In this document: positions 1 to 64,000 of the stretch, in pieces
Layout of the letters: the number at the start of each line of letters is the position of its first letter
Position numbering within the stretch: the first letter of the stretch is position 1
NCBI GenBank assembly: GCA_021791445.1
Contig: JAJYWO010000010.1
Coordinates: forward strand, 1,304 to 65,303
Length of the DNA stretch: 64,000 nucleotides
Source: a bacterium
GTDB lineage: Bacteria; Patescibacteriota; Minisyncoccia; UBA6257; UBA9933
Direction: 5' to 3'
Translations under genes and position numbers: made by a program
The notes under the pieces: model-generated
What the model saw: only the letters and a program-made list of their open reading frames with translations
What the model was told of the DNA's origin: nothing
Databases searched by the model: none

Positions 1-2287
1 CCACTGAAACATCGCCCGAAGTGGTAATCGTGTGCTTTACCGTGTAACCGCTATTAGCAGCCGTACCCTGCAAGGTCGCGCTGTTTCCGTCTTTGTCAGT
101 CGCGGTAATGTTAGACGAGTTCACCGCGGCAACGTAGAAATAATAAACATCGCCGTTAGTGGCATTCGCCGAAATACTGCCTTTCAAGGTCAAAACCTTG
201 GTGCTGCCTTTGGTAATTGTCAAATTCAAATTATCAAAGGTGGTGGTCAAAGCCGTAGCATCCAACGATTTAACGTCAGAAATCTTGGTTGAACCGTCAT
301 ACAAAGCCAAGCTCTGAACCTCGCCTGAAGTCAAAGTTCCGGAAGTGGAAGAAGCCGTCACTTTGACCGAGCTCAATTTAATATCGCTGGCAATCGCTCG
401 GAAGCTGAAGCCGATAAGGTTTTTATCGCTGGCTCCCTGAACATAGGTCTGAGAGCTCGGGCTGGCTGCCAACTGAACATCAAGAGTCGGGACTTTGACA
501 GTTTGCTGGTTTCCGGCAATCGCGCTGTTAGGCACGATGTTGGAAGTGGCAACAAACTGGTTGTTGTCCAAGTTCTTGATATCGCTGGATTCAAACGCAG
601 ATAATGTGACAGTGATTGTGTCATTAGTGTCATTATCAGAATCAACGTCAGCCGTTATCTTAAAGGTCTTGGAAGTGCCCGCGCTAATGTTAATAACATC
701 AGTGAAGGTTTGCGTTGTGGTTGTTGAAATATCCACAGCGCTGGTCACAACCGAATTATTGGAAGTGTCCCAGACCTTGAAATCATTGAATCCTTCGCCC
801 GATTCCATACCAGTTGTAGTAATGCTGGTTCTCAAGTTGCGGATTTCAATGTTATTCTTGGCGGCAATGGTGAAGTTATACAACGCCACGTCTTGTCCGC
901 GCAAAGCGATATCGCCGACAACCGGACCGTTAAAGGTAATGGTCACGTCGCCTCCGGAAAGCGTAATTGCGTGCGCTTCCGAAGAAGTGTCAAGACCGGT
1001 AATGGTCGGGTCAACCGGATAGCCATAGGTTTTGCCAGTGGCTTGAACATCGCCTTTGCTGTCAAAGTAGAGCTTGATTGTGTCGCTCGATTTGGCAGCG
1101 CCGGAAATGTCAACGTAAACCTTTAAGGTTTTTTCCTGTCCTTTTTCAATGACATACGGAGTGTCAAAGGTAAAGGTGACCAGGTCTTTGGCGCCAACTG
1201 CGCTGGCTTTCGCCAAAACAGCGCCAACTGCATCCTTCAAAACAAAATTGGAAAGATTGCTGTTGGAAATGGTGCCGCCTTGAGTCATGGCAAGTTGCGT
1301 AACCGAAACGTCTTCGGTTGAACCGGCCGTTAATTTGAATTCCGAAACCTGGGCATTAAGTTGGCCAACATAAGGATTGGAAATCGAGCCGGTTGAAGTA
1401 GCAGTAATGCTTCCAACCGCCTGACCGCCAATGGTCATTGTGTTGCTAACTAAAGAGCCTGTTGGTGTCGGATTGCCGGCAACGCTCACTAATTCAAAAT
1501 AGTGATTGTTGTTAGCGGTAGCTGAAGATGAAACATCAGCTTTCAAACTCAATGTCTTAACTCCGTCAACAGCAATGCTTAAATTGACGAAAGTGATTTC
1601 ATGAGTCGTTGAATTGATGCTGCGGCCGCTGGTCAAACGGCTGTTTCCATCGTAAAGATAGAAGCCGGTTGAAGCGAAATCCGCGGTCGCGCCAATTCCT
1701 TTTCTCTTAAATGTAAGAGAAGTAACTGTTCCCTTTCCGGAAACTGTGAATTTCAACATTTCAACGCCAGCCGCTCCTTTCGGAATGGTGGCGCCTGACG
1801 GATTACCCGAAGCCAAAGCGATAGCTAAACCGCTTGTCGGAACTGTCGGGATTGCCGGGATTGCCGGAGTCGCCGGAGCAGCGGCCAAAGAATTGACATA
1901 AGCTCTGCTCTTCGGACCGAAATATCCGGCGGCCGGAGAAATTCCAACCGAGGCCTGATATTTAGCCAAAGAGGTTTTAGTCAAGTTTCCAAAGTAACCC
2001 TTAGCAACGCCAGCAGGCATTGTCAAAACTCCTTTGGATTCCAAAAAGCTCTGCAAATCCGTAACAGCGCTTCCTTTTGAACCAATTGTTAAATCAGTCG
2101 TAAAGTTATACGCAGCCGGAGCAGCAGTGCTCTGACCCAATTGGGTTTGCAACGCAGTAATCTGCGCCAACAAAGCCGCAATTTGAGCTTGCAATTCTTC
2201 CACGGTCGCAGCTTGAACGCTGGAACCAGCAACTGTCACTGCCAAAGCGGCAGCAACGAATATTGTGGAAAATTTTTTAATACTCAT
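1..2287 (-). CDS. Large secreted surface protein, C-terminus off the window edge. It has an N-terminal signal peptide (MSIKKFSTIFVAAALAVTVAGSSVQA), a coiled-coil, a putative peptidoglycan-binding domain (DLTIGSKGSAVTDLQSFLESKGV...), then Thr/Ser/Gly-rich Ig-like repeats
   Basis: Manual reverse-strand translation from ATG at 2287 stays open to position 1. The ORF track appears to omit edge-truncated ORFs. Only short spurious ORFs lie on other frames here. The region is visibly more GC-rich than its surroundings. Confidence 0.7.
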   Translation of the reverse strand, partial: MSIKKFSTIFVAAALAVTVAGSSVQAATVEELQAQIAALLAQITALQTQLGQSTAAPAAYNFTTDLTIGSKGSAVTDLQSFLESKGVLTMPAGVAKGYFGNLTKTSLAKYQASVGISPAAGYFGPKSRAYVNSLAAAPATPAIPAIPTVPTSGLAIALASGNPSGATIPKGAAGVEMLKFTVSGKGTVTSLTFKRKGIGATADFASTGFYLYDGNSRLTSGRSINSTTHEITFVNLSIAVDGVKTLSLKADVSSSATANNNHYFELVSVAGNPTPTGSLVSNTMTIGGQAVGSITATSTGSISNPYVGQLNAQVSEFKLTAGSTEDVSVTQLAMTQGGTISNSNLSNFVLKDAVGAVLAKASAVGAKDLVTFTFDTPYVIEKGQEKTLKVYVDISGAAKSSDTIKLYFDSKGDVQATGKTYGYPVDPTITGLDTSSEAHAITLSGGDVTITFNGPVVGDIALRGQDVALYNFTIAAKNNIEIRNLRTSITTTGMESGEGFNDFKVWDTSNNSVVTSAVDISTTTTQTFTDVINISAGTSKTFKITADVDSDNDTNDTITVTLSAFESSDIKNLDNNQFVATSNIVPNSAIAGNQQTVKVPTLDVQLAASPSSQTYVQGASDKNLIGFSFRAIASDIKLSSVKVTASSTSGTLTSGEVQSLALYDGSTKISDVKSLDATALTTTFDNLNLTITKGSTKVLTLKGSISANATNGDVYYFYVAAVNSSNITATDKDGNSATLQGTAANSGYTVKHTITTSGDVSV

Positions 2288-2687
2288 TTATTTTTGTAAG
2301 TTTTTGTTTGCTGAATGAAACAGTGAGGTCGTTACAATTCAGACATAAATTAAGTTTATTTCTGGAAGATTGTCTCCGCAAACCATCGACCGCCGAAACG
2401 GCGATTTACAGAACAACCGTGGTATCTTTTAAAAATTAAAAATCTCACAAAAGTGAGACTCTGTCTTGGTTTTTAAGCGTCAGGTTTTAAGTGTTAGTAA
2501 AAACACTACTCCACAGTTAAAAACTGTGGACTAAAAACCATAATCTTAAAACCCAGATTCGGCCTCACTCCAAATCTTGATTTTTAATTGTAATTTTATT
2601 ATACGGTTATCCCGAACAGCGTCAATGGTTCTGCTGTGGATAACCTGTATACAATATATAACGATAAAAACGCTAAAATGTTACATC

Positions 2688-3488
2688 CTACGGTTGCCAT
2701 TTGGATGCTATAAAAACAATGACGCTGAAAAGCAGAATAATCGTCGCGTTTTTCAAGATAACTTGCCTGTTAAGGTCTCCCCGCAAATGGGAAACGGTCA
2801 AATCTTTCAAAACCAAAACCGCTGCCAGAGAAATGGCGGCGGAATTCAAAAACCCCACCGGCAAATAAGAAACCGCCAAAACAAACTGGGAAACCAGAGC
2901 CGCCAAACTGGCTGAAAAAAGATTAATATCGCGTCCCGGACGCGATATGATTGATTCGCGAAAAAGCAGAAAAAAAGACAAAACAGCCGAGGTATATCCC
3001 CAAAAAATCCATCCCGATGACTTATCGGCCATAAAAAAAATAATAAAAACCAAAAAGAAAACAAAATTATTCAGAAATTCATAAACAGAAGCGCGGTGAA
3101 TAAAAATCAGATTTTTTATCCCTAAAAAAGCGAAAAATGCCAAGCCGAAAACCGCGGCGACGACAAAATTCCACTTAACCGATTCTGCTGGCAAACGGCT
3201 GATTGTCAAAAGCGCGGCAATCAAAAAAATCAAAAAAGAAAAAAAATATTTTTTCGCTTCGAAAAAAGGCCTCAAATAAAAATAAAAAGCGAGCGCGATA
3301 AAAAGAAAAAACGCGCCGAAACTTCGGCTGTTGCCGAAAAACGCCAAAGCCAGCGAAAAAACAATCGCTTTACCCCCCGCGCTAAACAAGTTGCAATGAG
3401 AAAAAAATAAATTTTTAAAAAGCATAACAATAATAAGCAACCGCAAAATTATTTCTGAAACCTTAACGGAAGCGCAGCCCCGCTGCAA
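2688..3488 (-). CDS. Polytopic Phe-rich integral membrane protein of unknown function. The real start is probably the internal Met at 3425, because the upstream 60 nt belong to a repeat element
   Basis: Long hydrophobic ORF with at least 7 predicted TM segments. The N-terminal 21 codons (MQRGCASVKVSEII...) are also found translated from the repeat copy at 27541-27625. Confidence 0.55.
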   Translation of the reverse strand: MQRGCASVKVSEIILRLLIIVMLFKNLFFSHCNLFSAGGKAIVFSLALAFFGNSRSFGAFFLFIALAFYFYLRPFFEAKKYFFSFLIFLIAALLTISRLPAESVKWNFVVAAVFGLAFFAFLGIKNLIFIHRASVYEFLNNFVFFLVFIIFFMADKSSGWIFWGYTSAVLSFFLLFRESIISRPGRDINLFSASLAALVSQFVLAVSYLPVGFLNSAAISLAAVLVLKDLTVSHLRGDLNRQVILKNATIILLFSVIVFIASKWQP

Positions 3489-3528
3489 GCGGGGTGTGAG
3501 CGGGTTGAAGAAATAATTTTGCGGTTGC
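3437..3528. repeat. GC-rich hairpin element, copy 1. A 19-bp outer inverted repeat (gcaaccgcaaaattatttc / gaaataattttgcggttgc) encloses an inner GC hairpin (ccccgctgcaagcgggg). It sits immediately downstream of the clpB stop and is terminator-like
   Basis: Perfect inverted repeats read directly. About 85% identical over ~85 nt to the reverse complement of 27541-27625. Confidence 0.7.
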
Positions 3529-3538
3529 GCCCAGAACC

Positions 3539-6178
3539 TTAAACGCCAATCGTAATGCCGGATTCTTTGAAACCGAGTTTAATTTTTTTAGCATCTTTAA
3601 GTTCGCCTTTGATTATTTTATTCGCCAATTCGTCAAGAATCAATTTTTGAATCGCTCTTTTAATGGGCCGGGCGCCGTATTCCGAATCAAAACCGACATC
3701 AATAATGCGCTCTTTAAGGGAATTGTCCACGCTGATTTTAAACCCGCGCCCCGCCAATCTCTCTTTAAGTTCATCCAGTTGAAGGTCAACTATTTTGCCG
3801 ATTTCCGCTTTGGTAAGAGGATTGAAAATAATTATTTCATCCAGCCGATTGAGAAATTCCGGACGAAAAGTTTCTTGCAAAGCTTCCTGCGCGCGCTGTT
3901 TGAAACGCTCAAGCGCCTTATTGGTCCCATCCGCCTCGCCGCCGACATCAAATCCAAAACCCGCTTTTGAAGCTTCTTTGAAATATTCGCTGCCGACATT
4001 GGAAGTCAAAACAATTATGGAGTTTTTGAAATTGACGGTTTTGCCCTTGCCATCGGTGAGCCGGCCGTTATCCAAAACCTGAAGCAAAAGATTAAAAACT
4101 TCGGGATGCGCTTTTTCTATTTCATCAAAAAGAATCAGACTGTACGGCCGATGCCTTACGATTTCGGTCAATTGGCCGCCTTCTTCGTGTCCCACATAGC
4201 CGGGAGGAGAACCGATAAGCCGGCTTACGCTGTGCCGCTCCATATATTCAGACATATCAATCCGCACCAGCGCTTTTTCGTCATTAAACATAAATTCCGC
4301 CAAAGCCCGCACCAATTCGGTTTTGCCGACTCCGGTCGGACCTAAAAACATAAAACTGCCCAAGGGCCGATCTTCCGGCGCGAGTCCGGCGCGCTGGCGA
4401 CGCAAAGCGTGGGCAATGGCTTTAATCGCGTCCGTTTGGCCGATTACTCTTTGAGAAAGAACTTCTTCTATTTTGGAAAGTTTTTCCATTTCGGTTTGCA
4501 GCATCTTGTCAGTCGGCACGCCGGTCCAACGCGAAACAACCGCGGCAATATCTTCCTCGTCAACCACTTCCTTAATAAAACTATCGGACTTATTGGCCTT
4601 ATAAGTCTTATTTTCATACGCCTTAAATTCTTTCTCCGCTTGCGGCAATTCGCCGTAAAGTATTCGGGCTGTTTTTTCCAGATTGCCTTCGCGTTCCGCC
4701 ATCTCGGCGTCGCGCTTCAAATCTTCCACGCGCTTGCGCAAATTCCTGAAATTCTCAAAAGTTATTTTTTCTCCTTGCCATTTACCGGAGAGCCCGTCAT
4801 TTTTTTCTTTTAATTTCGCCAATTCCTTCTCAACTTCTTTTAATCGTGTTTTTGTTTTAGTCCCATTTCTATTTGATTCATTCAAAAGCGCGGATTTTTC
4901 TATTTCCAAACGGGTAATTTCCCTTCTGATTTTATCTATTTCCCGCGGAATGCTTTCGCTTTCCAATCTTCTGCCGGCTCCGGCTTCGTCAATCAAATCA
5001 ATCGCCTTATCCGGTAAAAACCTGTCGCTGATATAGCGACTGGAAAGATTCACCGCCGCCACAATCGCTTCGTCGCTGATGCGCAAACCATGATGCGATT
5101 CGTATTTTTCTTTCAAGCCGCGCAAAATGGCAACACTGTCTTCAATGGACGGCTCATCAACCATAATAGGCGCGAAGCGGCGTTCCAAAGCTGAATCTTT
5201 TTCAATATAACGCTGGTATTCTCTTATTGTGGTGGCGCCGATGGCCCGAAGTTCGCCGCGCGCCAAAGCCGGCTTCAATAAATTGGAAGCGTCAACCGTT
5301 CCTTCGGCCGCGCCCGCTCCCACAATCATATGAATTTCGTCTATAAATAGAATAATCTTGCCGCCGGACTGCTGGATTTCTTTCATAAACGCTTTTAATC
5401 TGTCTTCAAACTCGCCGCGGAATTTCGTACCCGCGATAAGCGCGCCCAAATCAAGCATCACGATTTCTTTGCCCTTCAACGGTTCCGGCACGTCTCCAGA
5501 AACAATTCTCTGCGCCAAACCTTCCACCACCGCGGTTTTGCCGACTCCGGGTTCGCCGATTAAAACCGGATTATTTTTCGTGCGACGGCTCAAAACCTGA
5601 ATAAGCCGACGAAGCTCTTCTTCGCGGCCGATAACCGGGTCAAGCTCGCCTTTCTTGGCGCGCTCCGTAAGATTGATGGCGTATTTTTCCAAAACCTGGA
5701 ATTTGCTTTCCGGCGCTTCATCGGTAATTCTTGCGGAACCGCGCAGCTGCGCCAAAATCCGGACCGCGGTTTCCTTGCGCAATCCGAAATTTTCCATGAT
5801 CGCGGCGGAAACAGAATTGCTTTCCAGAATCGCCAAAAGCATATGCTCGCAGGAAATAAATTCATCTTTTTGAATTGAAGCGATTTTCGCGGCCCTGTCC
5901 AAAACCCGCATTAATTCCTGCGCCAGATAAAGCTGAGCCGCGCCTCCGCCGCCGAAAATTTTCGGCTGTTTTTTCAATTCCTCATGAAGAATCTGGCTTA
6001 AATTTTCCAGATTAATTCCCGCCTTGATTATCAGCGGCCTGATTAAAGAACTTTCGTCCGAAAGCAAAGAAATCAATAAGTGGATAATTTTAAGCTCCCC
6101 GTGGTTTTCGCGAGCCGCTATGTCCTGGGCGTTTTGCAGCGCCTCCTGGGCCTTGATTGTAAAACGATGCATTTGCAT
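3539..6178 (-). CDS. clpB: ClpB / Hsp104-type AAA+ disaggregase. The track ORF extends to 6283; the start is probably [14 protein letters not shown] at 6178
   Basis: Two AAA+ modules with Walker A motifs [10 protein letters not shown] and [10 protein letters not shown], a Clp N-domain, and a long coiled-coil M-domain between NBD1 and NBD2. Total length ~880 aa. Confidence 0.93.
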
Positions 6179-6211
6179 ATTTATTAATATTAATCTTTTT
6201 TTGCGATTTTC

Positions 6212-6259
6212 AAAAGTATAACATTTTATCGCCGATCGGCAACGATTTGTTATACTTTT
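6212..6259. repeat. 48-bp imperfect palindromic intergenic repeat, copy 1: AAAAGTATAACA...GCCGATCGGC...TGTTATACTTTT
   Basis: Sequence read directly. Related copies at 7633-7680 (exact reverse complement), 9359-9406 and 46169-46216. Confidence 0.8.
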
Positions 6260-6322
6260 ATCGATACGGCATATTATAATCAATGCTAAACAATTTTCAA
6301 GTTTTATGCTTAAATCTCTATT

Positions 6323-7642
6323 ATGAATAGAATCTATTTTGATTATGCGGCAACAACGCCTATGGACCCGCTAGTGAAAAAAGCGATGGCGCCTTATTTC
6401 TCCGATCGATTTGGAAATCCCGGCTCGCTTCACTCTTTCGGCCAAGAAGCCATGGCGATGGTTGACGAATCGCGCGAAAAAATCGCCAAAGCTGTTAATG
6501 CGGATTTTCGGGAAATAATTTTTACGGGATCGGCCACTGAAGCGAACAACTTGGCGCTGCGCGGCATTGTAAGGGCGGCTCGGCTATTTTCTGACGGAAC
6601 CGGGCGTTCGCTCGCTCCAGCGGCGAGCGCCGCCCTTGACCTCTCGGCGGCGCGCCTGCCTTCGGTAGACCAAGCGCGCGCCGCCTCCGAGACATTCCGC
6701 ACGAAAACAGCCGAGCCACCCTACAGAATTATAATTAGTAAAATAGAACACGATTCAATTTTGGAAACCGCGCGCGACCTTGAACGCGACGGCATTGAAG
6801 TAATCTATCTACCCGTCAATAAAAATGGGCTTATTGATTTAGAAAAACTGAAAAAATCGCTCAATGAGCGGACGATTTTGGTTTCCATAATGCACGCAAA
6901 TAATGAAATAGGGACTATCCAACCAATCGCGGAAATTGCGAAAATTATAAAACAATTCAAAAACAACAAAGAAAAATTTTTTTCGACCTATCCACTTTTT
7001 CACACTGACGCTGTCCAAGCTTTTCAATTCCTGAATTGCGACGTCAATAAACTCGGCGTTGATTTAATGACTTTATCCGCGCATAAAATTTACGGCCCAA
7101 AAGGAATCGGATGTTTATATGTAAAATCCCAAAATTCTAAATTCAATCCGCCAGCTGGCGGACTAAATCCAATTATCACCGGCGGCGGGCAAGAATTCGG
7201 CTTGCGCTCCGGCACGGAAAATGTTCCGGCAATCGCCGGATTCGCCAAAGCCATTGAACTCGTCTCTAATTCGCGCGAATTAGAGAATAAACGCGTTAAA
7301 CAACTTGCCGATTATTTTTGGGAAGAAATTAAAAAAATAGAGCCGAAAGCGGAAATAAATGGAATGTTAAATGCCAATAAATTGCCGAATATTTTAAACA
7401 TTTGTTTCCCCGGTCAGAATGCGCAAGATTTGCTGATAAAACTTGATTTGAACGGCGTGGCGGTTTCCAGCGGCTCGGCTTGTTCGGCGCGCGCCACCAA
7501 ACCGTCGCATGTTCTCAAAGCCATCGGCTTAAGCGACAAAAAAATTAAAAGCAGTTTGCGTTTTAGTTTGGGAAAATTCATGACCAAAAACGAATTAAAC
7601 CGCGCGCTCAAAATAATAAACAGGATATTAAAAAAAGTATAA
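6323..7642 (+). CDS. iscS: Cysteine desulfurase (NifS/IscS family, PLP-dependent) carrying a 47-codon GC-rich in-frame insertion
   Basis: PLP-lysine motif [12 protein letters not shown] and active-site Cys loop SSGSACSA. N-terminal region shows the aminotransferase class V pattern. Confidence 0.88.
6577..6717. repeat. 141-bp GC-rich palindromic element inserted in-frame within iscS. Its 15-bp terminal inverted repeats are ggctcggctattttc / gaaaacagccgagcc
   Basis: Sharp local GC jump. Length is divisible by 3. It encodes a low-complexity Ala/Ser/Arg stretch ([48 protein letters not shown]) where IscS homologues have a short loop. Shares the cgttcgctcgc motif with the element at 40504-40643. 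Confidence 0.65.
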
Positions 7643-7680
7643 CAAATCGTTGCCGATCGGCGATAAAATGTTATACTTTT
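7633..7680. repeat. 48-bp palindromic intergenic repeat, copy 2. It is the reverse complement of copy 1, so iscS is flanked by inverted copies
   Basis: Direct sequence comparison. Confidence 0.8.
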
Positions 7681-7686
7681 AAAATA

Positions 7687-8091
7687 ATGAACATAAATAA
7701 AAAAATTGACGCTAAAATTTTTAAAGCCTATGATATTCGCGGCATTTATCCGGACGAAATAAACGAAGAAATTGTTTCGGAAATAATTGCGGCGGTCGTT
7801 AAAAATTTCAAACCGAAAAAAATTATTATCGGCCACGACGCCCGCCTAAGTTCGCCAAAACTTTATCAGGCGCTAATAAAGCAATTTAAAATTTTAAATT
7901 TAAAATTTAAAATTATACCCACCGGCTTAATAACAACTCCCATGCTTTATTTTTTGACAAACTATTCCAATGCCGACCTCGGCATAATGATTACCGCTTC
8001 ACACAATCCCAAACAATATAACGGCTTAAAAATCGTCGGCAAAAACGCCGTTCCTATAAGCGGAAAACAAATATGGAAAATAATTTCATAA
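7687..8091 (+). CDS. Phosphomannomutase/phosphoglucomutase, N-terminal domain I fragment carrying the active-site Ser in TASHNP
   Basis: TASHNP phosphoserine motif. The frame ends at 8091 while domains II-IV continue in another frame from 8073. Confidence 0.75.
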   Translation: MNINKKIDAKIFKAYDIRGIYPDEINEEIVSEIIAAVVKNFKPKKIIIGHDARLSSPKLYQALIKQFKILNLKFKIIPTGLITTPMLYFLTNYSNADLGIMITASHNPKQYNGLKIVGKNAVPISGKQIWKIIS

Positions 8092-9008
8092 AAATTTACG
8101 CCAATTTTCTTAAAAAAAGAATCCAGCCACAGAAAAAATTAAAGGTGGTTTTTGATTGTTCTAATGGCGCTGTGGGACCAACTATTAAAAAATTACAAAT
8201 TACAAATCCCAAATTACAAATTTATCTTATTAACGAAAAACCGGACGGCAATTTCCCCGGACACGGACCCGACCCCTGGGCAAAAGGCGCGATGGAACAG
8301 CTTCAAAAAGAAGTTTTGCGGCAAAAAGCGGATTTGGGAGTTATTTTTGACGCTGACGGCGATAGAGTTTTTTTTATTGATAATCTTGGCTGTCCTGTTG
8401 AGCCGGATATTATCGCGCGTTTATTGATTTGGCATTTAAAGCCGCGCAAGGCGGTTTATGATATTCGCGCCGGCTGGCTCATTAAAAAATTAAAAATTGA
8501 AAACTTAAAATTGAAAACTTCGCGGGTGGGGCATTTTTACATTAAAAAACTAATGCGGAAAATCGGCGCGGATTTGGGCGTGGAAAAATCCGGACATTAT
8601 TATTTTGCCATCCGAAACTTTGACAAAGGAGAATTATATTACGACTCCGGAATTTTGGCGGCAATTGAAATTATAAACGCGGTTTCGAAATTGCCTTACT
8701 CTTTGGCGAATTTCATTGATTTGCTGCCACAATATTATAGAAGCGGAGAAATCAACATAAAATCTCAAATCTTAAATCTCAAATCTCAAAAATTATTTAA
8801 AGAGATTGAAAGAAAACTTAAAATTCAAAATTTAAAATTTAAAATTAATGTTTCTCATCTCGACGGCCTAACAATGGAATTTTTGGATTATTGGTTTAAC
8901 ATTCGGCCGTCAAACACCGAACCTTTAATAAGATTAAACATGGAAGCTGAAGACAAAAAAATTTTAGAAAAAAAGAAAAAAGAGTTAATAAAACTTTTAA
9001 AGAATTAA
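8073..9008 (+). CDS. Phosphomannomutase/phosphoglucomutase domains II-IV (DADGDR metal-binding loop). Together with 7687..8091 this is one gene broken by a frameshift near 8060-8095
   Basis: FDADGDRVFF Mg-binding loop and C-terminal domain IV. Overlaps the preceding fragment by 19 nt in a different frame. Confidence 0.75.
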   Translation: MENNFIKIYANFLKKRIQPQKKLKVVFDCSNGAVGPTIKKLQITNPKLQIYLINEKPDGNFPGHGPDPWAKGAMEQLQKEVLRQKADLGVIFDADGDRVFFIDNLGCPVEPDIIARLLIWHLKPRKAVYDIRAGWLIKKLKIENLKLKTSRVGHFYIKKLMRKIGADLGVEKSGHYYFAIRNFDKGELYYDSGILAAIEIINAVSKLPYSLANFIDLLPQYYRSGEINIKSQILNLKSQKLFKEIERKLKIQNLKFKINVSHLDGLTMEFLDYWFNIRPSNTEPLIRLNMEAEDKKILEKKKKELIKLLKN

Positions 9009-9352
9009 AAAATATGCGGCCAAAAAACGATTAAGCCGATAACCATTGCGCCCAAACTCGCCAACAAAACTATGGCCGCCATTAAATCTTTGATAATTCT
9101 CACCTTGTCGCTGTATTCCGGTTGAAGAAAATCCAAAAGTCGCTCAATCGCGATATTTATCAACTCCAAAGTTAAAACCGCAAAAATGGCGGTGGTGATA
9201 ACGGCTTTTTCCGTTCGGCTGGTCGGAAAATAAAACATTAAAAACACGGCCAATAAAGCGAAAAACAGCATTATTTTGAAATTCCTTTCAAAAATAAGGG
9301 TTTCTTTTAAGCCGTTTACGGCGTATTTTAAGCTGTCGCGAAGTTTTTTCAT
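9005..9352 (-). CDS. dgkA: Diacylglycerol kinase / undecaprenol kinase (DgkA family), a small 3-TM protein
   Basis: Size ~115 aa with three TM segments. Family-like motifs ELINIAIERLLD and KDLMAAIVLLASL. Confidence 0.65.
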   Translation of the reverse strand: MKKLRDSLKYAVNGLKETLIFERNFKIMLFFALLAVFLMFYFPTSRTEKAVITTAIFAVLTLELINIAIERLLDFLQPEYSDKVRIIKDLMAAIVLLASLGAMVIGLIVFWPHIF

Positions 9353-9358
9353 CTTTAA

Positions 9359-9406
9359 TAAAGTATAACATTTTACTGCCGATCGGCAATGGAATGTTAT
9401 ACTTTT
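9359..9406. repeat. 48-bp palindromic intergenic repeat, copy 3
   Basis: AAAGTATAACATTTTACTGCCGATCGGCAATGGAATGTTATACTTTTT. Confidence 0.8.
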
Positions 9407-10239
9407 TCTTTCTTAAATTGTGTCAGTTTATAAAAATTCTCAAAAATTTTTGCCACTAAAATCGAACCGGTGCCGCCCGGAGTAGGAGTGTAAAAATTCA
9501 GTTTATTAGTTTGTAAGTTTGTAAGTTTGTAAGTTTCAAAATCGCCGGAAATTTCCCCCTCTTTGTTAAAACTATAACCGAAATCAATCACGCCGGCGCC
9601 GTTTTTCAGCATTTCCGGCTTTATTAAGCCGGCTTGGCCGACTCCGGAAATTATCAAATCGTAATTTTTCAAATCATTCAAATTACTGCCGCTTCTAAAA
9701 ATTTTCAATTCTTTAATTTTTTGATTCATCAACCAAACACTAATTGGCTTGCCGATTAAGAAGCCGGCGCCCACTATGGCAATTTTAACATCTGACAATT
9801 GACGCTTAACAACTGACAAAATTTCTTTTGTTGTTTCGACTGCCGGAGGCAATACTGGATTTCTGCCATTATAAAACGCGCCCAAAGCGCGCTCACCCAA
9901 AACATCAACATCTTTTTCTCGCGGAATGACATTTAAAATATAATGGCGGTTAATATGTTCCGGCAAAGGCAACTGAATAATCACTCCGCCGACTCTTTTC
10001 AATAAAGCGATTTTGCCGACTTCTTTTCGCAAGTCGTCGTTTTTCAATTTTGCCGGAAATTCATACATCCGAAAATCAATGCCGAGCTCCTTGGCGACCT
10101 TTTCTTTTTGTTTTAAAAAACTTTTTGATTGCGGATTGTCGCCGACCAAAACAGCCGCGAAAATTTTCTCCGGCTTCGGCTGTTTTTTCAATTCGTCAAT
10201 AATTTTTTGCGCGATTTTTTTCCCGTCAATAATTTGCAT
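9397..10239 (-). CDS. folD: Bifunctional methylenetetrahydrofolate dehydrogenase / methenyl-THF cyclohydrolase
   Basis: N-terminal MQIIDGKKIAQKI...AAVLVGDNPQS and a Rossmann GxGxxG-like VGAGFLIGKP. Carries an in-frame (gtttgtaa)x3 repeat at 9508-9536. Confidence 0.85.
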   Translation of the reverse strand: MQIIDGKKIAQKIIDELKKQPKPEKIFAAVLVGDNPQSKSFLKQKEKVAKELGIDFRMYEFPAKLKNDDLRKEVGKIALLKRVGGVIIQLPLPEHINRHYILNVIPREKDVDVLGERALGAFYNGRNPVLPPAVETTKEILSVVKRQLSDVKIAIVGAGFLIGKPISVWLMNQKIKELKIFRSGSNLNDLKNYDLIISGVGQAGLIKPEMLKNGAGVIDFGYSFNKEGEISGDFETYKLTNLQTNKLNFYTPTPGGTGSILVAKIFENFYKLTQFKKEKV

Positions 10240-10328
10240 TTCAATATTTTAACACAAAAATATCTTAAATAAAAAATGTTTAAAATAAAAAACGGCGTTC
10301 CGGATAGGCAACGCCATTTAAAAAAATA

Positions 10329-10646
10329 CTACTTGGGAATAAATTTTTCTACCCCCACAATCTCAATGTCAAATCCAAGCCGCAAATCGTGAAGCATTTG
10401 CGCTATCTTATCTGCTTCTTGAATATTTGTGTCGTAGATACGTAGAAATGGCTGAGATGTATGTTCTACATCAATACAAAAGGAATCAAACGCTGTTATA
10501 ACTACTTTGTCCTTAAATTCTGATGCAAAAATAACGTCTTTTATTTTTTTTACTGTATTTAACAGCGCTTGATGTTGCAATCGAAATAATAGTGTATCCT
10601 CAACCTCAAAAATACTTCCCATTCCGTGAATCTCGATATTCGGCAT
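10329..10646 (-). CDS. Hypothetical 105-aa protein
   Basis: ORF only. No motif recognised. Confidence 0.4.
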   Translation of the reverse strand: MPNIEIHGMGSIFEVEDTLLFRLQHQALLNTVKKIKDVIFASEFKDKVVITAFDSFCIDVEHTSQPFLRIYDTNIQEADKIAQMLHDLRLGFDIEIVGVEKFIPK

Positions 10647-10977
10647 AACGCCTCCTTTTAAATTTTAAAATAACTTTAAGCCAAAGGCTTTATTATTAAA
10701 ATATAAACATATTTTATTTATCTTGTCAATGATTTTCTCCAAAACTTTTCATAGCGAACATCGCGCAAGGTTAAGAATAAATCAATGAGCGGAATGAAGG
10801 ATTTTTTGACTATAAATTTAATGGTCGGAAAACTCCTGACATAATTTTACGAAGTAAAATTATGGCGGATGGTAAACGGGCACCGTTAAATTTATTCAAA
10901 AAATCAGATTGGAGCGATTTGATTTATTTAACCTGAGCGTCGTGAGCGAGAAAAGTTTTGGAGAAAATTAATGTATA

Positions 10978-11367
10978 TTAAATATTTTTATAATGTTTTA
11001 TTACATAATGATTATCTAAAAGTGTCAAGGCGATTAAGTCTATGCGCCAGCCTTTTTTGTCATCAACCAAATCTTGATTATGGCCGGCGTACAAAGACGC
11101 GGTTCTTTGGAGTTTTTGGAGTTTAGCGGCCGTAAGCTGGTCTTCGGCGGAAATGTGTTTATCATCGTTTTCCGTGTGTAATTTTTCCACTCCGCGAACG
11201 GTTTTTACTTCCACAAATACTAGGGTTCTATCCGGCGCTTTAACGATTATGTCTATCTCGCCCCACTTTTGCCGGAAATTCCGCTCAATCACCTTATATT
11301 TGTTTTTCACAAGATATCCACAGGCGATATTTTCGCCAAGTTGACCGGCGTAAGACCTCTGATTCAT
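10978..11367 (-). CDS. yraN: YraN family (UPF0102) endonuclease. The track start at 11472 is probably an artefact; the likely start is MNQRSYAGQLGEN at 11367
   Basis: GE.IA..YL...Y.V..RN.R...GEIDII....TLVFVEVK pattern typical of UPF0102. Confidence 0.7.
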   Translation of the reverse strand: MNQRSYAGQLGENIACGYLVKNKYKVIERNFRQKWGEIDIIVKAPDRTLVFVEVKTVRGVEKLHTENDDKHISAEDQLTAAKLQKLQRTASLYAGHNQDLVDDKKGWRIDLIALTLLDNHYVIKHYKNI

Positions 11368-11385
11368 ATAAGTTATGGTAAACCA

Positions 11386-11680
11386 TGTGTAATTTTTATA
11401 CAAGTAAAACGAGAAAGTGTTAAACAAAATAATGTTTAACAGTAACTTTTGTGTAATTTTTACACAAAACAAACGGCAAAAGCGTTAAACACTTAAATGT
11501 TTAACGCTAAGTTTGTGTAATTTTTACACACGTTTTTTGCCACCATTTAAAAACCCACATAAAATGCGTGTTTTTGAAAATGACCGTTTTTGATGTTTAA
11601 CACTTAAAAGTGTTAAACAAATATTTTGCGACAGATAAAGTGTTTAACACTTAGGCGTTAAACACTTTTTGTTTAACAGT
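11386..11680. repeat. Tandem array of ~64-bp units (11386, 11450, 11514, then degenerate). Each unit contains the palindrome TGTGTAAtttttTACACA, and the array also carries multiple GTTAAACA / TGTTTAAC inverted pairs
   Basis: Three TGTGTAATTTTTA(C/T)ACA sites exactly 64 bp apart. Units 1 and 2 align at ~75% identity. More than 10 GTTTAAC-type half-sites continue to 11680. Confidence 0.75.
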
Positions 11681-11687
11681 TTAATGA

Positions 11688-11710
11688 AGGCCTCCGCAAG
11701 GCCTTCAAAT
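11688..11710 (-). terminator. Rho-independent terminator hairpin GAAGGCCTCCGCAAGGCCTTC downstream of the receiver gene. An identical 25-nt sequence recurs at 41586-41612
   Basis: Perfect 8-bp GC stem followed by an A/T run. Duplicate copy elsewhere in the window. Confidence 0.7.
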
Positions 11711-11723
11711 AAAAAACGGCGCC

Positions 11724-12095
11724 CTAATCAAGCAGCGCCGTAAACTTCTTAAGTTTCGTCAATAGGTGATGAGGATGGAACGGTTTATGAATAAAATCAT
11801 CAGCCCCAGCTTCAATGGCTTCTTTTTTTATATCCTCGCTGCTCATCAGGATAATCCCAATATCCGAATCCGGATAAGAACTTTTTATTTTCTTTATCAG
11901 TTCTATCCCCGACATTCCCGGCATTTGCCAATCCGTAATAACAACATCCGGAATCTTCTCTGAAATTTTTTTCAAAGCCTCGCAACCATTTTCGGCCAAT
12001 CTAACCTCAAAGCCGAAAAGATGAAGAATGTCCTGCAACAGTGTCCTCATAGAAGAATTGTCATCTACAACCAAAATATTGAGCATTTTTTCCAT
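11724..12095 (-). CDS. Stand-alone CheY-like response-regulator receiver domain (123 aa, no output domain)
   Basis: VVDDNSSMR...DVVITDWQMPGMSG with the phospho-acceptor Asp, and ILMSSED. Confidence 0.85.
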   Translation of the reverse strand: MEKMLNILVVDDNSSMRTLLQDILHLFGFEVRLAENGCEALKKISEKIPDVVITDWQMPGMSGIELIKKIKSSYPDSDIGIILMSSEDIKKEAIEAGADDFIHKPFHPHHLLTKLKKFTALLD

Positions 12096-12187
12096 GCGCG
12101 CACCCCTTTACGAATTTAAGAATTTAAATTTTACCGTTAAAAACGGTCAAAGAACTTATTATAAGATAGACTAATTTCTATATTTTG

Positions 12188-12763
12188 TCAATAGTTAAAA
12201 TTTTGCCACAAATTAAAATCAAGCTCCAATTTTATTTCTTCTTTGCCGCCTTTTTGAGGAATCATTAAATATCCTTGTTTCTTCGCAAGTTCATATAATT
12301 CTTTGGTGATCTTTACGTCGTTCAAACAATAATTTTTCAGTTCTTCAATTTTGCCTTCGCGATATAAAATACCGGCGTCCAAACTATGGCCGTTTTTGCC
12401 ATAACCGAGATTGGTTTTTGCCAAAATATCCAAACCCACCCGCTTGCCGAGATTAAATTCAATTTCATCTAAAATATCCAAGTGTGGGATGGAAAAAATA
12501 TCTCCGCCAGAAGTATTACTGAAATGCTTTTGCAAAACCGGCAAGTCAAAACGGCTTATGCTAAATCCGATTATCATTCCGGCGTTTTTTATCATCTCCA
12601 TCGCCGCCGCGAATTCATTTTCGTCAAACGCGAAAAACTTATCCCGATTATGGGAATAAAGTCCGATTAAAGAAACTTCCAAGGCGTCGAAATTATTTTC
12701 GCCGACCTCCTGAAAAGTGTTTTTTGTCTCAATGTCTAAAACAAGAGTGTCTTTTTCTTCCAA
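12188..12763 (-). CDS. DEDDh-type 3'-5' exonuclease (DnaQ/RNase T-like)
   Basis: Exo I motif LVLDIETKN and Exo III motif HSLDAGILY. Confidence 0.65.
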   Translation of the reverse strand: MEEKDTLVLDIETKNTFQEVGENNFDALEVSLIGLYSHNRDKFFAFDENEFAAAMEMIKNAGMIIGFSISRFDLPVLQKHFSNTSGGDIFSIPHLDILDEIEFNLGKRVGLDILAKTNLGYGKNGHSLDAGILYREGKIEELKNYCLNDVKITKELYELAKKQGYLMIPQKGGKEEIKLELDFNLWQNFNY

Positions 12764-12781
12764 AATTCAAAAACTAGAAAA

Positions 12782-13770
12782 TTATTTACTCTGCAGCGAT
12801 TTTTTGATTTTATTCAAAAGCTGTTTGTCTTCTTTGAGTTTTTCCCGCGCCGCTTCCACGCCCACGCCAAGTTTTTCGCCCTCAAAAGAATATGTGTTTC
12901 CTGATTTGGAAACAACGCCCGCTTTAATTCCGGCGTTCAAAATATCGCCGGCGTATGATATGCCCTCGCCGTACATAATGTCAAATTCCGCGATTTTAAA
13001 CGGCGCTGCCACTTTGTTTTTCACCACTTTCGCCTTAACGCGGTTGCCGACAACGTCTTCGCCTTTTTAATCTGGGCGATGCGGCGAATATCAATACGCA
13101 CCGAAGCGTAAAATTTCAAAGCCCGACCGCCCGGGGTGGTAGTCGGTTCGCCGTAACCCATCATCCCGATTTTTTCGCGGAGCTGATTGATAAAAATAAT
13201 CAAAGTGTTTGATTTGGCGGAAATCGCCGTCAATTTGCGAAGCGCCTGGGACATCATTCTCGCCTGAAGCCCGATGTATTGCGCGCCCATTTCGCCCTCA
13301 ATTTCCGTTTTTGGAGTCAAAGCGGCAACCGAATCAACCACAATCACGTCAATGATTCCCGAACGCACCAGGCTTTCCAGAATATTCAGCGCTTCCTCGC
13401 CGCTGTCCGGCTGAGAGATAATCAGGTCGTTAATTTTTACCCCTAATTTTTTGGCGTATTCCGGGTCCATAGCGTGTTCCGCGTCAATAAAAGCCGCCTT
13501 GCCCCCGCCTTTTTGGGCTTCGGCAATGGCGTGAAGCGCCAAAGTGGTCTTGCCGGAACTTTCCGGCCCGAAAATTTCAATAATTCTTCCCTTGGGGAAT
13601 CCGCCGACTCCCAAAGCGATGTCCAGCGAAAAAGAACCGGTCGGTATCGCCGCCACATCGACTTTTTTAATATCGCCCAATTTCATTATCGCGCCCTCGC
13701 CGAATTTTTCTTGAAGAGATTCTAAAAGACTATCCAGTTCGTTGGTTTTTTTATTTTTGTCGTCCTTCAT
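12782..13770 (-). pseudogene. recA: RecA recombinase interrupted by a -1 frameshift in an A5 run (plus-strand T-run 13063-13067). The two ORFs 13021..13770 and 12782..13027 together give a full RecA
   Basis: Walker [11 protein letters not shown]2 loop, and [12 protein letters not shown] then, in the other frame, [27 protein letters not shown]...GEGIS. Adding one A restores the canonical sequence. May be an assembly error. Confidence 0.85.
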
Positions 13771-13772
13771 AA

Positions 13773-14411
13773 TTAAAAATTTTGTTGATATATTATTTCT
13801 CTTTCGACTTTTATTTCCTTGCCGAGAAATCTTTTAACTTTGAATTCTATTTTATTGATTCCCGGCTGGAGTTGGTATTCTTTTTCAAAATTTCCGTTTT
13901 TTTCAACCGGAACTTCTTCGTTGTTTATCGTGAGTTTGTCAAAAAAATTATTGAGATTGCCGCTTAATTTTATAAACTGTTCGTTTACAATTTCGCCGTT
14001 ATTCGCCGGCCGGATTATTTCCATTTTGGGAATGCCGATTATGTCGTCAATCCTGAAGGCCAAATAAATTATAACAAAAAACGCGGCAATTAGCATTATG
14101 GCCTTTTTTCTGCTTTTTCTTTGGGGAGCAAAACGGTTGACGGGGAGTTTGTCGCTTCCTTTTATTTCCGGAGTGATTTCTTTTTTGTAAATGTTCCACA
14201 AATAATCCGCGTCAATTCCCAAAGCCGCGGAAACTTTCATCAAATAGCCGCGGACATAAGGTGGTGGCGGCAATTTTTTAAAATCTCCGGAAACAAACGC
14301 CGCTAAATAATTTTTCGGCACGCCGGTTATTTCCGCCAGCCTTTCAATATCCATCCCCTTAAAGCTGATGGCGTCTTTTAACGCTTCTTGAAAAGATTTA
14401 TTGTCATTCAT
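13773..14411 (-). CDS. rodZ: RodZ-like cytoskeleton protein (XRE-type HTH, then a single TM, then a periplasmic domain)
   Basis: N-terminal HTH ([36 protein letters not shown]), central [17 protein letters not shown]. Confidence 0.6.
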
Positions 14412-16536
14412 AATATACTTCTCTCGGCTTGGCGCCTTCGCCGGGGCCGATAATTCCTTTTTCTTCCATTACATCCAAAAGCCGGGCGGCGCGGGCATAA
14501 CCAACTTTTAATCTGCGCTGTAAAAGAGAAGCTGAAGCTTTTTTCGCCGCTTTCACAACTTCAACCGCTTCTTCATATAACTCGTCATCATCGCCTCCAT
14601 CTCCATTAAAATTATCAAAAACATCACTGCTGCTTTCCTCGCCGTTTCCATCATTGCCGTTCTTCCCGTTTTCAAAAGTCACTTCCTCGCTTTTAACGCC
14701 GGAATTATTATCTTTGATAAAATCCGCCACTTTTTTGATTTCCTCTTCGGAAACATAGGCGCCCTGGATGCGTTTCGGCTTGGAAAGTTCCGATGAAACA
14801 AAAAGCATATCTCCGCCGCCGAGCAATTTTTCCGCTCCGGCCGTATCCAAAATAGTCCGGGAATCAACCTGCGAAGCAACCTGCAAAGCGATGCGTGAAG
14901 TGATATTCGCTTTGATTAAGCCCGTAATGACTTCCACAGACGGCCGCTGAGTGGAAACAACCAAATGAATACCCGTTGCCCGAGCCATTTGCGCCAGCCG
15001 CACAATCGCGCCTTCAACTTCACGGCCGTAAGTCGCCATCAAATCAGCCAATTCGTCAATGACTATCAATATATAAGAAAGCCTGTCATCGGGATTTTTT
15101 TTGTTATAACTTTGAACATCCCTGGAACCGGCCGCTTGAAGCATTTCATAGCGCTTGTCCATTTCGCTTAACGCCCAACGGAAAACATTGGCCGCCTTTT
15201 TCGTTTGAGTGACAACCGGAGAAATCAAATGAGGCAATCCGTCATAAACGGAAAGCTCAACCCGCTTCGGGTCAATCATCACCATCTTCAGCGTTTCCGG
15301 AGAATTTTTATAAAGCAAAGAAAGTATAAGCGAATGCAAGGCGATGGATTTGCCGCTGCCCGTGCTCCCGGCAATCAGAAGATGGGGCATTTTTTCAATA
15401 TTGGCGAATATCGGCTCGCCGCTCACATCTCTGCCCAAGACCATTCCAATAAGGCCGGTTGCCGCGAATTCCGGATAATGTATCAAGCTGCCCAAACGAA
15501 CAACGGCCGCAGCCTTGTTCGGCACTTCAATGCCAACCAAAGATTTTCCCGGGATCGGCGCTTCTATTCTGATGGGGTGGGCCGCCAAAGCCAAAGCCAA
15601 ATCGGAATTCAACGCCGTAATGCGCGAAATTTTAACGCCTTCCGCCGGCTTCAAAGTATAACGCGTCACTTTGGGACCGATGTTTATCTCGCCCATTTCC
15701 ACCGGAATGCCGAAACTTTCCAAGGTTCTTTTGATTATATTAGCGCTGGTGCGCAAATCGCCGGCCGTGGGTTTTTCCACCGAAGACCGAAGCAAATCAA
15801 GCGGCGGAAAAACGTAATTGCCGAAAGATTGGGATTTAAAACTGGAAATTTTTTTCAGTTTGGCCGGTTTGTGTTCTTTCACTTCTATCACTTCGGCTCC
15901 TTTTTCTTCCGTTGCCGGCGCAACAGCTTCAACTTGCCCCGATTTTTCGGCTTTTTCCACCGCTTTTTTCAAATCCTCATCTTCCCCGTCTTCTTCTTTT
16001 TCTTCTTTCTTTTTTCTTATTTTCAACGGCTTGTTAAAAATAATCAGAACGGAAATAATTAAACCGGCGATAACAATTACCAACGCTCCGGCATAACCAA
16101 AAAGATTTTCCAAAGAGCCGACTCCGGCGCCGATTATTCCTCCTTTATCCGGAAAAACAATATCTATCAGCCCGAGGCCGGATAAAACGAACAAACCCGC
16201 CCCGATAAAAGCAATAATGTAAACTTTGCGCTGTTCCAATAAAAGGAATGACGCAGCCATCATTAAAAAAATCAAGGGCAAAAGATAATAACCCACGCCG
16301 AACAGCGCTTCAAAAACATCGTAAAAAAAATTCCCCGCCGGACCCGCGCCCTTAAATCTCGCCAAAAGCAAAATCGCGGCAATGCCGCCGAAAATTATCG
16401 CCCAAACGCTCTTTTTGGTTTCGTGATGGAGCCGAAATTCTTCCGTTTTTATAAATTCGCCTTTCGAGCCGATTAAAACTTTTTTTGACTTATCGCGCTT
16501 TTTGCTTTTCTTAGCCATATTAATTATAAAATTCAC
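14404..16536 (-). CDS. ftsK: DNA translocase FtsK/SpoIIIE
   Basis: N-terminal TM segments, acidic linker, Walker A GSTGSGKS, Walker B VIDELADL, and a C-terminal gamma winged-helix (LLQRRLKVGYARAARLLDVMEEKGIIGP). Confidence 0.92.
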   Translation of the reverse strand: MNFIINMAKKSKKRDKSKKVLIGSKGEFIKTEEFRLHHETKKSVWAIIFGGIAAILLLARFKGAGPAGNFFYDVFEALFGVGYYLLPLIFLMMAASFLLLEQRKVYIIAFIGAGLFVLSGLGLIDIVFPDKGGIIGAGVGSLENLFGYAGALVIVIAGLIISVLIIFNKPLKIRKKKEEKEEDGEDEDLKKAVEKAEKSGQVEAVAPATEEKGAEVIEVKEHKPAKLKKISSFKSQSFGNYVFPPLDLLRSSVEKPTAGDLRTSANIIKRTLESFGIPVEMGEINIGPKVTRYTLKPAEGVKISRITALNSDLALALAAHPIRIEAPIPGKSLVGIEVPNKAAAVVRLGSLIHYPEFAATGLIGMVLGRDVSGEPIFANIEKMPHLLIAGSTGSGKSIALHSLILSLLYKNSPETLKMVMIDPKRVELSVYDGLPHLISPVVTQTKKAANVFRWALSEMDKRYEMLQAAGSRDVQSYNKKNPDDRLSYILIVIDELADLMATYGREVEGAIVRLAQMARATGIHLVVSTQRPSVEVITGLIKANITSRIALQVASQVDSRTILDTAGAEKLLGGGDMLFVSSELSKPKRIQGAYVSEEEIKKVADFIKDNNSGVKSEEVTFENGKNGNDGNGEESSSDVFDNFNGDGGDDDELYEEAVEVVKAAKKASASLLQRRLKVGYARAARLLDVMEEKGIIGPGEGAKPREVYYE

Positions 16537-16596
16537 AATTCACAGATATTGAATTTTAAAACATTTTTTTTCGTTAAACAATAGCGCTTGCTTCCG

Positions 16597-16633
16597 CATA
16601 ATTCGCATTGATTTTCGCATAATTCGCATTATA
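16597..16633. promoter_or_regulatory. Two 15-bp direct repeats, cgcataattcgcatt, 22 bp apart, immediately upstream of ruvC
   Basis: Exact direct repeat read from the sequence. Confidence 0.35.
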
Positions 16634-16642
16634 TTATACAAT

Positions 16643-17107
16643 ATGTTAATTCTCGGCATTGACCCGGGTTCCACGCGCGTGGGCTACGGATTAATCAAAA
16701 AAAACAAAAATGATTTGTCTTTGATTAAATGCGGTTTGCTGAAAATAAAAAGCAAGGACAAAGCGCAGCGGCTTCTGGAAATTGAAAAAGATTTTTCTTC
16801 TTTAATCGCGAGAACAAAACCCGACTTGGTCATTTTGGAAAAATTATTTTTTATGAAAAACATGAAAACCGCCCTGGAAGTCGCCCAGTCCCGCGGGGTC
16901 TTGACATTATTGGCAACCAAAAGCAAAATACCCCTATTGGAATTTTCGCCGTCGGAAATAAAAATCGGCGTTACCGGCTACGGCCGCGCCGACAAAAAAG
17001 CGATTGCGAAAATGGCCGCCAAAATTTTGAAAGTTCCGGAATTTAAAGAAATAGACGATGTTACTGACGCGATTGCCGCGGCAATAACCGGAGCGCATTA
17101 TAAATAA
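16643..17107 (+). CDS. ruvC: Holliday junction resolvase RuvC
   Basis: MLILGIDPGSTRVGYGLI N-terminus, ~154 aa. Confidence 0.9.
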   Translation: MLILGIDPGSTRVGYGLIKKNKNDLSLIKCGLLKIKSKDKAQRLLEIEKDFSSLIARTKPDLVILEKLFFMKNMKTALEVAQSRGVLTLLATKSKIPLLEFSPSEIKIGVTGYGRADKKAIAKMAAKILKVPEFKEIDDVTDAIAAAITGAHYK

Positions 17108-17143
17108 TTCAAATAAAAGGTCGTAAAAAATTCTCAATTAAAA

Positions 17144-17329
17144 ATGGTTACATCAGAATTAAAAACAGCCACCGTCGTCAACCAAGACGATGATAATTTG
17201 GATGAAAGCGATGATGTTTGTTCGGGATGCGGCTCGGAACTGGAAGAAGGAGTTTGCCCGGAATGCGACGCGATAGACGACTTGGAAAAATCTCCGCTGG
17301 AAAGCGACGACGAAGACTGGGTTAAGTAA
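17144..17329 (+). CDS. Small, highly acidic zinc-ribbon protein (CxxC...CxxC), 61 aa
   Basis: CSGCGSELEEGVCPECD motif. Followed by a strong terminator. Confidence 0.55.
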   Translation: MVTSELKTATVVNQDDDNLDESDDVCSGCGSELEEGVCPECDAIDDLEKSPLESDDEDWVK

Positions 17330-17336
17330 AAAAATA

Positions 17337-17366
17337 AAACCGTTCCGCTCTCCGCGGAACGGTTTT
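17337..17366 (+). terminator. Rho-independent terminator AAACCGTTCCGC-tctcc-GCGGAACGGTTT
   Basis: 12-bp perfect stem then T-rich tail. Confidence 0.75.
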
Positions 17367-17415
17367 AAATTAAACTCATTGGACTTATTTGTCCCATTGG
17401 TCTTATAATTTAACG

Positions 17416-19512
17416 ATGAAGAAAAAATTTTTATTAAAAACATCCGCCGTTTTTTTGCTGATTTTTTTAACAGCGGCTTTTTGGGGACTTTTAAAAATTT
17501 CCCAAATCGCGCGGGAGTTGCCGGACCCGAAACAATTCAGCAGCCGCCAGGTCGCCCAATCAAGTAAAATTTATGACCGCACCGGCGAAGTTTTGCTTTA
17601 TGAAATTTACAATGAAGAAAAAAGAACAGTGGTTCCTTTTGAGGAAATTCCCGATTATGTAAGAAAAGCTACAATTTCAATTGAAGATAAAAATTTTTAC
17701 AGCCACAAAGGATTCAGCATCGCTTCCATAATCAAAGGCGCGATTATCGAACCGCTCATCGGCCGGCGCGACCGCGCCCGCGGCGGCTCAACCATTACCC
17801 AGCAATTGGCGAAAAACGCTTTTCTCAGCTCGGAAAGAACCGTCATCAGAAAAGTCAAAGAATTGATTTTGGCTTATTGGATTGAACAGCGGTATTCCAA
17901 AGACGAAATTCTGGAACTTTATCTTAACCAAATCCCTTACGGTTCAAACGCTTACGGCATTGAAGCCGCCAGCCAGATGTATTTAAGCAAATCCGCCAAA
18001 GACCTTAATTTGGCCGAAGCCGCGCTTTTAGCCAGTCTGCCAAAGGCGCCGACTTATTATTCTCCCTGGGGAATCCATAAAGAAGAATTACTGCAGCGCA
18101 AAGATTACACTTTGAAACAGATGCTTGATTTGGGATTTATTGACGACGAAGAATTTGAGCGCGCCGAAAAATTCCCCGTTAAATTCGCCGACCCCTCGCT
18201 CGGCGCCATTAAAGCGCCTCACTTCGTGATGATGGTTAAAGATTACTTGGCGAACAAATACGGCGAGGATTTTTTGGAAAAAGGCGGATTGAAAATCACC
18301 ACCACCCTTGATTATGAAATACAGCAAATCGCCGAACGGGTGGTTAAAGAAGGCGCCGAGCGCAACGAAGAATTGTATAAGGGCAAAAACGCCGCTTTGG
18401 TCGCCCAAGACCCGAAATCCGGAGAAATTATCGCCTTGGTCGGTTCACGAGATTGGTTTGATAAACAAAACGAAGGAAATTTTAACGTGGCGGTTCAAGG
18501 GTTGCGGCAACCGGGTTCGGCTTTTAAGCCGTTCGCTTATTTAACCGCTTTCAGCAAAGGATATTTCCCGGAAACTGTTGTTTTTGACGCGCCCACGGAA
18601 TTTGTGCCGAATAATCCCAATTGTCCGATAATTGTGGATTTTTCCAATGAAAACGACCAATGCTATCATCCGGAAAATTTTGACCATTACTTCCGCGGAC
18701 CGATAAATCTCCGCAACGCGCTCAGCCAATCAATAAACGTTCCGGCGGTAAAAATGCTTTATTTGGCCGGACTTGATAACACCATAAAAACCGCCAAAGA
18801 TTTCGGCATCACCACCTTAAAAGATTCCAATTTTTACGGCTTATCTTTGGTTTTGGGCGGAGGAGAAGTTAAACTAATCGACTTGATTAACGCTTATTCG
18901 GTTTTCAGCCAAGAAGGAGTGCGGCATAATCAAAAAATTGTTTTAAAAATAGAAGATGCCAAAGGCAAAGAAATAGAATCTTCATCCGACCAAGCGGTAC
19001 AGGTTTTTGAGCCGCGATACGTCAAAATGCTCAATGACGTTCTTTCCGACCCCGAAGCTCGCCGGCCGCTTTATTCCGGAAGTTTTGATTTGACTGTTTT
19101 TGACGACCGGCAAGTGGCCCTGAAAACAGGAACCACCAACGACTATCGCGACGCCTGGACAATCGGCTACACGCCTTATTTGGTTGCCGGAGTTTGGGCC
19201 GGCAACAACCACCAGGAACCGATGCAAAAAAACGCCGGCAGTATTTTGGCGGCTTTGCCGATTTGGAACGCTTTTATGAAAGAAGTTTTATTGAAATATC
19301 CGGCTGAACCGTTCAATAAGCCGGATGAAATAAATTTGGCGGAAATCCAAAAACCGATGCTTGACGGCTCTTACACTTACGACATTCACGATATTCTTTA
19401 TTATGTGGATAAAAACGATCCGCTTGGACCGATTCCCCAAAACCCATCCCGCGACCCCCAATTCATAAATTGGGAAACTTCTTCGCAAATTTGGTGGCAG
19501 AGGAGTAGTTAA
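17416..19512 (+). CDS. mrcA: Class A penicillin-binding protein (glycosyltransferase plus transpeptidase), PBP1A-like. The track start is 17389; the likely start is MKKKFLLK at 17416
   Basis: GT51 motifs EDKNFYSHKGF and GGSTITQQLAKN. Transpeptidase motifs SAFKPF, SQSIN and KTGTT. Confidence 0.92.
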   Translation: MKKKFLLKTSAVFLLIFLTAAFWGLLKISQIARELPDPKQFSSRQVAQSSKIYDRTGEVLLYEIYNEEKRTVVPFEEIPDYVRKATISIEDKNFYSHKGFSIASIIKGAIIEPLIGRRDRARGGSTITQQLAKNAFLSSERTVIRKVKELILAYWIEQRYSKDEILELYLNQIPYGSNAYGIEAASQMYLSKSAKDLNLAEAALLASLPKAPTYYSPWGIHKEELLQRKDYTLKQMLDLGFIDDEEFERAEKFPVKFADPSLGAIKAPHFVMMVKDYLANKYGEDFLEKGGLKITTTLDYEIQQIAERVVKEGAERNEELYKGKNAALVAQDPKSGEIIALVGSRDWFDKQNEGNFNVAVQGLRQPGSAFKPFAYLTAFSKGYFPETVVFDAPTEFVPNNPNCPIIVDFSNENDQCYHPENFDHYFRGPINLRNALSQSINVPAVKMLYLAGLDNTIKTAKDFGITTLKDSNFYGLSLVLGGGEVKLIDLINAYSVFSQEGVRHNQKIVLKIEDAKGKEIESSSDQAVQVFEPRYVKMLNDVLSDPEARRPLYSGSFDLTVFDDRQVALKTGTTNDYRDAWTIGYTPYLVAGVWAGNNHQEPMQKNAGSILAALPIWNAFMKEVLLKYPAEPFNKPDEINLAEIQKPMLDGSYTYDIHDILYYVDKNDPLGPIPQNPSRDPQFINWETSSQIWWQRSS

Positions 19513-19538
19513 TATTTAAATATTTAAACGTTTAAATA

Positions 19539-20660
19539 TCACGATTTAATAGGCATTAAAATATAAATCCAAGATTCGTCTTGCGGCGATTTTATGAGCG
19601 CGGGCTTGCTCAAATCATTCAAACCCAAAAAAATATTTTCCGATTTTATATTTTTCAATCCGTCCAAAAGAAAACGCCAATTGAAAGAAATTTCCATTTG
19701 GTTTTCCGCCATTTTTTGAATTTTCGCCGGCACCAAATATTTATTTTCTCCGACACTTTGGCTGGCGGAAAAAATTTCAACATTTTTCGCGTCTTTATTG
19801 ATGATAATTTTTATTTCATTGAATTTGTCGCTGAAAACGCTGCTTAATTTCACGGCGTTAATCAATTCTTCGGCGTTTAAAATTATTTCATTGGCGATGT
19901 TTTTCGGAATAATTTGCTGATAATCGGGAAATTCACCGTTAATCAGCCGGGAAATTATTTCCGTATTTTCCGTTTTAAACAAAACTTGGTTTTGGTCGAT
20001 GTAAATTTTCGTTTCTTGGCTTTCATTTGATTGAATTTCTTTAATAACTTCTTGAATGGTTTTTAGGGGAATGATTACTTTGAAATTACCGTCAAAATTG
20101 GATTCAAAATGATTATTGGCGATTGTTTTTTCCGAAAGCCGAAATGTGTCGGTGGCCGCCAATTTTAATATTGTTATTTGAAAATCAAACAATATTCCGC
20201 TTAATTCCGGCCGATTGTCGGCTGTGGCGGAATTTACCGCGGAAATCAACGCGTTTTTTAATAAAGAATTTTTAATTTTAATAAATTGCTTTATATTTCC
20301 TATTTGGGGAATTATCGGGAATTCCTCTTTTTTAATCCCTTGAATCTCCGCCTGATAATTGTCGGTTTTAATTATTAATTTATCTTTTTTTAATTCCAGA
20401 TTTATTTTTTCAACTTGAAGATTATTAATAATGGAATTAAAAATATTCAACGGAATCGTAACGCTTCCATTCTCGATAATTTTACCGGAAATAAAAGTAG
20501 TGATTCCTAATTCCAGATTGGTCGCCGCCAATTTTATTTTATTATCAATGGTTTCTATTAGAAAATTTTTAAGAATCGGCAAAGATGGATTTTCCGCGCA
20601 AATTCTTTCAATCGACCGCAATCCGTCTTTTAGATTTTTTTTAAGAATAATCAGTTTCAT
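19539..20660 (-). CDS. dnaN: DNA polymerase III beta sliding clamp
   Basis: ~373 aa, three-domain clamp pattern. Lies downstream of dnaA. Confidence 0.88.
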   Translation of the reverse strand: MKLIILKKNLKDGLRSIERICAENPSLPILKNFLIETIDNKIKLAATNLELGITTFISGKIIENGSVTIPLNIFNSIINNLQVEKINLELKKDKLIIKTDNYQAEIQGIKKEEFPIIPQIGNIKQFIKIKNSLLKNALISAVNSATADNRPELSGILFDFQITILKLAATDTFRLSEKTIANNHFESNFDGNFKVIIPLKTIQEVIKEIQSNESQETKIYIDQNQVLFKTENTEIISRLINGEFPDYQQIIPKNIANEIILNAEELINAVKLSSVFSDKFNEIKIIINKDAKNVEIFSASQSVGENKYLVPAKIQKMAENQMEISFNWRFLLDGLKNIKSENIFLGLNDLSKPALIKSPQDESWIYILMPIKS

Positions 20661-20809
20661 AATAGTAATTAATATATTTAAATTAGTTGTTTTAGTAGTA
20701 TAAGCGCAATTTGGGGAAAAGTAAAAATAGTTTATATTTTTCCTTTAAATCTTTAAATATTTAAATATTTTTTATTGTTTATTATTTGTGGAAAGTCGGG
20801 GAAAACTTT

Positions 20810-22171
20810 TTAGGAATTTTCATTGATTATTTCCTTTAATAATATTATTTTTTGGTTTAATGAATGATTTTTGTTTATTTCTTTGGATATTTTTTCATAA
20901 GAATGAATTATTGTAGTGTGGTCTCTTTTTCCCAACTTTTCCCCAATGTCGGGATAAGACATCCCCAACATTTCCCTTAAAAGAAAAATCACTATTTGCC
21001 TCGGCTCCATGGCGGACTTTCTTCTTGATTGGCCGGAAATGTCGCTTATTGGAATTTCAAAATACACAGCAACGGAATTGATTATTTGGTTTGGGGTTAT
21101 TTTTCTGCCCGACTGCTGGATTACATTATTGATTATTTCTTCGGCGGTTTTGGGGTCCAGGTCGACATTTTTTACTTCTTTGTAAAAAAGTATTTTATTT
21201 AAAATACCTTCTATTTCCCTGATGTTCCTTTGGACTTTTAAGGCGATTATTTCGCAGATATTATCCGGCAAGTCGCCTTTTATTTCCGCCAATTTGGTTT
21301 TAATAATCGCCAGCCGCATTTCATAATCCGGATAGGTGATATCCGCCGCCATTCCGCCTTCAAAACGCGAACGCAATCTTTCGTGAAGCGTCGGAATCGC
21401 CGCCGGCGCCCGGTCCGAAGAAATTATTATTTGTTTGTTGTTTTCGTACAAAACATTAAAGGTATGGAAAAATTCTTCTTCGCTCCTTTCTTTGCCGCCG
21501 ATAAATTGGATATCGTCAATGATTAAAACGTCGATATTTCTGTATTTATTTTTAAGGTCCTCCATTCTTTTATTGCGGATGGCGGTTACCACTTCATTGA
21601 CGAATTTTTCCGAGTGGACGTATTTTACTTTAATTTTATTTTTATAAGTTTTTTTAATTTCATTTCCTACTCCTTGGATCATATGAGTTTTTCCCAAACC
21701 CGTGCCGCCGTAAATAAAAAACGGGTTGTATTTTTTTCCGATGTTTTTAATCACCGCCAAACTGGCGGCGTAAGCCAATTCATTGGACGAACCGACGATG
21801 AAAGAATCTAATTTATATCGCGGATGCAGTCCGGACTCCGGATCAATTTTTAATTCGGGGATGGTCGGCTGCTTGATTTCAAAACCGTCGGCGACATTAT
21901 TAAACAGCGACACTTTGTTTTCAATAACCGTGTATTCTATTTTTTTAATGGTGTCATCGTAATTTTTTAAAATTTCAAAAATAACCTTGTGGTATTTGTT
22001 TTTTACCCATTCTTTGGAAAAATTATTGGCCAAGCCGATGATTATTTCGCCATCTTTCTTTTTTTCAACTAAAGAACTGTTTTTAAACCAGGTTAGAAAA
22101 TTAGGCCTTGAAATTTGAAGTTCTATTTCCGATAAAGTTGTTTGCCAAAGTTGATTGAGGTCCATTATCAA
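20810..22171 (-). CDS. dnaA: Chromosomal replication initiator DnaA
   Basis: Walker A GGTGLGKTHM, AAA+ core, C-terminal DnaA signature helix (LREMLGMSYPDIGEKLGKRDHTTIIHSYEKI). Confidence 0.95.
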   Translation of the reverse strand: MIMDLNQLWQTTLSEIELQISRPNFLTWFKNSSLVEKKKDGEIIIGLANNFSKEWVKNKYHKVIFEILKNYDDTIKKIEYTVIENKVSLFNNVADGFEIKQPTIPELKIDPESGLHPRYKLDSFIVGSSNELAYAASLAVIKNIGKKYNPFFIYGGTGLGKTHMIQGVGNEIKKTYKNKIKVKYVHSEKFVNEVVTAIRNKRMEDLKNKYRNIDVLIIDDIQFIGGKERSEEEFFHTFNVLYENNKQIIISSDRAPAAIPTLHERLRSRFEGGMAADITYPDYEMRLAIIKTKLAEIKGDLPDNICEIIALKVQRNIREIEGILNKILFYKEVKNVDLDPKTAEEIINNVIQQSGRKITPNQIINSVAVYFEIPISDISGQSRRKSAMEPRQIVIFLLREMLGMSYPDIGEKLGKRDHTTIIHSYEKISKEINKNHSLNQKIILLKEIINENS

Positions 22172-22179
22172 CTTATTTT

Positions 22180-23979
22180 ATGGAGGGTTGTTTTAATGTC
22201 AAACAGCGAATTTTTAACATTATGTGGATTGCCTGTGGAAAACTATTTCTATATAATAAGAGTGTGAAAACATTAGCCGACATAAAAAGTCAGTTGACCA
22301 AAGCGCGGCGCGAGGCCGAAGAGCGCGACGCCAAGCGCGTGGCGGAAAAAAACAATCTTCCTTACGCGGATATGTCCGCGAAGCCGGTGAGCGTTGAAGC
22401 GCTTAATTTGATTCCTGAAGAAATCGCGAAAAAAAACAAAATCGCGGTCATTGAGGCTCTTAAAGGTAAAGCGGCGATAGTTGTTTGCGATCCTAACAGC
22501 GAGGGCGTGAAACAAATTCTCAAAGAAATTGAATTAAAAGGTTATAAGCCGGCGATTTTTGTGGTTTCAGAATATAGTTTCAATCGCGTTTTGAATTTTT
22601 ATAAATTTGTTTCCCAAAAACAGGAAAAAATATCCGGAAAAATTGAAACAGGAAAAGAAATGGGTTTAAATTCTTTGAAAAAAATCGAAGAAGCGCTGAA
22701 AACAATTCCTTTTAACACTTTAAATGTCGGAAAAATTTTTGAAATTGTTTTAAACGGCGCGCTGGCGAACAGGGCGTCGGATATTCACTTTGAACCTGAA
22801 GAAAAAATTGTGAAATTAAGATTAAGAATTGACGGAGCGCTTCATGATGTTTTGAACGACATTAACAAAGAATTTTATTCAGCCTTGCTTTCGCGGATAA
22901 AATTGCTGTCCAATTTAAAAATCAATGTCCGCGATGAAGCTCAAGACGGCAGGTTCACAATAAAATCAGTCAGTAAGGAAATAGAAGTGAGAGTGGCGAT
23001 CGCGCCTTCGGAGTTTGGCGAAGTGGCGGTTATGAGAATTCTTGATCCGGATGCCATCAGTTTGTCTTTATCCGATTTGGGGCTGCGCGACGACGATTTA
23101 AAAATAATCGAAGCGGAGTTGAAAAGGCCCAACGGAATGATTCTCAATACCGGTCCGACCGGCTCCGGAAAAACGACAACGCTTTACGCTTTTTTAAAAC
23201 ACAAGAAAAATCCGGAAATAAAAATAATCACCATTGAAGACCCGATTGAATATCATTTAGAGGGCATTGAACAGACGCAAGTTGACGAGGAGGCGGGTTA
23301 TACTTTTGCCAACGGGCTGCGTTCATTGATGCGGCAGGACCCGGATATTATTCTGGTCGGTGAAATGCGCGACAAGGAAACTTCGGAAATCGGCATTCAA
23401 GCGGCTTTAACCGGCCATTTGGTTTTTTCCACGATTCACGCCAATTCCGCGGCCGCGGCCATCCCCCGGCTTTTGGACTTGGGAGTAAAGCCGACCAGCA
23501 TCGGTCCGGCGTTAAATCTGGTGATTGCCCAAAGGCTGGTGCGCCGGCTTTGCCAAAATTGCAAAGCTTCGGCGGAAATTTCCGGAGATTTGCGGATAAA
23601 AATAGAAAAGTTTTTAAGCGATTTGCCGACAAGAGTTAATAAAGGGAATTATAAAGATATTAAAATTTTCAGTCCGTCGGAGAACGGCTGCGAAAAATGC
23701 AACAACTCTAAATATAAGGGCAGGGTGGCGATTTACGAACTGCTTTTAAACGACCCGGAATACGAAAAAATTATGGCTGGCGAAAAAGCGGAAGAATTGT
23801 CCTCGCATAAAGAATTGGAAGAATTGATTTTACAGCAAGCCGGCGAAACCGCCATTAAAAAATTCAGCCAAGAACAAGGAATGGTGACTATGCAAGAGGA
23901 CGGAATTTTAAAAGTGATTTCCGGGATGACGACATTTGAGGAAGTGGAATCAATGACAGGATCAATAATTTGGAAATAA
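22180..23979 (+). CDS. pilB: Type IV pilus / type II secretion assembly ATPase (PilB/GspE family). The real start is probably downstream, for example GTG 22261 giving MKTLADIKSQL, which would leave a dnaA-pilB intergenic region
   Basis: GspE N-domain (LPYADMS...VVCDP), Walker A GPTGSGKTTT, Asp/His boxes, tetracysteine CQNCK...CEKCNNS. Confidence 0.9.
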   Translation: MEGCFNVKQRIFNIMWIACGKLFLYNKSVKTLADIKSQLTKARREAEERDAKRVAEKNNLPYADMSAKPVSVEALNLIPEEIAKKNKIAVIEALKGKAAIVVCDPNSEGVKQILKEIELKGYKPAIFVVSEYSFNRVLNFYKFVSQKQEKISGKIETGKEMGLNSLKKIEEALKTIPFNTLNVGKIFEIVLNGALANRASDIHFEPEEKIVKLRLRIDGALHDVLNDINKEFYSALLSRIKLLSNLKINVRDEAQDGRFTIKSVSKEIEVRVAIAPSEFGEVAVMRILDPDAISLSLSDLGLRDDDLKIIEAELKRPNGMILNTGPTGSGKTTTLYAFLKHKKNPEIKIITIEDPIEYHLEGIEQTQVDEEAGYTFANGLRSLMRQDPDIILVGEMRDKETSEIGIQAALTGHLVFSTIHANSAAAAIPRLLDLGVKPTSIGPALNLVIAQRLVRRLCQNCKASAEISGDLRIKIEKFLSDLPTRVNKGNYKDIKIFSPSENGCEKCNNSKYKGRVAIYELLLNDPEYEKIMAGEKAEELSSHKELEELILQQAGETAIKKFSQEQGMVTMQEDGILKVISGMTTFEEVESMTGSIIWK

Positions 23980-24147
23980 AAAAACCGCTTGGTTCTGTGG
24001 GCACTATTTAAAACTCATACCGAAGGTAAAGAGATTAGAATTGTTTCGAGGATGGGTTCAGCCGAAACCGAACCGTCCGAAACTAAAAACAATTCCTTCT
24101 TTGCCCACAGGACCAAACGGCCTTAATTTAAAATCAACATAGCATAT

Positions 24148-25137
24148 ATGCCAAAAAAAGTCAAGACTTCTAAAAATATTATCAAGGATGACCAGTTTAT
24201 TGATTCTTTTTTGCGTCCGAAGACGTTCAACGATTATATTGGACAGGGAAAAATAAAAAAAGGGCTGGAAATAATCCTGAAAGCCGCTCAAAAAAGGAGG
24301 GAATCCATAGACCATCTGCTTTTTTACGGCCAACCCGGATTGGGTAAAACAACCTTGGCAACGCTTGTTGCCGGCGAAACAGGCGCGAATTTAAGGATTG
24401 TTTCCGCGCCGAGCTTAAATCGGACGGGCGATTTGGCCGCTCTACTTACCAATCTTGAAGAACGCGATGTCCTTTTTATTGACGAAGCGCATCGGCTTAA
24501 TCCGGCGGTGGAAGAGGTTTTCTATTCCGCCATGGACAGCGGCAGATTAAATATAACAATCGGCAAAGGTCCGTCAAGTCGGATTATCCCCATAGATTTG
24601 CCGCCGTTCACTTTAATCGCCGCCACCACCAGAATCAATCTGATTTCTTCGCCTTTGCGCTCCCGTTTTGGCGCGATTTTCCGATTGGATTATTATAATA
24701 ATGAAGAAATTAACACAATCATAGAGCGGTCGGCGGATATTTTGAAAATCAAAATCGCTTTGGATGCGGTTTCAACAATCGCCAAAGCGTCGCGCTTCAC
24801 TCCGCGCTTGGCGAACAGATTGCTTAAGCGCTCAAGAGATATCGCCGAAGTCAATGATATAAGAGTTATTAAAAGGGAAATCGTTTTGGAGGCGTTTGAT
24901 ATGTTGGGAATTGACGAAATGGGATTGGAAATTCACGACCGCCGTTTATTGGAAATTATGATTGAAAAATTCGGCAACCGGCCCGTCGGCATAAATTCTT
25001 TAGCAGCCAGTTTGGGCGAAGATAAAGACACGATCGAAGAAATTTACGAGCCGTATCTTTTAAAAATCGGATTCATTCAGCGCACTCCGTCAGGCAGAAT
25101 CGCCACTTCCGAGGCCAAAAAATGGTTGGGGTATTAA
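24148..25137 (+). CDS. ruvB: Holliday junction branch-migration helicase RuvB
   Basis: Walker A GQPGLGKTTLA, LFIDEAHRL, C-terminal winged helix. Confidence 0.93.
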   Translation: MPKKVKTSKNIIKDDQFIDSFLRPKTFNDYIGQGKIKKGLEIILKAAQKRRESIDHLLFYGQPGLGKTTLATLVAGETGANLRIVSAPSLNRTGDLAALLTNLEERDVLFIDEAHRLNPAVEEVFYSAMDSGRLNITIGKGPSSRIIPIDLPPFTLIAATTRINLISSPLRSRFGAIFRLDYYNNEEINTIIERSADILKIKIALDAVSTIAKASRFTPRLANRLLKRSRDIAEVNDIRVIKREIVLEAFDMLGIDEMGLEIHDRRLLEIMIEKFGNRPVGINSLAASLGEDKDTIEEIYEPYLLKIGFIQRTPSGRIATSEAKKWLGY

Positions 25138-25217
25138 ATTTATTTAAAAATAAAAAACGCGGGTGGCGTTTTTTATTTTTTGCTTTTCTGCGGAGAATTG
25201 TGATAAAATGTTTTTAA

Positions 25218-25556
25218 ATGGAAAATAATTCTCAAAAACCGGATATTGAAATTAGGACAATGAAATCTGACATTGAGGCGATGAAAGCCGGCGGCGGAGA
25301 CGCGACCGGAACGCAATTCGTGAAATTGGCGGAAGACAAAATTCCGAAAACTCCGGAAGAAATAAAAATCAGCATCAAAGCGCCGGGATACGCCGGAGAA
25401 GAAAAAGGAATTTTTTCAGCGTCCGGAGAAATAAAAGCCGTACAAGCCGCGTCCTCAAAAATTCCTTTTAAAACAATCGCCATTGTTTTGATTTCCATTT
25501 TAGCGGTTGCGGGCCTGGGATATTTGGCGTATAATGTAGCATTAAAATTATTATGA
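25218..25556 (+). CDS. Hypothetical protein with a C-terminal TM anchor
   Basis: 112-aa ORF. The only hydrophobic segment, IAIVLISILAVAGLGYLAYNVAL, is at the C-terminus. Confidence 0.45.
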   Translation: MENNSQKPDIEIRTMKSDIEAMKAGGGDATGTQFVKLAEDKIPKTPEEIKISIKAPGYAGEEKGIFSASGEIKAVQAASSKIPFKTIAIVLISILAVAGLGYLAYNVALKLL

Positions 25557-25870
25557 ATAAATTCCAACATCAACTTGAAAAAGAAAAAAAGGAAATTCTG
25601 GAAGAATTGAAAAAACACGAAGGAATCACGGATTTCGGCAGCGATGTTGACCCGGATGAGGAAACCAGCGAATCGGAAGAATATGAAAATGAAATGTCCG
25701 TAAAGCAGGCGCTAAAAGAACGTTTGTCCGACATTGAGACCGCCTTGAAAAAAATCAATAATGGGAATTACGGAATTTGCGAGAATTGCAAAGGGGAAAT
25801 ATCCGAAAATGTTCTTGAAATAAATCCGGAATCAAGATTGTGCAAGAAATGTAAAGCGACAGTAAAATAA
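25553..25870 (+). CDS. DksA/TraR-family C4 zinc-finger transcription factor
   Basis: Acidic coiled-coil N-terminus, then CENCKGEI...CKKCK. Confidence 0.7.
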   Translation: MNKFQHQLEKEKKEILEELKKHEGITDFGSDVDPDEETSESEEYENEMSVKQALKERLSDIETALKKINNGNYGICENCKGEISENVLEINPESRLCKKCKATVK

Positions 25871-25971
25871 TTTCAAATTTTGAATTTTAATTAAATTTTA
25901 ATTGATTGAATTTTAAATTAAAATTAAGTCATTAAGTCATTTATTTAAAATTAGAAATTTAAAATTTTATT

Positions 25972-27528
25972 ATGGCTAAAAATTTCTCCAAAGTTTTTTC
26001 CGCGGAACTTGAAGGGATTGACGCCAAGCTTATTGAAGTGGAAACCGACATTAACGTCGGTCTTCATTCGTTTAACATCGTCGGCTTGGCGGATAAAGCG
26101 CTGAAAGAAGCCAAAGAGCGGGTGAGCTCGGCTTTGAAAAATTCCGGAATTAAGCCGCCGACGAAAGAAAACAGGAAAATTACCGTCAATCTCGCGCCCG
26201 CGGATATTAAAAAAACCGGTTCGCAATACGATTTGGCGATTGCCGCCGGTTATTTGTTGGCGACCAAACAAATCAAGCCGTTTGAAACCAAAGATAAAAT
26301 TTTCGTGGGCGAACTTTCTTTGGACGGAGAATTGCGGCCGATTTCCGGGAGTTTGAGCATTAGCCGTTTGGCGAAAAAGTTGGGATTCAAATTTTTATTT
26401 TTGCCGAAAGAAAACGCGGCCGAAGCCGCGATTATCAAGGGGGTGGGCGCGGTTCCGGTTTCAAATTTAACTGAACTTATCGATTATCTTGAAGGCAGGA
26501 AAGAAATAGTTTCCCAAAAGCCATTGAAAATCGGATTAGGGCGAGAAGAAAAATCAACGATAAATATCAGCGACATTAAAGGCCAAGAAAGCGCCAAACG
26601 CGCTTTAGCGGTTGCCGCGGCCGGAGGCCATAATATTTTAATGTTCGGGCCGCCCGGAGCCGGCAAAACAATGCTCGCCCAGGCTTTGGTTTCCATATTG
26701 CCGGAACCGTCGCTTGATGAAATTATTGAAACAACGCAGATTTACAGCGCCGCCGGCGCTTTGGCCAATCTGCCGTTTGTGAATTTCCGGCCATTTCGGG
26801 CGCCGCATCATTCAGCTTCAATGGTTTCAGTTATTGGCGGCGGCACGAATCTTAAACCCGGGGAAATAAGCTTGGCGCATCGCGGTGTTTTGTTTCTTGA
26901 TGAAATTCCGGAATTTCGGCGCGATCTTTTGGAATCTTTGCGCCAACCATTGGAAAGCGGCAGCGTTTGTATTTCCCGCGCCAAAGGTTCGTTGGATTTT
27001 CCCGCAAGGTTTTCTTTAGTGGCGGCGATGAATCCCTGCCCTTGCGGATATTTCGGAGTGGAAACTCCGGAAAAAGAATGCCGTTGCACCGCCAACGAAG
27101 TTTTTCGTTACCAGAAAAAAATTTCCGGTCCGCTTTTGGACAGAATTGACATTCAAATTGAAGTGCCGCGTTTGAAAATAGAAGAATTAAGAAGTGAAGT
27201 TTCGGCCAAAGAAAGCGATAAAAGCGAAAAAATAAAAGAAGCGGTTTTAAAAGCGCGCGAAATTCAAAAAGAGCGTTTTGCGAAAATCAGGCCGAAAATT
27301 TATTTGAATTCCGAAATGAGTTCAAAAATGGTTGACGCAATGATTGATATCGCCGCCGACGCGGAATCTTTTTTGAAAAATATGATGGAAAAGTCTTTTA
27401 TTTCCGCCAGAGGGTATTATCGGGTTTTGAAAATCGCCAGAACAATCGCGGACTTGGAAAATTTTAAAAATGTTCGCAGCCATCATTTGGCGGAAGCGTT
27501 TCAATACAGAGTAAGAGAGAAAGAGTAG
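25972..27528 (+). CDS. comM: YifB/ComM family Mg-chelatase-like AAA+ ATPase
   Basis: Lon-like N-domain, Walker A MFGPPGAGKTMLA, C-terminal ChlI-like region. Confidence 0.88.
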   Translation: MAKNFSKVFSAELEGIDAKLIEVETDINVGLHSFNIVGLADKALKEAKERVSSALKNSGIKPPTKENRKITVNLAPADIKKTGSQYDLAIAAGYLLATKQIKPFETKDKIFVGELSLDGELRPISGSLSISRLAKKLGFKFLFLPKENAAEAAIIKGVGAVPVSNLTELIDYLEGRKEIVSQKPLKIGLGREEKSTINISDIKGQESAKRALAVAAAGGHNILMFGPPGAGKTMLAQALVSILPEPSLDEIIETTQIYSAAGALANLPFVNFRPFRAPHHSASMVSVIGGGTNLKPGEISLAHRGVLFLDEIPEFRRDLLESLRQPLESGSVCISRAKGSLDFPARFSLVAAMNPCPCGYFGVETPEKECRCTANEVFRYQKKISGPLLDRIDIQIEVPRLKIEELRSEVSAKESDKSEKIKEAVLKAREIQKERFAKIRPKIYLNSEMSSKMVDAMIDIAADAESFLKNMMEKSFISARGYYRVLKIARTIADLENFKNVRSHHLAEAFQYRVREKE

Positions 27529-27540
27529 GTTGGCGATTGA

Positions 27541-27625
27541 AAAATTATTTCTTTAACCCGCTCACGCTTCGCCTACGGCGGGACTGCGCTTCCGTTAAGG
27601 TTTCAGAAATAATTTTTCAATCGCT
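27541..27625. repeat. GC-rich hairpin element, copy 2 (reverse complement orientation of 3437-3528), between the convergent comM and M23-peptidase genes
   Basis: Shared string aaaattatttctgaaaccttaacggaagcgcag(c/t)cccgc ... gtgagcgggtt(g/a)aagaaataatttt. The central hairpin differs with compensating changes. Confidence 0.7.
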
Positions 27626-27629
27626 TTAT

Positions 27630-28316
27630 TTAGTTGGCCAAAGGGTTTTCCGCGCCGTGGATTTCAAAATGGAGGTGGCAGCCGGTCGGGCCGTAGGTGT
27701 TGCCGGTGCTGCCCATATAGCCGATAAGTTCTTTTTCTTTGACGTACTGGCCGATTTGCGCTTCGGCTTTTTCAAGGTGCGCGTAAAGGGTTTCAATACT
27801 GTTGGGATGTTCTATGGTAATGGAATTGCCATAGCCATTATTCCAGCTGTCATCATTTACAGCTTCAATGATTATGCCTTCTCTTGCCGCGTAAATCGGC
27901 GTGCCGCAGCGGTTGGCGATGTCAACAGCATTGAAAGCGTGCAGTTGTCCCCAATTCCAGCCGATGGTTGGCGGGGAAATCCTAAATTGACTCGGTTTTT
28001 TCTTTGATTTTTGGCTGATTGGGGAGTTGGCGGGATTAAGGCTGTCGGAAAGGATGTTTTGCGCCGGCTCTTCCGGAATTTCTTGGGCCATGGCGGCTGT
28101 TGCCAAAAGAGAATCCTGGCGAAGGCGCTGGTATTCCTCGCTCGGTCCGCCAAGGGTGTTTTGAGGGCTGGAAAAGGCTAAATCGCCTTTATTTAAAGCG
28201 AAATTTCCAATAATAACCGCTAAAATTAAAACTCCCCACCAGGCAGTGAGGCAGTGAATTTTGCGGAAAACTTGTTCGCCGACTGGCGAATTTGACCAAT
28301 ATTTGATTTTATCCAA
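27630..28316 (-). CDS. M23 (LytM-type) peptidoglycan endopeptidase with an N-terminal signal anchor. The track ORF runs to 28589 and overlaps uvrD on the other strand; the true start is uncertain (TTG 28316 is suggested)
   Basis: C-terminal LytM catalytic motif PTGCHLHFEIHGAENP plus the upstream NDDSWNNGYGNSITIEH. Confidence 0.8.
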   Translation of the reverse strand: MDKIKYWSNSPVGEQVFRKIHCLTAWWGVLILAVIIGNFALNKGDLAFSSPQNTLGGPSEEYQRLRQDSLLATAAMAQEIPEEPAQNILSDSLNPANSPISQKSKKKPSQFRISPPTIGWNWGQLHAFNAVDIANRCGTPIYAAREGIIIEAVNDDSWNNGYGNSITIEHPNSIETLYAHLEKAEAQIGQYVKEKELIGYMGSTGNTYGPTGCHLHFEIHGAENPLAN

Positions 28317-28324
28317 TACTGTAC

Positions 28325-30168
28325 TAATGCGTTCATTATATACAAACCTCAATGAAAAGCAACAGCGGGCTGTGGAAAACTTGGAAGGCCCGATTTTGAT
28401 AGTTGCCGGCGCCGGAAGCGGTAAAACTCGGACTTTAACCAGCCGCTTAGGCGCCATTTTAGCGTCCGGAGCGGTTCCGGAAAGCGTGGTGGCTATTACT
28501 TTCACCAATAAAGCGGCGGAAGAGATGAAAAATAGGGTTAGAAATATTGAAAATTGTAAATTGAAAATCGAAAATTTATTCATCGGCACTTTTCATTCCC
28601 TCGGAGCGAGAATTTTGAAAAAAGAAGCGAAATTAGCGGGGAGAACGCCGAATTTTTCCATTTTTGACGGCGATGATTCCCTTCGGCTCATAAAAAATAT
28701 CGTTAAAAATCTGAATTTGCCGGAACATAAAAAACAAAGGGAGGCGAATCCGCTCTTTCTGCGGCGCGAATTTTCAAGAATTAAAAGCGAATTATCAGAT
28801 ATTGAAGATGAAGACGAATTAACCGGAGCATTTTTTAAAGAGTATGAAGAGGCCTTGCGGAAAAACAACGCTTTTGATTTTGACGATTTGATTGAAAAGC
28901 CGATAAGGATTTTTCAAAATCATAAAGATATCCTTGAAAAATACCAAAAGCGGTTCCGTTATATTTTAGTGGACGAGTTTCAAGATACCAACACGGCGCA
29001 GTATGTTTTCGTGAAATTACTGGCGGAAGGGCATCAAAATCTGAGCGTTGTCGGAGACGACCAGCAGTCAATTTATAAATTCCGCGGCTCCAATTTTAAA
29101 ATCTTTCTTAATTTTGAAAACGATTGGCCGAAAACGAAAACCGTTTTTTTGGAGCAAAATTACCGTTCCAGCGGCAATATTATTAAAGCCGCGTCTTCCG
29201 TGATAGCCAACAATAAATTTCAGAAACCGAAAAATCTTTGGACGGAAAATCCGGACGGCGATTTGGTGAGAGTGGCAGAGCATAACGGTGAGGATGAAGA
29301 GGCGGAGTGGGTGACAGACAAGATATTTAAATATTTAAATATTGAAAAATTTAAATATGAAAATAATTCTGTTGCGGTTCTTTATCGCACCAACGCGCAG
29401 TCGCGGGCGATTGAAAGCGCGTTGATTGAGCGCGGTATTGTTTACAAAATTTTCGGCGGCGTGAAATTTTACGAGCGTAAAGAAATCAAAGATATTGTGG
29501 CGGTTTTACGATGGTCTTTTAATCAAAATGATATGGTAAGTTTTGAACGCATAAAAACAGCGTTTTTAAAAAAGCCGTTTTTGGAAATTCAAAATAAAGC
29601 TCCGGCAATGGCGGGAAAGCTGTCACCGGCGGAATTAATTAGCTATATTCTGGAAACCGGCGAGTATCCGGAAAGATTAAAAAGAACCGAAGATAATTTT
29701 CAAGAACGCATTGAAAACATCAATGAGCTTATTTATTTCGCTTCGGAATTTAACAGTCTGACGGAATTTTTGGAAAAAATTTCCTTGTTTCAATCCGGCG
29801 ATAGGGGGAAAACCAATAAATTATCAGATGTTAAAGGTCAGATGTTAGATGTTAACTTAATGACCATCCATATCGCCAAAGGGTTGGAATTCGACGAAGT
29901 TTTTATTATCGGCTGCAATGAAGGATTATTACCGCATCAAATGTCGTATCATAATAATGAGGAAATAGAGGAAGAGCGGCGGCTGATGTATGTGGCGATG
30001 ACCCGCGCCAAGAAAAATCTCTATCTGAATTTTTACAATATCCCGTCGCGCTTTCTTTCCGAAATCGCTCCGGAAACGGTTGAGGTTGTCATTAATAAAA
30101 AAGGAAATAAATATGAAACATTAAGCGATTTTCTGGATGACGAGGAAAGATATATAGAATTTGATTAA
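28325..30168 (+). CDS. uvrD: UvrD/PcrA/Rep-family superfamily-1 DNA helicase. The track start is 28261; the likely start is MRSLYTNLNEKQQ at 28325
   Basis: Walker A AGAGSGKTRTL, motif II VDEFQDTN, and the remaining SF1 motifs. Confidence 0.9.
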
Positions 30169-30646
30169 ATTTATGATTGTAATTCTTCATAATATCAGAA
30201 GTTTATATAATGTGGGCTCTATATTTCGCACTGCCGATGCCGCGGGCATTGAAAAAATTTATTTGTGCGGCATTACGCCGAAGCCAGTTAACGAATTCGG
30301 CAGATTGCGGTCGCAATTAACCAAAGTTTCGCTGGGCGCGGAAAAATATATCGAATGGGAATATTGCAAATCAACAACGCGGTTAATTGATAAACTTCGA
30401 CGCAATGGATATAAAATTTTCAGCATTGAGCAATCAAAAAAATCTATTCCGTATTATTCTCTAAAAGCTAAAAGCTATAAGCTAAAAGCCGTTGCCTTAG
30501 TTTTAGGCAATGAAATAAAGGGTTTACCGCAATCCATTTTGAAACGCAGCGATAAAATTCTGGAAATTCCGATGAAGGGCAAAAAAGAGTCATTAAATGT
30601 GTCAGTGGCGTTTGGAATAGTTGCGTTTCACTTGATAAATTCTTAA
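30161..30646 (+). CDS. trmH: SpoU/TrmH-family RNA 2'-O-methyltransferase
   Basis: IVLHNIRSLYNVGSIFRTADAAG motif, SPOUT fold length. Confidence 0.8.
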   Translation: MIKFMIVILHNIRSLYNVGSIFRTADAAGIEKIYLCGITPKPVNEFGRLRSQLTKVSLGAEKYIEWEYCKSTTRLIDKLRRNGYKIFSIEQSKKSIPYYSLKAKSYKLKAVALVLGNEIKGLPQSILKRSDKILEIPMKGKKESLNVSVAFGIVAFHLINS

Positions 30647-30655
30647 AATAATTAA

Positions 30656-31111
30656 ATGTTGATTTACATCGGGGCGGACCATCAGGGCTTTAAACTGAAA
30701 GACGCCTTGAAAAAATTTTTAAAAGAGCGCGGCTATGAAGTGATTGATATCGGCAATGACAAATACGATGAAAACGACGATTATCCGGATTTTGCGGCAT
30801 TGGTCGCTCGGCAAGTGGCGCAGGACGTTTTTACGCGAAAGGGCGTTTTAATTTGCGGCTCGGGGGCGGGCGTGGACATTACTGCCAATAAATTCAAAGA
30901 TATCCGTTCGGTTTTGGCAACCAATCCGGATCAGGCTTATTTAAGCCGCAAAGACGATGACACTAATGTTTTGTCTTTGGCCGCCGAATTTACAACCGAG
31001 GAAGCCGCCAAGAAAATTTTAAGCGTTTGGCTGTCAACGCCTTTTTCCGGCGGCGAAAGGTATAAGCGGCGGATTGAAAAAATAAGAAACATTGAATATG
31101 GCAATTATTAA
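30656..31111 (+). CDS. rpiB: Ribose-5-phosphate isomerase B (RpiB/LacAB family)
   Basis: MLIYIGADHQGFKLK...GVLICGSGAGVDITANK. Confidence 0.85.
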   Translation: MLIYIGADHQGFKLKDALKKFLKERGYEVIDIGNDKYDENDDYPDFAALVARQVAQDVFTRKGVLICGSGAGVDITANKFKDIRSVLATNPDQAYLSRKDDDTNVLSLAAEFTTEEAAKKILSVWLSTPFSGGERYKRRIEKIRNIEYGNY

Positions 31112-31138
31112 AATATATCGCGTCCCGAAGCGATATTA

Positions 31139-31167
31139 TTGATATTTTTTAAAATAGATTTATAATA
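31139..31167 (+). promoter_or_regulatory. Sigma-70-type promoter upstream of speH: TTGATA - 16 nt - TATAAT. It follows the rpiB terminator hairpin ATATCGCgtcccgaaGCGATAT
   Basis: Near-consensus -35 and perfect -10 with canonical spacing. About 100-nt 5' UTR before the ATG at 31270. Confidence 0.6.
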
Positions 31168-31269
31168 CTCGCATAGTTTAAAAAAATAATTCAAACTCAA
31201 AAATTTGTTTTATCCGGCCTTCGCCCTGTTGGTTCTGATAAGCAAGTTTAAGGAAAACACAAAGAAGAG

Positions 31270-31629
31270 ATGAACAAGACATGGGGCAAGCATCTTATTA
31301 TTGATGCTTACGGAATTGATTACGCAAAATTAAGAAACCAAAAATCAATAAAAAATTTATTAAAGGATTTGCCGAAGAAATTCAAGATGAGGCCCTTGGG
31401 CAAGGAATCGGTAAAAAAAGTTTCTTCGGATTTTTATCCGGATTGGGGAGTGTCGGGATTCGTGATGCTTTATGAAAGCCATATTTCTCTGCACACTTGG
31501 CCGGAAGAAGGATATGTGGCAATGGACCTTTATTCTTGCAAGGATTTTGATGACAAGGCGATTGTGAAATATCTCAGGGAATTTTGGAACGCGAAAAAAA
31601 TGAAAATAAAAGTCGTTATCAGAGGATAG
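31270..31629 (+). CDS. speH: S-adenosylmethionine decarboxylase proenzyme (pyruvoyl-dependent, SpeH type)
   Basis: LYESHISLHTWPEEGYVAMDLYSC contains the ES cleavage site that forms the pyruvoyl group. Confidence 0.88.
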   Translation: MNKTWGKHLIIDAYGIDYAKLRNQKSIKNLLKDLPKKFKMRPLGKESVKKVSSDFYPDWGVSGFVMLYESHISLHTWPEEGYVAMDLYSCKDFDDKAIVKYLREFWNAKKMKIKVVIRG

Positions 31630-31642
31630 AGCAATCGCGAAT

Positions 31643-32635
31643 ATGGCGAATAAAACAAAAATAGCGATAAACGGGTTTGGGAGAATCGGCCGGCTTTTTT
31701 TGCGGCAGATTATCAATGAGCCGAATATAGAAATTGTCGCCATTAACGACTTGGGTGATGTTGAAAATCTGCGTTATTTGTTCAAATACGATTCGGTTTA
31801 CGGCCGTTTTGAGCAAGATATCAGCAATATAAAATTTTTGCAGGAAAAAGACCCGCTGAAATTGCCGTGGAAAGATTTGGGGATAGATATTGTGATTGAA
31901 GCAACCGGCGTTTTTGAAACTTACGAAAAAGCCAAAGCGCATTTGGACGCGGGCGCGAAAAGAGTTGTCTTGACCGCGCCGGCGAAAGATGCGGACGGCG
32001 AATTGGGGAAAACTATATTAATAGGCGTTAATGAAGGCGATTTGAAAACTTGTTCTATTTCTTCCAATGCTTCTTGCACCACCAACGGCATTGCTCCGGT
32101 TTTAGCGGTTTTGAGCGAAAATCCGGGCATTGAAAAAGCGGTTTTAAACACGATACACGCGCTCACCAATACTCAAACAACCGTTGATAGTCCCGTAAAA
32201 GGCAGTGATTTTCGGCGCGGCCGGGCAGCTGGTCAGAACATTATTCCTTCCACCACCGGCGCGGCCATCGCCTCCACCCGCGTTATCAAGAATTTGGAAG
32301 GAAAATTTGACGGCATCGCTTTGCGCGTGCCGATTATCACCGGTTCCGTTGCGGACATTACTTTTATCAGTAAAAGAGAAACATCGGTTGAAGAAATAAA
32401 TAAAATTTTGAAAGACGCGTCGCAATCCGAAAAATGGAAAGGAATTTTGAAAACCGCCGAAGACCAGATCGTTTCTTCGGATATAATCGCCGAACCGTAC
32501 GGAGCGATTATTGATTTGAAATTCACCAAAGTGATTGGCGGGAACTTGGTGAAAATTTTATCATGGTATGACAACGAATGGGGTTATGTGGCGATGCTGA
32601 AAAAACACGTTTTGGAAGTTGCGAAAATTTTATAA
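31643..32635 (+). CDS. gap: Glyceraldehyde-3-phosphate dehydrogenase
   Basis: KIAINGFGRIGR NAD-binding motif and active-site SNASCTTN. Confidence 0.95.
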   Translation: MANKTKIAINGFGRIGRLFLRQIINEPNIEIVAINDLGDVENLRYLFKYDSVYGRFEQDISNIKFLQEKDPLKLPWKDLGIDIVIEATGVFETYEKAKAHLDAGAKRVVLTAPAKDADGELGKTILIGVNEGDLKTCSISSNASCTTNGIAPVLAVLSENPGIEKAVLNTIHALTNTQTTVDSPVKGSDFRRGRAAGQNIIPSTTGAAIASTRVIKNLEGKFDGIALRVPIITGSVADITFISKRETSVEEINKILKDASQSEKWKGILKTAEDQIVSSDIIAEPYGAIIDLKFTKVIGGNLVKILSWYDNEWGYVAMLKKHVLEVAKIL

Positions 32636-32681
32636 TTTTTAATTTTTTGCTTTTTCTCTTAAATCGGCTAAAATATAGCCA

Positions 32682-34445
32682 ATGATCAATTCTCCCGTGC
32701 AGGAAATTAAAGACCGGCTGGACATCGTTGAATTTATCCGTTCTTATGTTCAGCTTTTGCCGGCAGGCAAGAATTTCAGGGCCTGCTGCCCTTTTCATAA
32801 AGAAAAAACTCCTTCTTTTATGGTTTCGCCGGACAGGCAGACATGGCATTGTTTCGGCGCTTGCGCCGAAGGCGGAGATATTTTCAAGTTTGTGATGAAG
32901 CATGATAATCTGGAATTTTACGAAGCTTTGAACTTTCTGGCGGAAAAGGCGGGGGTGGAATTGAGGAAATTTTCTCCGGCTGACCAGCGGCAATTTGGCG
33001 TTTTATACGACATTAACGATTTCGCGAAAAAATTTTTTCAAAAACAGCTGGAATTTTCCAAAGAGGCGAATGAATATCTGGCGAATCGCGGATTGAAAAA
33101 AGAAACTATTGAAGAATTTGAAATCGGATTCGCGCCGCAAAGTTTTGATAATTTGACCGTGCATTTAATAAATTCCGGATACGCTGTGGCTGACATTGAA
33201 CGGGCGGGATTGAATTTTAAAAGCGAACGCGGCGGCTACATTGACAGATTCCGCGGCCGGATAATGTTCCCGATTTACAATCATTTCGGCAAGACCATTG
33301 GTTTTTCTGCCAGAATTCTTCCGCAATACGACAACGGCGAGACCGGAAAGTACATCAACAGTCCGGAGACCGCGATTTTCAACAAGTCAAAAGTTCTTTA
33401 CGGATTCCATAAAAGCAAGAATTTTATTAAAGAAAAAAAGGAAGCGGTTTTAGTGGAAGGACAAATGGATTTTTTGATGGCTTGGCAGGATGGAATGAAA
33501 AACGTTGCCGCGACTTCGGGCACGGCTTTGACGCCGGACCATTTGGCGGTTCTGTGGCGCTTGACGGATAAAGTGATTTTTTGTTTTGACAACGATGAGG
33601 CCGGTTTAAAAGCCGCGGAACGGAGCATTGATTTGGCGCAAAACCGCGATTTTAGCGTAAGATTGCTTATTTTGGAAGATTATAAAGATCCGGCTGACGC
33701 CGTAAAACACAAGCCGGGGATTTTGGAAAAACTGGCGCAAAAAGCCAAGCCGGCGATGGAATTTTATTTCAACCGCTATCTTCAAAGCGCGGACAAGCGC
33801 GGACTTAACGCGGACAAACGCGGAAACATCAGCGATTTAAAGAATAACATAAGAGTAGTTTTGGCGAAAATTAAAAATCTGGCGAGTCCGATTGAGCGGC
33901 AATATTGGCTGCATGAGCTGGCTTTAAAAACACGCGTGAAGGAAGAGGCGTTGAATGAAGAAATGGGACAGCTGAAAATTCCAAATTACAAAACCCAAAT
34001 TACAAACATAAACACCGATAACGCGCAAAATAATAAAATTATTCCGGAGACGAGAATGGAATTGCTGGCGCAGAAATTAATCGGCTTGATGTCTTTGGAT
34101 GAAAATTTGTATTCAATCGCCGGAGATTTTTTGGAATATTTGCCGGAAAATTATTCCATGGTTGCGCGGAGCTTGGTGGAAAAAGTTCCACTGGAAAGCG
34201 AAGAGCATAATAATTTATTGGGCGCCATATCGCTGAAAACATCTTTTGAAATTCAGATTTTCGACCAAGAAAAAATAAACAATGAATTTCAGGAATTGGC
34301 GCGCCAGCTGCGGCTGGAGTATTTAAGAAATAAGAGGCAGGAATTGGTTAATGCCTTGAAAGAAGCGGAAAGCGACGGCGGTGAAAAAGATGTGGAGGCG
34401 CTTTTGCGGGAGTTTGACGAGATTTCAAAGTTGATGCATAATTAA
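32682..34445 (+). CDS. dnaG: DNA primase DnaG
   Basis: Zinc-binding CPFHKEKTPSF...HCFGC, TOPRIM EGQMDFL / DNDEAG. Carries an in-frame (caaattacaaa) repeat at 33981-34008. Confidence 0.92.
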   Translation: MINSPVQEIKDRLDIVEFIRSYVQLLPAGKNFRACCPFHKEKTPSFMVSPDRQTWHCFGACAEGGDIFKFVMKHDNLEFYEALNFLAEKAGVELRKFSPADQRQFGVLYDINDFAKKFFQKQLEFSKEANEYLANRGLKKETIEEFEIGFAPQSFDNLTVHLINSGYAVADIERAGLNFKSERGGYIDRFRGRIMFPIYNHFGKTIGFSARILPQYDNGETGKYINSPETAIFNKSKVLYGFHKSKNFIKEKKEAVLVEGQMDFLMAWQDGMKNVAATSGTALTPDHLAVLWRLTDKVIFCFDNDEAGLKAAERSIDLAQNRDFSVRLLILEDYKDPADAVKHKPGILEKLAQKAKPAMEFYFNRYLQSADKRGLNADKRGNISDLKNNIRVVLAKIKNLASPIERQYWLHELALKTRVKEEALNEEMGQLKIPNYKTQITNINTDNAQNNKIIPETRMELLAQKLIGLMSLDENLYSIAGDFLEYLPENYSMVARSLVEKVPLESEEHNNLLGAISLKTSFEIQIFDQEKINNEFQELARQLRLEYLRNKRQELVNALKEAESDGGEKDVEALLREFDEISKLMHN

Positions 34446-34454
34446 TAAACTAAA

Positions 34455-35699
34455 ATGAAAAATCATAAATTAAAATTAAAAAAGAAAAAGAAAATTATCA
34501 AATCTAAAAAGAAGAAAATTTTAAAGAAAGCTTCTAAAAAATCTGTTAAAAAAGTAAAAAAGCCGGCGAAAAGAATCGCCAAAAAAACGGCGAAAGCGAA
34601 GCCACCGAAAAAGAAATTTAAATTCAACGAGGAAGAACTCAACGAACTTATCAGGCGCGGAAAAACGCGCGGTTTTGTGATTGATTCGGAAATTCTTTAC
34701 ACTTTTCCGGATATTGAAAAAGACATCCGTTTTTTGGAGGAAATTTATGAACGGCTGGAAAGCGCTAATGTAAAAATTATCGAAGCCGGCCATTTAATAG
34801 ACGTTTCCGAAAAAGAAGAAATAAGCAAAAAAGAAATTGAGAAAGCCACGGAAATAGAGTCGGAAATCCGTTTGCCGGACGCGGTTCAGATGTATCTTAA
34901 AGAAATAGGCAAAACCGCGCTTTTGACCGGCGCGCAGGAAAAAGAATTGGCGAAGCGCGCGGAAAAAGGCGATGAAGAAGCGCGACAACATTTGATTCAG
35001 GCGAACTTGCGCTTGGTCGCTTCAATCGCCAAGCGTTATGTTTACCGCAGTCCGAATCTAAGCATTCTTGATTTAATGCAGGAAGGGAACATCGGTCTCT
35101 CCAAAGCGGTGGAAAAATTCGATTATCGCAAGGGATTCAAATTTTCCACTTACGCGACTTGGTGGATAAGGCAGGCGATCACCCGCGCCTTGGCGGACCA
35201 GTCGCGCACCATCAGGATTCCGGTGCATATGATTGAAACCATTTCAAAATACACCCAAACTAAAAGAAAGTTGGCGCAGGAATTAAACCGCGAGCCGCTA
35301 GCCGAGGAAATCGCCATTGAAATGGAAACATCGGTTGAGAAAATCCGGCATCTCCAGAAAATTTCCCAAGAAGTGCTTTCTTTGGAAGCGCCCATCGGCG
35401 AAGACGACGATGATTCAACTTTGTCGGAATTGGTGAAAGACGAAAAAAGTCCGACTTCGTCGCAAATTGTTTCCCGCGTTTTATTAAGGGAAAAACTTGA
35501 TGATATTTTCAATGATTTATCCCCGCGCGAGCAGGAAATTTTAAAATTGCGCTTCGGCTTGGATGACGGCGTAAGCCATACGCTTGAAGAGGTGGGCAAA
35601 AAATTCGGCGTTACCCGCGAAAGAATCAGGCAAATTGAAGCCAAAACTCTGGAAAAGATAAAAAAACACCAGAAAGCCAATGCGCTTGAAGAATACTAA
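34455..35699 (+). CDS. rpoD: Primary sigma factor (sigma-70 / RpoD) with a Lys-rich N-terminal extension
   Basis: Regions 1.2 through 4: ...[50 protein letters not shown]...[14 protein letters not shown]. Confidence 0.93.
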
Positions 35700-35800
35700 A
35701 TCGGCGTGGTATAATAAATAAGTCGAAAATTATGAATTAATGAGTTGTGAGTTAACGAATTAATCCGTTAACTCGTTAATTCGTTAATCAATAATAATTT

Positions 35801-37186
35801 ATGAAAAAAATATTTACCGTATTTTTGTTCGTTTCAATGGTCGCGTTGTCGTCGGTCGCTTTGGCGCAGAATGACCTGTCCGGTCAGGAAATTACCGTCA
35901 AAGATTTGGGCGTGGAAAACCCAGGCATTTTGCCGACCAGCCCGTTTTATTTCTTTAAAAGCATAACCCGCAACATAAAGAGGGTTTTTACGGTTGATCC
36001 GGTGAAAAAAGCAGAGTTGGAATTAAACATTGCCAATCAGCAGGCCGCGGAAATAAAAAAACTTGAAGAAGTGGCGCCGGAGCGCGTTAACGCGATTTCC
36101 AGGGCGACCGCCAATTATCAGGAGAATGTTGAACGTTTAAAAACTCGTTTGGATAATTTGCGGGAGAACAGCCAAAATCCCAATATTGATAAGTTGGTTG
36201 AAAAATTGGCTGACCAGTCAATCAAACATCAGCAGCTTTTTGACGAATTGAAAAGCAAATTTGAGGACAATGACGAATTAAAACAGCGCATTGAATCGGC
36301 TCAGGAAAAAATCAGCGAAACGGCCGCGAAAATTCCGGAAAAATTCGATAATCCGGAAATGTTTCGCGAGAGAATGGAAAAAATTTTAAAAGCTCGGCCG
36401 GAAGGCGTTGTTAATGAATTAAAGCGGATAGAAATCATTGACCGCATTGCTGATAAAATTCCAGTTGAACAAAGAAAAGAAATAGAAGGAATAAAGGAAA
36501 AAATGATGGAAGAATTCGGCGATAAAATTGAAAAATTGCCGGAAATCCAAAAGGGAAAAATTTTGAAGCCGGAATTTTTTGAAATGATTCCGGGCGACGC
36601 CGGACAAAGGGTGAAAATTCTGGAAGAAATAAAAAGCAAAGTCGGTTCTTCGGAAATCAGGGGGAAAATAATGGAAGCCGGAGAGAAGATTTTGGAAAAT
36701 AAAATTGAAAGCCGGGAAATAAAAAAAGAAGATGTTTTAAGGATGATGGAATATGTGAAGGAATTGATTGTTAAAGCGGAGGCCGCGGTAGCGGGGATAG
36801 AAGACGAGGAATTCCGCGCCAAGAGAAAGAGATTATTGGAAGAAATAAGAACGCGTTTCTCCAAGGCGGAAGCGGTTTTAGATGAAGGCAAAATCGGCGA
36901 AGCGTTTGGTATTGTCAATTCAGCTGGCGCGGAAACGAAAAAGTTCTTGATTCAACCGGCGGTTGACGCGGTTAGGCCGATTCAGGAAATCAATATAAAA
37001 CCGTCAATTCGGCCAATAGAATCCGGAACCGCGACATCTGGTCCGCTTACGCCGTCGTCAAATATAATGCCGATTGAGCCGAAAGAAACGGAACAAATTC
37101 AGGAAAAAGTCCAAGAAATAAAACCGGAAATCGCGCCGATGATAAAAAACATTATTCCGGAAATCCCCTTGATGCCGAAATACTAA
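35801..37186 (+). CDS. Secreted Glu/Lys-rich coiled-coil protein of unknown function
   Basis: Signal peptide MKKIFTVFLFVSMVALSSVALAQ, then a long heptad-like charged sequence. Confidence 0.55.
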   Translation: MKKIFTVFLFVSMVALSSVALAQNDLSGQEITVKDLGVENPGILPTSPFYFFKSITRNIKRVFTVDPVKKAELELNIANQQAAEIKKLEEVAPERVNAISRATANYQENVERLKTRLDNLRENSQNPNIDKLVEKLADQSIKHQQLFDELKSKFEDNDELKQRIESAQEKISETAAKIPEKFDNPEMFRERMEKILKARPEGVVNELKRIEIIDRIADKIPVEQRKEIEGIKEKMMEEFGDKIEKLPEIQKGKILKPEFFEMIPGDAGQRVKILEEIKSKVGSSEIRGKIMEAGEKILENKIESREIKKEDVLRMMEYVKELIVKAEAAVAGIEDEEFRAKRKRLLEEIRTRFSKAEAVLDEGKIGEAFGIVNSAGAETKKFLIQPAVDAVRPIQEINIKPSIRPIESGTATSGPLTPSSNIMPIEPKETEQIQEKVQEIKPEIAPMIKNIIPEIPLMPKY

Positions 37187-37189
37187 AAC

Positions 37190-38971
37190 ATGACATCGGA
37201 GCAAATCAGAGAAAAATTTTTGGAGTTTTTTGAAAAGAAGGGACATAAAATTGTCCCTTCTTCTTCTTTAATTCCGGACGACCCGTCCGTGCTTTTGACG
37301 ACCGCCGGAATGCAGCAATTCAAAAGATATTACACTGCAGAGCTTGATGCGACAGCTGATTTCGGTTCGCAGCGGACGGTTTCCGCTCAAAAATGTTTTC
37401 GCACCAGCGATATTGAGGAAACCGGCGATAAAACCCATCTCACTTTTTTTGAAATGCTGGGGAATTTTTCTTTCGGCCCGGTCGGTTCGGATAATCCGGA
37501 AGATTTTAAAACAAGCGGCTATTTTAAGCGCTCTTCCATTTTTTGGTCTTACGAATTTATAACGGAAATTTTAGGCATTGGCGTTGACAGAATAACGGTG
37601 TCGGTTTTCAAGGGTGACGACGCTACGCCTTTTGACGAAGAATCTTATAATATCTGGCACAAAGAACTTGGCATTCCGAAAGACAAAATTATTTTAGGAA
37701 GCCGCGTTGACAATTTTTGGGGGCCGACCGGCGACGAAGGTCCTTGCGGCCCGTGCACGGAAATTTACGTTGACGGAGTGGAAATATGGAACAATGTTTT
37801 CAATGAATATTACAAGGAGAAAAACGGCGGTTTTGTGAAAACGGAAAATCCGGGCGTGGATACCGGCATGGGGTTGGAAAGATTGACGGCAATGATGCAG
37901 GGCGTTGACGATGTTTTTGGAACGGATATTTTCCAGCCGCTGGTCGCAAAAGTCAGGGAATCGGTTTCGTCGGAACACGACAGGGTGGTGAGAATTTTGG
38001 CGGACCATTTGCGCGCTTCCATTTTTTTAATTGGCGACGGTATCAGGCCCTCCAATAAAGAGGCGGGTTATATTTTGCGGAGATTGCTTCGCCGAATTAT
38101 GGCTTATCAAATTAAATACGACATTCACGCTGATTTGTTTCCGGAAAGCGTTGAAATAATAAAAAATAAATTCGGCAAGACTTATCCGGAATTGAACGAA
38201 ACTAAAAAAATTTTGGAAGTTTTGGAAGATGAGAAGCAAAAATTTCAAGAAGCGGTGGGCCGGGGGATGAAAGAAATAGAAAAATTTAAGGAAATCGGCG
38301 GCAAAGAGGCGTTTTATCTTTACGAAACATTCGGCTTGCCTTTTGAATTGATTAAAGAATTGGCGCCGAAAGAAGCGATTGAGAATTTATATAAAGAGGA
38401 TTTTGACAAGGAATTTGAAAAACACCAGGAAATTTCCCGCAGCGGAGCGGAGAAAAAATTCGGCGGCCACGGTTTGCTTTTGGACACCGGCGAATTGAAA
38501 GCCGGCAGCGAGGAAGAAATGAAAAAAGTCATTCGGTTTCACACCGCCACCCATTTGTTGCAATGGGCTCTGCGTGAAGTATTGGGGAAAGACGTGAGGC
38601 AGATGGGCTCGGACATCAATCCCGAACGGATGCGCTTTGATTTTTCTTTTAGCAGAAAAATGACAAGCGAAGAAATTAAAAAAGCCGAAGATTTGGTCAA
38701 TGAAAAAATCAAAGAAAATTTACCGGTTCATTTCAAAGAAATGTTGAAAAACGAAGCTGAGAAAATCGGCGCGTTGAGCTTTTTCAAGGCGAAATATCCG
38801 GAAACGGTGAAAGTGTATTTTATAGGACCAATAAGTCCAATGGGATTTTTGAGCGCGGAATTTTGCGGCGGGCCGCATGTAAACTGGACTTCCGAAATCG
38901 GAAAGTTTAAAATTACGAAAGAAGAAGCATCAAGCGCCGGCATTAGAAGGATAAGGGCAACTGTCTTATAA
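37190..38971 (+). CDS. alaS: Alanine--tRNA ligase, short form (catalytic plus editing domains, lacking the C-terminal C-Ala domain)
   Basis: N-terminal FLEFFEKKGHKIVPSSSLIP...TTAGMQQFK, and editing-site HTATHLL ... FCGGPHV. About 593 aa versus ~870 aa typical. Confidence 0.85.
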   Translation: MTSEQIREKFLEFFEKKGHKIVPSSSLIPDDPSVLLTTAGMQQFKRYYTAELDATADFGSQRTVSAQKCFRTSDIEETGDKTHLTFFEMLGNFSFGPVGSDNPEDFKTSGYFKRSSIFWSYEFITEILGIGVDRITVSVFKGDDATPFDEESYNIWHKELGIPKDKIILGSRVDNFWGPTGDEGPCGPCTEIYVDGVEIWNNVFNEYYKEKNGGFVKTENPGVDTGMGLERLTAMMQGVDDVFGTDIFQPLVAKVRESVSSEHDRVVRILADHLRASIFLIGDGIRPSNKEAGYILRRLLRRIMAYQIKYDIHADLFPESVEIIKNKFGKTYPELNETKKILEVLEDEKQKFQEAVGRGMKEIEKFKEIGGKEAFYLYETFGLPFELIKELAPKEAIENLYKEDFDKEFEKHQEISRSGAEKKFGGHGLLLDTGELKAGSEEEMKKVIRFHTATHLLQWALREVLGKDVRQMGSDINPERMRFDFSFSRKMTSEEIKKAEDLVNEKIKENLPVHFKEMLKNEAEKIGALSFFKAKYPETVKVYFIGPISPMGFLSAEFCGGPHVNWTSEIGKFKITKEEASSAGIRRIRATVL

Positions 38972-39022
38972 GACCAATAAGACCAACAGGGCCAATAGGA
39001 CTTATAGGACCAATAAGACCGA
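38962..39022. repeat. Six imperfect 9-bp tandem repeats (GACCAATAA-like) between alaS and the next gene
   Basis: taagaccaataagaccaacagggccaataggacttataggaccaataagaccgat. Confidence 0.6.
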
Positions 39023-39023
39023 T

Positions 39024-40496
39024 ATGGATAATAAGCCGAAAAATATAAAAGTTATGGATATTATGCCGTCCGCAAAACGGCCTGTTTTGGTTGCGGAAAA
39101 AATTGAAAAAAAAGAAGTTGAAAAAATAGAAATTAAAAAAGCGCAGCCGGAAAAAAAGCCGGAGGAAACGAAGGCGGAGAAAGAATTTCTTTCCAAATGG
39201 TTTTATAAAAAAAGAAAAACCGATATTGAGGAGGAAATTCCGGCGGAATCCGAAGAAAAAGAGGAAATTATTAAAAAAAAAGCGGAAATAAAGCCGGAAA
39301 CAAAGCCGTCTAAGAAAGAAGATTTCTTGACCGAAGAAATCGGTCCGGAGAAAAAAAGAATAAAATTCGGCAAATACGCCATAATCGCTTTGATTTTGGT
39401 TTTTGTCGCGGGCGGCGCTTACGCGGCTTTGGAAATTTTGCCCAAGGCGGAAATTAAAATCGCGGCGAAAAAAACCGCCTGGGCTTTCAACAATAGCGTC
39501 TCGGCTTCAAAAAATTTTGGAGAAATCAGCGCGGCGAACAAGCAAATTCCGGCGAATTTCTTTTCCGAAAAGAAAAACGCAACTCTTTCTTATCCGGCAA
39601 CTGGAAAAGGACATATTAAAAAAAAGGCGAGCGGCGAAATTACGATTTACAACGCTTATGGTTCGCAGGCGCAGGGATTGGTCGCCAATACGCGCTTTGA
39701 ATCTTCGGACGGAAAAATTTTCCGCATAGAAAATAAGATTACGGTTCCGGGAGCGAAAATTGAAAACGGGAAAATAATTCCCGCGACCATAAAAGTGAAA
39801 GTTGTGGCGGATAAAGTTGGAGCCGAATACAATATCGGTCCGGCTAAATTCACCATTCCCGGATTCAAAGGAACTTCGAAATATGACGGCTTTTACGCGA
39901 GGTCCGAGAGCGCGATGACTGGCGGTTTTAGCGGCAATACGGTTTATCCGACGGACGCTGAAATACAATCCGCTAAAGAAAAAACCGAGGCTGCTTTGCG
40001 AGACAGCTCTAATTTGCTTATTTCTTCGCAAATTCCGTCGGATTTCAAAGTATTGGAAGGCGCGCGGCAGTTTAACATCACAAAAACGGAAGTTAACCAA
40101 GAAGTGACTCAAGAGGGTAATTTCTCCGTTTTTATGGAAGGTGAATTAACGGTGGTGGGGTTCAAAGAATCGGATTTGTTTGATTTGATGGCAACTTTGG
40201 CGCAGAAGGAATTGGGCGAGGGAGTTCGGGCGAAAGAATATTCGTTGGAATACGGCGCGGTTCGTCCGGATATTCAGGCCGGGAAAATTGATTTTTCAAT
40301 CAATTACAGCGGCACTTTTTGGCAACCGGTTGATATTGAGCAATTTAAAAATTCCATTTTGGGTAAAAAGGAAACGGACCTAAAGGCTTTTGTTTTTTCT
40401 TTGCCGGGCGTTGAGCGGGCAACGGTTTCTCTTTGGCCGTTTTGGGTAAAGAGCGTGCCGGATAAGGTTGAGAAGGTGAGCGTGATTGTAGAATAA
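39024..40496 (+). CDS. Hypothetical membrane-anchored protein with a Lys/Glu-rich N-terminus, one TM, then a large extracytoplasmic domain
   Basis: ORF plus the TM segment YAIIALILVFVAGGAYAAL. Confidence 0.5.
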   Translation: MDNKPKNIKVMDIMPSAKRPVLVAEKIEKKEVEKIEIKKAQPEKKPEETKAEKEFLSKWFYKKRKTDIEEEIPAESEEKEEIIKKKAEIKPETKPSKKEDFLTEEIGPEKKRIKFGKYAIIALILVFVAGGAYAALEILPKAEIKIAAKKTAWAFNNSVSASKNFGEISAANKQIPANFFSEKKNATLSYPATGKGHIKKKASGEITIYNAYGSQAQGLVANTRFESSDGKIFRIENKITVPGAKIENGKIIPATIKVKVVADKVGAEYNIGPAKFTIPGFKGTSKYDGFYARSESAMTGGFSGNTVYPTDAEIQSAKEKTEAALRDSSNLLISSQIPSDFKVLEGARQFNITKTEVNQEVTQEGNFSVFMEGELTVVGFKESDLFDLMATLAQKELGEGVRAKEYSLEYGAVRPDIQAGKIDFSINYSGTFWQPVDIEQFKNSILGKKETDLKAFVFSLPGVERATVSLWPFWVKSVPDKVEKVSVIVE

Positions 40497-40503
40497 ATTT
40501 TTA

Positions 40504-40643
40504 AAAAAGAGACAAATGTTTTCTTGCTACCGTTCGCTTGCCCAGCGAGCTCGCTCACTGGCGCCGCTCGCTCACTCTCCTCGCTTCGCTCGGAACCATG
40601 CCCGTTCGCTCGCGGAGCCGCGCTGCGAAAATATTTGTCTCTT
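40504..40643. repeat. ~140-bp GC-rich palindromic element immediately upstream of xerC. AT-rich outer inverted repeats (aaaagagacaaat / atttgtctcttt) enclose gctcgctcact repeats
   Basis: Strong local GC jump. No ORF. Shares cgttcgctcgc with the iscS insert. Confidence 0.6.
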
Positions 40644-40663
40644 TATTATATATAATCTAAAAC

Positions 40664-41584
40664 ATGGCCGATATTAAAAATTTATTAAAGAACTATCTTG
40701 ATTATTTGGAGATTGAGAAAAATCGGTCGCCGAAAACGCGGGAAAATTACGAGCGTTATCTTAAAGCGTTTTTTGAATTCAGCGGAATAAAAAGCGAAAA
40801 AGAAATTAACGTTGATAAAGTGAAAGAATTCCGTTTGCGTCTGGCGCGGATGAAAAACGAGAAAGGCGAGTATCTGAAAAAATCAACACAGGCATATTAC
40901 GTTATCGCTTTGCGGAATTTTTTAAAATATTTGATTAAAAACGATTATGAAGTTTTGTCTCCGGATAAAATCGAACTGCCAAAAATTCCGGCGCGCCAGA
41001 TTAAAACCATTGAATACAAAGATATGGAGCGGCTGTTGGACGCGCCGCATCCGCCGGCTGGCGGAAATGATTTAAGAGTGTTGCGCGACAAGGCGATTTT
41101 GGAAACATTGTTTTCAACCGGGCTCCGCATTTCCGAACTTTGTTCGCTTAATCGCTACATTGACATCAATCGCGGCGAAATAACCGTGCGCGGCAAAGGT
41201 GGAAAATTGCGCGTGGTTTTTCTTTCCGACCGCGCTAAAAAAGCGCTGAAAAATTATTTGGACAAGCGCGAAGACGCGGAAGAAACGCTGTTTGTGAGTT
41301 TAACTAAATCAAAAAAACCTAAAGTTATCGGCCGAATTTTGCCGCGCACAGCCCAGAGATTAGTTGATTTCTACAGCCGCAAAGCCGGAATTTTTGAGAA
41401 AATTTCTCCGCACCAATTCCGTCACCAATTCGCCACCGACCTTTTAATCGGCGGAGCGGATTTGCGTTCGGTTCAAGAGCTTTTGGGGCATTCCAATATT
41501 TCCACCACCCAAATTTATACTCATCTAACCAATAAAGAACTTCGCGAAGTTCATAAAACATTTCACGCCCGAAGGAGAAAATAA
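40664..41584 (+). CDS. xerC: Tyrosine site-specific recombinase XerC/XerD family
   Basis: R..H..R..Y catalytic pattern: RHQFATDLL, HSNISTTQIYTHL. Confidence 0.88.
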   Translation: MADIKNLLKNYLDYLEIEKNRSPKTRENYERYLKAFFEFSGIKSEKEINVDKVKEFRLRLARMKNEKGEYLKKSTQAYYVIALRNFLKYLIKNDYEVLSPDKIELPKIPARQIKTIEYKDMERLLDAPHPPAGGNDLRVLRDKAILETLFSTGLRISELCSLNRYIDINRGEITVRGKGGKLRVVFLSDRAKKALKNYLDKREDAEETLFVSLTKSKKPKVIGRILPRTAQRLVDFYSRKAGIFEKISPHQFRHQFATDLLIGGADLRSVQELLGHSNISTTQIYTHLTNKELREVHKTFHARRRK

Positions 41585-41587
41585 TAA

Positions 41588-41612
41588 ATGAAGGCCTCCG
41601 CAAGGCCTTCAT
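41588..41612. terminator. Bidirectional terminator hairpin GAAGGCCTCCGCAAGGCCTTC between the convergent xerC and copA genes. Identical to 11688-11710
   Basis: Perfect hairpin flanked by A/T runs. Confidence 0.7.
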
Positions 41613-43789
41613 TTGTAATATTTCATTGTTAGCGCGCTTAAGACCACACTCACCGAGGAAAACGCCATTGCCGCGGCGGCGATAGCCGGATTAAGCAGCC
41701 AGCCGAAAAACGGGTAAAGGATGCCGGCGGCAATCGGGATGCCGGCGATGTTGTAAAAGAAAGCCCAGAAAAGATTTTGTTTGATTTTTCGCAATGTGTA
41801 AGCGCTTAAATTAATGGCGGAGATGGCGTCGCGTAAATCGTTTTTAACCAGAATAATCTGGCCGCTTTCAATGGCGATGTCCGAACCCGAACCGACTGCA
41901 ATTCCCAAATTGGCTTGCGTTAAGGCCGGCGCGTCGTTGATGCCGTCGCCGACAAAAGCCACGATTTCTCCCTGCGCTTGCAGGTTTTTTATTTCCTGCG
42001 ATTTTTCCTGAGGCAGGACTTCAGCCAATATTTTTTCTATGCCAAGCTGTTTGGCAATGGCTTCAGCGGTTCTTTTATTGTCGCCGGTAATCATCGCCGT
42101 TTTTTTGCCGGCCTCGCGCAGTTTTTTAACGGCTTCAATGGAAGTTTCTTTAAGCGTGTCCGCCGCGGCGATTAAGCCGATTATTTCTTTGTCTGCGGCG
42201 AGAATCATCACGGTTTTCCCTTGTTGTTCCAAATTTGAGATATTTTTTTCAATTTCATCGCTTATATTTATATTGAAACCGGCCATTAAATTTTTATTGC
42301 CGATTAAAATTTTTTGATTTTTAATTTCCCCTTTTGCTCCTTTTCCCGGAATCGCCTCAAAATTTTCAACTTCAAACAATCCCAGATTGTTTTTTTTCGC
42401 CTCGTCAACAATCGCTTGCGCCAAGGGATGTTCGGATTTTTTCTCCAAACTCGCCGCCAGTTTTAAAACATCGTTTTTTGCAATTTCCATAATATCCGTT
42501 ACTGTCGGTTCGCCGCGGGTCAAAGTTCCGGTTTTGTCAAAAACAACCATAGTGATTTTTTTGGCGATTTCCAAAGCGTCGGCGCTTTTGATTAAAATTC
42601 CTTTTTGCGCCGCTAAGCCCGTTCCCATCATTATCGCCGTGGGAGTCGCCAAGCCCAAGGCGCAGGGGCAGGCGATAATCAAAACCGTGACAAAAATCAC
42701 TAAGCTGAATGTGGCGCTTTGTCCAGTTAAAAACCAGATAATGGCGGCCAACACAGCGATAGCAATAACACTGGGCGTGAAATACAGCGAGATTTTATCA
42801 ACCAAAAGCTGAATCGGCGCTTTTGATTCCATAGCTTCCTGAACCACTTTGATGATTTGCGCCAAAATCGTATCTTTGCCAATTCTTTTCGCTTCAATTT
42901 TCAGAAAGCCGGTTTTATTGATGGTCGCGCCGATAACATCGTCTCCAACTTTTTTTTCAACCGGAATGCTTTCGCCGGTAATCATTTTTTCGTCAACTCC
43001 CGAATATCCTTCAATGACTTTGCCGTCAACCGGAATTTTTTCTCCGGGCTTTACCAAAACAATATCGCCGATTTTTATTTCCGCGATGTTGATTTTTATT
43101 TCTTTGCCGTCTCTTATGATAACCGCTTCCTTCGGTTGGAGGCCGATGAGTTTTTTAATCGCCTCGTTAGTTTTGCCTTTGGTTTTGGCTTCAAGATATT
43201 TGCCGAGGGCGATGAAAATCAGAATCAAAGCCGCGCTTTCAAAATACAAATCTCCGGAAACCGATAATACTAAAATAATCAGGCTGTAAAAATAAGCCAC
43301 GGCAGTGCCGATGAAAATCAAAGAATCCATATTGGGCATAAACCGGAGCAAGCTTTTAAATCCCGATTTCCAAATGTCAAAACAAGCGGCGATAATCGCG
43401 GTTGCCAAAACAAGCTGAATAATATCACTTGCTTGTTTTGCCAAGGGCAATTTTGGCAATCCGACAAGCGACGCCATTACAGCGTAAATAATCGGCAAGC
43501 CGAAAATAAGCGAAAAAACAAAGCGGTTTCTCAATTTTTTCGCCGGTTCTTCGGGATGATGGTGCTCGTGGTCTATTTCGTTTTCTTCCATCGCTCCGTA
43601 GCCGAGTTCGCCGATGATTTTTTTAATCGTGTCTTTGCCGATTTTTTTCTCGTCAAATTCAATACTGGCTTTTTCCGAAGCAAAATTCACGCCGGCATTT
43701 TTTATACCCTCGGTTTTTTTCAAAACGTGTTCAATGTTGGCGGCGCACGACGCGCAATCCATATCGGTAATTTTGAGAATTGTTTTCAT
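41609..43789 (-). CDS. copA: Copper-translocating P1B-type ATPase
   Basis: N-terminal HMA motif [14 protein letters not shown] in TM6 ([12 protein letters not shown]), [15 protein letters not shown]. Confidence 0.93.
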
Positions 43790-43795
43790 ATTATT

Positions 43796-44827
43796 TTATA
43801 TTCCGCAGCCGCTTTGTTGCTGAGGAGCCGGAGCGCTGTCAATGCCGCAGCCGCTTCCGCCGGAAGATTTTTGGGTTTTCGCGGTTTGCGAAGAGATTTT
43901 TCTGTATCCGGACGCGCTGGAATAATCAGCTCCGAGAATTTCAATTGGATCAACATTTTCCCATTCAATTCCTTTATTTTTCATATAAGTCGCGATGGTG
44001 AGATAAGTGTCCGGAAACCAGTAGGAATTTACGGCCAAAGCCGCATTCCACATTTCTTGTTCGCTCGCGTTTTGCGAAGCCATCAGCTCCAGAAGTCCAA
44101 GCATCGCCATCCCGTGGTTGCAATCCGGAAAATGCGTTGAATTGCCGCAGCACGGCCGGTAAACGCCTTTGGAAACTTTTTCCACCAGTGCCTGTTGTTC
44201 GTCGGTCAATTCAAGAAGCCGGTGCTTGCTGTAATGTTCCATTGCGTTTCCCTTGGCGATTGTCCATCCAGCGGTTGAGGCGAAATTTTCGGCTCCGCCG
44301 TAGCGCGGGTCCGCCATTTCTCCGTTTTCCAGAATCGGATTTTTGTTTGCCAAGCCGAGCGCCCACAGCAGATTCAGCAGATATCCGGAATTTTCATTTG
44401 TTATTCTGAGTTTGCCGTTGTTTTTCCCGAGGAGCAGATTCTCGTATTCTTTGGCGAACGCGTCGCGCTGTTCGTATATTGATTTGAATTTGTCGGCGTC
44501 AATGGCGCCTGAATTCACGAGTTGAAGTCCGAGATCGCCCCAGACAGCGGGCAAAACAACGCCTTCGGACGGCAGAACTTTTTCTTCAAGTTCGGAAATT
44601 GTTGTTTCGGAGACGGAGGCATTTTGCGTTTTCGGCAGGGTGCCGGATTTCAGTCCTACGGAATACACCCATGTTCCGGAAATCAATATCGCTGAAATAA
44701 GAATGCTTGTGCCGATGCCGATATTGAAGCCCGAGGATTTTTCCGCGCCGGCGTTTTGAATTGTTTCTTCCGCGTTTTGCGCTTGCACATCTTCAATTAT
44801 TTGATTTTGATTTTTTTGTTCTTCCAT
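43796..44827 (-). CDS. Membrane-anchored Cys-containing protein (CCGNSTHFPDCNHG, C-terminal SGCGIDSAPAPQQQSGCGI). Possibly a metal/thiol-redox partner in the copA operon
   Basis: ORF, single N-terminal TM. Position in the operon 46124->41609. Confidence 0.45.
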   Translation of the reverse strand: MEEQKNQNQIIEDVQAQNAEETIQNAGAEKSSGFNIGIGTSILISAILISGTWVYSVGLKSGTLPKTQNASVSETTISELEEKVLPSEGVVLPAVWGDLGLQLVNSGAIDADKFKSIYEQRDAFAKEYENLLLGKNNGKLRITNENSGYLLNLLWALGLANKNPILENGEMADPRYGGAENFASTAGWTIAKGNAMEHYSKHRLLELTDEQQALVEKVSKGVYRPCCGNSTHFPDCNHGMAMLGLLELMASQNASEQEMWNAALAVNSYWFPDTYLTIATYMKNKGIEWENVDPIEILGADYSSASGYRKISSQTAKTQKSSGGSGCGIDSAPAPQQQSGCGI

Positions 44828-44835
44828 AAGTTTAT

Positions 44836-45618
44836 TTAGAAAGCGAAAATGGCGATGCCGAGAATAATCATGGCAATGCCACTGATCGTTTTCATTTGTT
44901 TATTATTGACTCTTTTCCATTCCATCACTTTTTCCGTAAGAGATTTATCGCTGGTTATCAGCAGAATCGCGACAAGCGGAAGAATGAAAATCAGATTGTA
45001 CAGCAGAAGATAGCCGATTCCGGAATAATAAGTGTTCTGGTCATGAAGCAGTCCTAGCACCATCAGATACGGGCCGCCGGTGCAGGGAAATTCGCAGAGC
45101 CCGACAAGGACGCCCAGAAAAAACGCGGCCAATAAGGACGTTTTATCCATAAGTTCCGCCATTTTATTGTGCGCGATTTTCGGAATTTTTATTCTTATCG
45201 GAAACGATGGAAACAGCGCGCTTATGGCGCTTATCGCTCCGACGGCGATTAGAAGGACTGCTCCGACTTTTGCCATAAAATGCGGTGTGTTGAAAAGATG
45301 GAGAACCTGCAGAATTCCGAGCCCAATAAGGACATAAACGGCGAGAATTCCCAAAATGTAAAACCCTCCGATTTTCAAAATATCCGAACGCGTTTTTTCG
45401 ATGGTGAAAAGAAAAGCGATTGTCAGGAGCAGGATTGAAAACGCGCAGGGATTGACGCTGTCAATTATCGCCGCAACGCTTACGAGCGGCAGAAGCCATT
45501 TGCCGTGATCGCTTATATTCCACAAGGCGGCTGTTCCAATATTGCTTTCTTTCAGAAATATTGCCGCGCCGAAAACTAACAATGCGATTGCGGAAATAAA
45601 TATCAGTTTTTTGCTCAT
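44836..45618 (-). CDS. ccdA: Cytochrome c biogenesis / thiol-disulfide transporter CcdA (DsbD transmembrane domain family)
   Basis: Paired Cys in TM segments (SVNPCAFS and CEFPCTGGPY), 6-8 TM topology. Confidence 0.8.
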   Translation of the reverse strand: MSKKLIFISAIALLVFGAAIFLKESNIGTAALWNISDHGKWLLPLVSVAAIIDSVNPCAFSILLLTIAFLFTIEKTRSDILKIGGFYILGILAVYVLIGLGILQVLHLFNTPHFMAKVGAVLLIAVGAISAISALFPSFPIRIKIPKIAHNKMAELMDKTSLLAAFFLGVLVGLCEFPCTGGPYLMVLGLLHDQNTYYSGIGYLLLYNLIFILPLVAILLITSDKSLTEKVMEWKRVNNKQMKTISGIAMIILGIAIFAF

Positions 45619-46124
45619 TATGGAGTTACAACGGCGGTTAATTGAAGTTCAATCGGGTCGCCCGCGTTGTTTTCAATTATTACCGCCCTTTGGATTTTGC
45701 CAACGCCGGCCGGACCATGCGCCGCCGGGTCAAAAACGGCTTCTATTGTCGCTTCTTCGTTGGAATCGATTATCTGATTTATCACCGGAATAACGCCATG
45801 GCCGGGCATTCCGTAAGGCCCCATTTTTTTGCCCTTAATCATAAGTTCGGCGGTTGTGCACATGCACGAAGTGTATATCTTGCTTATAGTCGTTGCTTCA
45901 TTTCCGTTATTTTTAATTTTAAAATCGTATTTTACTTTTCCGGCGGTCATTGAAATTTCGCCGAAATCATAATTATTAACTCCTTCAACAACCAATGTTC
46001 CGTTATTTTGCGCCGGAATCGCGGATTTGTTTTTTCCGCTGCTCTGCTGTTTTGGTTCCGCGAACCAGATGATTCCGCCGAGCAGCGCGGCCGCGACAAC
46101 GGCGCTGATGACAATTTTGTTCAT
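45618..46124 (-). CDS. Secreted DUF1573-family protein
   Basis: YDFGEI...G......F.IKNNGN..L.I..V..SCMCT pattern. Confidence 0.6.
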   Translation of the reverse strand: MNKIVISAVVAAALLGGIIWFAEPKQQSSGKNKSAIPAQNNGTLVVEGVNNYDFGEISMTAGKVKYDFKIKNNGNEATTISKIYTSCMCTTAELMIKGKKMGPYGMPGHGVIPVINQIIDSNEEATIEAVFDPAAHGPAGVGKIQRAVIIENNAGDPIELQLTAVVTP

Positions 46125-46168
46125 AATTTTATTTTATAGTGTTTATTAATTTTTTAATTACTACTCTC

Positions 46169-46216
46169 AAAGTATAACATTTTATTGTCGATCGTCGACG
46201 AAATGTTATACTTTTT
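46169..46216. repeat. 48-bp palindromic intergenic repeat, copy 4
   Basis: AAAGTATAACATTTTATTGTCGATCGTCGACGAAATGTTATACTTTTT. Confidence 0.75.
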
Positions 46217-46279
46217 ATTTTTATTTGTTTATCGATAAAGTTAAACGAGTGTGCGGAAAAAATCCCGCTGCGTTGGGAT

Positions 46280-46732
46280 TTACGCGGTCGAAGGGCTGTT
46301 TTCGCGCAAAGAGAGCCAATGAATGAATTTATGGCGAAAGCGCGGAATAGTTTTTAAATAAACCTGCTGGAGCCGAAAAAGCGAAAAAGCGGTTTTAACG
46401 GGATTTTTTAACAGAATTCGCGCGGCGATTTTCGCAATCGCAAATAATAAAACAGCGGCGAGCAATAGAATCGCGGCATCGTTAAAAATCGCGTTTAATG
46501 TTTTTTTGAAAAAATCGAGGTGAAGAAAAAAATAATCAATCGGATTGTTGTTTCCCATGCAATTTATTCCTTGCGTAACCGCCGCGGCGCAACCGCCGTG
46601 ATTTTTCATTATCGTTTCCATACCGAAAACGCCGAATAAGGCGACGGACGCGAATCCTATTAACAATAGAATGGAGAACGATGTTTCTATTTTCATGATT
46701 TTCAGATTATAGCACGCTTTTTTATTTTTCAA
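46280..46732 (-). CDS. Small membrane protein with two TM segments and a Cys pair. The start is probably an internal Met
   Basis: ORF plus hydrophobic segments. Confidence 0.4.
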   Translation of the reverse strand: MKNKKACYNLKIMKIETSFSILLLIGFASVALFGVFGMETIMKNHGGCAAAVTQGINCMGNNNPIDYFFLHLDFFKKTLNAIFNDAAILLLAAVLLFAIAKIAARILLKNPVKTAFSLFRLQQVYLKTIPRFRHKFIHWLSLRENSPSTA

Positions 46733-46752
46733 CAGAATGTTAAAATAAATAA

Positions 46753-47175
46753 ATGTGGATAATCTACGCTTTTATTTCTTCAATCGCCGCGGCCTTGGTC
46801 GCCGTATTCGCCAAGCTTGGGCTGAAAGAAATTGATTCCACTTTGGCGACGATTGTTCGCTCCATGATAATGGCGCTGTTTTTGGTGGCCACGGGATTTT
46901 TTCTGAAAAAATTTGAGGGGTTTTCTTTGGGTTCTTTCAGTCAAAAAGATTGGATTTTAATTGTCGCGGCCGGCATTGCCGGAGCGATTTCTTGGTTGTT
47001 TTATTTTCTCGCGCTTAAAAGCGGTCCCGCAACCGCCACGGTGGCGATAGACAGATTGAGCATTGTTTTTGTCGTGATTCTCGCCGCCTTATTCTTGGGC
47101 GAGGCGTTCGGCTGGAAATCCGCCCTTGGCGCGCTTTTAATGGTTCTCGGCGCCCTGTTGATTGTTTTGAAGTAG
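46753..47175 (+). CDS. Small 4-TM transporter of the DMT superfamily (EamA-like)
   Basis: 140 aa, four TM helices, EamA-like hydrophobic pattern. Confidence 0.55.
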   Translation: MWIIYAFISSIAAALVAVFAKLGLKEIDSTLATIVRSMIMALFLVATGFFLKKFEGFSLGSFSQKDWILIVAAGIAGAISWLFYFLALKSGPATATVAIDRLSIVFVVILAALFLGEAFGWKSALGALLMVLGALLIVLK

Positions 47176-47257
47176 AAAAAATTTGTTAACATTTTGACAA
47201 GTTAATCGTTATATTATATAGCAAGTTCTTTGGAAAAGCCCGGATGTTAACTTTTTA

Positions 47258-47280
47258 AGCCGAACACTCGGCTTTTTTTA
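47258..47280 (+). terminator. Rho-independent terminator AGCCGA-acac-TCGGCT plus a T7 run
   Basis: Read directly. It is preceded by a TTGACA-type promoter-like sequence at 47194-47220, so a short ~60-80-nt transcript is possible. Confidence 0.55.
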
Positions 47281-47469
47281 AAGAATTAAGAAAAATATGG
47301 AACCTAAAATAAATTTTTGGGAATTTTGCGCGCGTGTATACGAAATTTACAAGTATATAATAATTACCGGGTTTAGTTAGTTTAGTTATGGACTTATTCC
47401 CGCCAGAGGCGGACAGGCGCGCGAATAGTGGAATAATAAGAAATAAAATAAAAAATTTGTAAAATGAAT

Positions 47470-47600
47470 CGCGGGCTTGACTTTTGGGGTGAGATATGCT
47501 TATATAAATATAGTTTAAACACGGGATTGAACTTTGAAAAACATTCGTCATAGACGGATAAAATGATAGATAGAAAATTTTAGATAAGGAGGATAAGGAG
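47470..47600 (+). promoter_or_regulatory. Conserved promoter + 5' leader element, copy 1 of 3: cgcgggcTTGACTtttggggtgagatatgcTTATATAaat, a leader hairpin (cgtc-ata-gacg), ggataaaatgatagatagaaaa, then the SD ggaggataaggag
   Basis: Near-identical ~45-nt promoter core in all three copies. The leader hairpin shows compensatory changes between copies (cgtc/gacg vs ccgcc/ggcgg vs cagcgg/ccgctg). Confidence 0.75.
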
Positions 47601-48641
47601 ATGAATGAAATTTCCACGATAAAATTAATGTGGTTAACTGTTAATCGCGAATGTAATTTCCGTTGTAATTGGTGTTATGCGGCAGGAAGCGAATATCAGG
47701 CAAAAGATGAAATGTCTTTGCCGTTCGCTCTTGATCTTCTTGAAATTGCAAAACAACTTGGGATTGGCAAGTTATTTCTAATCGGGGGAGAGCCAACCCT
47801 TTGGCCTTATTTGTTTGATTTTAATGACGCGATGATATCCGCTAAAATAAAATCTACGCTTGTAACTAATGCGTATAGATTTTCTAGCGATAGGTTTTGG
47901 AGGAAATACATTGAGCATCCAAATACCCATATAGGCGCTTCATTTAAAGCTTTTAATCCGAAAAGTTTGATTGAGAATACAAAGGCCACTGCATTCGCCG
48001 ATGTTACAAAAGGTCTTCAAAGAGTTTTTGAATATCAACCAAATAGTATAGCCAGTTTTGTGTATTCACGGCCATATGTGTCTCATTTCCTGGATATGAT
48101 GAAATATGCCGTTGACTGCGGAGCATTTGGTGTGTCTGTGAATTTTTGTTCTCCGGCTATACACAAAGACCGCATAGATGATAAATTCTTAATTGATATT
48201 GACGTATTAGTTAAGGAAATAATATCTACTTATGAAGAAGCGCATGCGATTACGGGCGGTCGTCTTGTGTTTGTTATGAAACACCCTCTTTGTATTTGGC
48301 CTAAAGATTTTATTCAAATTTTGAAAGACAGGGGGCAGATTTCAACCACATGTCACCTCCAACATCAATCAGGGGGCATTATTGATACAGACGGTTCATT
48401 GTTAATTTGCAACAGCATGTTTGGCTTCCCCGTTGGCAGATACGGACAGGATTTTAAATCTGCCGAGTCGCTGGCAACTTTTTTTGGATCAAAGCAAATG
48501 AGAAATTACTTTGCTCAAGTAAGGGCGTATCCTTCCAAGAAGTGCATTGATTGTGAAGTCTTTGAAGACTGTTCAGGGGGTTGTCCATTGTTGTGGACAG
48601 TGTATTCGCCTGACAGCGTAATTACAGGGTGGTCAAAGTAG
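47601..48641 (+). CDS. Radical SAM enzyme with a C-terminal SPASM domain (peptide-modifying maturase type)
   Basis: CNFRCNWC (Cx3Cx2C) near the N-terminus and C-terminal CIDCEVFEDCSGGC (Cx2Cx5Cx3C), plus upstream CHLQH...ICNS auxiliary Cys. Confidence 0.85.
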   Translation: MNEISTIKLMWLTVNRECNFRCNWCYAAGSEYQAKDEMSLPFALDLLEIAKQLGIGKLFLIGGEPTLWPYLFDFNDAMISAKIKSTLVTNAYRFSSDRFWRKYIEHPNTHIGASFKAFNPKSLIENTKATAFADVTKGLQRVFEYQPNSIASFVYSRPYVSHFLDMMKYAVDCGAFGVSVNFCSPAIHKDRIDDKFLIDIDVLVKEIISTYEEAHAITGGRLVFVMKHPLCIWPKDFIQILKDRGQISTTCHLQHQSGGIIDTDGSLLICNSMFGFPVGRYGQDFKSAESLATFFGSKQMRNYFAQVRAYPSKKCIDCEVFEDCSGGCPLLWTVYSPDSVITGWSK

Positions 48642-48642
48642 A

Positions 48643-49365
48643 TTGACCATAACGAATCCTCTGGCGCATCGTAACGCGTCAGAGGATTTTTTTGCTAAAT
48701 CGAAAATTATAAGTTATATTAATAAAATCATGCTTGTTATACCCATAAAATTTCAATTTAATATTGAATCCGAGGTGCGCAGAGTAAGGGAGACTCTTGA
48801 TAATTTTAAATGGCTTACCAAAAATAATTACAGGTTTCTTTTGCCGAACGGCATAAAGGATTCTAAAGACATAAAAATAGAAATGATTAGAAAGTTAGTG
48901 GAAGATGAGTATGACTTGAATATTTATCAGATTGCCGAGAGCGCCATTTTAAAATCATGGGAAGGGAACAGTGGTTTAATGAGAAAAATTAACCAAAAGA
49001 TGAATGGTTCGTATATGTTGGATGAGGTCACTGTAATTTTAACCAGATATGGCACTCAGGGAAGCTATATGACACCTAATTCAGCGATTATAAATATTTC
49101 TAATATTCCTTCCGAGTTTCTAATTAAAACTGTTATACACGAGTCCTTGCATTTAATGATTGAACATTTAATCAAAAAATATTCAGTTGAGCATTGGGTT
49201 AAGGAACGTATAGTAGATTTAATAATGGATTTTGAATATAAATCTCGTTTTAAAATGCAGTCTGCGCCTAATTGGGTTTTTATTACAGATGAGATATTTA
49301 AAGGGTATTATCCGGATATGAATTTAATAATAGAAGGGGCAGCTAAAATTTTTCCTGATAAGTAA
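48643..49365 (+). CDS. HExxH-motif protein (putative zinc metallopeptidase), paralog 1 of 3
   Basis: TVIHESLHLMIEH. Translationally coupled to the rSAM gene, with a 1-nt gap. Confidence 0.6.
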   Translation: MTITNPLAHRNASEDFFAKSKIISYINKIMLVIPIKFQFNIESEVRRVRETLDNFKWLTKNNYRFLLPNGIKDSKDIKIEMIRKLVEDEYDLNIYQIAESAILKSWEGNSGLMRKINQKMNGSYMLDEVTVILTRYGTQGSYMTPNSAIINISNIPSEFLIKTVIHESLHLMIEHLIKKYSVEHWVKERIVDLIMDFEYKSRFKMQSAPNWVFITDEIFKGYYPDMNLIIEGAAKIFPDK

Positions 49366-49383
49366 TTTGCTGTGTATAAAAAA

Positions 49384-49420
49384 AGCCCTCAGCACATTTA
49401 ATTAAAAAATGTGCCGAGGG
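49384..49420. terminator. Bidirectional terminator gccctcagcacattt-aattaaa-aaatgtgccgaggg
   Basis: 14-15-bp stem with a T-run on the minus strand and A/T on the plus strand. Sits between convergent genes. Confidence 0.75.
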
Positions 49421-49445
49421 TTGTCGTTTCGGATGGAGATATTCT

Positions 49446-49607
49446 CTCACTCGTCTGCACAGTCGCAATTGCATTCGCATGCTCCCCAGCCGCCATCACA
49501 ATTACTGGTTATACAGTCACAATCACCGCGGATTTGAGGGGAAAAGCCTTTGACGCTTCTCGTGCATGGTATTTCCGTTGTCTTAAGGAATCTAACGAAT
49601 TTATCCA
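49446..49607 (-). CDS. Unannotated 53-aa Cys/Asp-rich precursor-like peptide (SCIFF/ranthipeptide-like): VDKFVRFLKTTEIPCTRSVKGFSPQIRGDCDCITSNCDGGWGACECNCDCADE
   Basis: Minus strand: SD AAAGGAGGTGA, 7 nt, GTG start, 8 Cys concentrated in the C-terminal 24 residues, stop followed by a strong terminator. A TTGTAT-17-TAATAT promoter lies upstream. The plus-strand ORF 49411..49692 on the opposite strand is judged spurious. Confidence 0.7.
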
Positions 49608-49681
49608 CTATTTCTCACCTCCTTTCTATTTGAATTTTCTAATAAAAATATTAACATTATTTTTTGATTTATACAATAACC

Positions 49682-49906
49682 CTATTTTTTAAGATCTTCA
49701 AATAATTTAGTATTTTTTGGATTATTCAGATAATGTTTAAAATGTTTTATTTCGTCGACTAAAATCTTTTCAAATTTACTTATCCAGATTTTATTAAAAC
49801 GCGGTTGAAATATTTCAAAAATTTTTTTAAATTCGTCTTTTTTGACAAGTCCTTCCAATTCGTTCCAAGCTTCTTTTTCCGGATATGTAAAAAATATCTG
49901 TCCCAA
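49682..49906 (-). CDS. Small hypothetical Lys/Glu-rich protein (74 aa), upstream of the precursor peptide. It overlaps the 5' end of 49842..50618 on the other strand, so one of the two starts is wrong
   Basis: ORF with plausible composition. No motif recognised. Confidence 0.35.
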   Translation of the reverse strand: MGQIFFTYPEKEAWNELEGLVKKDEFKKIFEIFQPRFNKIWISKFEKILVDEIKHFKHYLNNPKNTKLFEDLKK

Positions 49907-50618
49907 ATATTTTGACTATTGTGATGATGGCAGGAATTTGGAATGGGCGATTTTGAGAAAATATCCGGAATTTAAAAAATATAAAAGAAATAAATTAGAT
50001 GTCAATGAAAAGCAAATTTCAATATTTGTAAATTCTATTTATCAAAAGAACAATAAAATAATCAGAAAAAATCTTGATTTATATAAAAAAAGTTGGGCGA
50101 AACTGGGGAAAGACTATTTTGTTTTAGTTAGCCAGATTTTCGGCGATTATAAATGGCCATTAGGAAAATATATTGTTTATCTGACAATTTGGGGGATGCA
50201 CCCGCGTTTTTTAGAAGATAAAACTTTTCAAATCCCTTTTCGCCATAAGAATGAAAAATATATAAATGTGATTATTGCCCACGAAATGCTTCATTTTATA
50301 TTTTATGATTATTTTTATAATAAATTTCCCCAATATAAATCAAACAAATACAATTTTTTCGTATGGAACATATCGGAAATTTTTAACAATATAGCGCAGG
50401 ATTCTCCGCAATGGATTAAAATTTTTAAAGCTAAATCTATGCCTTATCCGGAACATAAAAAAATAGTGAATAAATTAAAGAAAAAATTTTATAAAAAAAG
50501 CGTTATTATAGCTAAAGATTTAATAAAAGAAATTATAAAAAATAAAGATTTTTTACCAATTTTCGCGGGCTTGACTTTTGGGGTGAGATATGCTTATATA
50601 AATATAATTAAGGGATAG
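49842..50618 (+). CDS. HExxH-motif protein, paralog 2 of 3. The TTG start from the track is uncertain. Its C-terminus is translated through the conserved promoter element of the next operon
   Basis: NVIIAHEMLHFIFYDY. The C-terminus FAGLTFGVRYAYINI is encoded by the cgcgggcttgacttttgggg... promoter repeat. Confidence 0.55.
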   Translation: MTSPSNSFQASFSGYVKNICPKYFDYCDDGRNLEWAILRKYPEFKKYKRNKLDVNEKQISIFVNSIYQKNNKIIRKNLDLYKKSWAKLGKDYFVLVSQIFGDYKWPLGKYIVYLTIWGMHPRFLEDKTFQIPFRHKNEKYINVIIAHEMLHFIFYDYFYNKFPQYKSNKYNFFVWNISEIFNNIAQDSPQWIKIFKAKSMPYPEHKKIVNKLKKKFYKKSVIIAKDLIKEIIKNKDFLPIFAGLTFGVRYAYINIIKG

Positions 50619-50691
50619 TTCTTAAAAACAAACAGCGGTTTTCAGCCGCTGAAAAATAAGATAGAAAAATTTAGAAATGAGGAGGTAAATC
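50561..50691 (+). promoter_or_regulatory. Conserved promoter + leader element, copy 2 (TTGACT at 50571-50576). Leader hairpin cagcgg-ttttcag-ccgctg, then aaaataagatagaaaa, then SD gaggaggtaa
   Basis: See copy 1. Confidence 0.75.
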
Positions 50692-51999
50692 ATGTTATAT
50701 CAGACACTTTCGGCACCAATAAATTGCCAGATAGAGCTTACGACTTCTTGTAGTCATAATTGTTCTCATTGCTATAATTTCTGGCGGAAGGATATTGAAA
50801 GAGTCAATAATTTTCTTAAAGAAACAGATGTTAGTAAAATTATACGGAAAATAGCGGACGCAAAAGTATTTGATATCATAATTACCGGCGGTGAGCCGTT
50901 AATAAAATATGATATTCTCATACATTGTATTAAGGAGGCGCGAAGCGCAGGATTGGGCATTTCTTTGAATTCAAATTTAGTTTCGTTAACCAGGGCTCGC
51001 GCGCGCGAATTGCGTTCTTTGGGTATAAAACAAATACTCACGTCTTTAATGGGTCCATCAGCGGAAATACATGATAAAATTGCCCAATCAAAAGGGTCAT
51101 TTGAAAGAGTTGTGAGAAATATACAATTAGCCAATGAAGAAAAGATTAATATTGTCGCCAATATGGTAGTTTCAAAAATTAATCTTTCTTTTGTTAGGGA
51201 CACGGCAAAGTTTGTTTCTTCTATTGGAATTAAGAAGTTTGCGGCTACCAAAGCGGGATGTCCGGGAAATTGTTTCGATTTCTCGCAATTCTCATTATCA
51301 AAAGAAGAATTTAAGAAATATTTACAAGATTTACAAGAAGTTGGCGAAGAGCTCGGTATTGCAATTGATGCGCTTGAGGGATATCCATTGTGTGGAATCG
51401 GCGACCTTAATCGTTATTATTCATTTATTGGAAGGAAATGTTATGCTGGCGTAACTACGATAACTATTGCCAGCGATGGCGAAGTTAGACCATGTTCCCA
51501 TCTTGATGTTTCGTATGGAAATTTACTTACAAAAGATTTGGCGGAGATTTGGACACGCATGGCTCCATGGAGAAATGGCGCATACTTACCAAATACTTGT
51601 AAAAGTTGTAAAATTTTACATGTGTGCGGTGGCGGTTGTCGTATGGAGGCGAAGATGCGCAGCGGGAATATTTCAGGAATGGATCCGTACAGTATGCCCA
51701 ACGATATTGAAAAGAGTTTATATTCACTTCAAGAACATCAGAAAAATATGTTTTATAAGGCGCCATTGAAAAATTTTGAAATAAGGCCTTATCGCTATCG
51801 ACATGAATCTTTTGGAGCCGTTGTTCTTGTGGGGAAATCTCGAGCATTTCTAAGTGCAACCGGTCTTAAACTCTTTAAGCAGTTTGAAATATCGTCTACG
51901 TATTCATTACAAGACGAAAGAATTCAGTGGGGCGCTTTGAATCCGGTCGATTTTATTCGCGGCCTTATTCAAAGAGGAATCGCTGTTGGAAAACAGTGA
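50692..51999 (+). CDS. Radical SAM enzyme with a SPASM domain, second maturase
   Basis: CSHNCSHC (Cx3Cx2C) and C-terminal CKSCKILHVCGGGC (Cx2Cx5Cx3C), plus CGIGD...C auxiliary cluster residues. Confidence 0.85.
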   Translation: MLYQTLSAPINCQIELTTSCSHNCSHCYNFWRKDIERVNNFLKETDVSKIIRKIADAKVFDIIITGGEPLIKYDILIHCIKEARSAGLGISLNSNLVSLTRARARELRSLGIKQILTSLMGPSAEIHDKIAQSKGSFERVVRNIQLANEEKINIVANMVVSKINLSFVRDTAKFVSSIGIKKFAATKAGCPGNCFDFSQFSLSKEEFKKYLQDLQEVGEELGIAIDALEGYPLCGIGDLNRYYSFIGRKCYAGVTTITIASDGEVRPCSHLDVSYGNLLTKDLAEIWTRMAPWRNGAYLPNTCKSCKILHVCGGGCRMEAKMRSGNISGMDPYSMPNDIEKSLYSLQEHQKNMFYKAPLKNFEIRPYRYRHESFGAVVLVGKSRAFLSATGLKLFKQFEISSTYSLQDERIQWGALNPVDFIRGLIQRGIAVGKQ

Positions 52000-52033
52000 T
52001 TATGTAAAAATATCTCAAAAGGAGGTAATCGCT

Positions 52034-52162
52034 ATGCCAAAAGATGACGGTTTTGTTTCATTCGTTCAAATAGAAAAAAACCAAACAGAAAATCTTACGG
52101 CTGTTCAAAACTGCGACTGTTATGATTGCGACTACAACTGCGAAGAGTGCGATAGCAAATGA
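52034..52162 (+). CDS. Unannotated 42-aa Cys/Asp-rich precursor-like peptide: MPKDDGFVSFVQIEKNQTENLTAVQNCDCYDCDYNCEECDSK
   Basis: SD AAAGGAGGTAA 7 nt before the ATG, directly downstream of the rSAM stop. Five Cys in the last 16 residues, with a CDC motif shared with peptide A. A terminator follows. Confidence 0.75.
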   Translation: MPKDDGFVSFVQIEKNQTENLTAVQNCDCYDCDYNCEECDSK

Positions 52163-52184
52163 TCATAGATCATTTGTTGATCTC

Positions 52185-52214
52185 AAAGAGATAAAGGATT
52201 TCCTTTATCTCTTT
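52185..52214. terminator. Bidirectional terminator aaagagataaagga-ttt-cctttatctcttt plus a T run
   Basis: 13-14-bp stem. Sits between precursor B (+) and the HExxH paralog 3 (-). Confidence 0.75.
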
Positions 52215-53080
52215 TTTATTTGGATCGGTTTTTGATATTTAAGTAGAATATGCGGTTTTTTATATAATTGATTTCCATAGCGGTTCCAAACGGCGCGTTT
52301 TTTTGAAAAATCTTTATTAATTGGCAAAAGAATATTTAATATTTCTTGCAGGAAAGTTTTAAAAGTTTTTTTATTTTTTATTTTTATAATTTGATAATAT
52401 TCATTAATAAATTCAGTAAAAGAAATAATTACGCCATCGGACTTTTTAATTTGCAGGTCGCGAATTTCCGGATTGCCTTGATAATTTTTTAATTTAAGAA
52501 TTTTATTAAGAGGTTTTTGGTTAAGCAATACGGCGGTCAAAGTTTCTTTAAAATAGTTTTTAAAATCTTCTGGGACTTTTTTTCGTTTCAATTTTTTAAG
52601 AAAATTAAAAAGAATGAAATGCGATATTTCATGGATAGCAATAAAAAGAATATCTCTGCCACCTTTTCTTTTTATCTGTTCAAGAATTGAAAAATAAAAA
52701 ACATTGTTGCCAAAAGGAGAAAATGGAAGAATTGTCGGCATGGCTGTGTAGTCGGGGTGATTTTTTGGCCATTGATAATCCATTAATTTCGCCAATTTGA
52801 TGAGCGCTTTTTTTTCTTTTTCTTTTAATATTTTTTTCGATTGAACAATAATTTTTTTGATTTTTTTATCGTTTTTTTTATAAAAATCTTTAATGAATTC
52901 TTTTATAATAGTTTTTTCTTTATTTTTATTTTTCTCTGTTTTTAACAAAATTTCCAATTCGGGAAAGGATTTAAAAATAATAAATTTATGTTGAGGATAA
53001 TAATGATGGTGTAAAAATTTTAAAAATAGATCAACTTCTTTATTTAAGTCATATGTAATTTTAATAGAAGGAATTTTCAT
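52205..53080 (-). CDS. HExxH-motif protein, paralog 3 of 3
   Basis: LFIAIHEISHFILFNF, Lys-rich, 291 aa. SD aaaggaaa lies upstream of the ATG at 53080. Confidence 0.55.
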   Translation of the reverse strand: MKIPSIKITYDLNKEVDLFLKFLHHHYYPQHKFIIFKSFPELEILLKTEKNKNKEKTIIKEFIKDFYKKNDKKIKKIIVQSKKILKEKEKKALIKLAKLMDYQWPKNHPDYTAMPTILPFSPFGNNVFYFSILEQIKRKGGRDILFIAIHEISHFILFNFLKKLKRKKVPEDFKNYFKETLTAVLLNQKPLNKILKLKNYQGNPEIRDLQIKKSDGVIISFTEFINEYYQIIKIKNKKTFKTFLQEILNILLPINKDFSKKRAVWNRYGNQLYKKPHILLKYQKPIQIKKR

Positions 53081-53120
53081 GTTAAAATTTTATCAAATTT
53101 CCTTTATTTTATCCAATTTT

Positions 53121-53255
53121 CGCGGACTTGACTTTTGGGGCGAGATATGCTTATATAAATACAATTTAAGCAAGGGGTTGGACTTTGAAAAACATCCGCC
53201 ATGGGCGGATAAAATGATAGATAGAAAAAATTCAGAAAAATAGGAGGATAAGGAG
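53121..53255 (+). promoter_or_regulatory. Conserved promoter + leader element, copy 3 (TTGACT at 53128-53133). Leader hairpin ccgcc-atg-ggcgg, ggataaaatgatagatagaaaa, SD ggaggataaggag
   Basis: See copy 1. Confidence 0.75.
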
Positions 53256-53747
53256 ATGACGAAGAATATTATAGGATTTCTGTTAGTTTTCTGCATTTTC
53301 GCCATTGGCGCAAATTTAATGGCGGAAGAGGATTATGGTAATGTTGGCCCGACGTTAAAGGATTTCATTATTGCTAAAGAAGGAGATAATTTGAGGCTCA
53401 GCTTCTCTTTCTTTAACGTCAAAGGCGGGTTGGCTGCAGCCACTTTCACAGTTGGTTATGTTATTGAAAGGGGTGAGTCGACCATAGAGTCAAATGTGAT
53501 GACCAATCTCGGAATTGCTCCGGATTTGGCGAAGGTGTCTAAATTAAAGTCAAAAATAGACATTTTCCAAATTGAAACCGGTGAATTTCAAGTTGTCATT
53601 CCGTGGCTCCGGGCCCAGAGTATCAAAGATTTGGAGTTAAAATCAGGCGATAAGATTAAATATCTTATCTACTTGACGGATAAGAACGGCAGAAAATCAA
53701 ACACCGTCTTCTGTGAATATTTATTCATAGAAGAATGGAACATTTAA
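53256..53747 (+). CDS. Secreted hypothetical protein (signal peptide)
   Basis: MTKNIIGFLLVFCIFAIGANLMA signal. Confidence 0.5.
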   Translation: MTKNIIGFLLVFCIFAIGANLMAEEDYGNVGPTLKDFIIAKEGDNLRLSFSFFNVKGGLAAATFTVGYVIERGESTIESNVMTNLGIAPDLAKVSKLKSKIDIFQIETGEFQVVIPWLRAQSIKDLELKSGDKIKYLIYLTDKNGRKSNTVFCEYLFIEEWNI

Positions 53748-53769
53748 CCAAAAAAACAGGAGAATTGAA

Positions 53770-54297
53770 ATGAGAAAGATAATGATGGTAGGAATGCTGC
53801 TGGTATTTGCAATGCTGGCAGTGGGATGCGCGGGGATGATGGGGGAAAGCGGCATAAGGAATAAAATGATAAATATCACTAACGTTGATAGTGCCAATAA
53901 TAATGTGATATACTACTCACCAATTCTCTATGATAATGGTTTTACTCGTTGGAACGTTGTTACCAATGAACGCCTTAAAAACCCGGGTAAATATCATTTA
54001 GAGTTTAAAAAAATTCTTGTAAAAGAGATAGAAAGGGTTTTTAAAGAAAGGGGGTATGCTCTGGTTGAAAAAAATCCTCCCTCAAATTCTAATTCAATCT
54101 ATATTGAATTAAGAATCTCTTTATGGGGGAAAGAATCTCATCCCAGAGGAGTTAGTGGCACAAGATGGTTAGTCTATCAAGGAGACAAGCTCGCTTTTGA
54201 AATTTATTACTGGACATTCGGCACCTACGATGAAATGGCAAAAATTCTTGCAAATAAAGCGACGGACAGTCTTCTCGATGAAATAAAGAGAAAATAA
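53770..54297 (+). CDS. Hypothetical lipoprotein (lipobox LAVGC)
   Basis: MRKIMMVGMLLVFAMLAVGCAG. Confidence 0.55.
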   Translation: MRKIMMVGMLLVFAMLAVGCAGMMGESGIRNKMINITNVDSANNNVIYYSPILYDNGFTRWNVVTNERLKNPGKYHLEFKKILVKEIERVFKERGYALVEKNPPSNSNSIYIELRISLWGKESHPRGVSGTRWLVYQGDKLAFEIYYWTFGTYDEMAKILANKATDSLLDEIKRK

Positions 54298-54407
54298 TTA
54301 TCTTGTTCAGGCCCCATTAAATATCAAAGATTGGGGCCTGTTTTATTATTTTAGTTATCCACAGGCATTGTCTTGTAATAAATTTTTAATTTGTTAAAAT
54401 TATAATA

Positions 54408-55607
54408 ATGAAATTTTTTAATAATAAATTCTTTATTTCTTTTTTGATTTTAATGGTCTTGTTTTATAGTTTTTCAGTTAAAACTGCCGAGGCAAAAGGT
54501 GTAGCTACGTTTGTTGGTATTATTTTAATAGTTGTTGCTATTGTGGTATTCCCAGTTATAGCGGTTGGACTTTCACAGGGATTAGCTTTATCAACTGCTG
54601 GTATAATAACCGCAAGTGTTATTGGGGGTGGACTTATACTTGGTCAAATTGCTTGTCTTGCGGGCACAGACAATCCTGCATTTACTGGTTGTAGTGGCGA
54701 TAATTCCAACTGGCAAGGCGCCGCCGGCTCCCCAACTCTTCAAAACCAATCAGCAACTCCAATAATGAGTTCGGACGGAAACTGCATAACGGGATATACT
54801 CTTTCATATAGCGTCACAGACGCCTATCAATACGGAATATATAGAGACGGCAATCTGATAAAACAAGGAACATTGAATACCATTGTCCAACCATCTCCGT
54901 ATAACACCAGTTTTTCATACACGGATAATAATCTTACTCCAAATAAGGATATAAAATATAAACTCATCTTAATCGACAAAAACGGTAAACAATATCAGTA
55001 TCCGGAAATGAGTGTGTATACCGAATGCATCAAGCTGGATTTGAAAATGGATAACAAAGACGGAGCAAGAAATTATTTTTATCCTAACAATAATGCCGCT
55101 CTCCAATGGGAAACAATCGCCGCCACATCCTGTACGGCTTCCGGAGATTGGAGCGGAAGCAGGGGTCCGGCTTCGGGTTCGGAAGATTTGGGCTATCTTC
55201 CCAGAGGAACATCTAATCCCGGCCAAGGAAAAACATACAATTATTCCCTCACTTGCCAATACCCAAAGGATAAAACCCTTTCTGACAGCGTTTCCGTAAC
55301 CATATTCAAATATCCTGATTGTACTTTTACGGCCAACCCGGATGTCATAGAAATCTTGCCCGCCACATCCACTTTATCCTGGAATTGCCGGTATTTGGGC
55401 GCTCCCACTCAATCTTCGGTTAATTCTTGTTCCATAGACCAAGGCATAGGTAATCTGACTCAGCTTCCCGATGGCTCAATGGATGTCCGTCCCTCCCAGG
55501 AAACCACTTACACCATGACTTGCGATTCCATTGATAAAATCACAGATTATCAGGCTTCCGTAAAAGTGGGTTTCAGGCCCAGAGTGAGGGAGATTATTCC
55601 GAGATAA
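54408..55607 (+). CDS. Hypothetical protein with N-terminal TM helices and a Cys-containing extracytoplasmic beta-rich domain
   Basis: ORF plus hydrophobic N-terminus. Confidence 0.45.
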   Translation: MKFFNNKFFISFLILMVLFYSFSVKTAEAKGVATFVGIILIVVAIVVFPVIAVGLSQGLALSTAGIITASVIGGGLILGQIACLAGTDNPAFTGCSGDNSNWQGAAGSPTLQNQSATPIMSSDGNCITGYTLSYSVTDAYQYGIYRDGNLIKQGTLNTIVQPSPYNTSFSYTDNNLTPNKDIKYKLILIDKNGKQYQYPEMSVYTECIKLDLKMDNKDGARNYFYPNNNAALQWETIAATSCTASGDWSGSRGPASGSEDLGYLPRGTSNPGQGKTYNYSLTCQYPKDKTLSDSVSVTIFKYPDCTFTANPDVIEILPATSTLSWNCRYLGAPTQSSVNSCSIDQGIGNLTQLPDGSMDVRPSQETTYTMTCDSIDKITDYQASVKVGFRPRVREIIPR

Positions 55608-55632
55608 AAGGTCGTAATTTTCAGATAAATTT

Positions 55633-55953
55633 ATGGATAATATGACAAACAATCAAATAGATATGGTTTGCCCTGACAAATTCAAACTCGGCAAGAAGTG
55701 GTTTTGGATCGGAATTATAATTTCCATTTTCAACATTGTTGGCGGTTTAGTTTACGGCATTGTTCTGCTTTTGGAAAAAAACCACAGAAAAGAGGGGATT
55801 ATCATCATCGCTTGGGCTATTATTTGGACCTTGTTCAGTTTTTTTGTAATCGGTCCTTATTTGGTCAAATCCGGCTTATTGCCTCAATTTCAAATAGCCC
55901 AACCCGCTCCTTCCATCCAGCAAGTTGAGCTTCCTCAGCAGATTTCGCAATAA
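55633..55953 (+). CDS. Small 2-TM membrane protein
   Basis: ORF plus two hydrophobic helices. Confidence 0.4.
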   Translation: MDNMTNNQIDMVCPDKFKLGKKWFWIGIIISIFNIVGGLVYGIVLLLEKNHRKEGIIIIAWAIIWTLFSFFVIGPYLVKSGLLPQFQIAQPAPSIQQVELPQQISQ

Positions 55954-57599
55954 TGTTTTTCATCAATCTTTCTGTTTTATTGAGCGCGGCTGCCGCCATT
56001 TCCTTTGAGATAATCGGCGGCAGCGTTTTGACGGTGCTTTTGGGCTCGTCAATTTATTATTTCTCGCTGGTTATCGGCGTTTTTTTGGCGGCTTTGGGAA
56101 TAGGCGGCTGGCTGTCCGCGAAACTGGAAAATAAGCTTGAAGAAAAATCAGCGCTCATTGCCGGATTTTTGTCTTTAATCGGCGGTAGCGCGGCTTTTGT
56201 TATTTTCGGCGGCTATGTTCTGGTTTTTGAAATTTTAAGGGGAATGGATTTTAATAATATATTCGGGTTTTTGGTTGGAGTAAGTTTTGGGCAATTATTT
56301 TTCAGTTTTTTCGCCTTGGCTTTCCTTTTTATTATCGGCGTTTTGGCGGGGCTTCTTTTGCCGCTTTTTTCTCGCACTGTTGCCGCGCGAACGGCGCTGA
56401 AAGACGCGCTGGGGAAAGTTTTTTTCTGGGATTACGTCGGCGCTTTGTTTGTTTCCGTGCTTTTGCCAATTTTATTTTTCCCCGCTCTCGGATTAATTAG
56501 AACTTCTTTTTTAATGGGATTGATGAGCGTGCTGGCCGCTTTGGCAATGGCAGTTTTTATGCGAAGAGAAAAAATAAAGTTGAGGCCAATTTTATTTTTG
56601 GTCTTAATTGCGGCTTTTATTGTGAATTTTGTCGGTTTTTTCAACGCCAATAAGATTGAAAATTTCTTGGAGAAAAAACAATATGGCGACCGCCAGATTC
56701 TTTATCGCGGCCAGTCGCCTTATCAAAAATTCGTTTTTCTTAAAGACGATAAAAGCGGAAAAATCAGCTTATACATCAATGGTCAGCGGCAATTTGAATC
56801 CGGCGAATGGGACGAGACTTATCATAAAACATTCGTCCGTCCGGCAATGGCGCTGAAACAATCAGCGCCAAATTTAAATGTTTTGGTTTTGGGCGGCGGC
56901 GACGGCTTGGCTTTGCGGGAAATTTTTAAATACGAAAATGTTTCAAAAGCGACTTTGGTGGATATTGATTCTTCGCTGGTGACGGCAGCAAAAAATCTGG
57001 AAGAAATGAAAGCGCTGAATGAAAATGCTTTCATTGATTCGCGGGTTGAAGTTGTTTTTAATGATGCTTTTAAATTCATTGAGGAAGATGCGGCAAAGTA
57101 TGATGTTGTTTTTATTGATTTTCCGGATCCCACGGACGACGGCTTGGCGAGATTGTATTCAAAAGAATTTTATTTGAATTTGAAAAAAGTTTTACAACCG
57201 GACGGAATCGTTGTTGTTCAAAGCGGCGGCTATATGATTGCGAGCCATAAAACAATTTTGCTGACAATGGAGGCGGTTGGGTTTAATGTTTTGGCTTTTC
57301 ATCCGATCAAATATGACATTCTTGACCAGAATTTCGGTTTTACTTTGGCGAGTAACGGCATTGTTTCGCCGAATGATTTGCCGCTTGGATTGAGAGATAT
57401 TTTTGCGGCCGCGCCGGTTCCCAAACAGAAATCGCCGGAAGAAATTAATTCCATTTTTCGGCCCGTAATCGTAAAAAACGTGGAAGGTGGGTTTATTGAA
57501 AACTATCTTCAATCTTTGCCAATGGAAAAAATCTTGGCGCAAATCAATCTCCCGCCCGAAAAAATCCGCGAAGAGTTCAAGAGAATGTTTTACGAGTAG
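55953..57599 (+). CDS. Membrane-fused spermidine-synthase-like aminopropyltransferase/methyltransferase-fold protein (multi-TM N-terminal domain plus SpeE-like C-domain)
   Basis: VLVLGGGDGLALREI (GGGDG), DVVFIDFPDPTDD, and at least 7 N-terminal TM segments. Confidence 0.7.
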   Translation: MFFINLSVLLSAAAAISFEIIGGSVLTVLLGSSIYYFSLVIGVFLAALGIGGWLSAKLENKLEEKSALIAGFLSLIGGSAAFVIFGGYVLVFEILRGMDFNNIFGFLVGVSFGQLFFSFFALAFLFIIGVLAGLLLPLFSRTVAARTALKDALGKVFFWDYVGALFVSVLLPILFFPALGLIRTSFLMGLMSVLAALAMAVFMRREKIKLRPILFLVLIAAFIVNFVGFFNANKIENFLEKKQYGDRQILYRGQSPYQKFVFLKDDKSGKISLYINGQRQFESGEWDETYHKTFVRPAMALKQSAPNLNVLVLGGGDGLALREIFKYENVSKATLVDIDSSLVTAAKNLEEMKALNENAFIDSRVEVVFNDAFKFIEEDAAKYDVVFIDFPDPTDDGLARLYSKEFYLNLKKVLQPDGIVVVQSGGYMIASHKTILLTMEAVGFNVLAFHPIKYDILDQNFGFTLASNGIVSPNDLPLGLRDIFAAAPVPKQKSPEEINSIFRPVIVKNVEGGFIENYLQSLPMEKILAQINLPPEKIREEFKRMFYE

Positions 57600-57601
57600 T
57601 T

Positions 57602-57637
57602 TTGCGACACTTCGTGCGGCCGCACGAAGTGTCGCAA
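57602..57637. terminator. Perfect 16-bp palindromic hairpin TTGCGACACTTCGTGC-ggcc-GCACGAAGTGTCGCAA between convergent genes
   Basis: Read directly. Confidence 0.75.
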
Positions 57638-57641
57638 TTTA

Positions 57642-59153
57642 CTAATATCTTATTTTATTAATGAGAATATTGTAATTTTTTCCGTTGGTTTCAAAATCTG
57701 CAAACTGTATTTTGCCGTCTGGAGTGATGATGCCGGATTTTTCCATTTTGCCGTTGAAAACAATCGGCGTTTTCAGCCATACGGATTCAATTTTTCGCAA
57801 GTTTTCTGTTAAAGACAGATAATTTTTCAGGCCATATGTTATCCAGGCATTGCTGGTGGTGTGGAGAATAAAATTAGCGCCAATTTTTTTGAATTTTTGA
57901 ACATCGTAAGGGTAGTGGATTTCCAGGCAAATCAATGAGGCAAAGGTAAAATTTTCCGTTGCAAGGTTTTTTCGTTCGCCTTTGTTGTATAAATATTCTT
58001 TATTAAAAAGCGCGCTGTTGTCGGCAATGTTCGGCTGGATTTTTTTCGCCCATTTGTAATAAAACGGCTGCCAGTCGCCAAATGGCCAATATTCGCTGGC
58101 GATGGTAAGTCGGGATTTATTGCGGATATCCAAAATTTCGCCGTTTTGATTGAATAAAATCGCGGTATTGTATCTTTTTCCGTTTTGATAAGTCGTAAAA
58201 GTCGTTGTTAAATTGGTGTTCAATTCTTTTGCCAAATCGCGGTAGGATTGGATTAAAATTTTATCGTTTTCAACATTAAATTTATTTTTCGCTTCTTCAT
58301 CCGCGTTGCCCCAATCTTCAATATCAATCATATCTTCGGGTAAGGCCAAAAGATCTATTTCTTTACCTTTCAATTCTTTTTTAATTGGCGATAAAATTTC
58401 AGAGATTTCAGTTTTGATTTTTTCACGCTCAGCTTCATTGAGGGTATTATTAAAATTGGCGAATTTTTTATCAATTTCGGTGTTGATTGAAATCAGTGTC
58501 ACGGCCAGTTCATTTTTTTTATTTTGATAATCAAGGGAATTTTTTTGAAGCTGGGATTGTGAAATTCGCCAGCTCCCAAACAGGGCGATTATTATTAAAA
58601 TAACTAGAATGATAATCGTTATTTTTTTGTTTTTTTTAAAATTCTTACTGCTCTCATTAATGAGAGCAGTAAGAAAAGCGATTGCAGCGTTGATTGAAGT
58701 TGCGAATACGGTTAAAAAGATTAAACCGCCGAAGTTAGCGAGTCCCAAAAACGGCGAAGCGCCGAGGGTATTGCCTATAGAGAAAGCATTGAGTGGTAAA
58801 AATGAGAAGTGGTCTGCGAAAAGGTCAGCGAACGCGTAAAAAATCGGCAAAAAAACAAATTGTCCAATTCGTCCGACGTCCGACGTCGTACGATTTAAAA
58901 AAAATAAAGGAATCATTAAGGCTGTAAAAAGCAGAGCATGCAAGCCGAAGATAATCGGGTCAAAAGCGAAATAAAGAACTGCGGTCATTAAAATAATCCG
59001 GAAAACAAAAATTCCCGCGATAAACCGCCCAAAACTTTTCTCTTTGGCGATAAAAATAAAAAGCGGAATCAAAAAAACAAATCCCAGTGGCCAGAGATTA
59101 AGCGGTGGGAATGCAAAAATTCCTAAAATTGCGGAAAGGATTGATAATAGCAT
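57642..59153 (-). CDS. Membrane protein with a C-terminal carbon-nitrogen hydrolase domain (apolipoprotein N-acyltransferase / Lnt-like)
   Basis: N-terminal 6-8 TM helices. CN-hydrolase-like region with an ICLE Cys motif. Confidence 0.5.
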   Translation of the reverse strand: MLLSILSAILGIFAFPPLNLWPLGFVFLIPLFIFIAKEKSFGRFIAGIFVFRIILMTAVLYFAFDPIIFGLHALLFTALMIPLFFLNRTTSDVGRIGQFVFLPIFYAFADLFADHFSFLPLNAFSIGNTLGASPFLGLANFGGLIFLTVFATSINAAIAFLTALINESSKNFKKNKKITIIILVILIIIALFGSWRISQSQLQKNSLDYQNKKNELAVTLISINTEIDKKFANFNNTLNEAEREKIKTEISEILSPIKKELKGKEIDLLALPEDMIDIEDWGNADEEAKNKFNVENDKILIQSYRDLAKELNTNLTTTFTTYQNGKRYNTAILFNQNGEILDIRNKSRLTIASEYWPFGDWQPFYYKWAKKIQPNIADNSALFNKEYLYNKGERKNLATENFTFASLICLEIHYPYDVQKFKKIGANFILHTTSNAWITYGLKNYLSLTENLRKIESVWLKTPIVFNGKMEKSGIITPDGKIQFADFETNGKNYNILINKIRY

Positions 59154-59639
59154 TTGTAAATTATAACATATAATATAACAAACAATTTTTATAAATTATA
59201 ATAAATGAAAATCAAGTTAGATAAATTTTTCTTTTTGGGGATATATGTTTTATTAAGCGTTGTTGTTAATCAATAGATGAATTTTGCAGTATTTCCAGGT
59301 TTTCAAGAAAATAGTTCGGGAATATTGTGGTTTTGCGATTTTACGGGAATAATTATTGGCATCGGACTGATTTTAAGAAGCATGAAATTGGCAACTCTTA
59401 CTTTTACAATGTCTTTTTTTGCTCAATAAAATCGATTTTAATCTATGAATTTTTATTACTTACATCCTCTTTTTTTCTTACTTCGCCTGATGACAATATT
59501 AATTGTGTTTTTTATGGTTGTGACGACAAAAATCCGGGTGAAGGGTATTTGGGATATTTTATCTTACATTCTTTGATTTTTGGGCGGTAGTTTTTATTAT
59601 TAGTTTTATTTATTTAGAATAATTTTCTAAAAATTAAAT

Positions 59640-60010
59640 TGTTTTAGGTACCACACTTGGCGAGTTTGTTAATTGATATTCGGCCCAAAATTCATTTGGT
59701 GTTTTCCCTTTTAACCGCAATGTTCCAGGTTATTATAATATATATTTTATCTTTCCAATTTCGTTTTCAAGTCTGATAAATTCCTAAATCTGTTTTTCTG
59801 GTAGAATTTTTCCTCATCTTTATTGTGGCTCCGCTCGACGGTTTCGTTTTTGGCCGGCTTTCCTGGGTCAATCAGATAATGTTCAATGTTGTTTTTTGGC
59901 GCAAAACATATTCAGTGCGTGAAGCCGTCTCGGCGACAAATCTTTAAGAAGCATCCTATGAATTAACAGATGTTGCGCTTCAAAGTTGAATGTGCCCCAA
60001 ATAATCTTGA
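59640..60010 (-). pseudogene. Decayed DDE transposase fragment (IS3/IS481-type integrase core C-terminus) with frameshifts and stops
   Basis: Reverse-strand translation gives ...GKPAKNETVERSHNKDEEKFYQKNRFRNLSDLKTKLE...YYNNLEH..KGKTPNEFWAEYQ, matching the G.P.DNAKVERFNRTLKEE...YN..RPH..L.GKTP.E motif. Broken by stops, with no intact ORF. Confidence 0.6.
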
Positions 60011-60068
60011 CAAACAATATTAATAATGCTTAACTTTATAAATCAAATTTGAAAGGAGGGGTAAAATA

Positions 60069-60686
60069 ATGTTCTTTAAAAAAGATAAAAATTCAGTAAA
60101 TTTTATTGGAAGAATTTATTATTTTTTGCTTAAAAAAATATTTGTTGTTATTGAGAAAATTTGGCTTAAAGAAGTTGTGGGGGAATTCCCCTTAAATGGG
60201 GCGTTTATAATTGCAGCTAATCACGTCAGTTTTTTGGATTTTATGTTGCTTATGCGCGTGGCGGAACCACAGTTGCATTTTTTTATTAAAGGAAAATATT
60301 TCAATAAGTTTTATTGGAAATATTTTCTTAAAAAAATGGGACAGATTAATATTGAAAACGGCAACAATTTTTTAAAAAACACACTTAAAATAATAAAAAA
60401 CGGCGGCATAGTGGCTGTTTTTCCGGAAGGCACGCGGACGCGAACCGGAGAATTGGGTGAATTCTTGCCAGGGGTGGCAGCTATATCAATAACAACTCAC
60501 ACTCCCATTGTTCCAGTTGCTATAAAAAATATTTTTAATATTTGGCCATATTATCAAAAATGGCCGAAAATTAAAAAAGAAGCAGTTGTTGTTATTGGAG
60601 AACCGATTTTCCCCCCCAGAGACGCATTAATGTTAACGGGGAAAATAAAAGAAGAAATAGAAAAACTAATAGCTGCCGATGAATAA
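60069..60686 (+). CDS. plsC: 1-acyl-sn-glycerol-3-phosphate acyltransferase
   Basis: HxxxxD motif (AANHVSFLD) and FPEGTRT. Confidence 0.85.
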   Translation: MFFKKDKNSVNFIGRIYYFLLKKIFVVIEKIWLKEVVGEFPLNGAFIIAANHVSFLDFMLLMRVAEPQLHFFIKGKYFNKFYWKYFLKKMGQINIENGNNFLKNTLKIIKNGGIVAVFPEGTRTRTGELGEFLPGVAAISITTHTPIVPVAIKNIFNIWPYYQKWPKIKKEAVVVIGEPIFPPRDALMLTGKIKEEIEKLIAADE

Positions 60687-60744
60687 TCGGCAGCTATTAT
60701 TTGTTTTAAATAAAATTTTTAGTTAGAATAAGATATTATTACTT

Positions 60745-62112
60745 ATGAGTATGAAACTTACATTCTATGGCGGGGCGGGGATGGTAACCGGCTCTAATTA
60801 TCTATTAGAAAACGAAGCGGGGAAAATATTAATTGACTGCGGGCTTTTTCAGGGTTCGTCTTTTTGCGAAAATCTTAATTTTGAAAAATTTCCGTACAAG
60901 CCGGAAGAAATTGACGCGGTTTTCATAACCCACGCGCACATTGACCATATCGGCCGCTTGCCCAAACTTTATAAAAACGGATTTCGCGGCAAGATTTTTT
61001 CCACCGAACCGACGAAAAATTTCAGCGAAATTTCATTGATTGATTCTGAGGGGATTTTAAGCAAAGAAGCCGCTCAAAAAAACCATAGTCCGATTTATAC
61101 GACAGAAGATGTCAATGAAATGATGAGATTGTGGGAGGGCGTTAAGTATCATCAAAAAATTCACATTAAAGATTTTGAAATTGAATTTTTTGACGCCGGC
61201 CATATTCTCGGTTCGGCTTTTATTCTTATTAAAGACAAAAATACCGAAAAGAAAGTCGTTTTTTCCGGCGACCTCGGTAATGTTGCCACGCCAATTGTGA
61301 AAGATACCGAACCGTTGCCGGAAACGGATTATGTTTTGATTGAATCAACTTACGGTAATCGTTTGCACGAGGATTTGGAAATCAGAAAAGATATTCTTGA
61401 AGATGTGATTGAGGAAACAATGAAATTCGGCGGCACATTGATGATTCCGGCATTTGCCATGGAACGCACTCAAGACCTTTTGTATGAAATGAACGAACTT
61501 GTGGAGAACGGCCGCGTTCCGATTGCTCCGGTTTTCATTGACAGCCCGCTGGCAATCAAACTCACCGCTGTTTATAAAAAATATTCTCAGAACCCCGAAT
61601 ATTTTGACGGCGAAGCGCTGGCGTTGATGCGCAAGGGAGATTCCATTTTCGATTTTCCGAATCTGCGGCTGAGTTTAACAACCGAGCAGTCAAAAAAAAT
61701 AAACGAAATTAGGGGGCCGAAAGTGATTATCGCCGGCAGCGGAATGTCGCAGGGTGGCAGGATTTTACATCATGAAATGCGCTATTTATCCGACCCGAAA
61801 AGCGCGATTTTATTCATCGGCTATCAGACGCAGGGCTCTTTGGGCAGGCAGATTCTGGATGGAGCGAAAAGCGTGAAAATTTTCGGCGAGGACGTGGCAG
61901 TAAACTGCCGGGTTAAATCAATCAGCGGATATTCGGCGCACGCCGACCGGAAAAAATTAATGGAATGGCTCAGGCCGCAGAATGGAATTCTGAAAAAAGT
62001 TTTTGTGATGCAGGGCGAAGAAGACCAAGCCAAGCCGTTTGCCGATAAAGTAAGAGATGATATGGCGGTGGACACCGAGGTGCCTTTGATGAATGGGAGC
62101 GTTATGCTATAA
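60745..62112 (+). CDS. Metallo-beta-lactamase / beta-CASP family ribonuclease (RNase J-like)
   Basis: HAHIDHIG motif, beta-CASP-length C-terminus. Confidence 0.65.
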   Translation: MSMKLTFYGGAGMVTGSNYLLENEAGKILIDCGLFQGSSFCENLNFEKFPYKPEEIDAVFITHAHIDHIGRLPKLYKNGFRGKIFSTEPTKNFSEISLIDSEGILSKEAAQKNHSPIYTTEDVNEMMRLWEGVKYHQKIHIKDFEIEFFDAGHILGSAFILIKDKNTEKKVVFSGDLGNVATPIVKDTEPLPETDYVLIESTYGNRLHEDLEIRKDILEDVIEETMKFGGTLMIPAFAMERTQDLLYEMNELVENGRVPIAPVFIDSPLAIKLTAVYKKYSQNPEYFDGEALALMRKGDSIFDFPNLRLSLTTEQSKKINEIRGPKVIIAGSGMSQGGRILHHEMRYLSDPKSAILFIGYQTQGSLGRQILDGAKSVKIFGEDVAVNCRVKSISGYSAHADRKKLMEWLRPQNGILKKVFVMQGEEDQAKPFADKVRDDMAVDTEVPLMNGSVML

Positions 62113-62120
62113 TTTTTAAA

Positions 62121-62720
62121 ATGAATACCAATATTTGCCATATCGATTATAAATATAAAATTTGCGTTTCCGGAGCTGCGGAAACCGGCCATTGCGGAGC
62201 GGATGCGTTTGCGTCAGCCGAAGAATTAGGCAGAGAAATTGTGCGGCATGATGCGGTTTTGGTTGATGGCGCCACCACCGGTTTTCCGTTTTGGACCGCC
62301 AAAGGCGTGAAAGAAGAGGGCGGGATTGTTATCGGCCTTTCGCCAGCGGCTACGGAAAAAGAGCATCTTAATTATTATCAATTGCCCACGGAATATCATG
62401 ATATGATAATTTATACCGGATTCAATTATTCCGGCCGCAATCTGCTTTTGGTGCGTTCGTCCGACGCCGTTATTTTCGGCTGCGGCAGAATGGGAACGCT
62501 GAATGAATTTACCATTACTTTTGAAGATAAAAAGCCGATTGGCATTTTACAGGGCGAATGGGAAACCGACGAACTGTTTAAAGAGTTGATTGAAAAATCT
62601 CATCGCGCCAAGGAAATGGAAGGGAAAATAGTTTTTGAATCTGACCCGAAAAAATTACTGGATAAATTGGTGGAAATAATCAAAAAAGAAAAAGAAAAAA
62701 ATGGATATAAACACCTCTGA
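62121..62720 (+). CDS. Rossmann-fold nucleotide-binding protein of the LOG/TIGR00725-like family
   Basis: KICVSGAAETGHCG..., GIVIGLSP, CGRMGTLNE pattern. Confidence 0.45.
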   Translation: MNTNICHIDYKYKICVSGAAETGHCGADAFASAEELGREIVRHDAVLVDGATTGFPFWTAKGVKEEGGIVIGLSPAATEKEHLNYYQLPTEYHDMIIYTGFNYSGRNLLLVRSSDAVIFGCGRMGTLNEFTITFEDKKPIGILQGEWETDELFKELIEKSHRAKEMEGKIVFESDPKKLLDKLVEIIKKEKEKNGYKHL

Positions 62721-63135
62721 AATATTTTTAAGGCTGATTTTGGCGGTTTTCCTTGGCGGTTTAATCGGCTTGGAAAGGCAAATAGCGCATAAAACAGCCG
62801 GGTTGAGAACATTTTCTTTAATCAGTTTGAGCTCAGCGCTTTTGACGGTAGTGTCTCATTTATTGGGCGAGCAGTATGGGGCAAATTTTAATGTTGCTAT
62901 TTTGCCGACGCAGATTATTAGCGGTATCGGCTTTATCGGCGCCGGAATCATTATTTTCCACGGCCTTCAGCCAAAAGGCATTACTACGGCGGCCGGTTTG
63001 ATTGTTTCAGCGACTGTCGGAATCGCCGTTGGTTTCGGTTTTTACAGCATAGCGGTTTTCACCACATTGCTCACGCTTTTGATTTTCACGATAATGTGGT
63101 TTTTTGAAGTGAAATTTATCAGTAAAATAAAGTAG
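62701..63135 (+). CDS. mgtC: MgtC/SapB family membrane protein
   Basis: FLRLILAVFLGGLIGLERQIAHKTAGLRTFSLISLSSAL. Confidence 0.8.
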   Translation: MDINTSEIFLRLILAVFLGGLIGLERQIAHKTAGLRTFSLISLSSALLTVVSHLLGEQYGANFNVAILPTQIISGIGFIGAGIIIFHGLQPKGITTAAGLIVSATVGIAVGFGFYSIAVFTTLLTLLIFTIMWFFEVKFISKIK

Positions 63136-63215
63136 GCAATGGGAAAAATTTTCAGCCAATTTATTTATCCGGCATCGCTTGACAGATAAAAATTTGTATT
63201 ATTCGCGAATGCTAT

Positions 63216-63719
63216 ATGGAAAAGCGCAAACAATACGACAATAAAATAATTCTGCCGAGGACGGAAGAGCATGAATTGCCCAAAGGCAAGTTGGGATTGG
63301 TTTTTTGCGGCGATTGCAACGCGGTTTATTATAAAAAATCCTGGCATAACAATCTCCGCGATTATAAAAATTTTCGCGAAGATTTGCCGGTGAAATTTTC
63401 CGTTTGTCCGGCTTGCGCGATGATAAAAAATAAGCAATTTGAAGGAGAAATTATTATCAGCAATATTCCCGCAAATATCGAAGAAAGCTTAATTCATTTA
63501 ATTGAAACGTTCGGCCGGCGAGCTGAACAGAATGACGGCCAACACCGTGTTATTGCCGTTAAAAAAATTAAATCAGGATTGATTGTGACGACTACTGAAA
63601 ATCAGCTTGCCGTGAAAATCGCCAAAAAAATCAAAGATACTTTCAAGAAAGTGGAAATGAAAATTTCTTATTCTCCTAAACCCAGCGATGTGGTTTACGT
63701 CAAAATGGGTTTCAAATAA
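63216..63719 (+). CDS. Hypothetical zinc-ribbon protein (CGDC...CPAC)
   Basis: ORF with two CxxC pairs. Confidence 0.4.
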   Translation: MEKRKQYDNKIILPRTEEHELPKGKLGLVFCGDCNAVYYKKSWHNNLRDYKNFREDLPVKFSVCPACAMIKNKQFEGEIIISNIPANIEESLIHLIETFGRRAEQNDGQHRVIAVKKIKSGLIVTTTENQLAVKIAKKIKDTFKKVEMKISYSPKPSDVVYVKMGFK

Positions 63720-63720
63720 C

Positions 63721-63795
63721 GTCCTCGTAGTTGAATGGATACAATGCTTCCCTCCGAAGGAGGCGGTACAGGTTCGATTCCTGTCGAGGACACCA
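63721..63795 (+). tRNA. tRNA-Arg (anticodon CCG), with encoded CCA
   Basis: Hand-folded cloverleaf. Acceptor GTCCTCG/CGAGGAC, D-stem GTTG/CAAT, anticodon stem CTTCC/GGAGG with loop CTCCGAA, T-arm ACAGG-TTCGATT-CCTGT, discriminator A plus CCA. Confidence 0.8.
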
Positions 63796-63800
63796 TCTTA

Positions 63801-63826
63801 TTGAACAATTCTATGGAATTGTTCAA
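63801..63826 (+). terminator. Hairpin TTGAACAATTC-tatg-GAATTGTTCAA after the tRNA
   Basis: 11-bp perfect stem. Confidence 0.6.
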
Positions 63827-63892
63827 TGACGTTAAGATTTATTATGGGGCTTGTTTTTTATTTTAACCTGTGTTAAATTTTATGAATTAAAT

Positions 63893-64000
63893 ATGGCTTT
63901 AACAGTCCGACAAAAACAGAATATCGCGAAAGAATACGGGCTTCACGAAACCGACACCGGTTCGGTTGAGATTCAAATCGCGTTCTTAACCAAGCAGATT
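63893..64000 (+). CDS. rpsO: Ribosomal protein S15, N-terminal part (runs off the window)
   Basis: [36 protein letters not shown]. Confidence 0.85.

Follow-up and report, generated by a model that had tools for sequence, protein, structure and literature searches.

Three Copies of a Promoter and 5′-Leader Cassette in and Beside a RiPP Gene Island of an Ultrasmall Bacterium

Organization of the Locus

The window, by which is meant the whole 64-kb stretch of DNA analysed, belongs to an ultrasmall bacterium of the Patescibacteria, a group whose gene regulation has been described as virtually unknown (PMC11665869). It contains a peptide-natural-product (RiPP) gene island, in and beside which a promoter and its leader occur three times. 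The features of the locus are as follows.

47470..53120, no strand: RiPP island of 5.65 kb, bounded by copies 1 and 3, with 32-35% G+C against 39-46% in the flanks
47470..47603, + strand: cassette copy 1, promoter and leader to the ATG
47470-47476, + strand: copy 1 GC box cgcgggc
47477-47482, + strand: copy 1 -35 TTGACT, followed by a 17-nt spacer (47483-47499)
47500-47506, + strand: copy 1 -10 TTATAT/TATATA, with TATGC just before it
~47512-47533, + strand: copy 1 leader, weak AU-rich hairpin P1
47543-47559, + strand: copy 1 leader, hairpin P2, followed by an A/G-rich tract (47560-47586)
47588-47592, + strand: copy 1 SD GGAGG; ATG at 47601
47601..49365, + strand: copy 1 unit, radical SAM maturase rSAM1 (47601-48641), then HExxH1 (ORF from 48643, true start probably near 48730)
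49842/49953-50618, + strand: HExxH2
50564..50694, + strand: cassette copy 2, with cgcgggc at 50564-50570, -35 at 50571-50576 and -10 at 50594-50600
50633-50651, + strand: copy 2 leader, P2 of type B; GGAGG at 50681-50685, ATG at 50692
50564-50618, + strand: overlap of the HExxH2 tail with copy 2, stop codon at 50616-50618
50692..52162, + strand: copy 2 unit, radical SAM/SPASM maturase rSAM2 (50692-51999) and the Cys/Asp-rich precursor peptide B (52034-52162)
52185-52214: terminator after peptide B
53087-53115, - strand: divergent promoter-like site for HExxH3, in the 5′ flank of copy 3
53121..53258, + strand: cassette copy 3, the probable native copy, with cgcggac at 53121-53127, -35 at 53128-53133 and -10 at 53151-53157
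53194-53210, + strand: copy 3 leader, P2; GGAGG at 53243-53247, ATG at 53256
53256..57599, + strand: copy 3 unit, a 163-aa signal-peptide protein, a 175-aa lipoprotein, membrane proteins of 399 and 106 aa and, as last gene, a 548-aa membrane protein with a Spermine_synth domain

A near-identical core had been placed at 47470, 50563 and 53121 by the first-pass annotation. The 35-nt core CTTGACTTTTGGGGYGAGATATGCTTATATAAATA is found at 47476-47510, 50570-50604 and 53127-53161, always on the + strand and with 0 mismatches. It occurs exactly three times, where 0 occurrences are expected by chance and none of 100 shuffles contained a match. Neither an exact-core search nor nhmmer found a fourth copy in the 64-kb window, and viral contigs scanned with the exact core gave no match. 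The distance from core to start codon is 85-95 nt in every copy, and all three leaders end in the strong SD ascribed to them, GGAGG lying 6-8 nt 5′ of the ATG. Copies 1 and 3 align over 136 nt at 86% identity; copies 1 and 2 share 44 nt at 100% and are ~90% identical over the 52-nt promoter region, with ~66% identity in the leader beyond it.

The genes that follow the three copies are those first assigned to them, namely a radical SAM gene, a radical SAM/SPASM gene and the signal-peptide protein operon. Copy 2 likewise lies inside the C-terminal coding region of HExxH2, overlapping its last ~20 codons. The similarity of HExxH2 to HExxH3 is weak (28% over 104 aa, E=19), too weak to show a replacement of the ancestral HExxH2 C-terminus by copy 2. 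The term "small regulon" holds insofar as the promoter and 5′ leader are common to three transcription units, but it leaves out other units of the cluster: a separate promoter (TTGTAT-17-TAATAT) precedes peptide A, and that of HExxH3 is divergent and probably leaderless. The gene annotation of the window revealed no regulator gene near the cluster.

Promoter Anatomy

The promoter skeleton comprises TTGACT, 17 nt to TTATAT or 18 nt to TATATA, and TATGC directly before the -10, and its hexamers, spacing and position agree with a sigma-70-type promoter (16-18 nt, 5′ of a gene). The cassette promoter was not listed by a strict consensus promoter scan with a position-2/6 rule. In a degenerate-pattern scan, the same skeleton was found before genes in more than 118 genomes of many phyla among the matches listed, and it is thus taken as a general type of sigma-70 promoter that has an extended -10. 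Judged by its sequence, most of the 45-nt core amounts to a generic strong promoter, the unusual point being that it has been copied before unrelated genes. The conserved cgcgggc reported just 5′ of the -35 recurs as (GG)ATTTTTCGC-N2-3-TTGACT in the related genomes L146 and L147 and in copies 2 and 3. Promoters of the form TTGAC(A/T)-16/17-TAnnnT lie 95-110 nt 5′ of the ATG at all of ~12 loci encoding rSAM1 orthologues.

The module would consist of a housekeeping-sigma promoter and, from the predicted transcription start, a 5′ UTR of ~90 nt. Its putative -10 (TATATA/TTATAT) is preceded by TATGC, which resembles TRTG, and an A/T-rich and CGC element lies just 5′ of the promoter. Two other promoter readings were rejected. 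A sigma-54 promoter, to which TGG-N10-TGC in the spacer would fit, was ruled out because the related L007b promoter lacks the GG and because the -35 and -10 of the cassette are canonical. A second promoter around P2 (TTGAAA-19-TAAAAT) is missing from copy 2 and from the orthologues.

The Cassette in Related Genomes

Orthologues of the 163-aa gene are present in three other metagenomic genomes (L145, L146, and L147; 85, 74, and 65% aa identity) and are preceded by the same promoter type and leader. The copy 3 operon is therefore the apparent native home of the cassette. Copy 3 and its L147 counterpart have leaders that are 73% identical, coding sequences that are 65.5% identical, and identical P2 stems. 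The promoters of rSAM1 and rSAM2 are 90-100% identical, whereas the two proteins share 23% aa identity over 173 aa and the 163-aa protein is unrelated to both, which indicates that the cassette spread independently of the genes.

Repeated cassettes also precede RiPP and secreted-protein genes in L005 (four copies), L007 (two), L014 (two), L142 (two), and L148 (four), each species having its own sequence version. When built from the window copies, a profile missed the leaders that precede rSAM1 orthologues in other species; a profile at the level of the family recovers those leaders, with 0 matches in 118 control loci. The cassette is real and lineage-specific, and its general kind is already known.

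The P2 Hairpin

Hairpins were present where they had been claimed, with AUUCGUC-AUA-GACGGAU at 47543-47559 in copy 1, CAGCGGUU-UUC-AGCCGCUG at 50633-50651 in copy 2, and AUCCGCC-AUG-GGCGGAU at 53194-53210 in copy 3. The accompanying claim of covariation among the copies stands in part. P2 pairing appears selected when the leaders of other genomes are considered, but copies 1 and 3 differ by one true compensatory pair (U-A to C-G), their other stem change being U.G to C-G, and the copy 2 stem is a different hairpin type rather than a covarying version. Since three copies lack statistical power, the case for selection rests mainly on the leaders of other genomes.

In a MAFFT alignment of six sequences, P2 is 100% paired and two pairs have changed on both sides, a result matched by 2 of 500 shuffles. 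An alignment of eight leaders from four genomes, fitted to the covariance model and made up of few sequences related by descent, has 56 of 56 stem cells paired and five of seven pairs changed on both sides (0/500 shuffles); slid controls are 25-45% paired only. P2 is, across these eight sequences, a helix with compensatory changes, as in structured cis-regulatory RNAs. The covariance model, whose construction the first-pass annotation had proposed, detects the eight leaders in the four genomes, and a search of 700 kb of unrelated loci gave nothing below E=0.3.

The strand is also informative. In a set of eight hairpins, G.U pairs and C.A mismatches stand at 6:1, and the + strand fold is the more stable in six. 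With two further G.U pairs from L146_1 and none from L145 or L147_1, G.U pairs outnumber C.A pairs 8:1 in 11 hairpins, which indicates a sense-strand RNA. These alignments support P2 as a selected sense-strand RNA structure. The more remote leaders of the family (L011, L013, L014, L005_2, and L142) lack P2, so it is not indispensable, and whole-leader folding z-scores are unremarkable (-0.7, -2.3, and -1.9).

P2 is flanked by a conserved CUUU-R-AAAAAC box on its 5′ side and a conserved AAAAGAUAGAAAA tract on its 3′ side, followed by the strong unpaired SD. P1, a weak AU-rich hairpin that ends in YCUUU, recurs in almost all relatives (-0.5 to -6.5 kcal/mol) with marginal z-scores. A candidate uORF (MIDRK...) was ruled out, as it occurs in three of eight leaders only.

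What P2 May Do

One reading, which we regard as unlikely, makes P2 and its flanks a switch that regulates translation, or else the site to which a dedicated RNA-binding regulator attaches. The 5′ arm (AUCCGCC or AUCUCAC-CUU) is anti-SD-like and the 3′ arm (GGCGGAU, GUGGGAU) is SD-like, so that a freed 5′ arm would sequester the real SD or the start codon. Such a role would suit the outer pairs AUC...GAU and both flanks, whose sequence is maintained even at 65% protein identity, and the minimum-energy folds of L146_2 and copy 1 do pair the 5′ arm with the SD or the region of the start. However, the type-B hairpins of copy 2 and L146_1 are not complementary to the SD, P2 is more stable than the alternative fold by 4-8 kcal/mol in copy 3, L145, and L147, and the search for a candidate regulator gene near the cluster was negative.

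It is decidedly improbable that the inverted repeat serves instead as the DNA operator of a dimeric transcription factor. Although the 17-bp palindromes of copy 3 and L147_1 (ATCCGCC-N3-GGCGGAT) are near-perfect and conservation is seen in the outer half-sites ATC/GAT, six of 11 stems include G.U pairs, which are mismatches in duplex DNA. In addition, the inner positions vary freely, the loop and hence the half-site spacing ranges from 3 to 7 nt in the L005 relatives, and the site would lie at ~+30 to +50, 3′ of the promoter.

The first-pass annotation had offered a riboswitch or an attenuator as possible identities of the leader, and either is very improbable. The 5′ UTR position before SAM-dependent enzymes and the covarying helix are what such an element would show, and the hairpin with its A-rich tail is superficially like preQ1-I. 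Yet a search of the leaders against Rfam returned no family even at E<=10, and the only helix, of 7 bp and with a 3-nt loop that varies in sequence, offers neither a known aptamer class nor a multi-helix pocket. As for attenuation, the minimum-energy fold leaves the SD unpaired, what comes after the stem is AUAAAAUG or AAAAAUAAG rather than a U-tract, and there is no conserved uORF, an AUG being present in three of eight leaders only. It is the combined lack of a U-tract, an Rfam match and room for an aptamer that makes both roles unlikely.

Scarcely any probability is given to the hairpin being an intrinsic terminator of antisense (minus-strand) transcription, and thus an insulator. Read on the minus strand, the stem runs into GUUUUUC or UUUGUUUUU, and a consensus scan marks copies 2 and 3 as minus-strand terminator-like, but the A-run (CUUUGAAAAAC) is conserved even in leaders without the hairpin, so its juxtaposition with the hairpin is incidental. 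Moreover, minus-strand folds are weaker in six of eight hairpins, wobble pairs become C.A mismatches, and no minus-strand gene reads into copy 1 or copy 3.

The RiPP Island and Mobility

In the related contig L145, the copy 1 flank (97% identical) is joined directly to the copy 3 operon (86%) through one mosaic copy-1/copy-3 cassette, and the 5.65-kb RiPP island is missing. From this arrangement, the island between copies 1 and 3 is taken to be variable. The absence is seen on one 983-nt metagenomic contig, whose identity to the window falls from 97% to 86% across the cassette, so L145 could be a recombinant or an assembly chimera.

A terminal repeat of a mobile element had been raised as a possibility at the outset, and one part of it is borne out: copies 1 and 3 are direct repeats bounding an island absent from a relative. 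No target-site duplications accompany them, and searches around the three copies found no terminal inverted repeats or transposase, nor do the copy ends have a common inverted repeat as in a MITE or IS element. A repeat that is either a mobile-element end (MITE, IS, REP) or neutral, functionless debris of recent duplication might explain why copies 1 and 3 flank the island and why the 3′ end of a gene was overwritten by copy 2, but it is barely credible given these negative searches, the single orientation of all copies, their exact ending at SD and ATG, and the retention of the leader at the orthologous place even where protein identity between the genomes is as low as 65%.

A Probable Propagated Expression Cassette

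We consider it probable, from the sequence comparisons, that the repeat is a propagated promoter/5′-UTR cassette that co-expresses several operons, with P2 acting after transcription. The cassette would first have belonged to the 163-aa secreted-protein operon of a Patescibacteria lineage, and recombination in the lineage of the window would then have put copies before two RiPP maturase operons, if the direction of copying is as proposed. Being copied before three unrelated transcription units, the cassette would give them the same transcriptional input and the same leader. P2 is most probably post-transcriptional in function, through mRNA stability or processing, translation efficiency, or the binding of a common factor, and is probably neither a ligand switch nor a terminator.

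The cassette offers a concrete and testable promoter and 5′-UTR element for Patescibacteria. It ties RiPP maturases and precursors to secreted proteins and lipoproteins in several species, which hints at joint production, and repeated promoter cassettes may mark the points of insertion and loss of RiPP islands. It may also serve as a compact native expression cassette to try in the emerging genetic systems of Patescibacteria. A bolder proposal, put forward tentatively and at low probability, is that the leader (CUUU-R-AAAAAC, P2, and AAAAGAUAGAAAA) represents an undescribed Patescibacteria-specific cis-regulatory RNA, read by a dedicated factor or the ribosome, that defines both a regulon and island recombination sites. 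If so, a post-transcriptional regulon would couple RiPP production to secreted proteins, lipoproteins and surface proteins of a pilus neighbourhood, and the cassette copies would double as recombination sites for gain and loss of the RiPP island.

Comparison With Known Systems

The leader has a passing likeness to preQ1-I riboswitches and intrinsic terminators, which have a hairpin followed by an A-rich tract near the SD or a GC-rich stem in the leader. It differs from preQ1-I in having no Rfam match and a 3-nt loop that cannot form a pseudoknot, and from intrinsic terminators in that no U-tract comes after the P2 stem. Other parallels are the 5′-UTR stem-loops that stabilise mRNA or enhance its translation, as in the ompA, ermC, and aprE leaders and the cryIIIA STAB-SD. 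These share with the cassette a small stable hairpin, a long A/U-rich leader, a strong unpaired SD, and a structure more conserved than its sequence, but P2 lies ~30-50 nt from the predicted 5′ end rather than at it, and sequence conservation extends to its outer pairs and flanks.

In bacteriocin and lantibiotic clusters (nisA/nisF with NisR boxes; the Lactobacillus plantarum pln operons), near-identical promoters on several operons lead to co-expression, and these promoters are weak and need a response regulator, encoded in the cluster, that recognises direct repeats upstream of them. The cassettes resemble them in placing near-identical promoter regions on several operons of one peptide cluster. 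Unlike the nis and pln promoters, they have near-consensus hexamers, and neither a regulator gene nor a repeated box was found.

Putative mobile promoters are upstream regions of at least 50 nt and at least 80% identity before non-homologous genes, conserved from just before the start codon to ~-130 and forming small families per genome (Matus-Garcia, Nijveen and van Passel, 2012; PMC3488235). The window copies agree with this description in length and identity (copies 1 and 3 over 136 nt, copies 1 and 2 over the 52-nt promoter region), in downstream coding sequences that do not align (rSAM1, rSAM2, and the 163-aa protein), and in upstream ones that do not align either (an EamA-type gene, HExxH2 on the + strand, and the divergent HExxH3 on the - strand). 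The recurrence of the cassette in relatives, as read from their sequences, also fits the definition (PMC3488235). In contrast to the mobile promoters described there, the present copies lie within 6 kb in or beside one RiPP island, two of them bounding it, their leader carries a covarying RNA hairpin, and such cassettes recur independently in several related species.

Cassette copies in the window

The promoter-leader cassette stands three times in the window, as the first-pass annotation had noticed: a 35-nt core, CTTGACTTTTGGGGYGAGATATGCTTATATAAATA, recurs with 0 mismatches at 47476, 50570 and 53127, always on the plus strand, and 0/100 shuffles gave a match. A profile made from the three copies found no fourth in the 64-kb window. 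Copies 1 and 3 are 86% identical over 136 nt, and copies 1 and 2 share 44 identical nt before the leader falls to ~66%. Each copy closes with GGAGG, followed 6-8 nt further on by ATG. Copy 2 does lie inside the C-terminal coding region of the upstream ORF, overlapping its last ~20 codons (stop 50616-50618).

Genes downstream of the cassettes and hairpins predicted by folding in their leaders (W1, W2, W3)
47543-47559, plus: hairpin of copy 1
47601, plus: radical SAM enzyme (rSAM1), downstream of copy 1
50633-50651, plus: hairpin of copy 2
50692, plus: radical SAM/SPASM enzyme (rSAM2), downstream of copy 2
53194-53210, plus: hairpin of copy 3
53256, plus: signal-peptide protein downstream of copy 3, first in an operon whose last gene encodes a membrane protein with a spermidine-synthase domain

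Upstream of copy 1, the 195-nt spacer (47275-47470) carries two GCGCGCG blocks and, at 47400-47412, the hairpin CCGCC-AGA-GGCGG. From 47377 on, its sequence is 97% conserved in L145, a related locus from another genome; the spacer yielded neither a gene nor an Rfam match.

Promoter character and spread

By its sequence, the cassette is a promoter of generic strong housekeeping form with a TRTG-type extended -10. All retrieved rSAM1 orthologues carry TTGAC(A/T), 16-17 nt and TAnnnT, 95-110 nt 5′ of ATG. A genome-wide scan with the relaxed skeleton CTTGACTTYT-N6-A-N-ATRTKY-N0-1-TATAT returned at least 118 loci (Clostridia, Saccharibacteria, Bacteroidota, Proteobacteria and others), many of which reach a Shine-Dalgarno-like sequence (SD) and start codon in the downstream sequence shown; the window's own genome is not among the matches listed, and the copy count covers the 64-kb window. 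Since the skeleton occurs in so many groups, often before an SD and start, most of the 45-nt core once taken to define a small regulon is an ordinary strong housekeeping promoter, its only distinctive parts being the spacer GGGGYGAG and the cgcgg(g/a)c box.

rSAM1 and rSAM2 share 23% identity and their promoters 90-100%; the cassette is, from such comparisons, evidently copied independently of genes. Related loci each have their own sequence version of it. Within a genome the copies resemble each other far more closely than orthologous leaders do between genomes, which argues for repeated propagation or homogenisation.

Cassettes at related loci
L005: 4 copies, before rSAM1 and graspetide-type precursor/ATP-grasp units
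L007: 2 copies
L014: 2 copies, before rSAM1 and peptide A
L142: 2 copies
L148: 4 copies, before a 158-aa homologue, an ATP-grasp gene, an rSAM/SPASM gene and a lipoprotein gene

In the window, other units of the cluster do without the cassette. Peptide A has its own promoter, TTGTAT-17-TAATAT, with a 30-nt leader, and HExxH3 (52205-53080, minus strand), which appears leaderless, has a divergent TTGGAT-18-TAAAAT site overlapping the 5′ flank of copy 3. This site (53080-53115, minus strand) ends 6 nt before the ATG, with a -35 that runs into the CCAATTTT flank common to copies 2 and 3. A second repeated promoter type, the almost leaderless TTGCCT-17-TATAAT-TTAGGGT-ATG, has seven copies in 16 kb of L005 (197-16508) and recurs in L142 (8793-8840), which points to a leaderless-gene promoter family likewise propagated in these genomes.

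The leader hairpin

The covariation first claimed for the leader hairpin, P2, comes down within the window to one compensatory pair between copies 1 and 3, copy 2 having a different hairpin type. Three copies alone prove little, and added genomes change the picture.

P2 stems, 5′ arm/3′ arm (suffixes number the leaders within a locus)
Type A, W1: AUUCGUC/GACGGAU
Type A, L145: AUCCGUC/GACGGAU
Type A, W3 and L147_1: AUCCGCC/GGCGGAU
Type A, L147_2: AUCCGUC/GGCGGAU
Type A, L146_2 (before a 52-aa Cys-rich precursor): AUCUCAC/GUGGGAU
Type B, W2: CAGCGGUU/AGCCGCUG
Type B, L146_1: AGCGGUU/AAUCGUU

When six sequences are aligned by plain MAFFT, all stem cells are paired and two pairs have changed on both sides, a score reached by 2/500 shuffles. 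The covariance model built from six leaders also recovered W2 and L146_1 (E ~1e-3), whereas 700 kb of unrelated loci gave it no match with E under 3. The eight-sequence alignment, fitted to the covariance model and drawn from few and related sequences, has 56/56 cells paired and 5/7 pairs changed on both sides, with 0/500 shuffles reaching its score and slid controls pairing only 25-45% of cells. Together these comparisons give good support, rather than proof, for a P2 helix conserved by covariation.

Both the outer pairs (AUC...GAU) and the two flanks (AAAC; AAAAGAUAGAAAA) have a conserved sequence. The role adopted here for P2 is post-transcriptional, inside a constitutively strong cassette, where it would influence how stable the mRNA is, how it is processed or how efficiently it is translated, or would bind a common factor. 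The main rival is a dedicated regulatory switch: the type-A 5′ arm is anti-SD-like and the 3′ arm SD-like, and in the computed optimum of W1 and L146_2 the 5′ arm folds onto the SD or start region, but neither the type-B hairpins nor the predicted energetics in W3, L145 and L147 support a general switch. Attenuation and ligand sensing, both proposed initially, are unlikely because no U-tract follows P2, the SD is unpaired in minimum-energy folds, the leaders match no Rfam family even at E<=10 and share no conserved uORF, and P2 is a single helix with a 3-nt loop of variable sequence.

A sense-strand RNA helix is also favoured over a duplex-DNA operator because G.U outnumber C.A mismatches 8:1 across 11 hairpins (6:1 in eight, plus two G.U from L146_1 and none from L145 or L147_1), the sense-strand fold is the more stable in 6/8 hairpins, and loop length ranges between 3 and 7 nt in L005 relatives. 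The same three observations speak against a minus-strand terminator, suggested by a consensus scan for copies 2 and 3, and the A-run responsible is also present in hairpin-less leaders. The RNA helix is not present in the more distant leaders L011, L013, L014, L005_2 and L142, where P2 appears as an indel of ~16 nt behind CUUUGAAAAC; it is therefore lineage-restricted and dispensable in some contexts.

The RiPP cluster and its island

Close rSAM1 homologues with a source name mostly bear the label of Parcubacteria, Pacebacteria or Patescibacteria MAGs, and one that of Nitrospirota. The cluster holds three HExxH proteins and two precursors:
49608-49447, minus: peptide A, Cys/Asp-rich, ending ...GDCDCITSNCDGGWGACECNCDCADE
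52034-52162, plus: peptide B, Cys/Asp-rich, ending ...NCDCYDCDYNCEECDSK

A ranthipeptide-like product is plausible because the best NCBIfam match of rSAM1, though sub-threshold, is the family of the ranthipeptide maturase PapB, an enzyme that joins Cys to Asp or Glu (PMC9413430). The own promoter of peptide A drives it in the convergent direction, up to a strong minus-strand terminator (49420-49386); the L014 orthologue stands instead under that species' cassette copy. Directly 3′ of the rSAM1 stop, a strong terminator-like hairpin (48654-48689, plus strand; 14 bp, then UUUUUUUG) falls inside the listed HExxH1 ORF. Since HExxH1 orthologues (211 aa) start ~88 nt after rSAM1, a position near 48730 is the probable real start, and the rSAM1:HExxH1 ratio may be governed by an internal terminator or processing hairpin. 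A 58-74-aa minus-strand ORF (49682-49906) overlaps the 5′ end of the HExxH2 ORF (49842-50618, plus strand; putative start), within which lies a near-consensus minus-strand promoter, TTGACA-16-TATATT (50005-49978).

A homologue search with the 163-aa protein behind copy 3 gave three informative loci, L145, L146 and L147 (85%, 74% and 65% amino acid identity). The orthologues in L146 and L147 stand behind a promoter of the same type (TTGACTTTTT(T)GG..) and the same leader, and the operon of copy 3 is thus the probable native home of the cassette; W3 and the L147 leader are 73% identical, against 65.5% for the coding sequence. Both loci have two cassette copies with differing spacers, whereas all three window copies read GGGGYGAG, and the window's uniformity is therefore a recent, derived state.

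L145 has a single mosaic cassette: bases 1-230 are 97% identical to the flank and cassette of copy 1, bases 93-980 are 86% identical to copy 3 with its operon, and the 5.65-kb interval that separates these two copies in the window, of lower G+C than its surroundings, is absent. This absence, read from one 983-nt metagenomic contig with an identity step across the cassette, thus points to copies 1 and 3 as direct repeats at the borders of a variable RiPP island. Recombination at the cassette would either insert a circle bearing one copy or delete the interval between two. RiPP genes are strain-variable beside the 158-aa homologue in another species too.

A type IV pilus operon and the 158-aa homologue are common to the near-identical contigs L148, L149 and L150 (8900-14500). 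Further downstream, the contigs are not alike in which of three features are called: an ATP-grasp gene, an rSAM/SPASM gene and an IS (rve), the last two in L148 only.

Relation to known systems

The finding is real and lineage-specific and belongs to known kinds, a propagated promoter/5′-UTR cassette and co-expressed peptide-cluster operons; to these it adds a simple, undescribed covarying leader hairpin. Moderately new are the recurrence of cassette repetition across Patescibacteria RiPP loci, the association of RiPP genes with genes for secreted proteins and lipoproteins, and the cassette copies as putative island boundaries. Among described elements, the cassette fits the definition of a "putative mobile promoter" (Matus-Garcia et al., PMC3488235).

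Follow-up and report, generated by a model that had tools for sequence, protein, structure and literature searches.

Three anciently diverged HExxH protein groups of Patescibacteria, conserved beside radical SAM/SPASM enzymes and Cys-rich peptides, as candidate RiPP peptidases

The 64,000-nt stretch of Patescibacteriota DNA analyzed here (contig JAJYWO010000010.1; hereafter the window) harbors a locus in which three genes encoding HExxH-motif proteins (HExxH-1, HExxH-2 and HExxH-3) are interspersed with two radical SAM/SPASM enzymes (rSAM-A and rSAM-B), two small precursor peptides (A and B) and three copies of a promoter-like repeat (Table 1). The three ORFs are found as originally predicted, together with their motifs (TVIHESLHLMIEH, VIIAHEMLHFIFYDY and IAIHEISHFILFNF, respectively), which lie at 49138-49152 (HESLH), 50280-50294 (HEMLH) and, on the minus strand, 52633-52619 (HEISH); the putative third metal ligand is E159, inside a KExxxD motif, in HExxH-1 and E179 in both HExxH-2 and HExxH-3. 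When the ORFs of the window that do not overlap and reach 100 aa are taken together (59 ORFs, 19,297 aa), the HE..H pattern occurs four times, three of them in these proteins and the fourth in the His-rich linker of a CopA-like ATPase. The description of the proteins as Lys-rich is also confirmed, with Lys contents of 9.0%, 15.1% and 19.6% for HExxH-1, HExxH-2 and HExxH-3, but the HExxH-3 gene had to be reassigned to the minus strand, convergent to that of peptide B. The N-terminal 27 residues of HExxH-2 are strongly diverged, and its C-terminal tail runs into the second repeat copy. None of the three proteins presents a signal-peptide-like N-terminus, and they are hence presumably cytoplasmic.

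Table 1. Genes and sequence features of the HExxH locus (window coordinates)
Feature	Position	Strand	Remarks
Promoter-like and 5'-leader repeat, copy 1	47469..47577	+	109 nt; upstream of rSAM-A
rSAM-A	47601..48641	+	346-aa radical SAM/SPASM; PF04055 (1.8e-15), SPASM TIGR04085
Terminator-like hairpin and T-run	48654..48689	+	Between rSAM-A and HExxH-1
HExxH-1	48730..49365	+	211 aa from ATG 48730; ORF open from TTG 48643
Hairpin	49386..49420		Between convergent HExxH-1 and peptide A genes; scanned as minus-strand terminator
Precursor peptide A	49447..49608	-	53 aa; GTG start, GGAGG ribosome-binding site; core DCDCITSNCDGGWGACECNCDCADE
Antisense ORF	49682..49906	-	74 aa; overlaps 5' end of HExxH-2
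HExxH-2	49842..50618	+	258 aa; TTG start
Promoter-like/5'-leader repeat, copy 2	50563..50671	+	Upstream of rSAM-B; overlaps last 56 nt of HExxH-2
rSAM-B	50692..51999	+	435-aa radical SAM/SPASM; ~100 residues past SPASM domain
Precursor peptide B	52034..52162	+	42 aa from ATG behind AAGGAGG; core NCDCYDCDYNCEECDSK
Hairpin	52185..52214		Between convergent peptide B and HExxH-3 genes; scanned as plus-strand terminator
HExxH-3	52205..53080	-	291 aa; ATG start
Promoter-like/5'-leader repeat, copy 3	53120..53228	+	Upstream of 163-aa protein (53256-53747)

The first HExxH gene had been described as translationally coupled to an rSAM gene, on the basis of an ORF opening at TTG 48643. Most of its 61 homologs are 205-225 aa long and their alignment begins at the Met of ATG 48730, which on comparative sequence grounds is almost certainly the true start. 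The 88 nt between the two codons contain the terminator-like hairpin and T-run, and a comparable hairpin of unrelated sequence occupies the same position in two other independent loci (L008/L111 and L010). With the start lying past this conserved element, HExxH-1 is therefore not translationally coupled to rSAM-A, and the apparent coupling is best seen as a start-codon artefact. The reported overlap between the 5' ends of HExxH-2 and the antisense ORF is real. For the latter, tblastn found no homolog in 11 loci, no family match was obtained and its cluster consists of two members, the 74-aa and 58-aa versions of the same ORF; it is probably not a gene.

The peptide B family combines a conserved leader (GFETIL/GFESIF) with a conserved core (CxDCYDCxxNCEECD); between the two, no recurrent cleavage site of the GG kind can be recognized. 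The nearest NCBIfam model to rSAM-A is PapB, far below its cutoff, and the CxxxCxxC motif of this enzyme begins already at around residue 19, leaving it without an N-terminal extension of the size of an RRE. The first repeat copy presents, in this order, TTGACT, a 17-nt spacer, TATATAAAT, a hairpin and a GGAGG ribosome-binding site, and a 35-nt core of the repeat occurs three times in the window against zero expected occurrences. The 163-aa protein downstream of the third copy has a signal-peptide-like N-terminus. No gene between 47.4 and 53.3 kb matched other peptidase families, and the cluster shows no exporter.

The HExxH motif is invariant in all aligned homologs of the three proteins and cannot thus be attributed to chance; its loss in orthologs, which the original prediction had named as a refuting observation, was not seen. 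In an alignment of 142 HExxH-2 and HExxH-3 sequences invariance is confined to T115, H147, E148, H151 and E179, while in an alignment of 118 members of the HExxH-1 superfamily (~30% identity) it is confined to H137, E138, H141 and E159, with K158, V162 and D163 nearly invariant and delineating an ExxxD motif. The invariants common to all these diverse alignments are the two His and the Glu of the motif and one downstream Glu, nothing else. This Glu, located 18 (HExxH-1), 28 (HExxH-2) and 25 (HExxH-3) residues past the second His, gives a positive outcome to the suggested check for a third ligand downstream and supports the proposed gluzincin-type zinc site; the metal site looks like that of a gluzincin, formed by the two His of HExxH and a Glu on the next helix. 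In two confident AlphaFold (AF2) models (pLDDT 88.1 and 93.9), beta-strands are predicted to be followed by the HExxH helix and then by the Glu-bearing helix. Zinc peptidases make up most of the Foldseek match lists from the PDB (M1 aminopeptidases, selecase, adamalysins and the lanthipeptide leader peptidase EryP), and no match was better than E 0.14, so that the assignment of a zincin fold rests on the motif, the order of secondary structure elements and a consistent but non-significant match list.

The HExxH proteins had been regarded as a private family, specific to this locus, with three diverged paralogs in 5 kb. Homologs are nonetheless abundant (61 for HExxH-1, at least 313 for HExxH-2 and 87 for HExxH-3), an exhaustive search with the HExxH-1 profile retrieved 706 cluster representatives, and the three proteins define three ancient ortholog groups spread across many Patescibacteria lineages. 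Nor is the motif their only shared feature, as had been claimed: hhalign aligns HExxH-2 with HExxH-3 over ~200 columns (98.6%, E 7e-16) and the HExxH-1 superfamily with the two together over 152 columns (93.8%, E 1.7e-7). By these profile alignments, the three belong to a single superfamily of small (~210-290 aa) putative metalloenzymes, widespread in Patescibacteria, within which they diverged long ago. The HExxH proteins reach no curated model in Pfam or NCBIfam, all Pfam matches of the window proteins falling under the gathering score, and sequence searches found no relative in the PDB. The Pfam matches that recur among members are all weak and correspond to zincin families only: DUF5700 (7 of 25 members, best 1.3e-5), DUF3267 (8/25), SprT-like (8/24) and Peptidase_MA_2 (3/24); a precomputed PF18958 match is also present on two homologs.

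Other genomes retain the suggested link to an rSAM/peptide system. A peptide A homolog (E 1e-20 to 1e-30) is convergent to the HExxH-1 homolog in all five loci examined, which represent four contigs and three distinct arrangements, and an A-type rSAM is present in three of them; in L005/L006, the HExxH-1 homolog is found with peptide A and without an adjoining rSAM. MvdD-type ATP-grasp genes lie nearby in another of the HExxH-1 loci (L008). A convergent Cys/acid-rich peptide accompanies HExxH-3 in 37 of the 62 loci with room for one, a convergent B-type rSAM adjoins its homologs in 28 of 46 loci, and rSAM and peptide B occur together in 26 of those 46. For HExxH-2, the commonest neighbor is an rSAM of ~460 aa, with ~100 residues ahead of its radical SAM domain, which is found in 33 of 80 species-representative genomes (12/80 for the next family); 43 of the 80 loci have no rSAM inside 6 kb, and in the window HExxH-2 lacks this usual partner. 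Each ortholog group has thus its own conserved genomic partners, namely a single family of precursor peptides rich in Cys and in Asp, Asn and Glu, and a single family of radical SAM/SPASM maturases.

Given that each HExxH protein adjoins its own Cys-rich precursor and radical SAM enzyme, these proteins most likely cut or tailor those precursors. We give about an even chance to their being peptidases that remove the leader from, or trim, peptides modified by rSAM enzymes. The rSAM enzymes would cross-link the Cys-rich C-terminal cores of peptides A and B; the cognate HExxH protein would bind the precursor and, through a metal-activated water with the HExxH Glu acting as general base, cleave the leader or trim the peptide, whereupon the mature product would be released. 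Zincin-superfamily peptidases have been proposed to cleave leaders in RiPP loci with SPASM enzymes in the Candidate Phyla Radiation (CPR), which includes the Patescibacteria (PMC8939145). The original interpretation is supported in its gluzincin site and its rSAM/peptide connection, and not supported as regards privacy, diverged paralogs in the sense of local duplication, and translational coupling.

Against a peptidase function count the failure to reach a curated family or a PDB relative, the HExxH-1 and HExxH-2 loci devoid of a nearby rSAM, and the absence of a GG-like cleavage motif in the peptide B family and of an exporter in the cluster. It can also be argued that HExxH plus one carboxylate would equally serve a non-heme Fe enzyme. 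Recent work has demonstrated that HExxH proteins encoded beside rSAM enzymes in RiPP clusters hydroxylate precursor residues (Asp, His, Gln, Phe, Pro) in an aKG-dependent manner (PMC12636437, PMC13060819), a non-hydrolytic chemistry (PMC12636437) carried out by a family that has a zincin-like fold and whose members are as a rule either fused to rSAM/SPASM maturases or encoded next to them (PMC12636437, PMC13060819). As the main rival reading, the proteins studied here could be tailoring enzymes akin to the aKG/Fe(II)-dependent HExxH beta-hydroxylases (ChlH, BpmH, PesO, PflC/PosC), performing Asp/Asn/Glu hydroxylation or oxidative backbone cleavage on rSAM-cross-linked, acid-rich cores. The density of Asp, Asn and Glu in the cores and a 2-His-1-carboxylate site that would fit Fe(II) agree with this proposal, and TIGR04267 is the most frequent, if very weak, NCBIfam match in the HExxH-1 superfamily (3/118, best E 0.005). 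Membership in the aKG-HExxH family proper (TIGR04267) was nevertheless tested and rejected on model match, profile alignment and signature. The model does not match the window proteins at E values up to 1, with PflC as positive control scoring 98.5 bits over a cutoff of 40, nor any of the 142 HExxH-2 and HExxH-3 members; in hhalign comparisons with aligned PflC, ChlH and 22nu, the probabilities are 4% and 0.5% and the HExxH helix alone aligns; and the PW...R...G signature found after the motif of the aKG enzymes is absent, its place being taken by the invariant Glu. The proteins are also smaller (210-290 against ~370-440 aa), and ChlH (8s5f) is absent from the best 50 Foldseek matches of either model. 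Patescibacteria, moreover, are mostly anaerobic fermenters with a poor aKG supply, in which an enzyme dependent on O2 and aKG would be unexpected. On balance, we deem such an activity unlikely.

Two further explanations dispense with a maturation reaction or with catalysis altogether. The HExxH proteins might be general or housekeeping metalloproteases, either SprT-like or devoted to self-protection or turnover, whose adjacency to peptide genes is unrelated to maturation. The many HExxH-2 loci devoid of a nearby rSAM, the absence of the usual partner in the window, the weak SprT-family matches (15/142 members, best E 0.0027) and the naming by JGI of two HExxH-2 homologs as predicted SprT-family metalloproteases point in this direction, but these matches lie far under threshold and are limited to the motif helix, rSAM is by far the most frequent HExxH-2 neighbor, and distant genomes preserve the convergent arrangements of HExxH-1 with peptide A and of HExxH-3 with rSAM-B and peptide B, which would be difficult to account for if the genes were functionally unrelated; a housekeeping role is thus quite improbable. 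Alternatively, the proteins could be non-catalytic scaffolds that bind the leader and offer it to the two rSAM enzymes of the locus, neither of which has an N-terminal RRE domain. Both enzymes start straight at CxxxCxxC, making a separate substrate-recognition partner plausible, and each HExxH family is consistently paired with a single peptide family and a single rSAM family. There would be little reason, however, for a pure scaffold to keep the general-base Glu and three putative ligands invariant in ~260 diverse sequences; the ~460-aa rSAM that is the usual partner of HExxH-2 could accommodate its own recognition domain in its ~100 N-terminal residues, and the N-terminal region of the HExxH proteins is not predicted to be a winged-helix RRE. 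We hold this to be the least credible proposal, and a very improbable one.

As candidate peptidases, the HExxH proteins can be set beside several known systems. The aKG-HExxH beta-hydroxylases (TIGR04267/IPR026337; ChlH 8s5f, BpmH, PesO, PflC/PosC), among which PflC is also able to hydrolyze peptides (PMC12636437), share the motif and the rSAM/SPASM RiPP context, but the proteins described here are ~100-200 residues shorter and align with them at no more than 4% hhalign probability. Minigluzincins such as the selecase of Methanocaldococcus jannaschii (PDB 4qhi), which ranks near the top of the Foldseek list for the HExxH-2 model (E ~1), are likewise small, soluble and composed of a beta-sheet, an HExxH helix and a glutamate helix, though selecase has ~110 aa and lacks both the N-terminal helical region and a RiPP context. 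DUF5700 (PF18958), DUF3267 (PF11667) and SprT-like (PF10263), which we take to belong to clan MA, are similarly uncharacterized HExxH putative zincins, to which the window proteins show sub-gathering matches and their homologs weak ones. The AplP/EryP-type M1 zinc metallopeptidases (class III lanthipeptide leader peptidases, PDB 7v9n) are gluzincins with HExxH and a downstream Glu, are dedicated to RiPP leader removal and appear among the best, non-significant Foldseek matches of the HExxH-2 model (E 1.5 or above); they differ in being multi-domain proteins of ~850 aa without an rSAM link. They also carry a GxMEN exopeptidase motif, which was not seen on reading the HExxH protein sequences. 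Finally, in the CPR graspetide loci described by Makarova et al. (2022) ATP-grasp enzymes are central and the three ortholog groups and their Cys-rich peptides are not described, yet the organism group, the RiPP loci that often hold a SPASM rSAM enzyme and the proposal of leader cleavage by zincin peptidases are all shared with the system reported here (PMC8939145).

The three HExxH proteins of the locus, here termed HExxH-1, HExxH-2 and HExxH-3, belong to a large and uncurated superfamily of small, gluzincin-like Patescibacteria enzymes, and each of them is linked to a Cys/acid-rich peptide and a SPASM radical SAM (rSAM) enzyme of its own. The underlying observation is real and non-random: among the window's 59 non-overlapping ORFs that reach 100 aa (19,297 residues), the pattern HE..H occurs only four times, three times in these proteins and once in a CopA-like ATPase, within its His-rich linker. 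The ORF listing bears out three ORFs with the motif in a hydrophobic context, HExxH-3 lying on the minus strand, and the Lys content of the proteins, which had been described as Lys-rich, is 9.0%, 15.1% and 19.6%, respectively. The original prediction had also regarded them as private to this locus, a view that must be abandoned, since each has its own set of homologs elsewhere in the Patescibacteria: 61 of ~211 aa for HExxH-1, at least 313 of ~240 aa for HExxH-2 and 87 of ~291 aa for HExxH-3, without overlap among the three lists. An exhaustive HMMER search with the HExxH-1 profile returned 706 cluster representatives at E ≤1e-3, of which 116 reach E ≤1e-30, and the HExxH-2 profile located at least 103 loci in GTDB species representatives, nearly all of them in Patescibacteria MAGs; at 50% identity, one branch of the superfamily alone comprises from hundreds to over 700 clusters. 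Two longer proteins containing the HExxH-1 domain (P0371 and P0426) have no recognisable domain in their extra part.

Homology among the three proteins is visible in profiles only and not in pairwise BLASTP, which returned nothing significant. The HExxH-2 and HExxH-3 profiles align over 201 columns (hhalign 98.6%, E 7e-16). An initial hhalign comparison of the HExxH-1 family of close homologs with the other two was not significant, and the link became so once the exhaustive search had added diverse representatives to the HExxH-1 alignment (hhalign 93.8%, E 1.7e-7, 152 columns against HExxH-2 plus HExxH-3), the aligned stretch beginning at the N-terminal strand and ending with the HExxH helix. 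Hence, of the claim that the locus holds three diverged paralogs in 5 kb, the paralogy stands and the implied local duplication does not: these profile results indicate ancient paralogs with separate ortholog groups. Further HExxH paralog families were found in related loci beside additional rSAM genes, among them those of a 309-aa protein (L002, 8874-9803, minus strand, HEVIH...SEIA) and a 221-aa protein (L011, 4413-5078, plus strand, HELLH...KESL), and the superfamily therefore has more than three branches.

The HExxH motif is invariant in all homolog alignments and lies on a helix in the AlphaFold2 models of HExxH-2 (residues 140-161; pLDDT 88.1, pTM 0.86) and HExxH-1 (residues 128-151; pLDDT 93.9, pTM 0.90). 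Only five columns are invariant in the 142-sequence alignment of HExxH-2 and HExxH-3 homologs (T115, H147, E148, H151 and E179), and only four in the 118-sequence HExxH-1 alignment (H137, E138, H141 and E159), in which K158, V162 and D163 are nearly invariant and define an ExxxD motif. The search for a third zinc ligand, originally proposed for the 20-60 residues downstream, thus has a positive outcome: an invariant Glu follows the second His at +18 in HExxH-1 (E159, within ExxxD), +28 in HExxH-2 (E179) and +25 in HExxH-3 (E179), and the models of HExxH-1 and HExxH-2 place it in the helix next after the HExxH helix. We infer that E159/E179 contact the metal, and the combination of an invariant HExxH with an invariant Glu on the next predicted helix supports the original reading of a gluzincin-type zinc site. 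Both models share the same order of elements, comprising an N-terminal strand and helices, a long helical hairpin, two or three β-strands, the HExxH helix and the Glu helix. Foldseek searches of the PDB gave only weak matches (best E 0.14), none of them significant, and the structures listed are almost all zinc peptidases, including M1 aminopeptidases, selecase, adamalysins and the lanthipeptide leader peptidase EryP.

Profile searches of PDB sequences gave no match, and no Pfam or NCBIfam model is reached by any of the three proteins. The only family matches that recur among their homologs, all weak, are to DUF5700, DUF3267, SprT-like and Peptidase_MA_2, which are all zincin families. DUF5700 (PF18958) does not match the window proteins; it appears weakly in 7 of 25 HExxH-2 homologs (best E 1.3e-5), and two homologs carry a precomputed PF18958 match. 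For SprT-like (PF10263/NF003421), HExxH-1 scores 12.5 bits against a cutoff of 25.6, and the best E values among homologs are 0.0061 and 0.0027. A literature search returned nothing on DUF5700 or on FibroRumin, the system named in the NCBIfam model closest to the usual rSAM partner of HExxH-2.

Features of the HExxH/rSAM locus and its upstream neighbours in the window, with peptide A homologs in related loci
Feature	Coordinates	Strand	Remarks
CopA-like P-type ATPase with HMA domain	within 41609-46124	-	
343-aa Cys-containing protein	within 41609-46124	-	no family assigned
CcdA/DsbD-like membrane protein	within 41609-46124	-	recognised from sequence reading alone
DUF1573 protein	within 41609-46124	-	
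Promoter-like repeat, copy 1	47469-47577		precedes rSAM-A
rSAM-A	47601-48641		
Hairpin and T-run	48654-48689		between rSAM-A and HExxH-1
HExxH-1	48643..49365	+	ORF listing; Met start 48730
Hairpin	49386-49420		between HExxH-1 and peptide A
Peptide A	49447-49608	-	GGAGG ribosome-binding site
74-aa ORF	49682-49906	-	
HExxH-2	49842..50618	+	ORF listing
Promoter-like repeat, copy 2	50563-50671		precedes rSAM-B
rSAM-B	50692-51999		
Peptide B	52034-52162		follows AAGGAGG
Hairpin	52185-52214		between peptide B and HExxH-3
HExxH-3	52205..53080	-	ORF listing
Promoter-like repeat, copy 3	53120-53228		precedes 163-aa protein
163-aa protein			directly after repeat copy 3; N-terminus signal-peptide-like
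Peptide A homolog, L005	7714-7908		
Peptide A homolog, L009	7686-7856		
Peptide A homolog, L010	7731-7913		

The gene content around HExxH-1 was compared in five loci, drawn from four contigs and representing three distinct arrangements. A convergent peptide A homolog (E 1e-20 to 1e-30) lies just downstream in all five, and a 345-aa A-type rSAM just upstream in three. Peptide A is 57-78% identical across these loci, with the core DCDCIxxNCDGGWGACECNCDC, and the DNA upstream of it shows no conservation between loci. In locus L009, a B-type rSAM stands upstream of peptide A on the same strand while an A-type rSAM and the HExxH-1 homolog converge on it, an arrangement from which one peptide A may be served by both rSAM types. 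The grouping of peptide A at '90% identity' with proteins of 480-584 aa (e.g. P0026) in the protein collection looks like a clustering artefact and was rejected as homology; the 565-aa representative of the cluster looked unrelated when read. The translational coupling of HExxH-1 to rSAM-A, as first proposed, is not sustained, because most homologs, of 205-225 aa, align from the Met at 48730, and because the 88 nt that separate this codon from rSAM-A contain a 14-bp hairpin followed by a T-run; the TTG start at 48643, and the coupling with it, is an artefact. A hairpin and T-run of unrelated sequence occupy the same place in L008/L111 (L008 ~6924-6962) and in L010 (~6983-7014), so that structure and position are shared by three independent loci, including the window. 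The element looks like a terminator or attenuator, and its conservation suggests that it uncouples the A-type rSAM from HExxH-1.

For HExxH-3, 62 metagenome loci offer 400 nt or more of 3' sequence, and a convergent Cys/acid-rich small ORF was found in 37 of them; of the 46 that offer 1.8 kb or more, 28 have a convergent B-type rSAM and 26 have both. The small ORFs form a clear precursor family (33 distinct members in L093-L170, plus peptide B of the window) with a GFETIL/GFESIF leader and a CxDCYDCxxNCEECD core, which peptide B itself fits (DGFVSFVQ ... NCDCYDCDYNCEECDSK), and in related loci peptide B lies between the B-type rSAM and the convergent HExxH-3 homolog. No NCBIfam or Pfam model matches the peptide B family. 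Neither rSAM-A nor rSAM-B has an N-terminal RRE-sized region; rSAM-B and its homologs share a conserved extension of ~100 residues after the SPASM domain (residues ~335-435) that matches no family.

Both ends of HExxH-2 look rearranged in this genome; none of the invariant residues is missing from its core. Upstream of the conserved DDGRNLEW segment, TTG 49842 is the sole in-frame start; it yields exactly the 27 residues that precede this segment in orthologs, with the invariant P4 and F8, and an alternative 221-aa call would lose invariant residues. This N-terminal stretch of 27 residues is strongly diverged, with most tblastn matches beginning at residue 28, and translation of the C-terminal tail runs on into repeat copy 2. 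In other genomes a ~460-aa rSAM is encoded within 3.5 kb of HExxH-2 in 33 of 80 loci, usually immediately upstream, more often than any other neighbour; the next family reaches 12 loci. This rSAM, which the window lacks, comes closest to the NCBIfam model for the 'FibroRumin system' maturase, scoring 283 bits where the cutoff is 400. Counting any rSAM gene up to 6 kb away, 37 of the 80 loci have one, and about half of the HExxH-2 homologs have none nearby. The 74-aa antisense ORF that overlaps HExxH-2 is probably not a gene, judging by its distribution: tblastn detects no homolog in eleven related loci, and the protein collection holds only its own 74-aa and 58-aa versions. It was also considered as a remnant of a fourth HExxH paralog, of the 309-aa family, and rejected (BLASTP E 1.5, no tblastn match in related loci). 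A near-consensus promoter-like site on the minus strand (TTGACA, 16-nt spacer, TATATT; 50005-49978) is located inside the coding sequence of HExxH-2 and upstream of both the 74-aa ORF and peptide A.

The three direct copies of the promoter-like repeat are 63-89% identical over 109 nt, with a 35-nt core of 0-1 mismatch, and share the order TTGACT, 17-nt spacer, TATATAAAT, leader hairpin, AAGATAGAAAA and GGAGG ribosome-binding site. The stem sequence of the leader hairpin varies among copies with pairing kept. The placement of the copies ahead of rSAM-A, rSAM-B and the 163-aa protein suggests that the three genes form one regulon; no further copy was found in the window or in any of the related loci fetched. 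An Rfam scan of 46.5-54.5 kb gave a sub-threshold NsiR1 match on a terminator hairpin as its sole result. The DNA directly upstream of the locus carries a group of metal/redox genes on the minus strand. A metal-binding role for the neighbouring peptides is conceivable, given that they are Cys/acid-rich; a functional tie to the copper ATPase, CcdA and DUF1573 genes was discarded, as no such neighbours occur in those related loci for which gene tables were inspected. All eight locus products are present in the public protein collection, with identical sequences in a MAG labelled 'Actinobacteria bacterium', the NCBI name of the source MAG. That label disagrees with the locus genes, whose named homologs are all from Patescibacteria (Wolfebacteria, Niyogibacteria, Paceibacterota, Azambacteria and others), and probably reflects a misclassified MAG or a mis-binned contig.

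Zincin peptidases have been proposed as leader-cleaving enzymes in CPR RiPP loci (PMC8939145), and we give about an even chance to the reading in which the three proteins are leader or trimming peptidases, each HExxH protein carrying out metal-dependent leader cleavage, or trimming, of rSAM-modified peptides. This reading is favoured by the conserved pairing with precursor peptides, by the invariance of the general-base Glu of HExxH and by the fact that no other peptidase family can be recognised in 47.4-53.3 kb. The RiPP link of the original prediction is likewise upheld by the retention of a precursor peptide and/or rSAM beside the homologs (5/5 for HExxH-1; 37/62 and 28/46 for HExxH-3; 33/80 for HExxH-2). 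It seems improbable that the proteins are an unrelated protease, and still less credible that they serve as a scaffold, the other role initially put forward.

HExxH proteins fused or adjacent to rSAM/SPASM maturases, namely ChlH, BpmH and PesO, are aKG/Fe(II)-dependent β-hydroxylases with a zincin-like fold, and PflC and PosC also perform oxidative backbone cleavage, PflC being able to hydrolyse peptides as well (PMC12636437, PMC13060819). A 2-His-1-Glu site could also bind Fe, and the proteins might conceivably be tailoring enzymes that work like these β-hydroxylases, a serious alternative and the main rival reading, though one that we consider unlikely. As a positive control, the published PflC sequence scores 98.5 bits against the family model TIGR04267 (cutoff 40) and retrieves 8s5f (ChlH) and 22nu from the PDB; in all three, the HExxH is followed ~25-35 residues later by PW...R...G. 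This segment is absent from the proteins described here, which do not match TIGR04267 at E up to 1, and a weak match occurs in just 3 of 118 sequences of the HExxH-1 superfamily and in none of the 142 HExxH-2/HExxH-3 homologs; hhalign gives 4% and 0.5%, with the motif helix alone aligning. On these sequence criteria, HExxH-1, HExxH-2 and HExxH-3 are not members of the aKG-HExxH family. It is similarly doubtful that they represent a second, independent HExxH lineage recruited to rSAM RiPP pathways. Such a lineage would not hydrolyse its thioether-cross-linked, acid-rich peptide substrates but modify them in another way, for example by Fe-dependent hydroxylation or by oxidative cleavage of the backbone, or it would act as the obligatory catalytic partner of RRE-less rSAM enzymes.

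Were this independent-lineage reading true, Patescibacteria would carry a large undescribed RiPP class composed of a Cys/Asp-rich peptide, a SPASM rSAM and a small HExxH enzyme. Patescibacteria have tiny genomes and a lifestyle thought to be episymbiotic. Many lineages nevertheless keep one to several three-part modules (Cys/acid-rich peptide, SPASM rSAM and small HExxH enzyme), which argues that their products matter for this lifestyle. Since the superfamily comes with well-defined substrate families, such as peptide B with its GFETIL leader, the hypothesis is directly testable by co-expression, and either outcome would be useful, yielding a new family of RiPP leader peptidases or a wider reach of non-hydrolytic HExxH chemistry. 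The M1 aminopeptidases, which include the lanthipeptide leader peptidases AplP and EryP, are multi-domain proteins of ~850 aa with a GxMEN exopeptidase motif, whereas the proteins described here have 211-291 aa and no such motif was seen on reading the three sequences. A metalloenzyme partner in an rSAM RiPP cluster is an already known kind of arrangement; the superfamily that provides it here is absent from Pfam and NCBIfam.

Follow-up and report, generated by a model that had tools for sequence, protein, structure and literature searches.

A short gene of 53 codons on the minus strand of the 64,000-nt stretch of DNA analysed here (the window) probably encodes a RiPP precursor, whose cysteine-rich core would be cross-linked by a radical SAM (rSAM) enzyme and whose leader would be removed by a zincin, with a chemistry that we infer. 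That the gene itself is real is virtually certain. The original prediction had described an unannotated small gene on this strand, and the ORF listing returns exactly the 53-aa peptide that it quoted; its coordinates (49446-49607) were one base low, and 'unannotated' holds only for the six-frame track. The exact peptide is already deposited in GenBank as MCL5073265.1 ('hypothetical protein'), and what is new about the gene is not its call, which exists there without a function. The gene and its adjoining signals are as follows.

49447..49608, minus strand: putative precursor peptide gene, 53 aa, GTG start and TGA stop (ORF listing).
49626..49615, minus strand: Shine-Dalgarno sequence GAAAGGAGGTGA, read on the minus strand upstream of the GTG.
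49376..49420, minus strand: intrinsic terminator with a 14-bp stem, a 7-nt loop and a T-run.

The start codon is GTG in the window gene and ATG in the orthologs. The Shine-Dalgarno string is present as predicted and is kept, at an equal distance to the start, in seven of the eight orthologs examined (in L015 it has diverged to GAAAGGAGAAGA); the 7-nt spacer first proposed was an approximation, the spacing being 9 nt from GGAGG to the GTG or 6 nt from the end of GAAAGGAGGTGA. The terminator hairpin (49420..49386 on the minus strand, then CTTTTTTT) was picked up independently by a terminator scan and has a folding energy of -25.1 kcal/mol. Its 14 pairs and T-run were described correctly, whereas 'GC-rich' amounts to 7 of the 14 pairs being G-C. 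The orthologs each carry a hairpin of their own, unrelated in sequence, at -20 to -26 kcal/mol. These lineage-specific terminators, the conserved Shine-Dalgarno sequence and, over 22 distinct ortholog DNAs, a pS of 0.77 against a pN of 0.22 in this frame only place the gene beyond chance.

The codon-level evidence comes from two DNA scans, which yielded 39 other loci in total with 22 distinct DNA versions. When eight orthologs were compared, the gene frame gave a pS of 0.73 and a pN of 0.18 (pN/pS 0.25), with 49 of the 53 third positions varying, and four of the five other frames gave a pN/pS of 1.1-1.2; the fifth (0.31) shares the third-codon positions of the gene and contains stops in seven of the eight orthologs. 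Across the larger set of 22 distinct DNAs, 17 of them of equal length, synonymous change again dominates, as the conservation check suggested with the original prediction anticipated (pN/pS 0.28 overall). The constraint is uneven: pN/pS is 0.40 in leader codons 2-28, 0.17 in codons 29-53 and 0.05, at a pS of 0.89, in core codons 36-50, which bears out the proposed split into a leader and a far more constrained core. Frame-disrupting indels had been named as the observation that would speak against the gene, and all indels found in the 39 loci are in frame, with lengths of 52, 54, 55 and 61 aa. The peptide gene is under strong purifying selection.

The opposite strand carries a longer ORF over the same site.

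49411..49692, plus strand: spurious antisense shadow ORF, 93 aa (codon comparison).

Were this plus-strand ORF the true gene, the minus-strand ORF would be accidental. It is the longest ORF over the site and stays open across the overlap in six of the eight orthologs, a property that follows from the absence of stops in antisense Cys, Asp and Gly codons. Its own frame, however, has a pN/pS of 1.16 as compared with 0.25 in the minus frame, is interrupted by stops in two of the eight orthologs and is split in L001 into pieces of 34-39 aa, and it runs across the Shine-Dalgarno sequence and promoter region of the minus-strand gene. The 93-aa product has no family match in Pfam or NCBIfam and is absent from a collection of 15 billion proteins. 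The plus-strand gene is thus refuted by the codon-level comparison, as the original prediction had suspected, and we give it practically no chance of being genuine. For annotation practice, the site is a clean case of a long antisense ORF hiding a real small gene.

The promoter lies elsewhere than first proposed. The predicted TTGTAT-17-TAATAT string exists (49676..49648 on the minus strand), but it matches the consensus at 7 of 12 positions in DNA of about 20% G+C, falls below the criteria of the promoter scan and has no positional counterpart in the orthologs; we rejected it as the promoter. In the orthologs a promoter of the TTGACA type sits instead about 93 nt before the start; seven of nine sequences have a TTGAxx-type -35 box 89-102 nt 5' of the start codon (TTGACA in L001, L003, L006 and L009, TTGACT in L013, TTGATT in L007 and TTGAAG in the window). 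That of L009, TTGACA-16-TATAAT, matches the consensus at all 12 positions. The corresponding site in the window has a candidate -10 box that overlaps the formerly proposed '-35' hexamer.

49673..49701, minus strand: candidate promoter, TTGAAG (49701..49696), 17-nt spacer, TATTGT (49678..49673), 8 of 12 consensus matches.

The conserved promoter position suggests a 5' UTR of about 58 nt. Each of these putative 5' UTRs (49609..49666 on the minus strand of the window, and those of L003, L006, L007, L012 and L013) contains a short inverted repeat, and the repeats are unrelated in sequence, for example TTGTCAAAATTTTGACAA in L006 and TTAAAAGA...TCTTTTAA in L007; they could be a regulatory hairpin or an operator. 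Just 5' of the promoter region, a 74-aa ORF (49682..49906, minus strand) overlaps the start of a 258-aa ORF described below. None of the fetched loci contains a homolog of the 74-aa ORF, which is unlikely to be a gene.

Protein searches recovered 16 relatives of the peptide; two have longer gene models (65 and 72 aa), and the others measure 52-55 aa. When 1.84 billion representatives were searched exhaustively with a profile, no more than four true clusters emerged. Two blocks are separately conserved, FxKLLKTTG..GFSPQ and DC..NCxGGWGACECNCDC. The first belongs to the leader (approximately residues 1-28, with conserved F4, L8, T10-T11 and G21-F-S23-P24) and the second to the core (approximately residues 29-53), where D31, C32, N36, C37, G39, G40, G42, A43, C44, E45, C46, C48, D49 and C50 are invariant and W41 and N47 nearly so. 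The peptide had been called octa-cysteine, which is correct for the window sequence but not for the family: only six cysteines are invariant, and C15 and C30 vary. Five of these six follow directly on an Asp, Asn or Glu that is itself invariant or nearly so. The most distant members (...NCPGFGACECNCDC and ...NCPGHGQCDCDCDCDC) keep NCxGxGxC[ED]C[ND]CDC and lose Trp41, GxGxCxCxCxC being invariant even among them. As W41 gives way to F, H, L or Y in members of the family, we rejected a defining chemistry based on Trp, whether a cross-link or a cofactor (streptide, CTQ or triceptide-like). The peptide matches no NCBIfam or Pfam family at E<=0.1, and AlphaFold (AF2) gives it no confident fold (mean pLDDT 43.5), which is compatible with metal-induced folding.

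One entry in the protein clusters would mislead. The 90%-identity cluster that holds MCL5073265.1 has as its representative an unrelated 565-aa Gly/Ala-rich protein and contains further Gly/Ala-rich proteins of 480-584 aa together with a 57-aa fragment of them. We rejected these members as fusions and read them as a low-complexity clustering artefact; using the representative of the cluster would misdescribe the 53-aa peptide.

Two genes accompany the peptide gene.

47601..48641, plus strand: radical SAM/SPASM enzyme, 346 aa (Pfam and NCBIfam models, ortholog alignment).
48730..49365, plus strand: orphan HExxH protein, 211 aa when counted from Met30 of the 240-aa ORF that begins at 48643; convergent with the peptide gene.

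The convergent HExxH gene directly follows the peptide gene in 37 of the 39 loci, and the remaining two end within about 200 nt. Beyond it, the 346-aa rSAM gene is complete at every locus with sufficient room, decayed loci excepted, and the enzymes are 69-83% identical. Further neighbours vary between loci. The three genes, for the peptide, the rSAM/SPASM enzyme and the HExxH protein, are passed on together as one unit. This synteny, the constraint on the core and a second cassette 2.4 kb away strengthen the RiPP-precursor reading that had been proposed from the peptide, and the gene shows what is generally found for RiPP precursors: it is short and under selection, it is linked to the gene of a modifying enzyme and its product is organised into a leader and a core.

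A dense CxCxCxC run with acidic residues, an extremely conserved core and a conserved unit without an exporter would also suit an unmodified small metal-binder, metallothionein-like or a ligand for Fe-S or Zn, whose rSAM and zincin neighbours have other jobs. The window holds metal-related genes as well, 3-8 kb upstream of the cluster (41609..46124, minus strand). They encode a copper P-type ATPase of the CopA type that carries a CopZ-like domain at its N-terminus, an ArsG/CcdA-like permease and a thioredoxin-like protein of the OS_HP2 family. None of these occurs near the peptide in any other locus; they stand outside the unit, since the neighbours differ from locus to locus, and a copper or metal linkage through CopA was rejected. 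Invariant neighbours are limited to the rSAM/SPASM and HExxH genes, structure prediction yields no compact fold, no metallothionein or metal-binding family of Pfam or NCBIfam matches, and the conserved 28-residue N-terminal extension would have no role in a simple chelator. We regard the metal-binder as improbable. That the peptide is a substrate of the rSAM enzyme we consider likely.

The 346-aa enzyme has the CX3CX2C motif at C18, C22 and C25, its first 148 residues match PF04055 (1.8e-15), and the SPASM-domain model TIGR04085 scores 29.8 bits against a cutoff of 27. Nine further cysteines (C173, 183, 231, 251, 270, 315, 318, 324 and 328) are conserved in all six orthologs aligned, C173 being Asn in a seventh. 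They include the SPASM-type motifs CX13GX4C (C251-C270) and CX2CX5CX3C (C315-C328), with the usual final Cys missing, and there is no N-terminal RRE domain. The best full-length NCBIfam alignment is with PapB, and the nearest solved proteins to the ortholog profile are the RiPP cross-linkers CteB (5e-7), SkfB and SuiB (full length). Within the peptide-modifying SPASM group the enzyme is deeply divergent, and it belongs to no named family.

The second partner is less familiar. The HExxH protein carries HESLH at residues 137-141 and Glu159 18 residues past the second His. It probably starts at Met30 (48730), giving the 211 aa seen in about 60 homolog clusters; a 14-bp hairpin with a T-run (48654..48689, plus strand), between the rSAM stop and this start, supports the choice. 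The same hairpin, which gave the only Rfam match obtained, to NsiR1 and below threshold (25.8 bits versus 39), so that no RNA family was found, may be a partial terminator or internal attenuator that sets the ratio of rSAM enzyme to peptidase. All of the roughly 60 clusters are unnamed and without a Pfam domain, and those with a label come from Paceibacterota/Parcubacteria. The protein shows the HExxH helix against a beta-sheet and the downstream Glu as third ligand that characterise a zincin (gluzincin-like) fold. Unlike the gluzincins (the M1 catalytic domain, thermolysin and the Wss1/WLM minimal zincins), it has an N-terminal helical extension of about 95 residues, belongs to an orphan family found only in Paceibacterota/Parcubacteria and has no sequence relationship in Pfam, NCBIfam or the PDB: the first two gave only sub-threshold, chance-level matches, and the profile found among PDB sequences only a chance match to a viral 3C-like protease (E 0.055).

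Two paralogs lie nearby in the window.

49842..50618, plus strand: HExxH paralog, 258 aa (HEMLH), 22% identical to the 240-aa ORF.
52205..53080, minus strand: HExxH paralog, 291 aa (HEISH), 17% identical to the 240-aa ORF.

The three paralogs fall within 4.4 kb, are 16-22% identical and have in common the HExxH, the downstream Glu and few other residues. A graspetide-like cassette in L001 (8050..10193 of Parcubacteria MAG PFDM01000025.1), about 6 kb from the Cys-rich peptide cluster, combines an MvdD-type ligase of the ATP-grasp kind, a 49-52-aa peptide whose leader has a microviridin-like PFAVRF motif, and a further HExxH paralog of 210 aa. In these bacteria, the HExxH family seems to assist RiPP cassettes in general. 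For a helper that serves cassettes with unrelated chemistry, a leader peptidase is the simpler explanation, and we lean slightly towards that function for the predicted zincin.

A different assignment of both enzymes would keep the peptide as a RiPP precursor but turn its product into a modified metallophore or a cofactor derived from the peptide, comparable to those of PqqA, MftA and QhpC, and not into a thioether-stapled peptide. The rSAM enzyme would then catalyse, for instance, decarboxylation or a C-C or C-O coupling, and Asp or Asn would be hydroxylated by the HExxH protein acting as an alphaKG/Fe oxygenase. The HExxH protein differs from the alphaKG-dependent HExxH RiPP oxygenases (the ChlH domain of ChlB, BpmH and PflC/PosC; IPR026337) in three respects. 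The first is that it has no match to the HExxH-domain model of that beta-hydroxylase family. The second is the gluzincin-style Glu 18 residues after the motif, together with better structural matches to canonical peptidases than to the oxygenases. The third is that an HExxH paralog accompanies an ATP-grasp cassette. We consider this cofactor or metallophore route unlikely.

On the reading that we favour, of a cross-linked core freed from its leader, the N-terminal ~28 residues (FxKLLKTTG...GFSPQ) would dock the peptide on the rSAM enzyme, which, with its SAM cluster and auxiliary SPASM clusters, would take H atoms from acceptor residues. The six invariant Cys thiols would be joined to these acceptors in a compact multi-thioether core, and the zincin would then cut off the leader. 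The core offers as candidate donors and acceptors its six cysteines, the invariant D31, N36, E45 and D49 and the near-invariant N47. The acceptors would probably be the Asp, Asn or Glu before five of the six cysteines, through their beta or gamma carbons by analogy with PapB, or alternatively the alpha-carbons of the GxG glycines, by analogy with the StsA hairpin in reversed order. To thioether formation as such we give about an even chance.

Several known systems resemble parts of this cluster. Its precursor, like those of the ranthipeptides (PapA/PapB freyrasin and SCIFF/CteB), is short and divided into an N-terminal leader and a C-terminal core of six Cys with Asp, Glu and Asn, and it is adjoined by a single rSAM/SPASM maturase, with PapB (NCBIfam) and CteB (solved) as the best matches; high conservation of the core and the lack of a linked exporter are shared with SCIFF. 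The enzyme scores far below the cut-offs of the ranthipeptide maturases (52 bits versus 340 for PapB, NF047865, and 32 versus 425 for the SCIFF maturase, TIGR03974), the 53-aa peptide matches none of the SCIFF and other Cys-rich-peptide models, a zincin is here an obligate partner and the taxon is Patescibacteria. In PapA the acceptor follows the Cys (CX3D), whereas the candidates in the 53-aa peptide precede it ([D/N/E]-C); PapB tolerates Cys-acceptor spacings of 0-6 residues (PMC9413430). The sactipeptides StsA/StsB and BlaA/BlaB, with Cys-to-Gly sactionine hairpins, share a CxCxC run with a GxG motif a few residues off. StsA is CxCxCx4GxGxG and links Cys2-Gly15, Cys4-Gly13 and Cys6-Gly11 (PMC10288494), whereas here the glycines are N-terminal to the cysteines, of which four are consecutive in CxC spacing and two lie upstream. 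The StsB model NF045574 gives 38 bits for the 346-aa enzyme and 85 bits for a second, 435-aa rSAM enzyme of the window against a cutoff of 625, and no separate StsC-like RRE protein is evident.

The cluster fits the rSAM/SPASM-modified Cys-rich RiPP kind, with a precursor, maturase and zincin outside the curated families, an unusual motif and a distribution confined to Patescibacteria. The literature that we searched describes neither this peptide family nor any RiPP family from Patescibacteria/CPR. Tentatively, and as less likely than not, we suggest that the peptide may found a RiPP class of its own, known to date from Patescibacteria (CPR) alone. In this class a deeply divergent, RRE-less rSAM/SPASM enzyme would build a new cross-link topology on the [D/N/E]-Cys ladder (NCxGxGxC[ED]C[ND]CDC), where thioethers might, for instance, reach the residue just before each Cys or upstream glycines, and the product of fixed sequence would serve the episymbiotic lifestyle of these bacteria as a signal or a metal or redox ligand and not as an antibiotic. 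Since the core is near-invariant, the leader drifts and the conserved unit has no exporter or immunity gene, features by which the system resembles SCIFF, PqqA and MftA more than bacteriocins, a fixed physiological role (as a signal or a metal or redox ligand) is more likely than that of an arms-race antibiotic.

The genomes of Patescibacteria are among the smallest in bacteria, and to our knowledge these organisms are not known for natural products. That they have kept the cassette, with enzymes 69-83% identical and a core pN/pS of 0.05, implies that its product matters to them. Characterising the three components would add an rSAM maturase subfamily, a RiPP-associated zincin family and possibly a new thioether topology; at about 2 kb the cassette is suited to heterologous co-expression, which makes the hypothesis directly testable.

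The second, RiPP-like cassette (operon at 50692..52214, plus strand) consists of another rSAM enzyme and a Cys/Asp-rich peptide; together with the two HExxH paralogs, these genes make up four between 49.8 and 53.1 kb.

50692..51999, plus strand: second radical SAM/SPASM enzyme, 435 aa (Pfam and NCBIfam).
52034..52162, plus strand: second Cys/Asp-rich peptide, 42 aa, with an ATG behind AAAGGAGGT and the core NCDCYDCDYNCEEC.

The second peptide is deposited as a 58-aa model (MCL5073262.1) with a TTG start at 51986 and is followed by a 13-bp terminator at 52185..52214 on the plus strand. It is a singleton (51986/52034..52162), for which a search of 5.8 billion proteins gave no homolog. In L001, L011 and L017, orthologs of the 435-aa enzyme (44% identity) are encoded immediately upstream of the 53-aa peptide gene, and no further Cys-rich ORF lies near them; because they adjoin the peptide gene elsewhere, the two systems may cross-talk. 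In PADLOC, both rSAM enzymes gave partial viperin-core matches and nothing was found for the peptide or the HExxH proteins; with no match beyond the generic rSAM core, membership of an anti-phage defence system was rejected.

The cluster has decayed in some loci. Only the last ~30 rSAM codons remain as a C-terminal remnant in L012 (8976..9062), L028 and L033, and the HExxH gene is shortened to residues 97-236 in L029-L031. The peptide core is still intact in the decayed loci, with W41L, and the canonical start is lost, a pattern that suggests recent loss in some lineages. In the window, the 425 nt upstream of the rSAM gene (47176..47600) contain no convincing ORF, show a strong positive GC skew and have no Rfam match; they hold the terminator of an EamA gene (47257..47274) and a TTGACT...TATATA promoter-like site.

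The five genome-collection loci (four distinct contigs) are from Patescibacteria/Parcubacteria/Paceibacterota MAGs, one contig being labelled only 'uncultured bacterium', and all named relatives of the cluster come from Patescibacteria/Parcubacteria MAGs. Groundwater sites yielded the orthologs, in the Crystal Geyser 'CG10' and Hainich 'Hain-H' assemblies. The deposited label of the MAG that holds the window is 'Actinobacteria bacterium', while the content of the window is CPR-like (type IV pilus ATPase, short AlaRS). Because all named cluster relatives lie in Patescibacteria, that label seems doubtful, and either the MAG is misclassified or the cluster is a transferred island. The window is otherwise ordinary chromosomal DNA with genes for ClpB, FtsK, PBP1, a type IV pilus ATPase, DnaG, UvrD and a short AlaRS of 593 aa; its G+C content is about 41%, and that of the cluster (47200..53200) is 32-35%.

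Follow-up and report, generated by a model that had tools for sequence, protein, structure and literature searches.

Several described systems pair a small ribosomally made precursor peptide with a radical SAM/SPASM maturase, and they provide the background against which the locus examined here can be compared. In the ranthipeptide system PapA/PapB (freyrasin), a small precursor with a leader and a core of repeated Cys...Asp pairs is encoded next to its maturase, and PapB uses CX3D spacing for the formation of Cys-Asp beta-thioethers, but also accepts CXnD with n = 0-6 and Glu (PMC9413430). The SCIFF peptides ("six cysteines in forty-five residues") and their maturases, represented by CteA/CteB, pair one-to-one a peptide of about 45 aa, having 5-6 Cys clustered at the C-terminus and a conserved N-terminal region, with an rSAM/SPASM enzyme, are widely distributed within one lineage and have no obvious exporter. 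In the ChlA/ChlB-ChlH system, a cyclophane-forming rSAM enzyme is fused to an alpha-KG HExxH hydroxylase, and ChlH hydroxylates Asp and His (PMC12636437). In the mycofactocin (MftA, chaperone MftB, rSAM MftC) and PQQ (PqqA, PqqD, PqqE) systems, an rSAM/SPASM enzyme acts on a small peptide held by a PqqD-type domain.

The window analysed here is a stretch of 64,000 nucleotides (contig JAJYWO010000010.1 of assembly GCA_021791445.1, positions 1,304 to 65,303) from a member of the Patescibacteria (CPR), and the features discussed below are listed in Table 1. Our analysis indicates that a 42-codon ORF (peptide B) directly downstream of a radical SAM/SPASM gene (rSAM2) is a real and conserved gene, that it most likely encodes the substrate peptide of that enzyme, and that it belongs to a widespread family of modified-peptide cassettes in these ultra-small bacteria for which we found no family model and no description, the latter in a literature search that did not cover most subscription journals.

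Table 1. Features of the peptide B locus and its surroundings, in window coordinates
Coordinates	Strand	Feature	Details
41609-46124		CopA-type ATPase, CcdA-like protein and other Cys-rich proteins	Next to the cluster in this window
47601..48641	+	rSAM1	346-aa radical SAM/SPASM enzyme, only distantly related to rSAM2 (23% identity over the core)
48643..49365	+	H240	240-aa protein with an HESLH motif; start 1 nt after the rSAM1 stop, apparently co-transcribed with rSAM1; convergent to peptide A
49420..49386		Terminator of peptide A	Found in the terminator scan
49447..49608	-	Peptide A	53 aa, MDKFVRFLKTTEIPCTRSVKGFSPQIRGDCDCITSNCDGGWGACECNCDCADE; second, separate precursor family; AAGGAGGT SD; homologues designated P0238-P0240
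49953..50618	+	H258	Second HExxH protein, paralogue of H291; start uncertain (longest ORF begins at 49842, gene callers give 221 aa)
50567..50606	+	Promoter-like block upstream of rSAM2	TTGACT, 17 nt, TTATAT; 40-mer matches at 47473, 50567 and 53124 with 0, 0 and 3 mismatches (0 expected by chance)
50633..50651	+	Hairpin in the 5' leader of the rSAM2-peptide B transcript	All three copies of the block fold into a 7-8 bp hairpin at the same place, each with a different stem sequence
50692..51999	+	rSAM2	435-aa radical SAM/SPASM enzyme; CX3CX2C at residues 20-27, eight further invariant Cys, extra C-terminal domain at about residues 336-435; stop TGA 51997-51999
51986	+	Alternative in-frame TTG start of peptide B	58-aa version, used by GenBank
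52018-52028	+	AAAGGAGGTAA	Contains the AGGAGG core
52020..52025	+	Shine-Dalgarno AGGAGG	8 nt before the ATG of peptide B
52034..52162	+	Peptide B gene	ATG 52034-52036 through TGA 52160-52162; 42 aa plus stop, MPKDDGFVSFVQIEKNQTENLTAVQNCDCYDCDYNCEECDSK
52046..52066	+	Codons for leader motif DGFVSFV	Residues 5-11, invariant in the alignment designated A1
52112..52159	+	Codons for putative core CDCYDCDYNCEECDSK	Residues 27-42; 5 Cys and 5 Asp; leader/core boundary inferred
52185..52214	.	Intrinsic-terminator hairpin	13-bp stem, 4-nt loop, T-run; shared by peptide B (+) and the convergent HExxH gene (-)
52205..53080	-	H291	291-aa HExxH protein with a zincin-like fold; third conserved gene of the cassette

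The ORF, its ribosome-binding site and its terminator were proposed in an earlier note made from the sequence alone, and each is confirmed here, although the spacings given there (7 nt from the Shine-Dalgarno (SD) sequence to the ATG and 35 nt from the rSAM2 stop) are slightly off, the first being approximate and the second being 34 nt. The terminator folds better than all of 200 shuffled sequences (z = -3.5). The signal is more than chance: in the whole window only three ORFs of 25-99 codons have an SD-like hexamer 4-10 nt before a start codon, and only two of them, peptide B and peptide A, carry the full AAGGAGGT. The ATG is a better start than the upstream TTG because it has the strong SD and matches the N-termini of the homologues. 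The note's description of the gene as unannotated is not strictly correct, since the identical sequence is in GenBank as hypothetical protein MCL5073262.1 and gene callers in ENA call the 42-aa form. Among five orthologues, pN is 0.20-0.30 against pS 0.62-0.94, omega is about 0.2 where it can be estimated, third codon positions change most, and synonymous changes occur inside the codons of invariant motifs, a pattern that shows purifying selection on the protein.

Homologues of peptide B (53-63% identity) sit directly after rSAM2 homologues in every locus looked up. In a scan of 84 loci with rSAM2 homologues, 76 were informative, 72 of these carry a family peptide, and in 64, from 50 non-redundant enzymes, the peptide lies immediately downstream of the rSAM gene, whereas in 8 loci it is 1-2 kb away from the enzyme rather than adjacent. 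An SD-like motif precedes 50 of 51 unique peptides. Family peptides range from 40 to 74 aa and contain 3-12 Cys; they have an N-terminal leader motif, GF(V/E)S(L/I/F), which in the broader form GF[VELSI][STP][LIFV] is present in 50 of 61 unique peptides, and a hyper-acidic core (28% Cys, 22% Asp, 9% Asn, 9% Glu and almost no Lys/Arg) that often ends CYDC(D/N)xNCEECD. Asp is the commonest residue at Cys+1 (46%) and at Cys+4 (35%). In peptide B itself, C27/D31, C29/D33 and C36/D40 sit at CX3D spacing, and C27, C29, D31, C32, N35, C36, E37, E38, C39 and D40 are invariant in alignment A1.

The earlier note also held that peptide B is unrelated to peptide A beyond shared Cys/Asp spacing, and this is right, as a family HMM scores peptide B at 52.9 bits and peptide A, which lies on the opposite strand, at about 2 bits. 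Its suggestion of two substrates for two dedicated enzymes is well supported for rSAM2 and peptide B. For rSAM1 and peptide A the support is one further locus (L039, also among the 8 in which the family peptide is not adjacent), which has rSAM1 at 80%, the 240-aa HExxH protein at 70% and peptide A at 78% identity in the same convergent arrangement, and cross-reactivity cannot be excluded. A 74-aa minus-strand ORF upstream of peptide A is not conserved.

All-against-all clustering of the ORFs flanking the related loci found only the rSAM and H291 families, plus an antisense shadow ORF; no exporter, immunity gene or regulator is conserved nearby, and the window's own flanking genes are absent from all related loci. 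The H291 family lies convergent in 46 loci and is the only other recurrent neighbour (44-46 loci). Its members have an invariant HExxH plus a Glu 25 residues later, and the best fold matches are gluzincin peptidases, but H291 does not match the mod_HExxH/alpha-KG HExxH model (IPR026337; ChlH, BpmH, PflC) at E <= 0.01. H258 is a paralogue (hhalign against the H291 family: probability 96.7%, E 4.5e-10), whereas H240 is not detectably related to the H291 family.

rSAM2 matches Pfam Radical_SAM and SPASM and carries the invariant CX3CX2C plus eight more Cys, including CX2CX5CX3C, and its closest folds are anSME, CteB, ChlB, SuiB and SkfB. It nevertheless falls far below the cut-off of every named maturase family: PapB (NF047865) 64.1 bits against 340, SkfB (TIGR04403) 80.2 against 300, StsB (NF045574) 84.7 against 625, PqqE 105 against 381 and MftC 82 against 265. 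Its best NCBIfam scores are to the haem-pathway enzymes AhbD and NirJ2, which do not act on peptides, and chemistry therefore cannot be transferred by homology. The C-terminal domain shows four strands followed by helices at residues 361-434 in the structural model. The C-terminal domains of 5 of 24 homologues hit one recurrent family, the mycofactocin chaperone MftB (TIGR03967, best E 6e-4), but the resemblance is weak: profile searches against Pfam, including PqqD, and against PDB sequences gave no hit, Foldseek with the whole model returned only rSAM cores, and hhalign against a PqqD sequence, a weak test, gave 0.4% probability.

Comparison with the individual systems introduced above brings out both commonalities and differences. 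The breadth of PapB's acceptance would cover the C-D, CxD and CxxxD patterns of this family, but rSAM2 has no N-terminal extension such as a peptide-recognition domain of the sactipeptide maturase type, since its rSAM motif starts at residue 20, and it carries an extra C-terminal domain instead; the leader motif, the HExxH partner and the phylum are also different from those of PapA/PapB, and the core has interleaved rather than spaced motifs and far more Cys than needed for one link per Asp. Peptide B resembles the SCIFF peptides in size, in its C-terminal Cys cluster and in its pairing with an rSAM/SPASM enzyme, but the SCIFF precursor model (TIGR03973) matches none of 7 peptides scanned even at E <= 10, the maturase model (TIGR03974, cut-off 425 bits) is not among the 25 best for rSAM2, the weakest of which scores 59.5 bits, the core here is dominated by Asp, and the gene order is enzyme first, then peptide. 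More generally, Pfam and NCBIfam scans of peptide B, peptide A and five other family peptides, down to E = 10, found nothing. In contrast to ChlB-ChlH, the HExxH protein is a separate, convergently transcribed gene rather than a fusion, and the substrate is Cys/Asp-rich rather than built on aromatic-x-x motifs. In contrast to the mycofactocin and PQQ systems, the putative binding domain is fused to the C-terminus of the enzyme, the core is variable and Cys-rich rather than a fixed reactive dipeptide, and no other pathway genes are present. QhpD, which probably makes Cys-to-Asp/Glu thioethers in QhpC, the gamma subunit of quinohemoprotein amine dehydrogenase, may be a chemical parallel, but its model is not among the 25 best hits of rSAM2 and nothing of the amine dehydrogenase operon is present here.

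We favor the interpretation, to which we assign a probability of roughly 0.7, that peptide B is the precursor of a ribosomally made, post-translationally modified peptide (RiPP) and that rSAM2 is its dedicated maturase, with the two genes appearing to form one short operon that runs from the promoter-like block to the terminator. In this scheme, which in the absence of transcript, proteomic or chemical evidence is inferred as regards the modification itself and the docking site, the peptide is recognised through its leader and docks on the enzyme, most plausibly on the extra C-terminal domain that weakly resembles the MftB/PqqD type of peptide-binding element. The radical SAM/SPASM core would then abstract hydrogen atoms in the acidic Cys-rich C-terminal core, CDCYDCDYNCEECD, and close several small rings. 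The chemistry that we consider likeliest, again by inference from composition and spacing, is thioether formation between Cys sulfur and a side-chain or alpha carbon of Asp, Asn or Glu, as in ranthipeptides and sactipeptides. The convergent H291 is inferred to process the product, most likely as a zinc peptidase that removes the leader.

Other interpretations of the same data appear less likely to varying degrees. The one that retains the most weight, although we regard it as unlikely, keeps the same precursor and enzyme but has rSAM2 form carbon-carbon (cyclophane-type) or other non-thioether links, for example on the aromatic residue of C[YFH]DC, with the HExxH partner acting as an alpha-ketoglutarate/Fe(II) beta-hydroxylase of Asp/Asn, as in the ChlB-ChlH system, rather than as a peptidase. 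An aromatic residue is kept at this position in 39 of 61 peptides, the fold similarity to the cyclophane synthase ChlB would fit C-C bond formation, HExxH proteins next to or fused with rSAM enzymes are documented alpha-KG-dependent hydroxylases of Asp and His, one of which also cleaves backbones (PMC12636437), and the core is rich in Asp and Asn, the known targets of such hydroxylases. On the other hand, many family members lack the aromatic residue altogether, whereas Cys and Asp are universal, H291 lacks a match to the hydroxylase model as noted above, and some source samples, judging from their names, are from anoxic settings, where an O2-dependent step is less likely.

It is considerably more doubtful that the peptide is the precursor of a small redox cofactor or another housekeeping molecule, analogous to PqqA/PqqE or MftA/MftC. 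The MftB resemblance, the presence of PqqE and MftC among the NCBIfam and PDB relatives, the lack of a conserved exporter or immunity gene, and the wide occurrence of the cassette in organisms with very small genomes are all compatible with such a role, but cofactor precursors keep a short, invariant reactive site, while the core here varies in Cys number, length and pattern, several divergent cassettes occur in one genome (one related locus, L001, has two, and the window has two peptide types), and the other genes typical of PQQ or mycofactocin pathways are missing. There is still less to recommend the view that the peptide acts unmodified as a small acidic metal-binding or thiol-redox peptide, its adjacency to rSAM2 reflecting, for example, Fe-S or copper handling; its Cys, Asp and Glu content with CxC and CxxC spacings is metal-binding-like, and the cluster lies near a CopA-type ATPase and a CcdA-like protein, but those neighbours are not conserved in any related locus, the pairing of peptide and rSAM is close to obligatory, and a conserved N-terminal motif separated from a variable core is the hallmark of leader-guided modification. 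That the ORF is a chance, untranslated open frame in the rSAM2 3' UTR might be argued from its shortness and the lack of expression data, but short of direct evidence that no peptide is made this is refuted by the strong SD, the excess of pS over pN, the encoding of invariant motifs by varying codons, and conservation across enzymes that have diverged to 37-73% identity.

Some genome-mining surveys report few or no biosynthetic gene clusters in Patescibacteria (for example PMC11613949), yet this cassette has hundreds of members, with 608 enzyme relatives at E <= 1e-20 and 285 confirmed stretches in one metagenome scan, and it sometimes occurs in several copies per genome. A profile search of 1.84 billion representatives with a 4-sequence peptide profile found only 12 proteins at E <= 1e-3, but this under-counts the family, because peptides of 40-50 aa seldom reach significance at that database size. 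None of the three components has a specific family model: the peptide and the HExxH protein match nothing, the enzyme matches only generic radical SAM/SPASM domain models, and annotation pipelines therefore label them "hypothetical protein" and "radical SAM protein". It remains possible, although this is tentative, that the three-gene cassette, comprising a SPASM enzyme with a C-terminal recognition domain, a hyper-acidic poly-Cys/Asp precursor and a previously unclassified zincin-like HExxH protein, defines a new, Patescibacteria-restricted class of modified peptides, in which the cross-link pattern and the second modification or processing step differ from all characterised ranthi-, sacti- and triceptides, and whose product would serve the episymbiotic lifestyle of these ultra-small bacteria, for example through host interaction or metal capture. 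With three genes and a 42-aa substrate, the cassette gives a concrete, small and easily synthesised system in which to look for new radical peptide chemistry on an unusual Cys/Asp scaffold, and it could also show what a specialised peptide does in organisms with minimal genomes that depend on hosts.

The ORF that we examined here, which we refer to as peptide B, reads from an ATG to a TGA and translates to MPKDDGFVSFVQIEKNQTENLTAVQNCDCYDCDYNCEECDSK, and it is preceded by an AGGAGG Shine-Dalgarno (SD) sequence that lies within AAAGGAGGTAA, 8 nt before the ATG, and the ORF is separated by a spacer of 34 nt from the stop codon of the 435-aa ORF upstream (rSAM2, a radical SAM/SPASM enzyme). A hairpin with a 13-bp stem and a T-run follows the ORF and folds better than all 200 shuffled sequences with which it was compared (z = -3.5). 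In the whole window, only this ORF and a 53-codon ORF on the minus strand (peptide A of the earlier note) are short ORFs preceded by the full AAGGAGGT. An in-frame TTG farther upstream would give a product of 58 aa, and this is the start used in GenBank, where the identical sequence is deposited as hypothetical protein MCL5073262.1, next to the "radical SAM protein" MCL5073263.1; an ENA gene call, on the other hand, gives the 42-aa form. The coordinates assigned in the earlier note are therefore right, but its description of the gene as unannotated applies only to the ORF track that was used there. The public bin that holds this contig (GenBank records MCL5073262.1, MCL5073263.1 and MCL5073265.1) is labelled Actinobacteria/Actinomycetota, but all named homologues of the three cassette genes come from Patescibacteria (Paceibacterota, Kaiserbacteria, Niyogibacteria, Colwellbacteria, Minisyncoccia), and the bin label is probably wrong. 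The positions of the features discussed here are collected in the following table.

Coordinates of the peptide B cassette, its neighbours and related features
Feature	Sequence	Position	Strand
Peptide B ORF, ATG to TGA	window	52034-52162	+
AGGAGG (SD) of peptide B	window	52020-52025	+
AAAGGAGGTAA	window	52018-52028	+
TGA of the 435-aa ORF (rSAM2)	window	51997-51999	+
In-frame TTG (58-aa version of peptide B)	window	51986	+
Hairpin with 13-bp stem and T-run	window	52185-52214	
291-aa HExxH ORF (H291)	window	52205..53080	-
Peptide A ORF	window	49608..49447	-
Promoter-like block upstream of rSAM1	window	47473-47512	+
Promoter-like block upstream of rSAM2	window	50567-50606	+
Promoter-like block upstream of the 163-aa ORF	window	53124-53163	+
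163-aa ORF	window	53256	
Likely transcript of rSAM2 and peptide B (inferred)	window	about 50610 to 52215	
74-aa ORF (58 aa in public gene calls)	window	49682-49906	-
Promoter-like site near the 74-aa ORF	window	50005..49978	-
Antisense ORF inside rSAM2	window	50772-51251	-
CopA-type ATPase, 343-aa, CcdA-like and 168-aa proteins	window	41609-46124	-
EamA protein	window	46753-47175	
Region with the same sequence as the GenBank records	window	49447-52162	
Second, divergent cassette	L001	11121-12630	
216-aa protein downstream of the rSAM gene	L062	4284-4934	

A search of 5.8 billion proteins with the peptide returned three homologues of 44-49 aa at 53-63% identity, each of which lies immediately after an rSAM/SPASM gene, and a Candidatus Kaiserbacteria genome exhibits the same arrangement, with an enzyme at 69% identity followed by MQKSNDGFVSFVQAEASQTGTFVAASECDNSCHDCNVNCEECDNN. 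The five sequences share invariant DGFVSFV and C..C.DC..NCEECD. At the codon level, the proportion of non-synonymous differences is 0.20-0.30, whereas synonymous sites are near saturation at 0.62-0.94, and omega is about 0.2 for the two pairs where it can be estimated. Third positions change most, and the invariant residues are encoded by different synonymous codons. This is selection on a protein, not on DNA or RNA. The database clusters at 90% identity that contain peptide A and peptide B also contain unrelated proteins of 423-584 aa, which is an artefact of clustering low-complexity short sequences, and the sizes of these clusters should not be read as family sizes.

The cassette is by no means confined to this contig. 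rSAM2 has 608 relatives at E <= 1e-20, of which the best 120 are nearly all full length at 42-73% identity, and every taxon named in the sources is Patescibacteria, apart from the window's own bin. An alignment-based scan of metagenome contigs confirmed 285 stretches and returned 80 loci, and a script that looks just after each rSAM stop found, in most loci, an SD-preceded ORF of 40-60 codons with a Cys-rich C-terminus. An HMM built from 46 of these ORFs was searched against all 6,291 small ORFs of all loci, in six frames, and found one family peptide per cassette and nothing spurious. Of 84 loci, 64 (50 non-redundant enzymes) have the peptide directly downstream of the rSAM gene, 8 (6 enzymes) have it elsewhere in the locus, 1-2 kb away on the same strand, 8 (8 enzymes) have no peptide but too little downstream sequence, and 4 (4 enzymes) have no peptide despite enough flank. 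Fifty of 51 unique adjacent peptides have an SD-like motif, with a median spacer of about 18 nt. In nine loci, including L062, which is one of the four where no family peptide was found, a 216-aa protein family lies directly downstream of the rSAM gene and may be an alternative partner or substrate. The Kaiserbacteria contig (locus L001; also L016, L029 and L064) carries a second, divergent cassette about 5 kb from the first, in which a 451-aa rSAM is followed by a peptide (...NGFLSLHYHDQDRNMVSDQCDCESCQNCDGTSCNCHCHST) with a His-containing core, and IS-type transposase genes lie between the two cassettes. An antisense ORF of about 100-160 aa inside rSAM2 recurs across 29 loci (the window and 28 related loci), but it is a shadow of the conserved coding sequence on the other strand and not a gene.

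The 61 unique sequences of the peptide family range from 40 to 74 aa in length (median 49) and contain 3-12 Cys (median 6). The motif GF[VELSI][STP][LIFV] is present near the N-terminus in 50 of 61. The core, taken from the first Cys, is 28% Cys, 22% Asp, 9% Asn and 9% Glu; only 26 of 1,333 residues are basic, and the mean net charge is -6.4. Cys-Cys spacing is mostly 2-4 residues, Asp is the commonest residue at Cys+1 (46%) and Cys+4 (35%), and the motifs C[YFH]DC and NC[EQ]EC[DE] occur in 39 and 32 peptides, respectively. In peptide B, C27/D31, C29/D33 and C36/D40 have the CX3D spacing. A conserved N-terminal motif followed by a core that varies in length and pattern is the usual layout of leader-guided peptide modification.

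The enzyme rSAM2 has Radical_SAM, Fer4_12 and SPASM domains, with invariant CX3CX2C at residues 20-27 and eight further invariant Cys, including CX2CX5CX3C at 303-316. No named family claims it: the best NCBIfam scores are 121 bits (AhbD, cut-off 500), 115 (NirJ2) and 105 (PqqE, cut-off 381), and others are 85 (StsB, 625), 82 (MftC, 265), 80 (SkfB, 300) and 64 (PapB, 340). The remainder of the protein, about residues 336-435, is an extra domain of one long helix, four strands and further helices, with conserved R..E.FG and FL(N/D/S) motifs. The profile of this domain finds nothing in PDB sequences or Pfam, but in NCBIfam 5 of 24 homologues hit one and the same family, the mycofactocin peptide chaperone MftB (a PqqD-type recognition element), with a best E of 6e-4. 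We take this as a modest indication that the leader docks there. The enzyme has no N-terminal domain; in CteB, SuiB and SkfB, the peptide-binding domains appear to lie at the N-terminus.

A third gene accompanies many of these pairs. By tblastn, a homologue of the 291-aa minus-strand ORF (H291, an HExxH protein) is convergent to the peptide in 46 loci, and clustering of all flanking ORFs found no other recurrent neighbour. The H291 family has 87 members, all "hypothetical", all from Patescibacteria and none with a Pfam domain. It has invariant H150 E151 x S153 H154, E179, N203 and W265, but there is no sequence relative in the PDB or Pfam. HExxH proteins in RiPP clusters can be hydroxylases of Asp or Asn, and can even cleave backbones oxidatively (PMC12636437), and a role of H291 as leader peptidase is thus the more likely reading without being settled. 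The window has two more HExxH proteins, of which H258, upstream of rSAM2, is a paralogue of H291 (hhalign 96.7%), and H240, downstream of the other radical SAM/SPASM gene of the window (rSAM1), is not detectably related. A CopA-type P-type ATPase (726 aa), a 343-aa protein ending in Cys-rich motifs, a CcdA-like membrane protein (260 aa) and a 168-aa protein sit just upstream of the peptide cluster. Their family names are read from the translations, and only the nearby EamA protein was confirmed by Pfam. This copper/thiol-redox neighbourhood is not conserved next to the cassette in other loci.

Peptide A (53 aa) has its own strong SD and terminator as well as close homologues, but the peptide B family HMM does not match it. 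rSAM1 shares only 23% identity with rSAM2 over the core and lacks the C-terminal domain. One related locus, L039, contains the same seven genes in a rearranged order, with rSAM1 at 80%, H240 at 70% and peptide A at 78% identity, plus homologues of rSAM2, H291 and H258 and a peptide B-type peptide. In L039, peptide A is again convergent to H240-rSAM1, and the B-type peptide is again convergent to the H291 homologue. This fits two modules, each with its own substrate, although the evidence for the peptide A module rests on two loci. A 74-aa ORF, which lies between peptide A and a strong promoter-like site on the minus strand (11 of 12 matches) and overlaps the longest version of the H258 ORF, is not conserved in L039, has no family hit and may be a remnant or a spurious ORF.

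A 40-nt promoter-like block, TTGACT-17-TTATAT within GGGCTTGACTTTTGGGGTGAGATATGCTTATATAAATATA, occurs three times in the window, upstream of rSAM1, of rSAM2 and of the 163-aa ORF, with 0, 0 and 3 mismatches against none expected. Each copy is followed by a 7-8 bp hairpin, whose stem differs in sequence between copies but folds at the same position, and then by an AGGAGG SD. The block is absent from all 85 related loci, so it is specific to this genome, and it suggests co-regulation of the two peptide modules with orf163/orf175 (secreted or lipoprotein-like proteins). There is no terminator between rSAM2 and peptide B, and the likely extent of their transcript is inferred from the sequence alone.

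The best-supported model is a leader-guided radical modification of the core by rSAM2, although the evidence cannot name the bond that is formed. We favour, tentatively and at about 0.45 of total probability, thioethers from Cys to Asp, Asn or Glu, since Cys and carboxylate or amide residues are the only universal features of the core, since Asp is enriched at Cys+1 and Cys+4, and since PapB links Cys to the beta-carbon of Asp in CX3D and tolerates CXnD with n = 0-6 and Glu (PMC9413430). The main alternative is cyclophane or other C-C chemistry on the frequently conserved aromatic residue, together with hydroxylation by the HExxH protein. A cofactor precursor, an unmodified metal-binding peptide and a spurious ORF are all much less likely.

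The precursor and the HExxH partner match no Pfam or NCBIfam model, rSAM2 falls far below the cut-off of every named subfamily, and public records call all three genes "hypothetical" or simply "radical SAM protein". Full-text literature searches, which included the motif strings, found no description of the system, although most subscription journals were outside their reach and an existing description cannot be excluded. Peptides modified by rSAM/SPASM enzymes are, as a kind of system, well known. We regard the cassette as a good experimental lead, and what appears to be new about it is the combination of a C-terminal recognition-like domain, a hyper-acidic poly-Cys/Asp core, an unclassified zincin-like partner and an apparent restriction to Patescibacteria.
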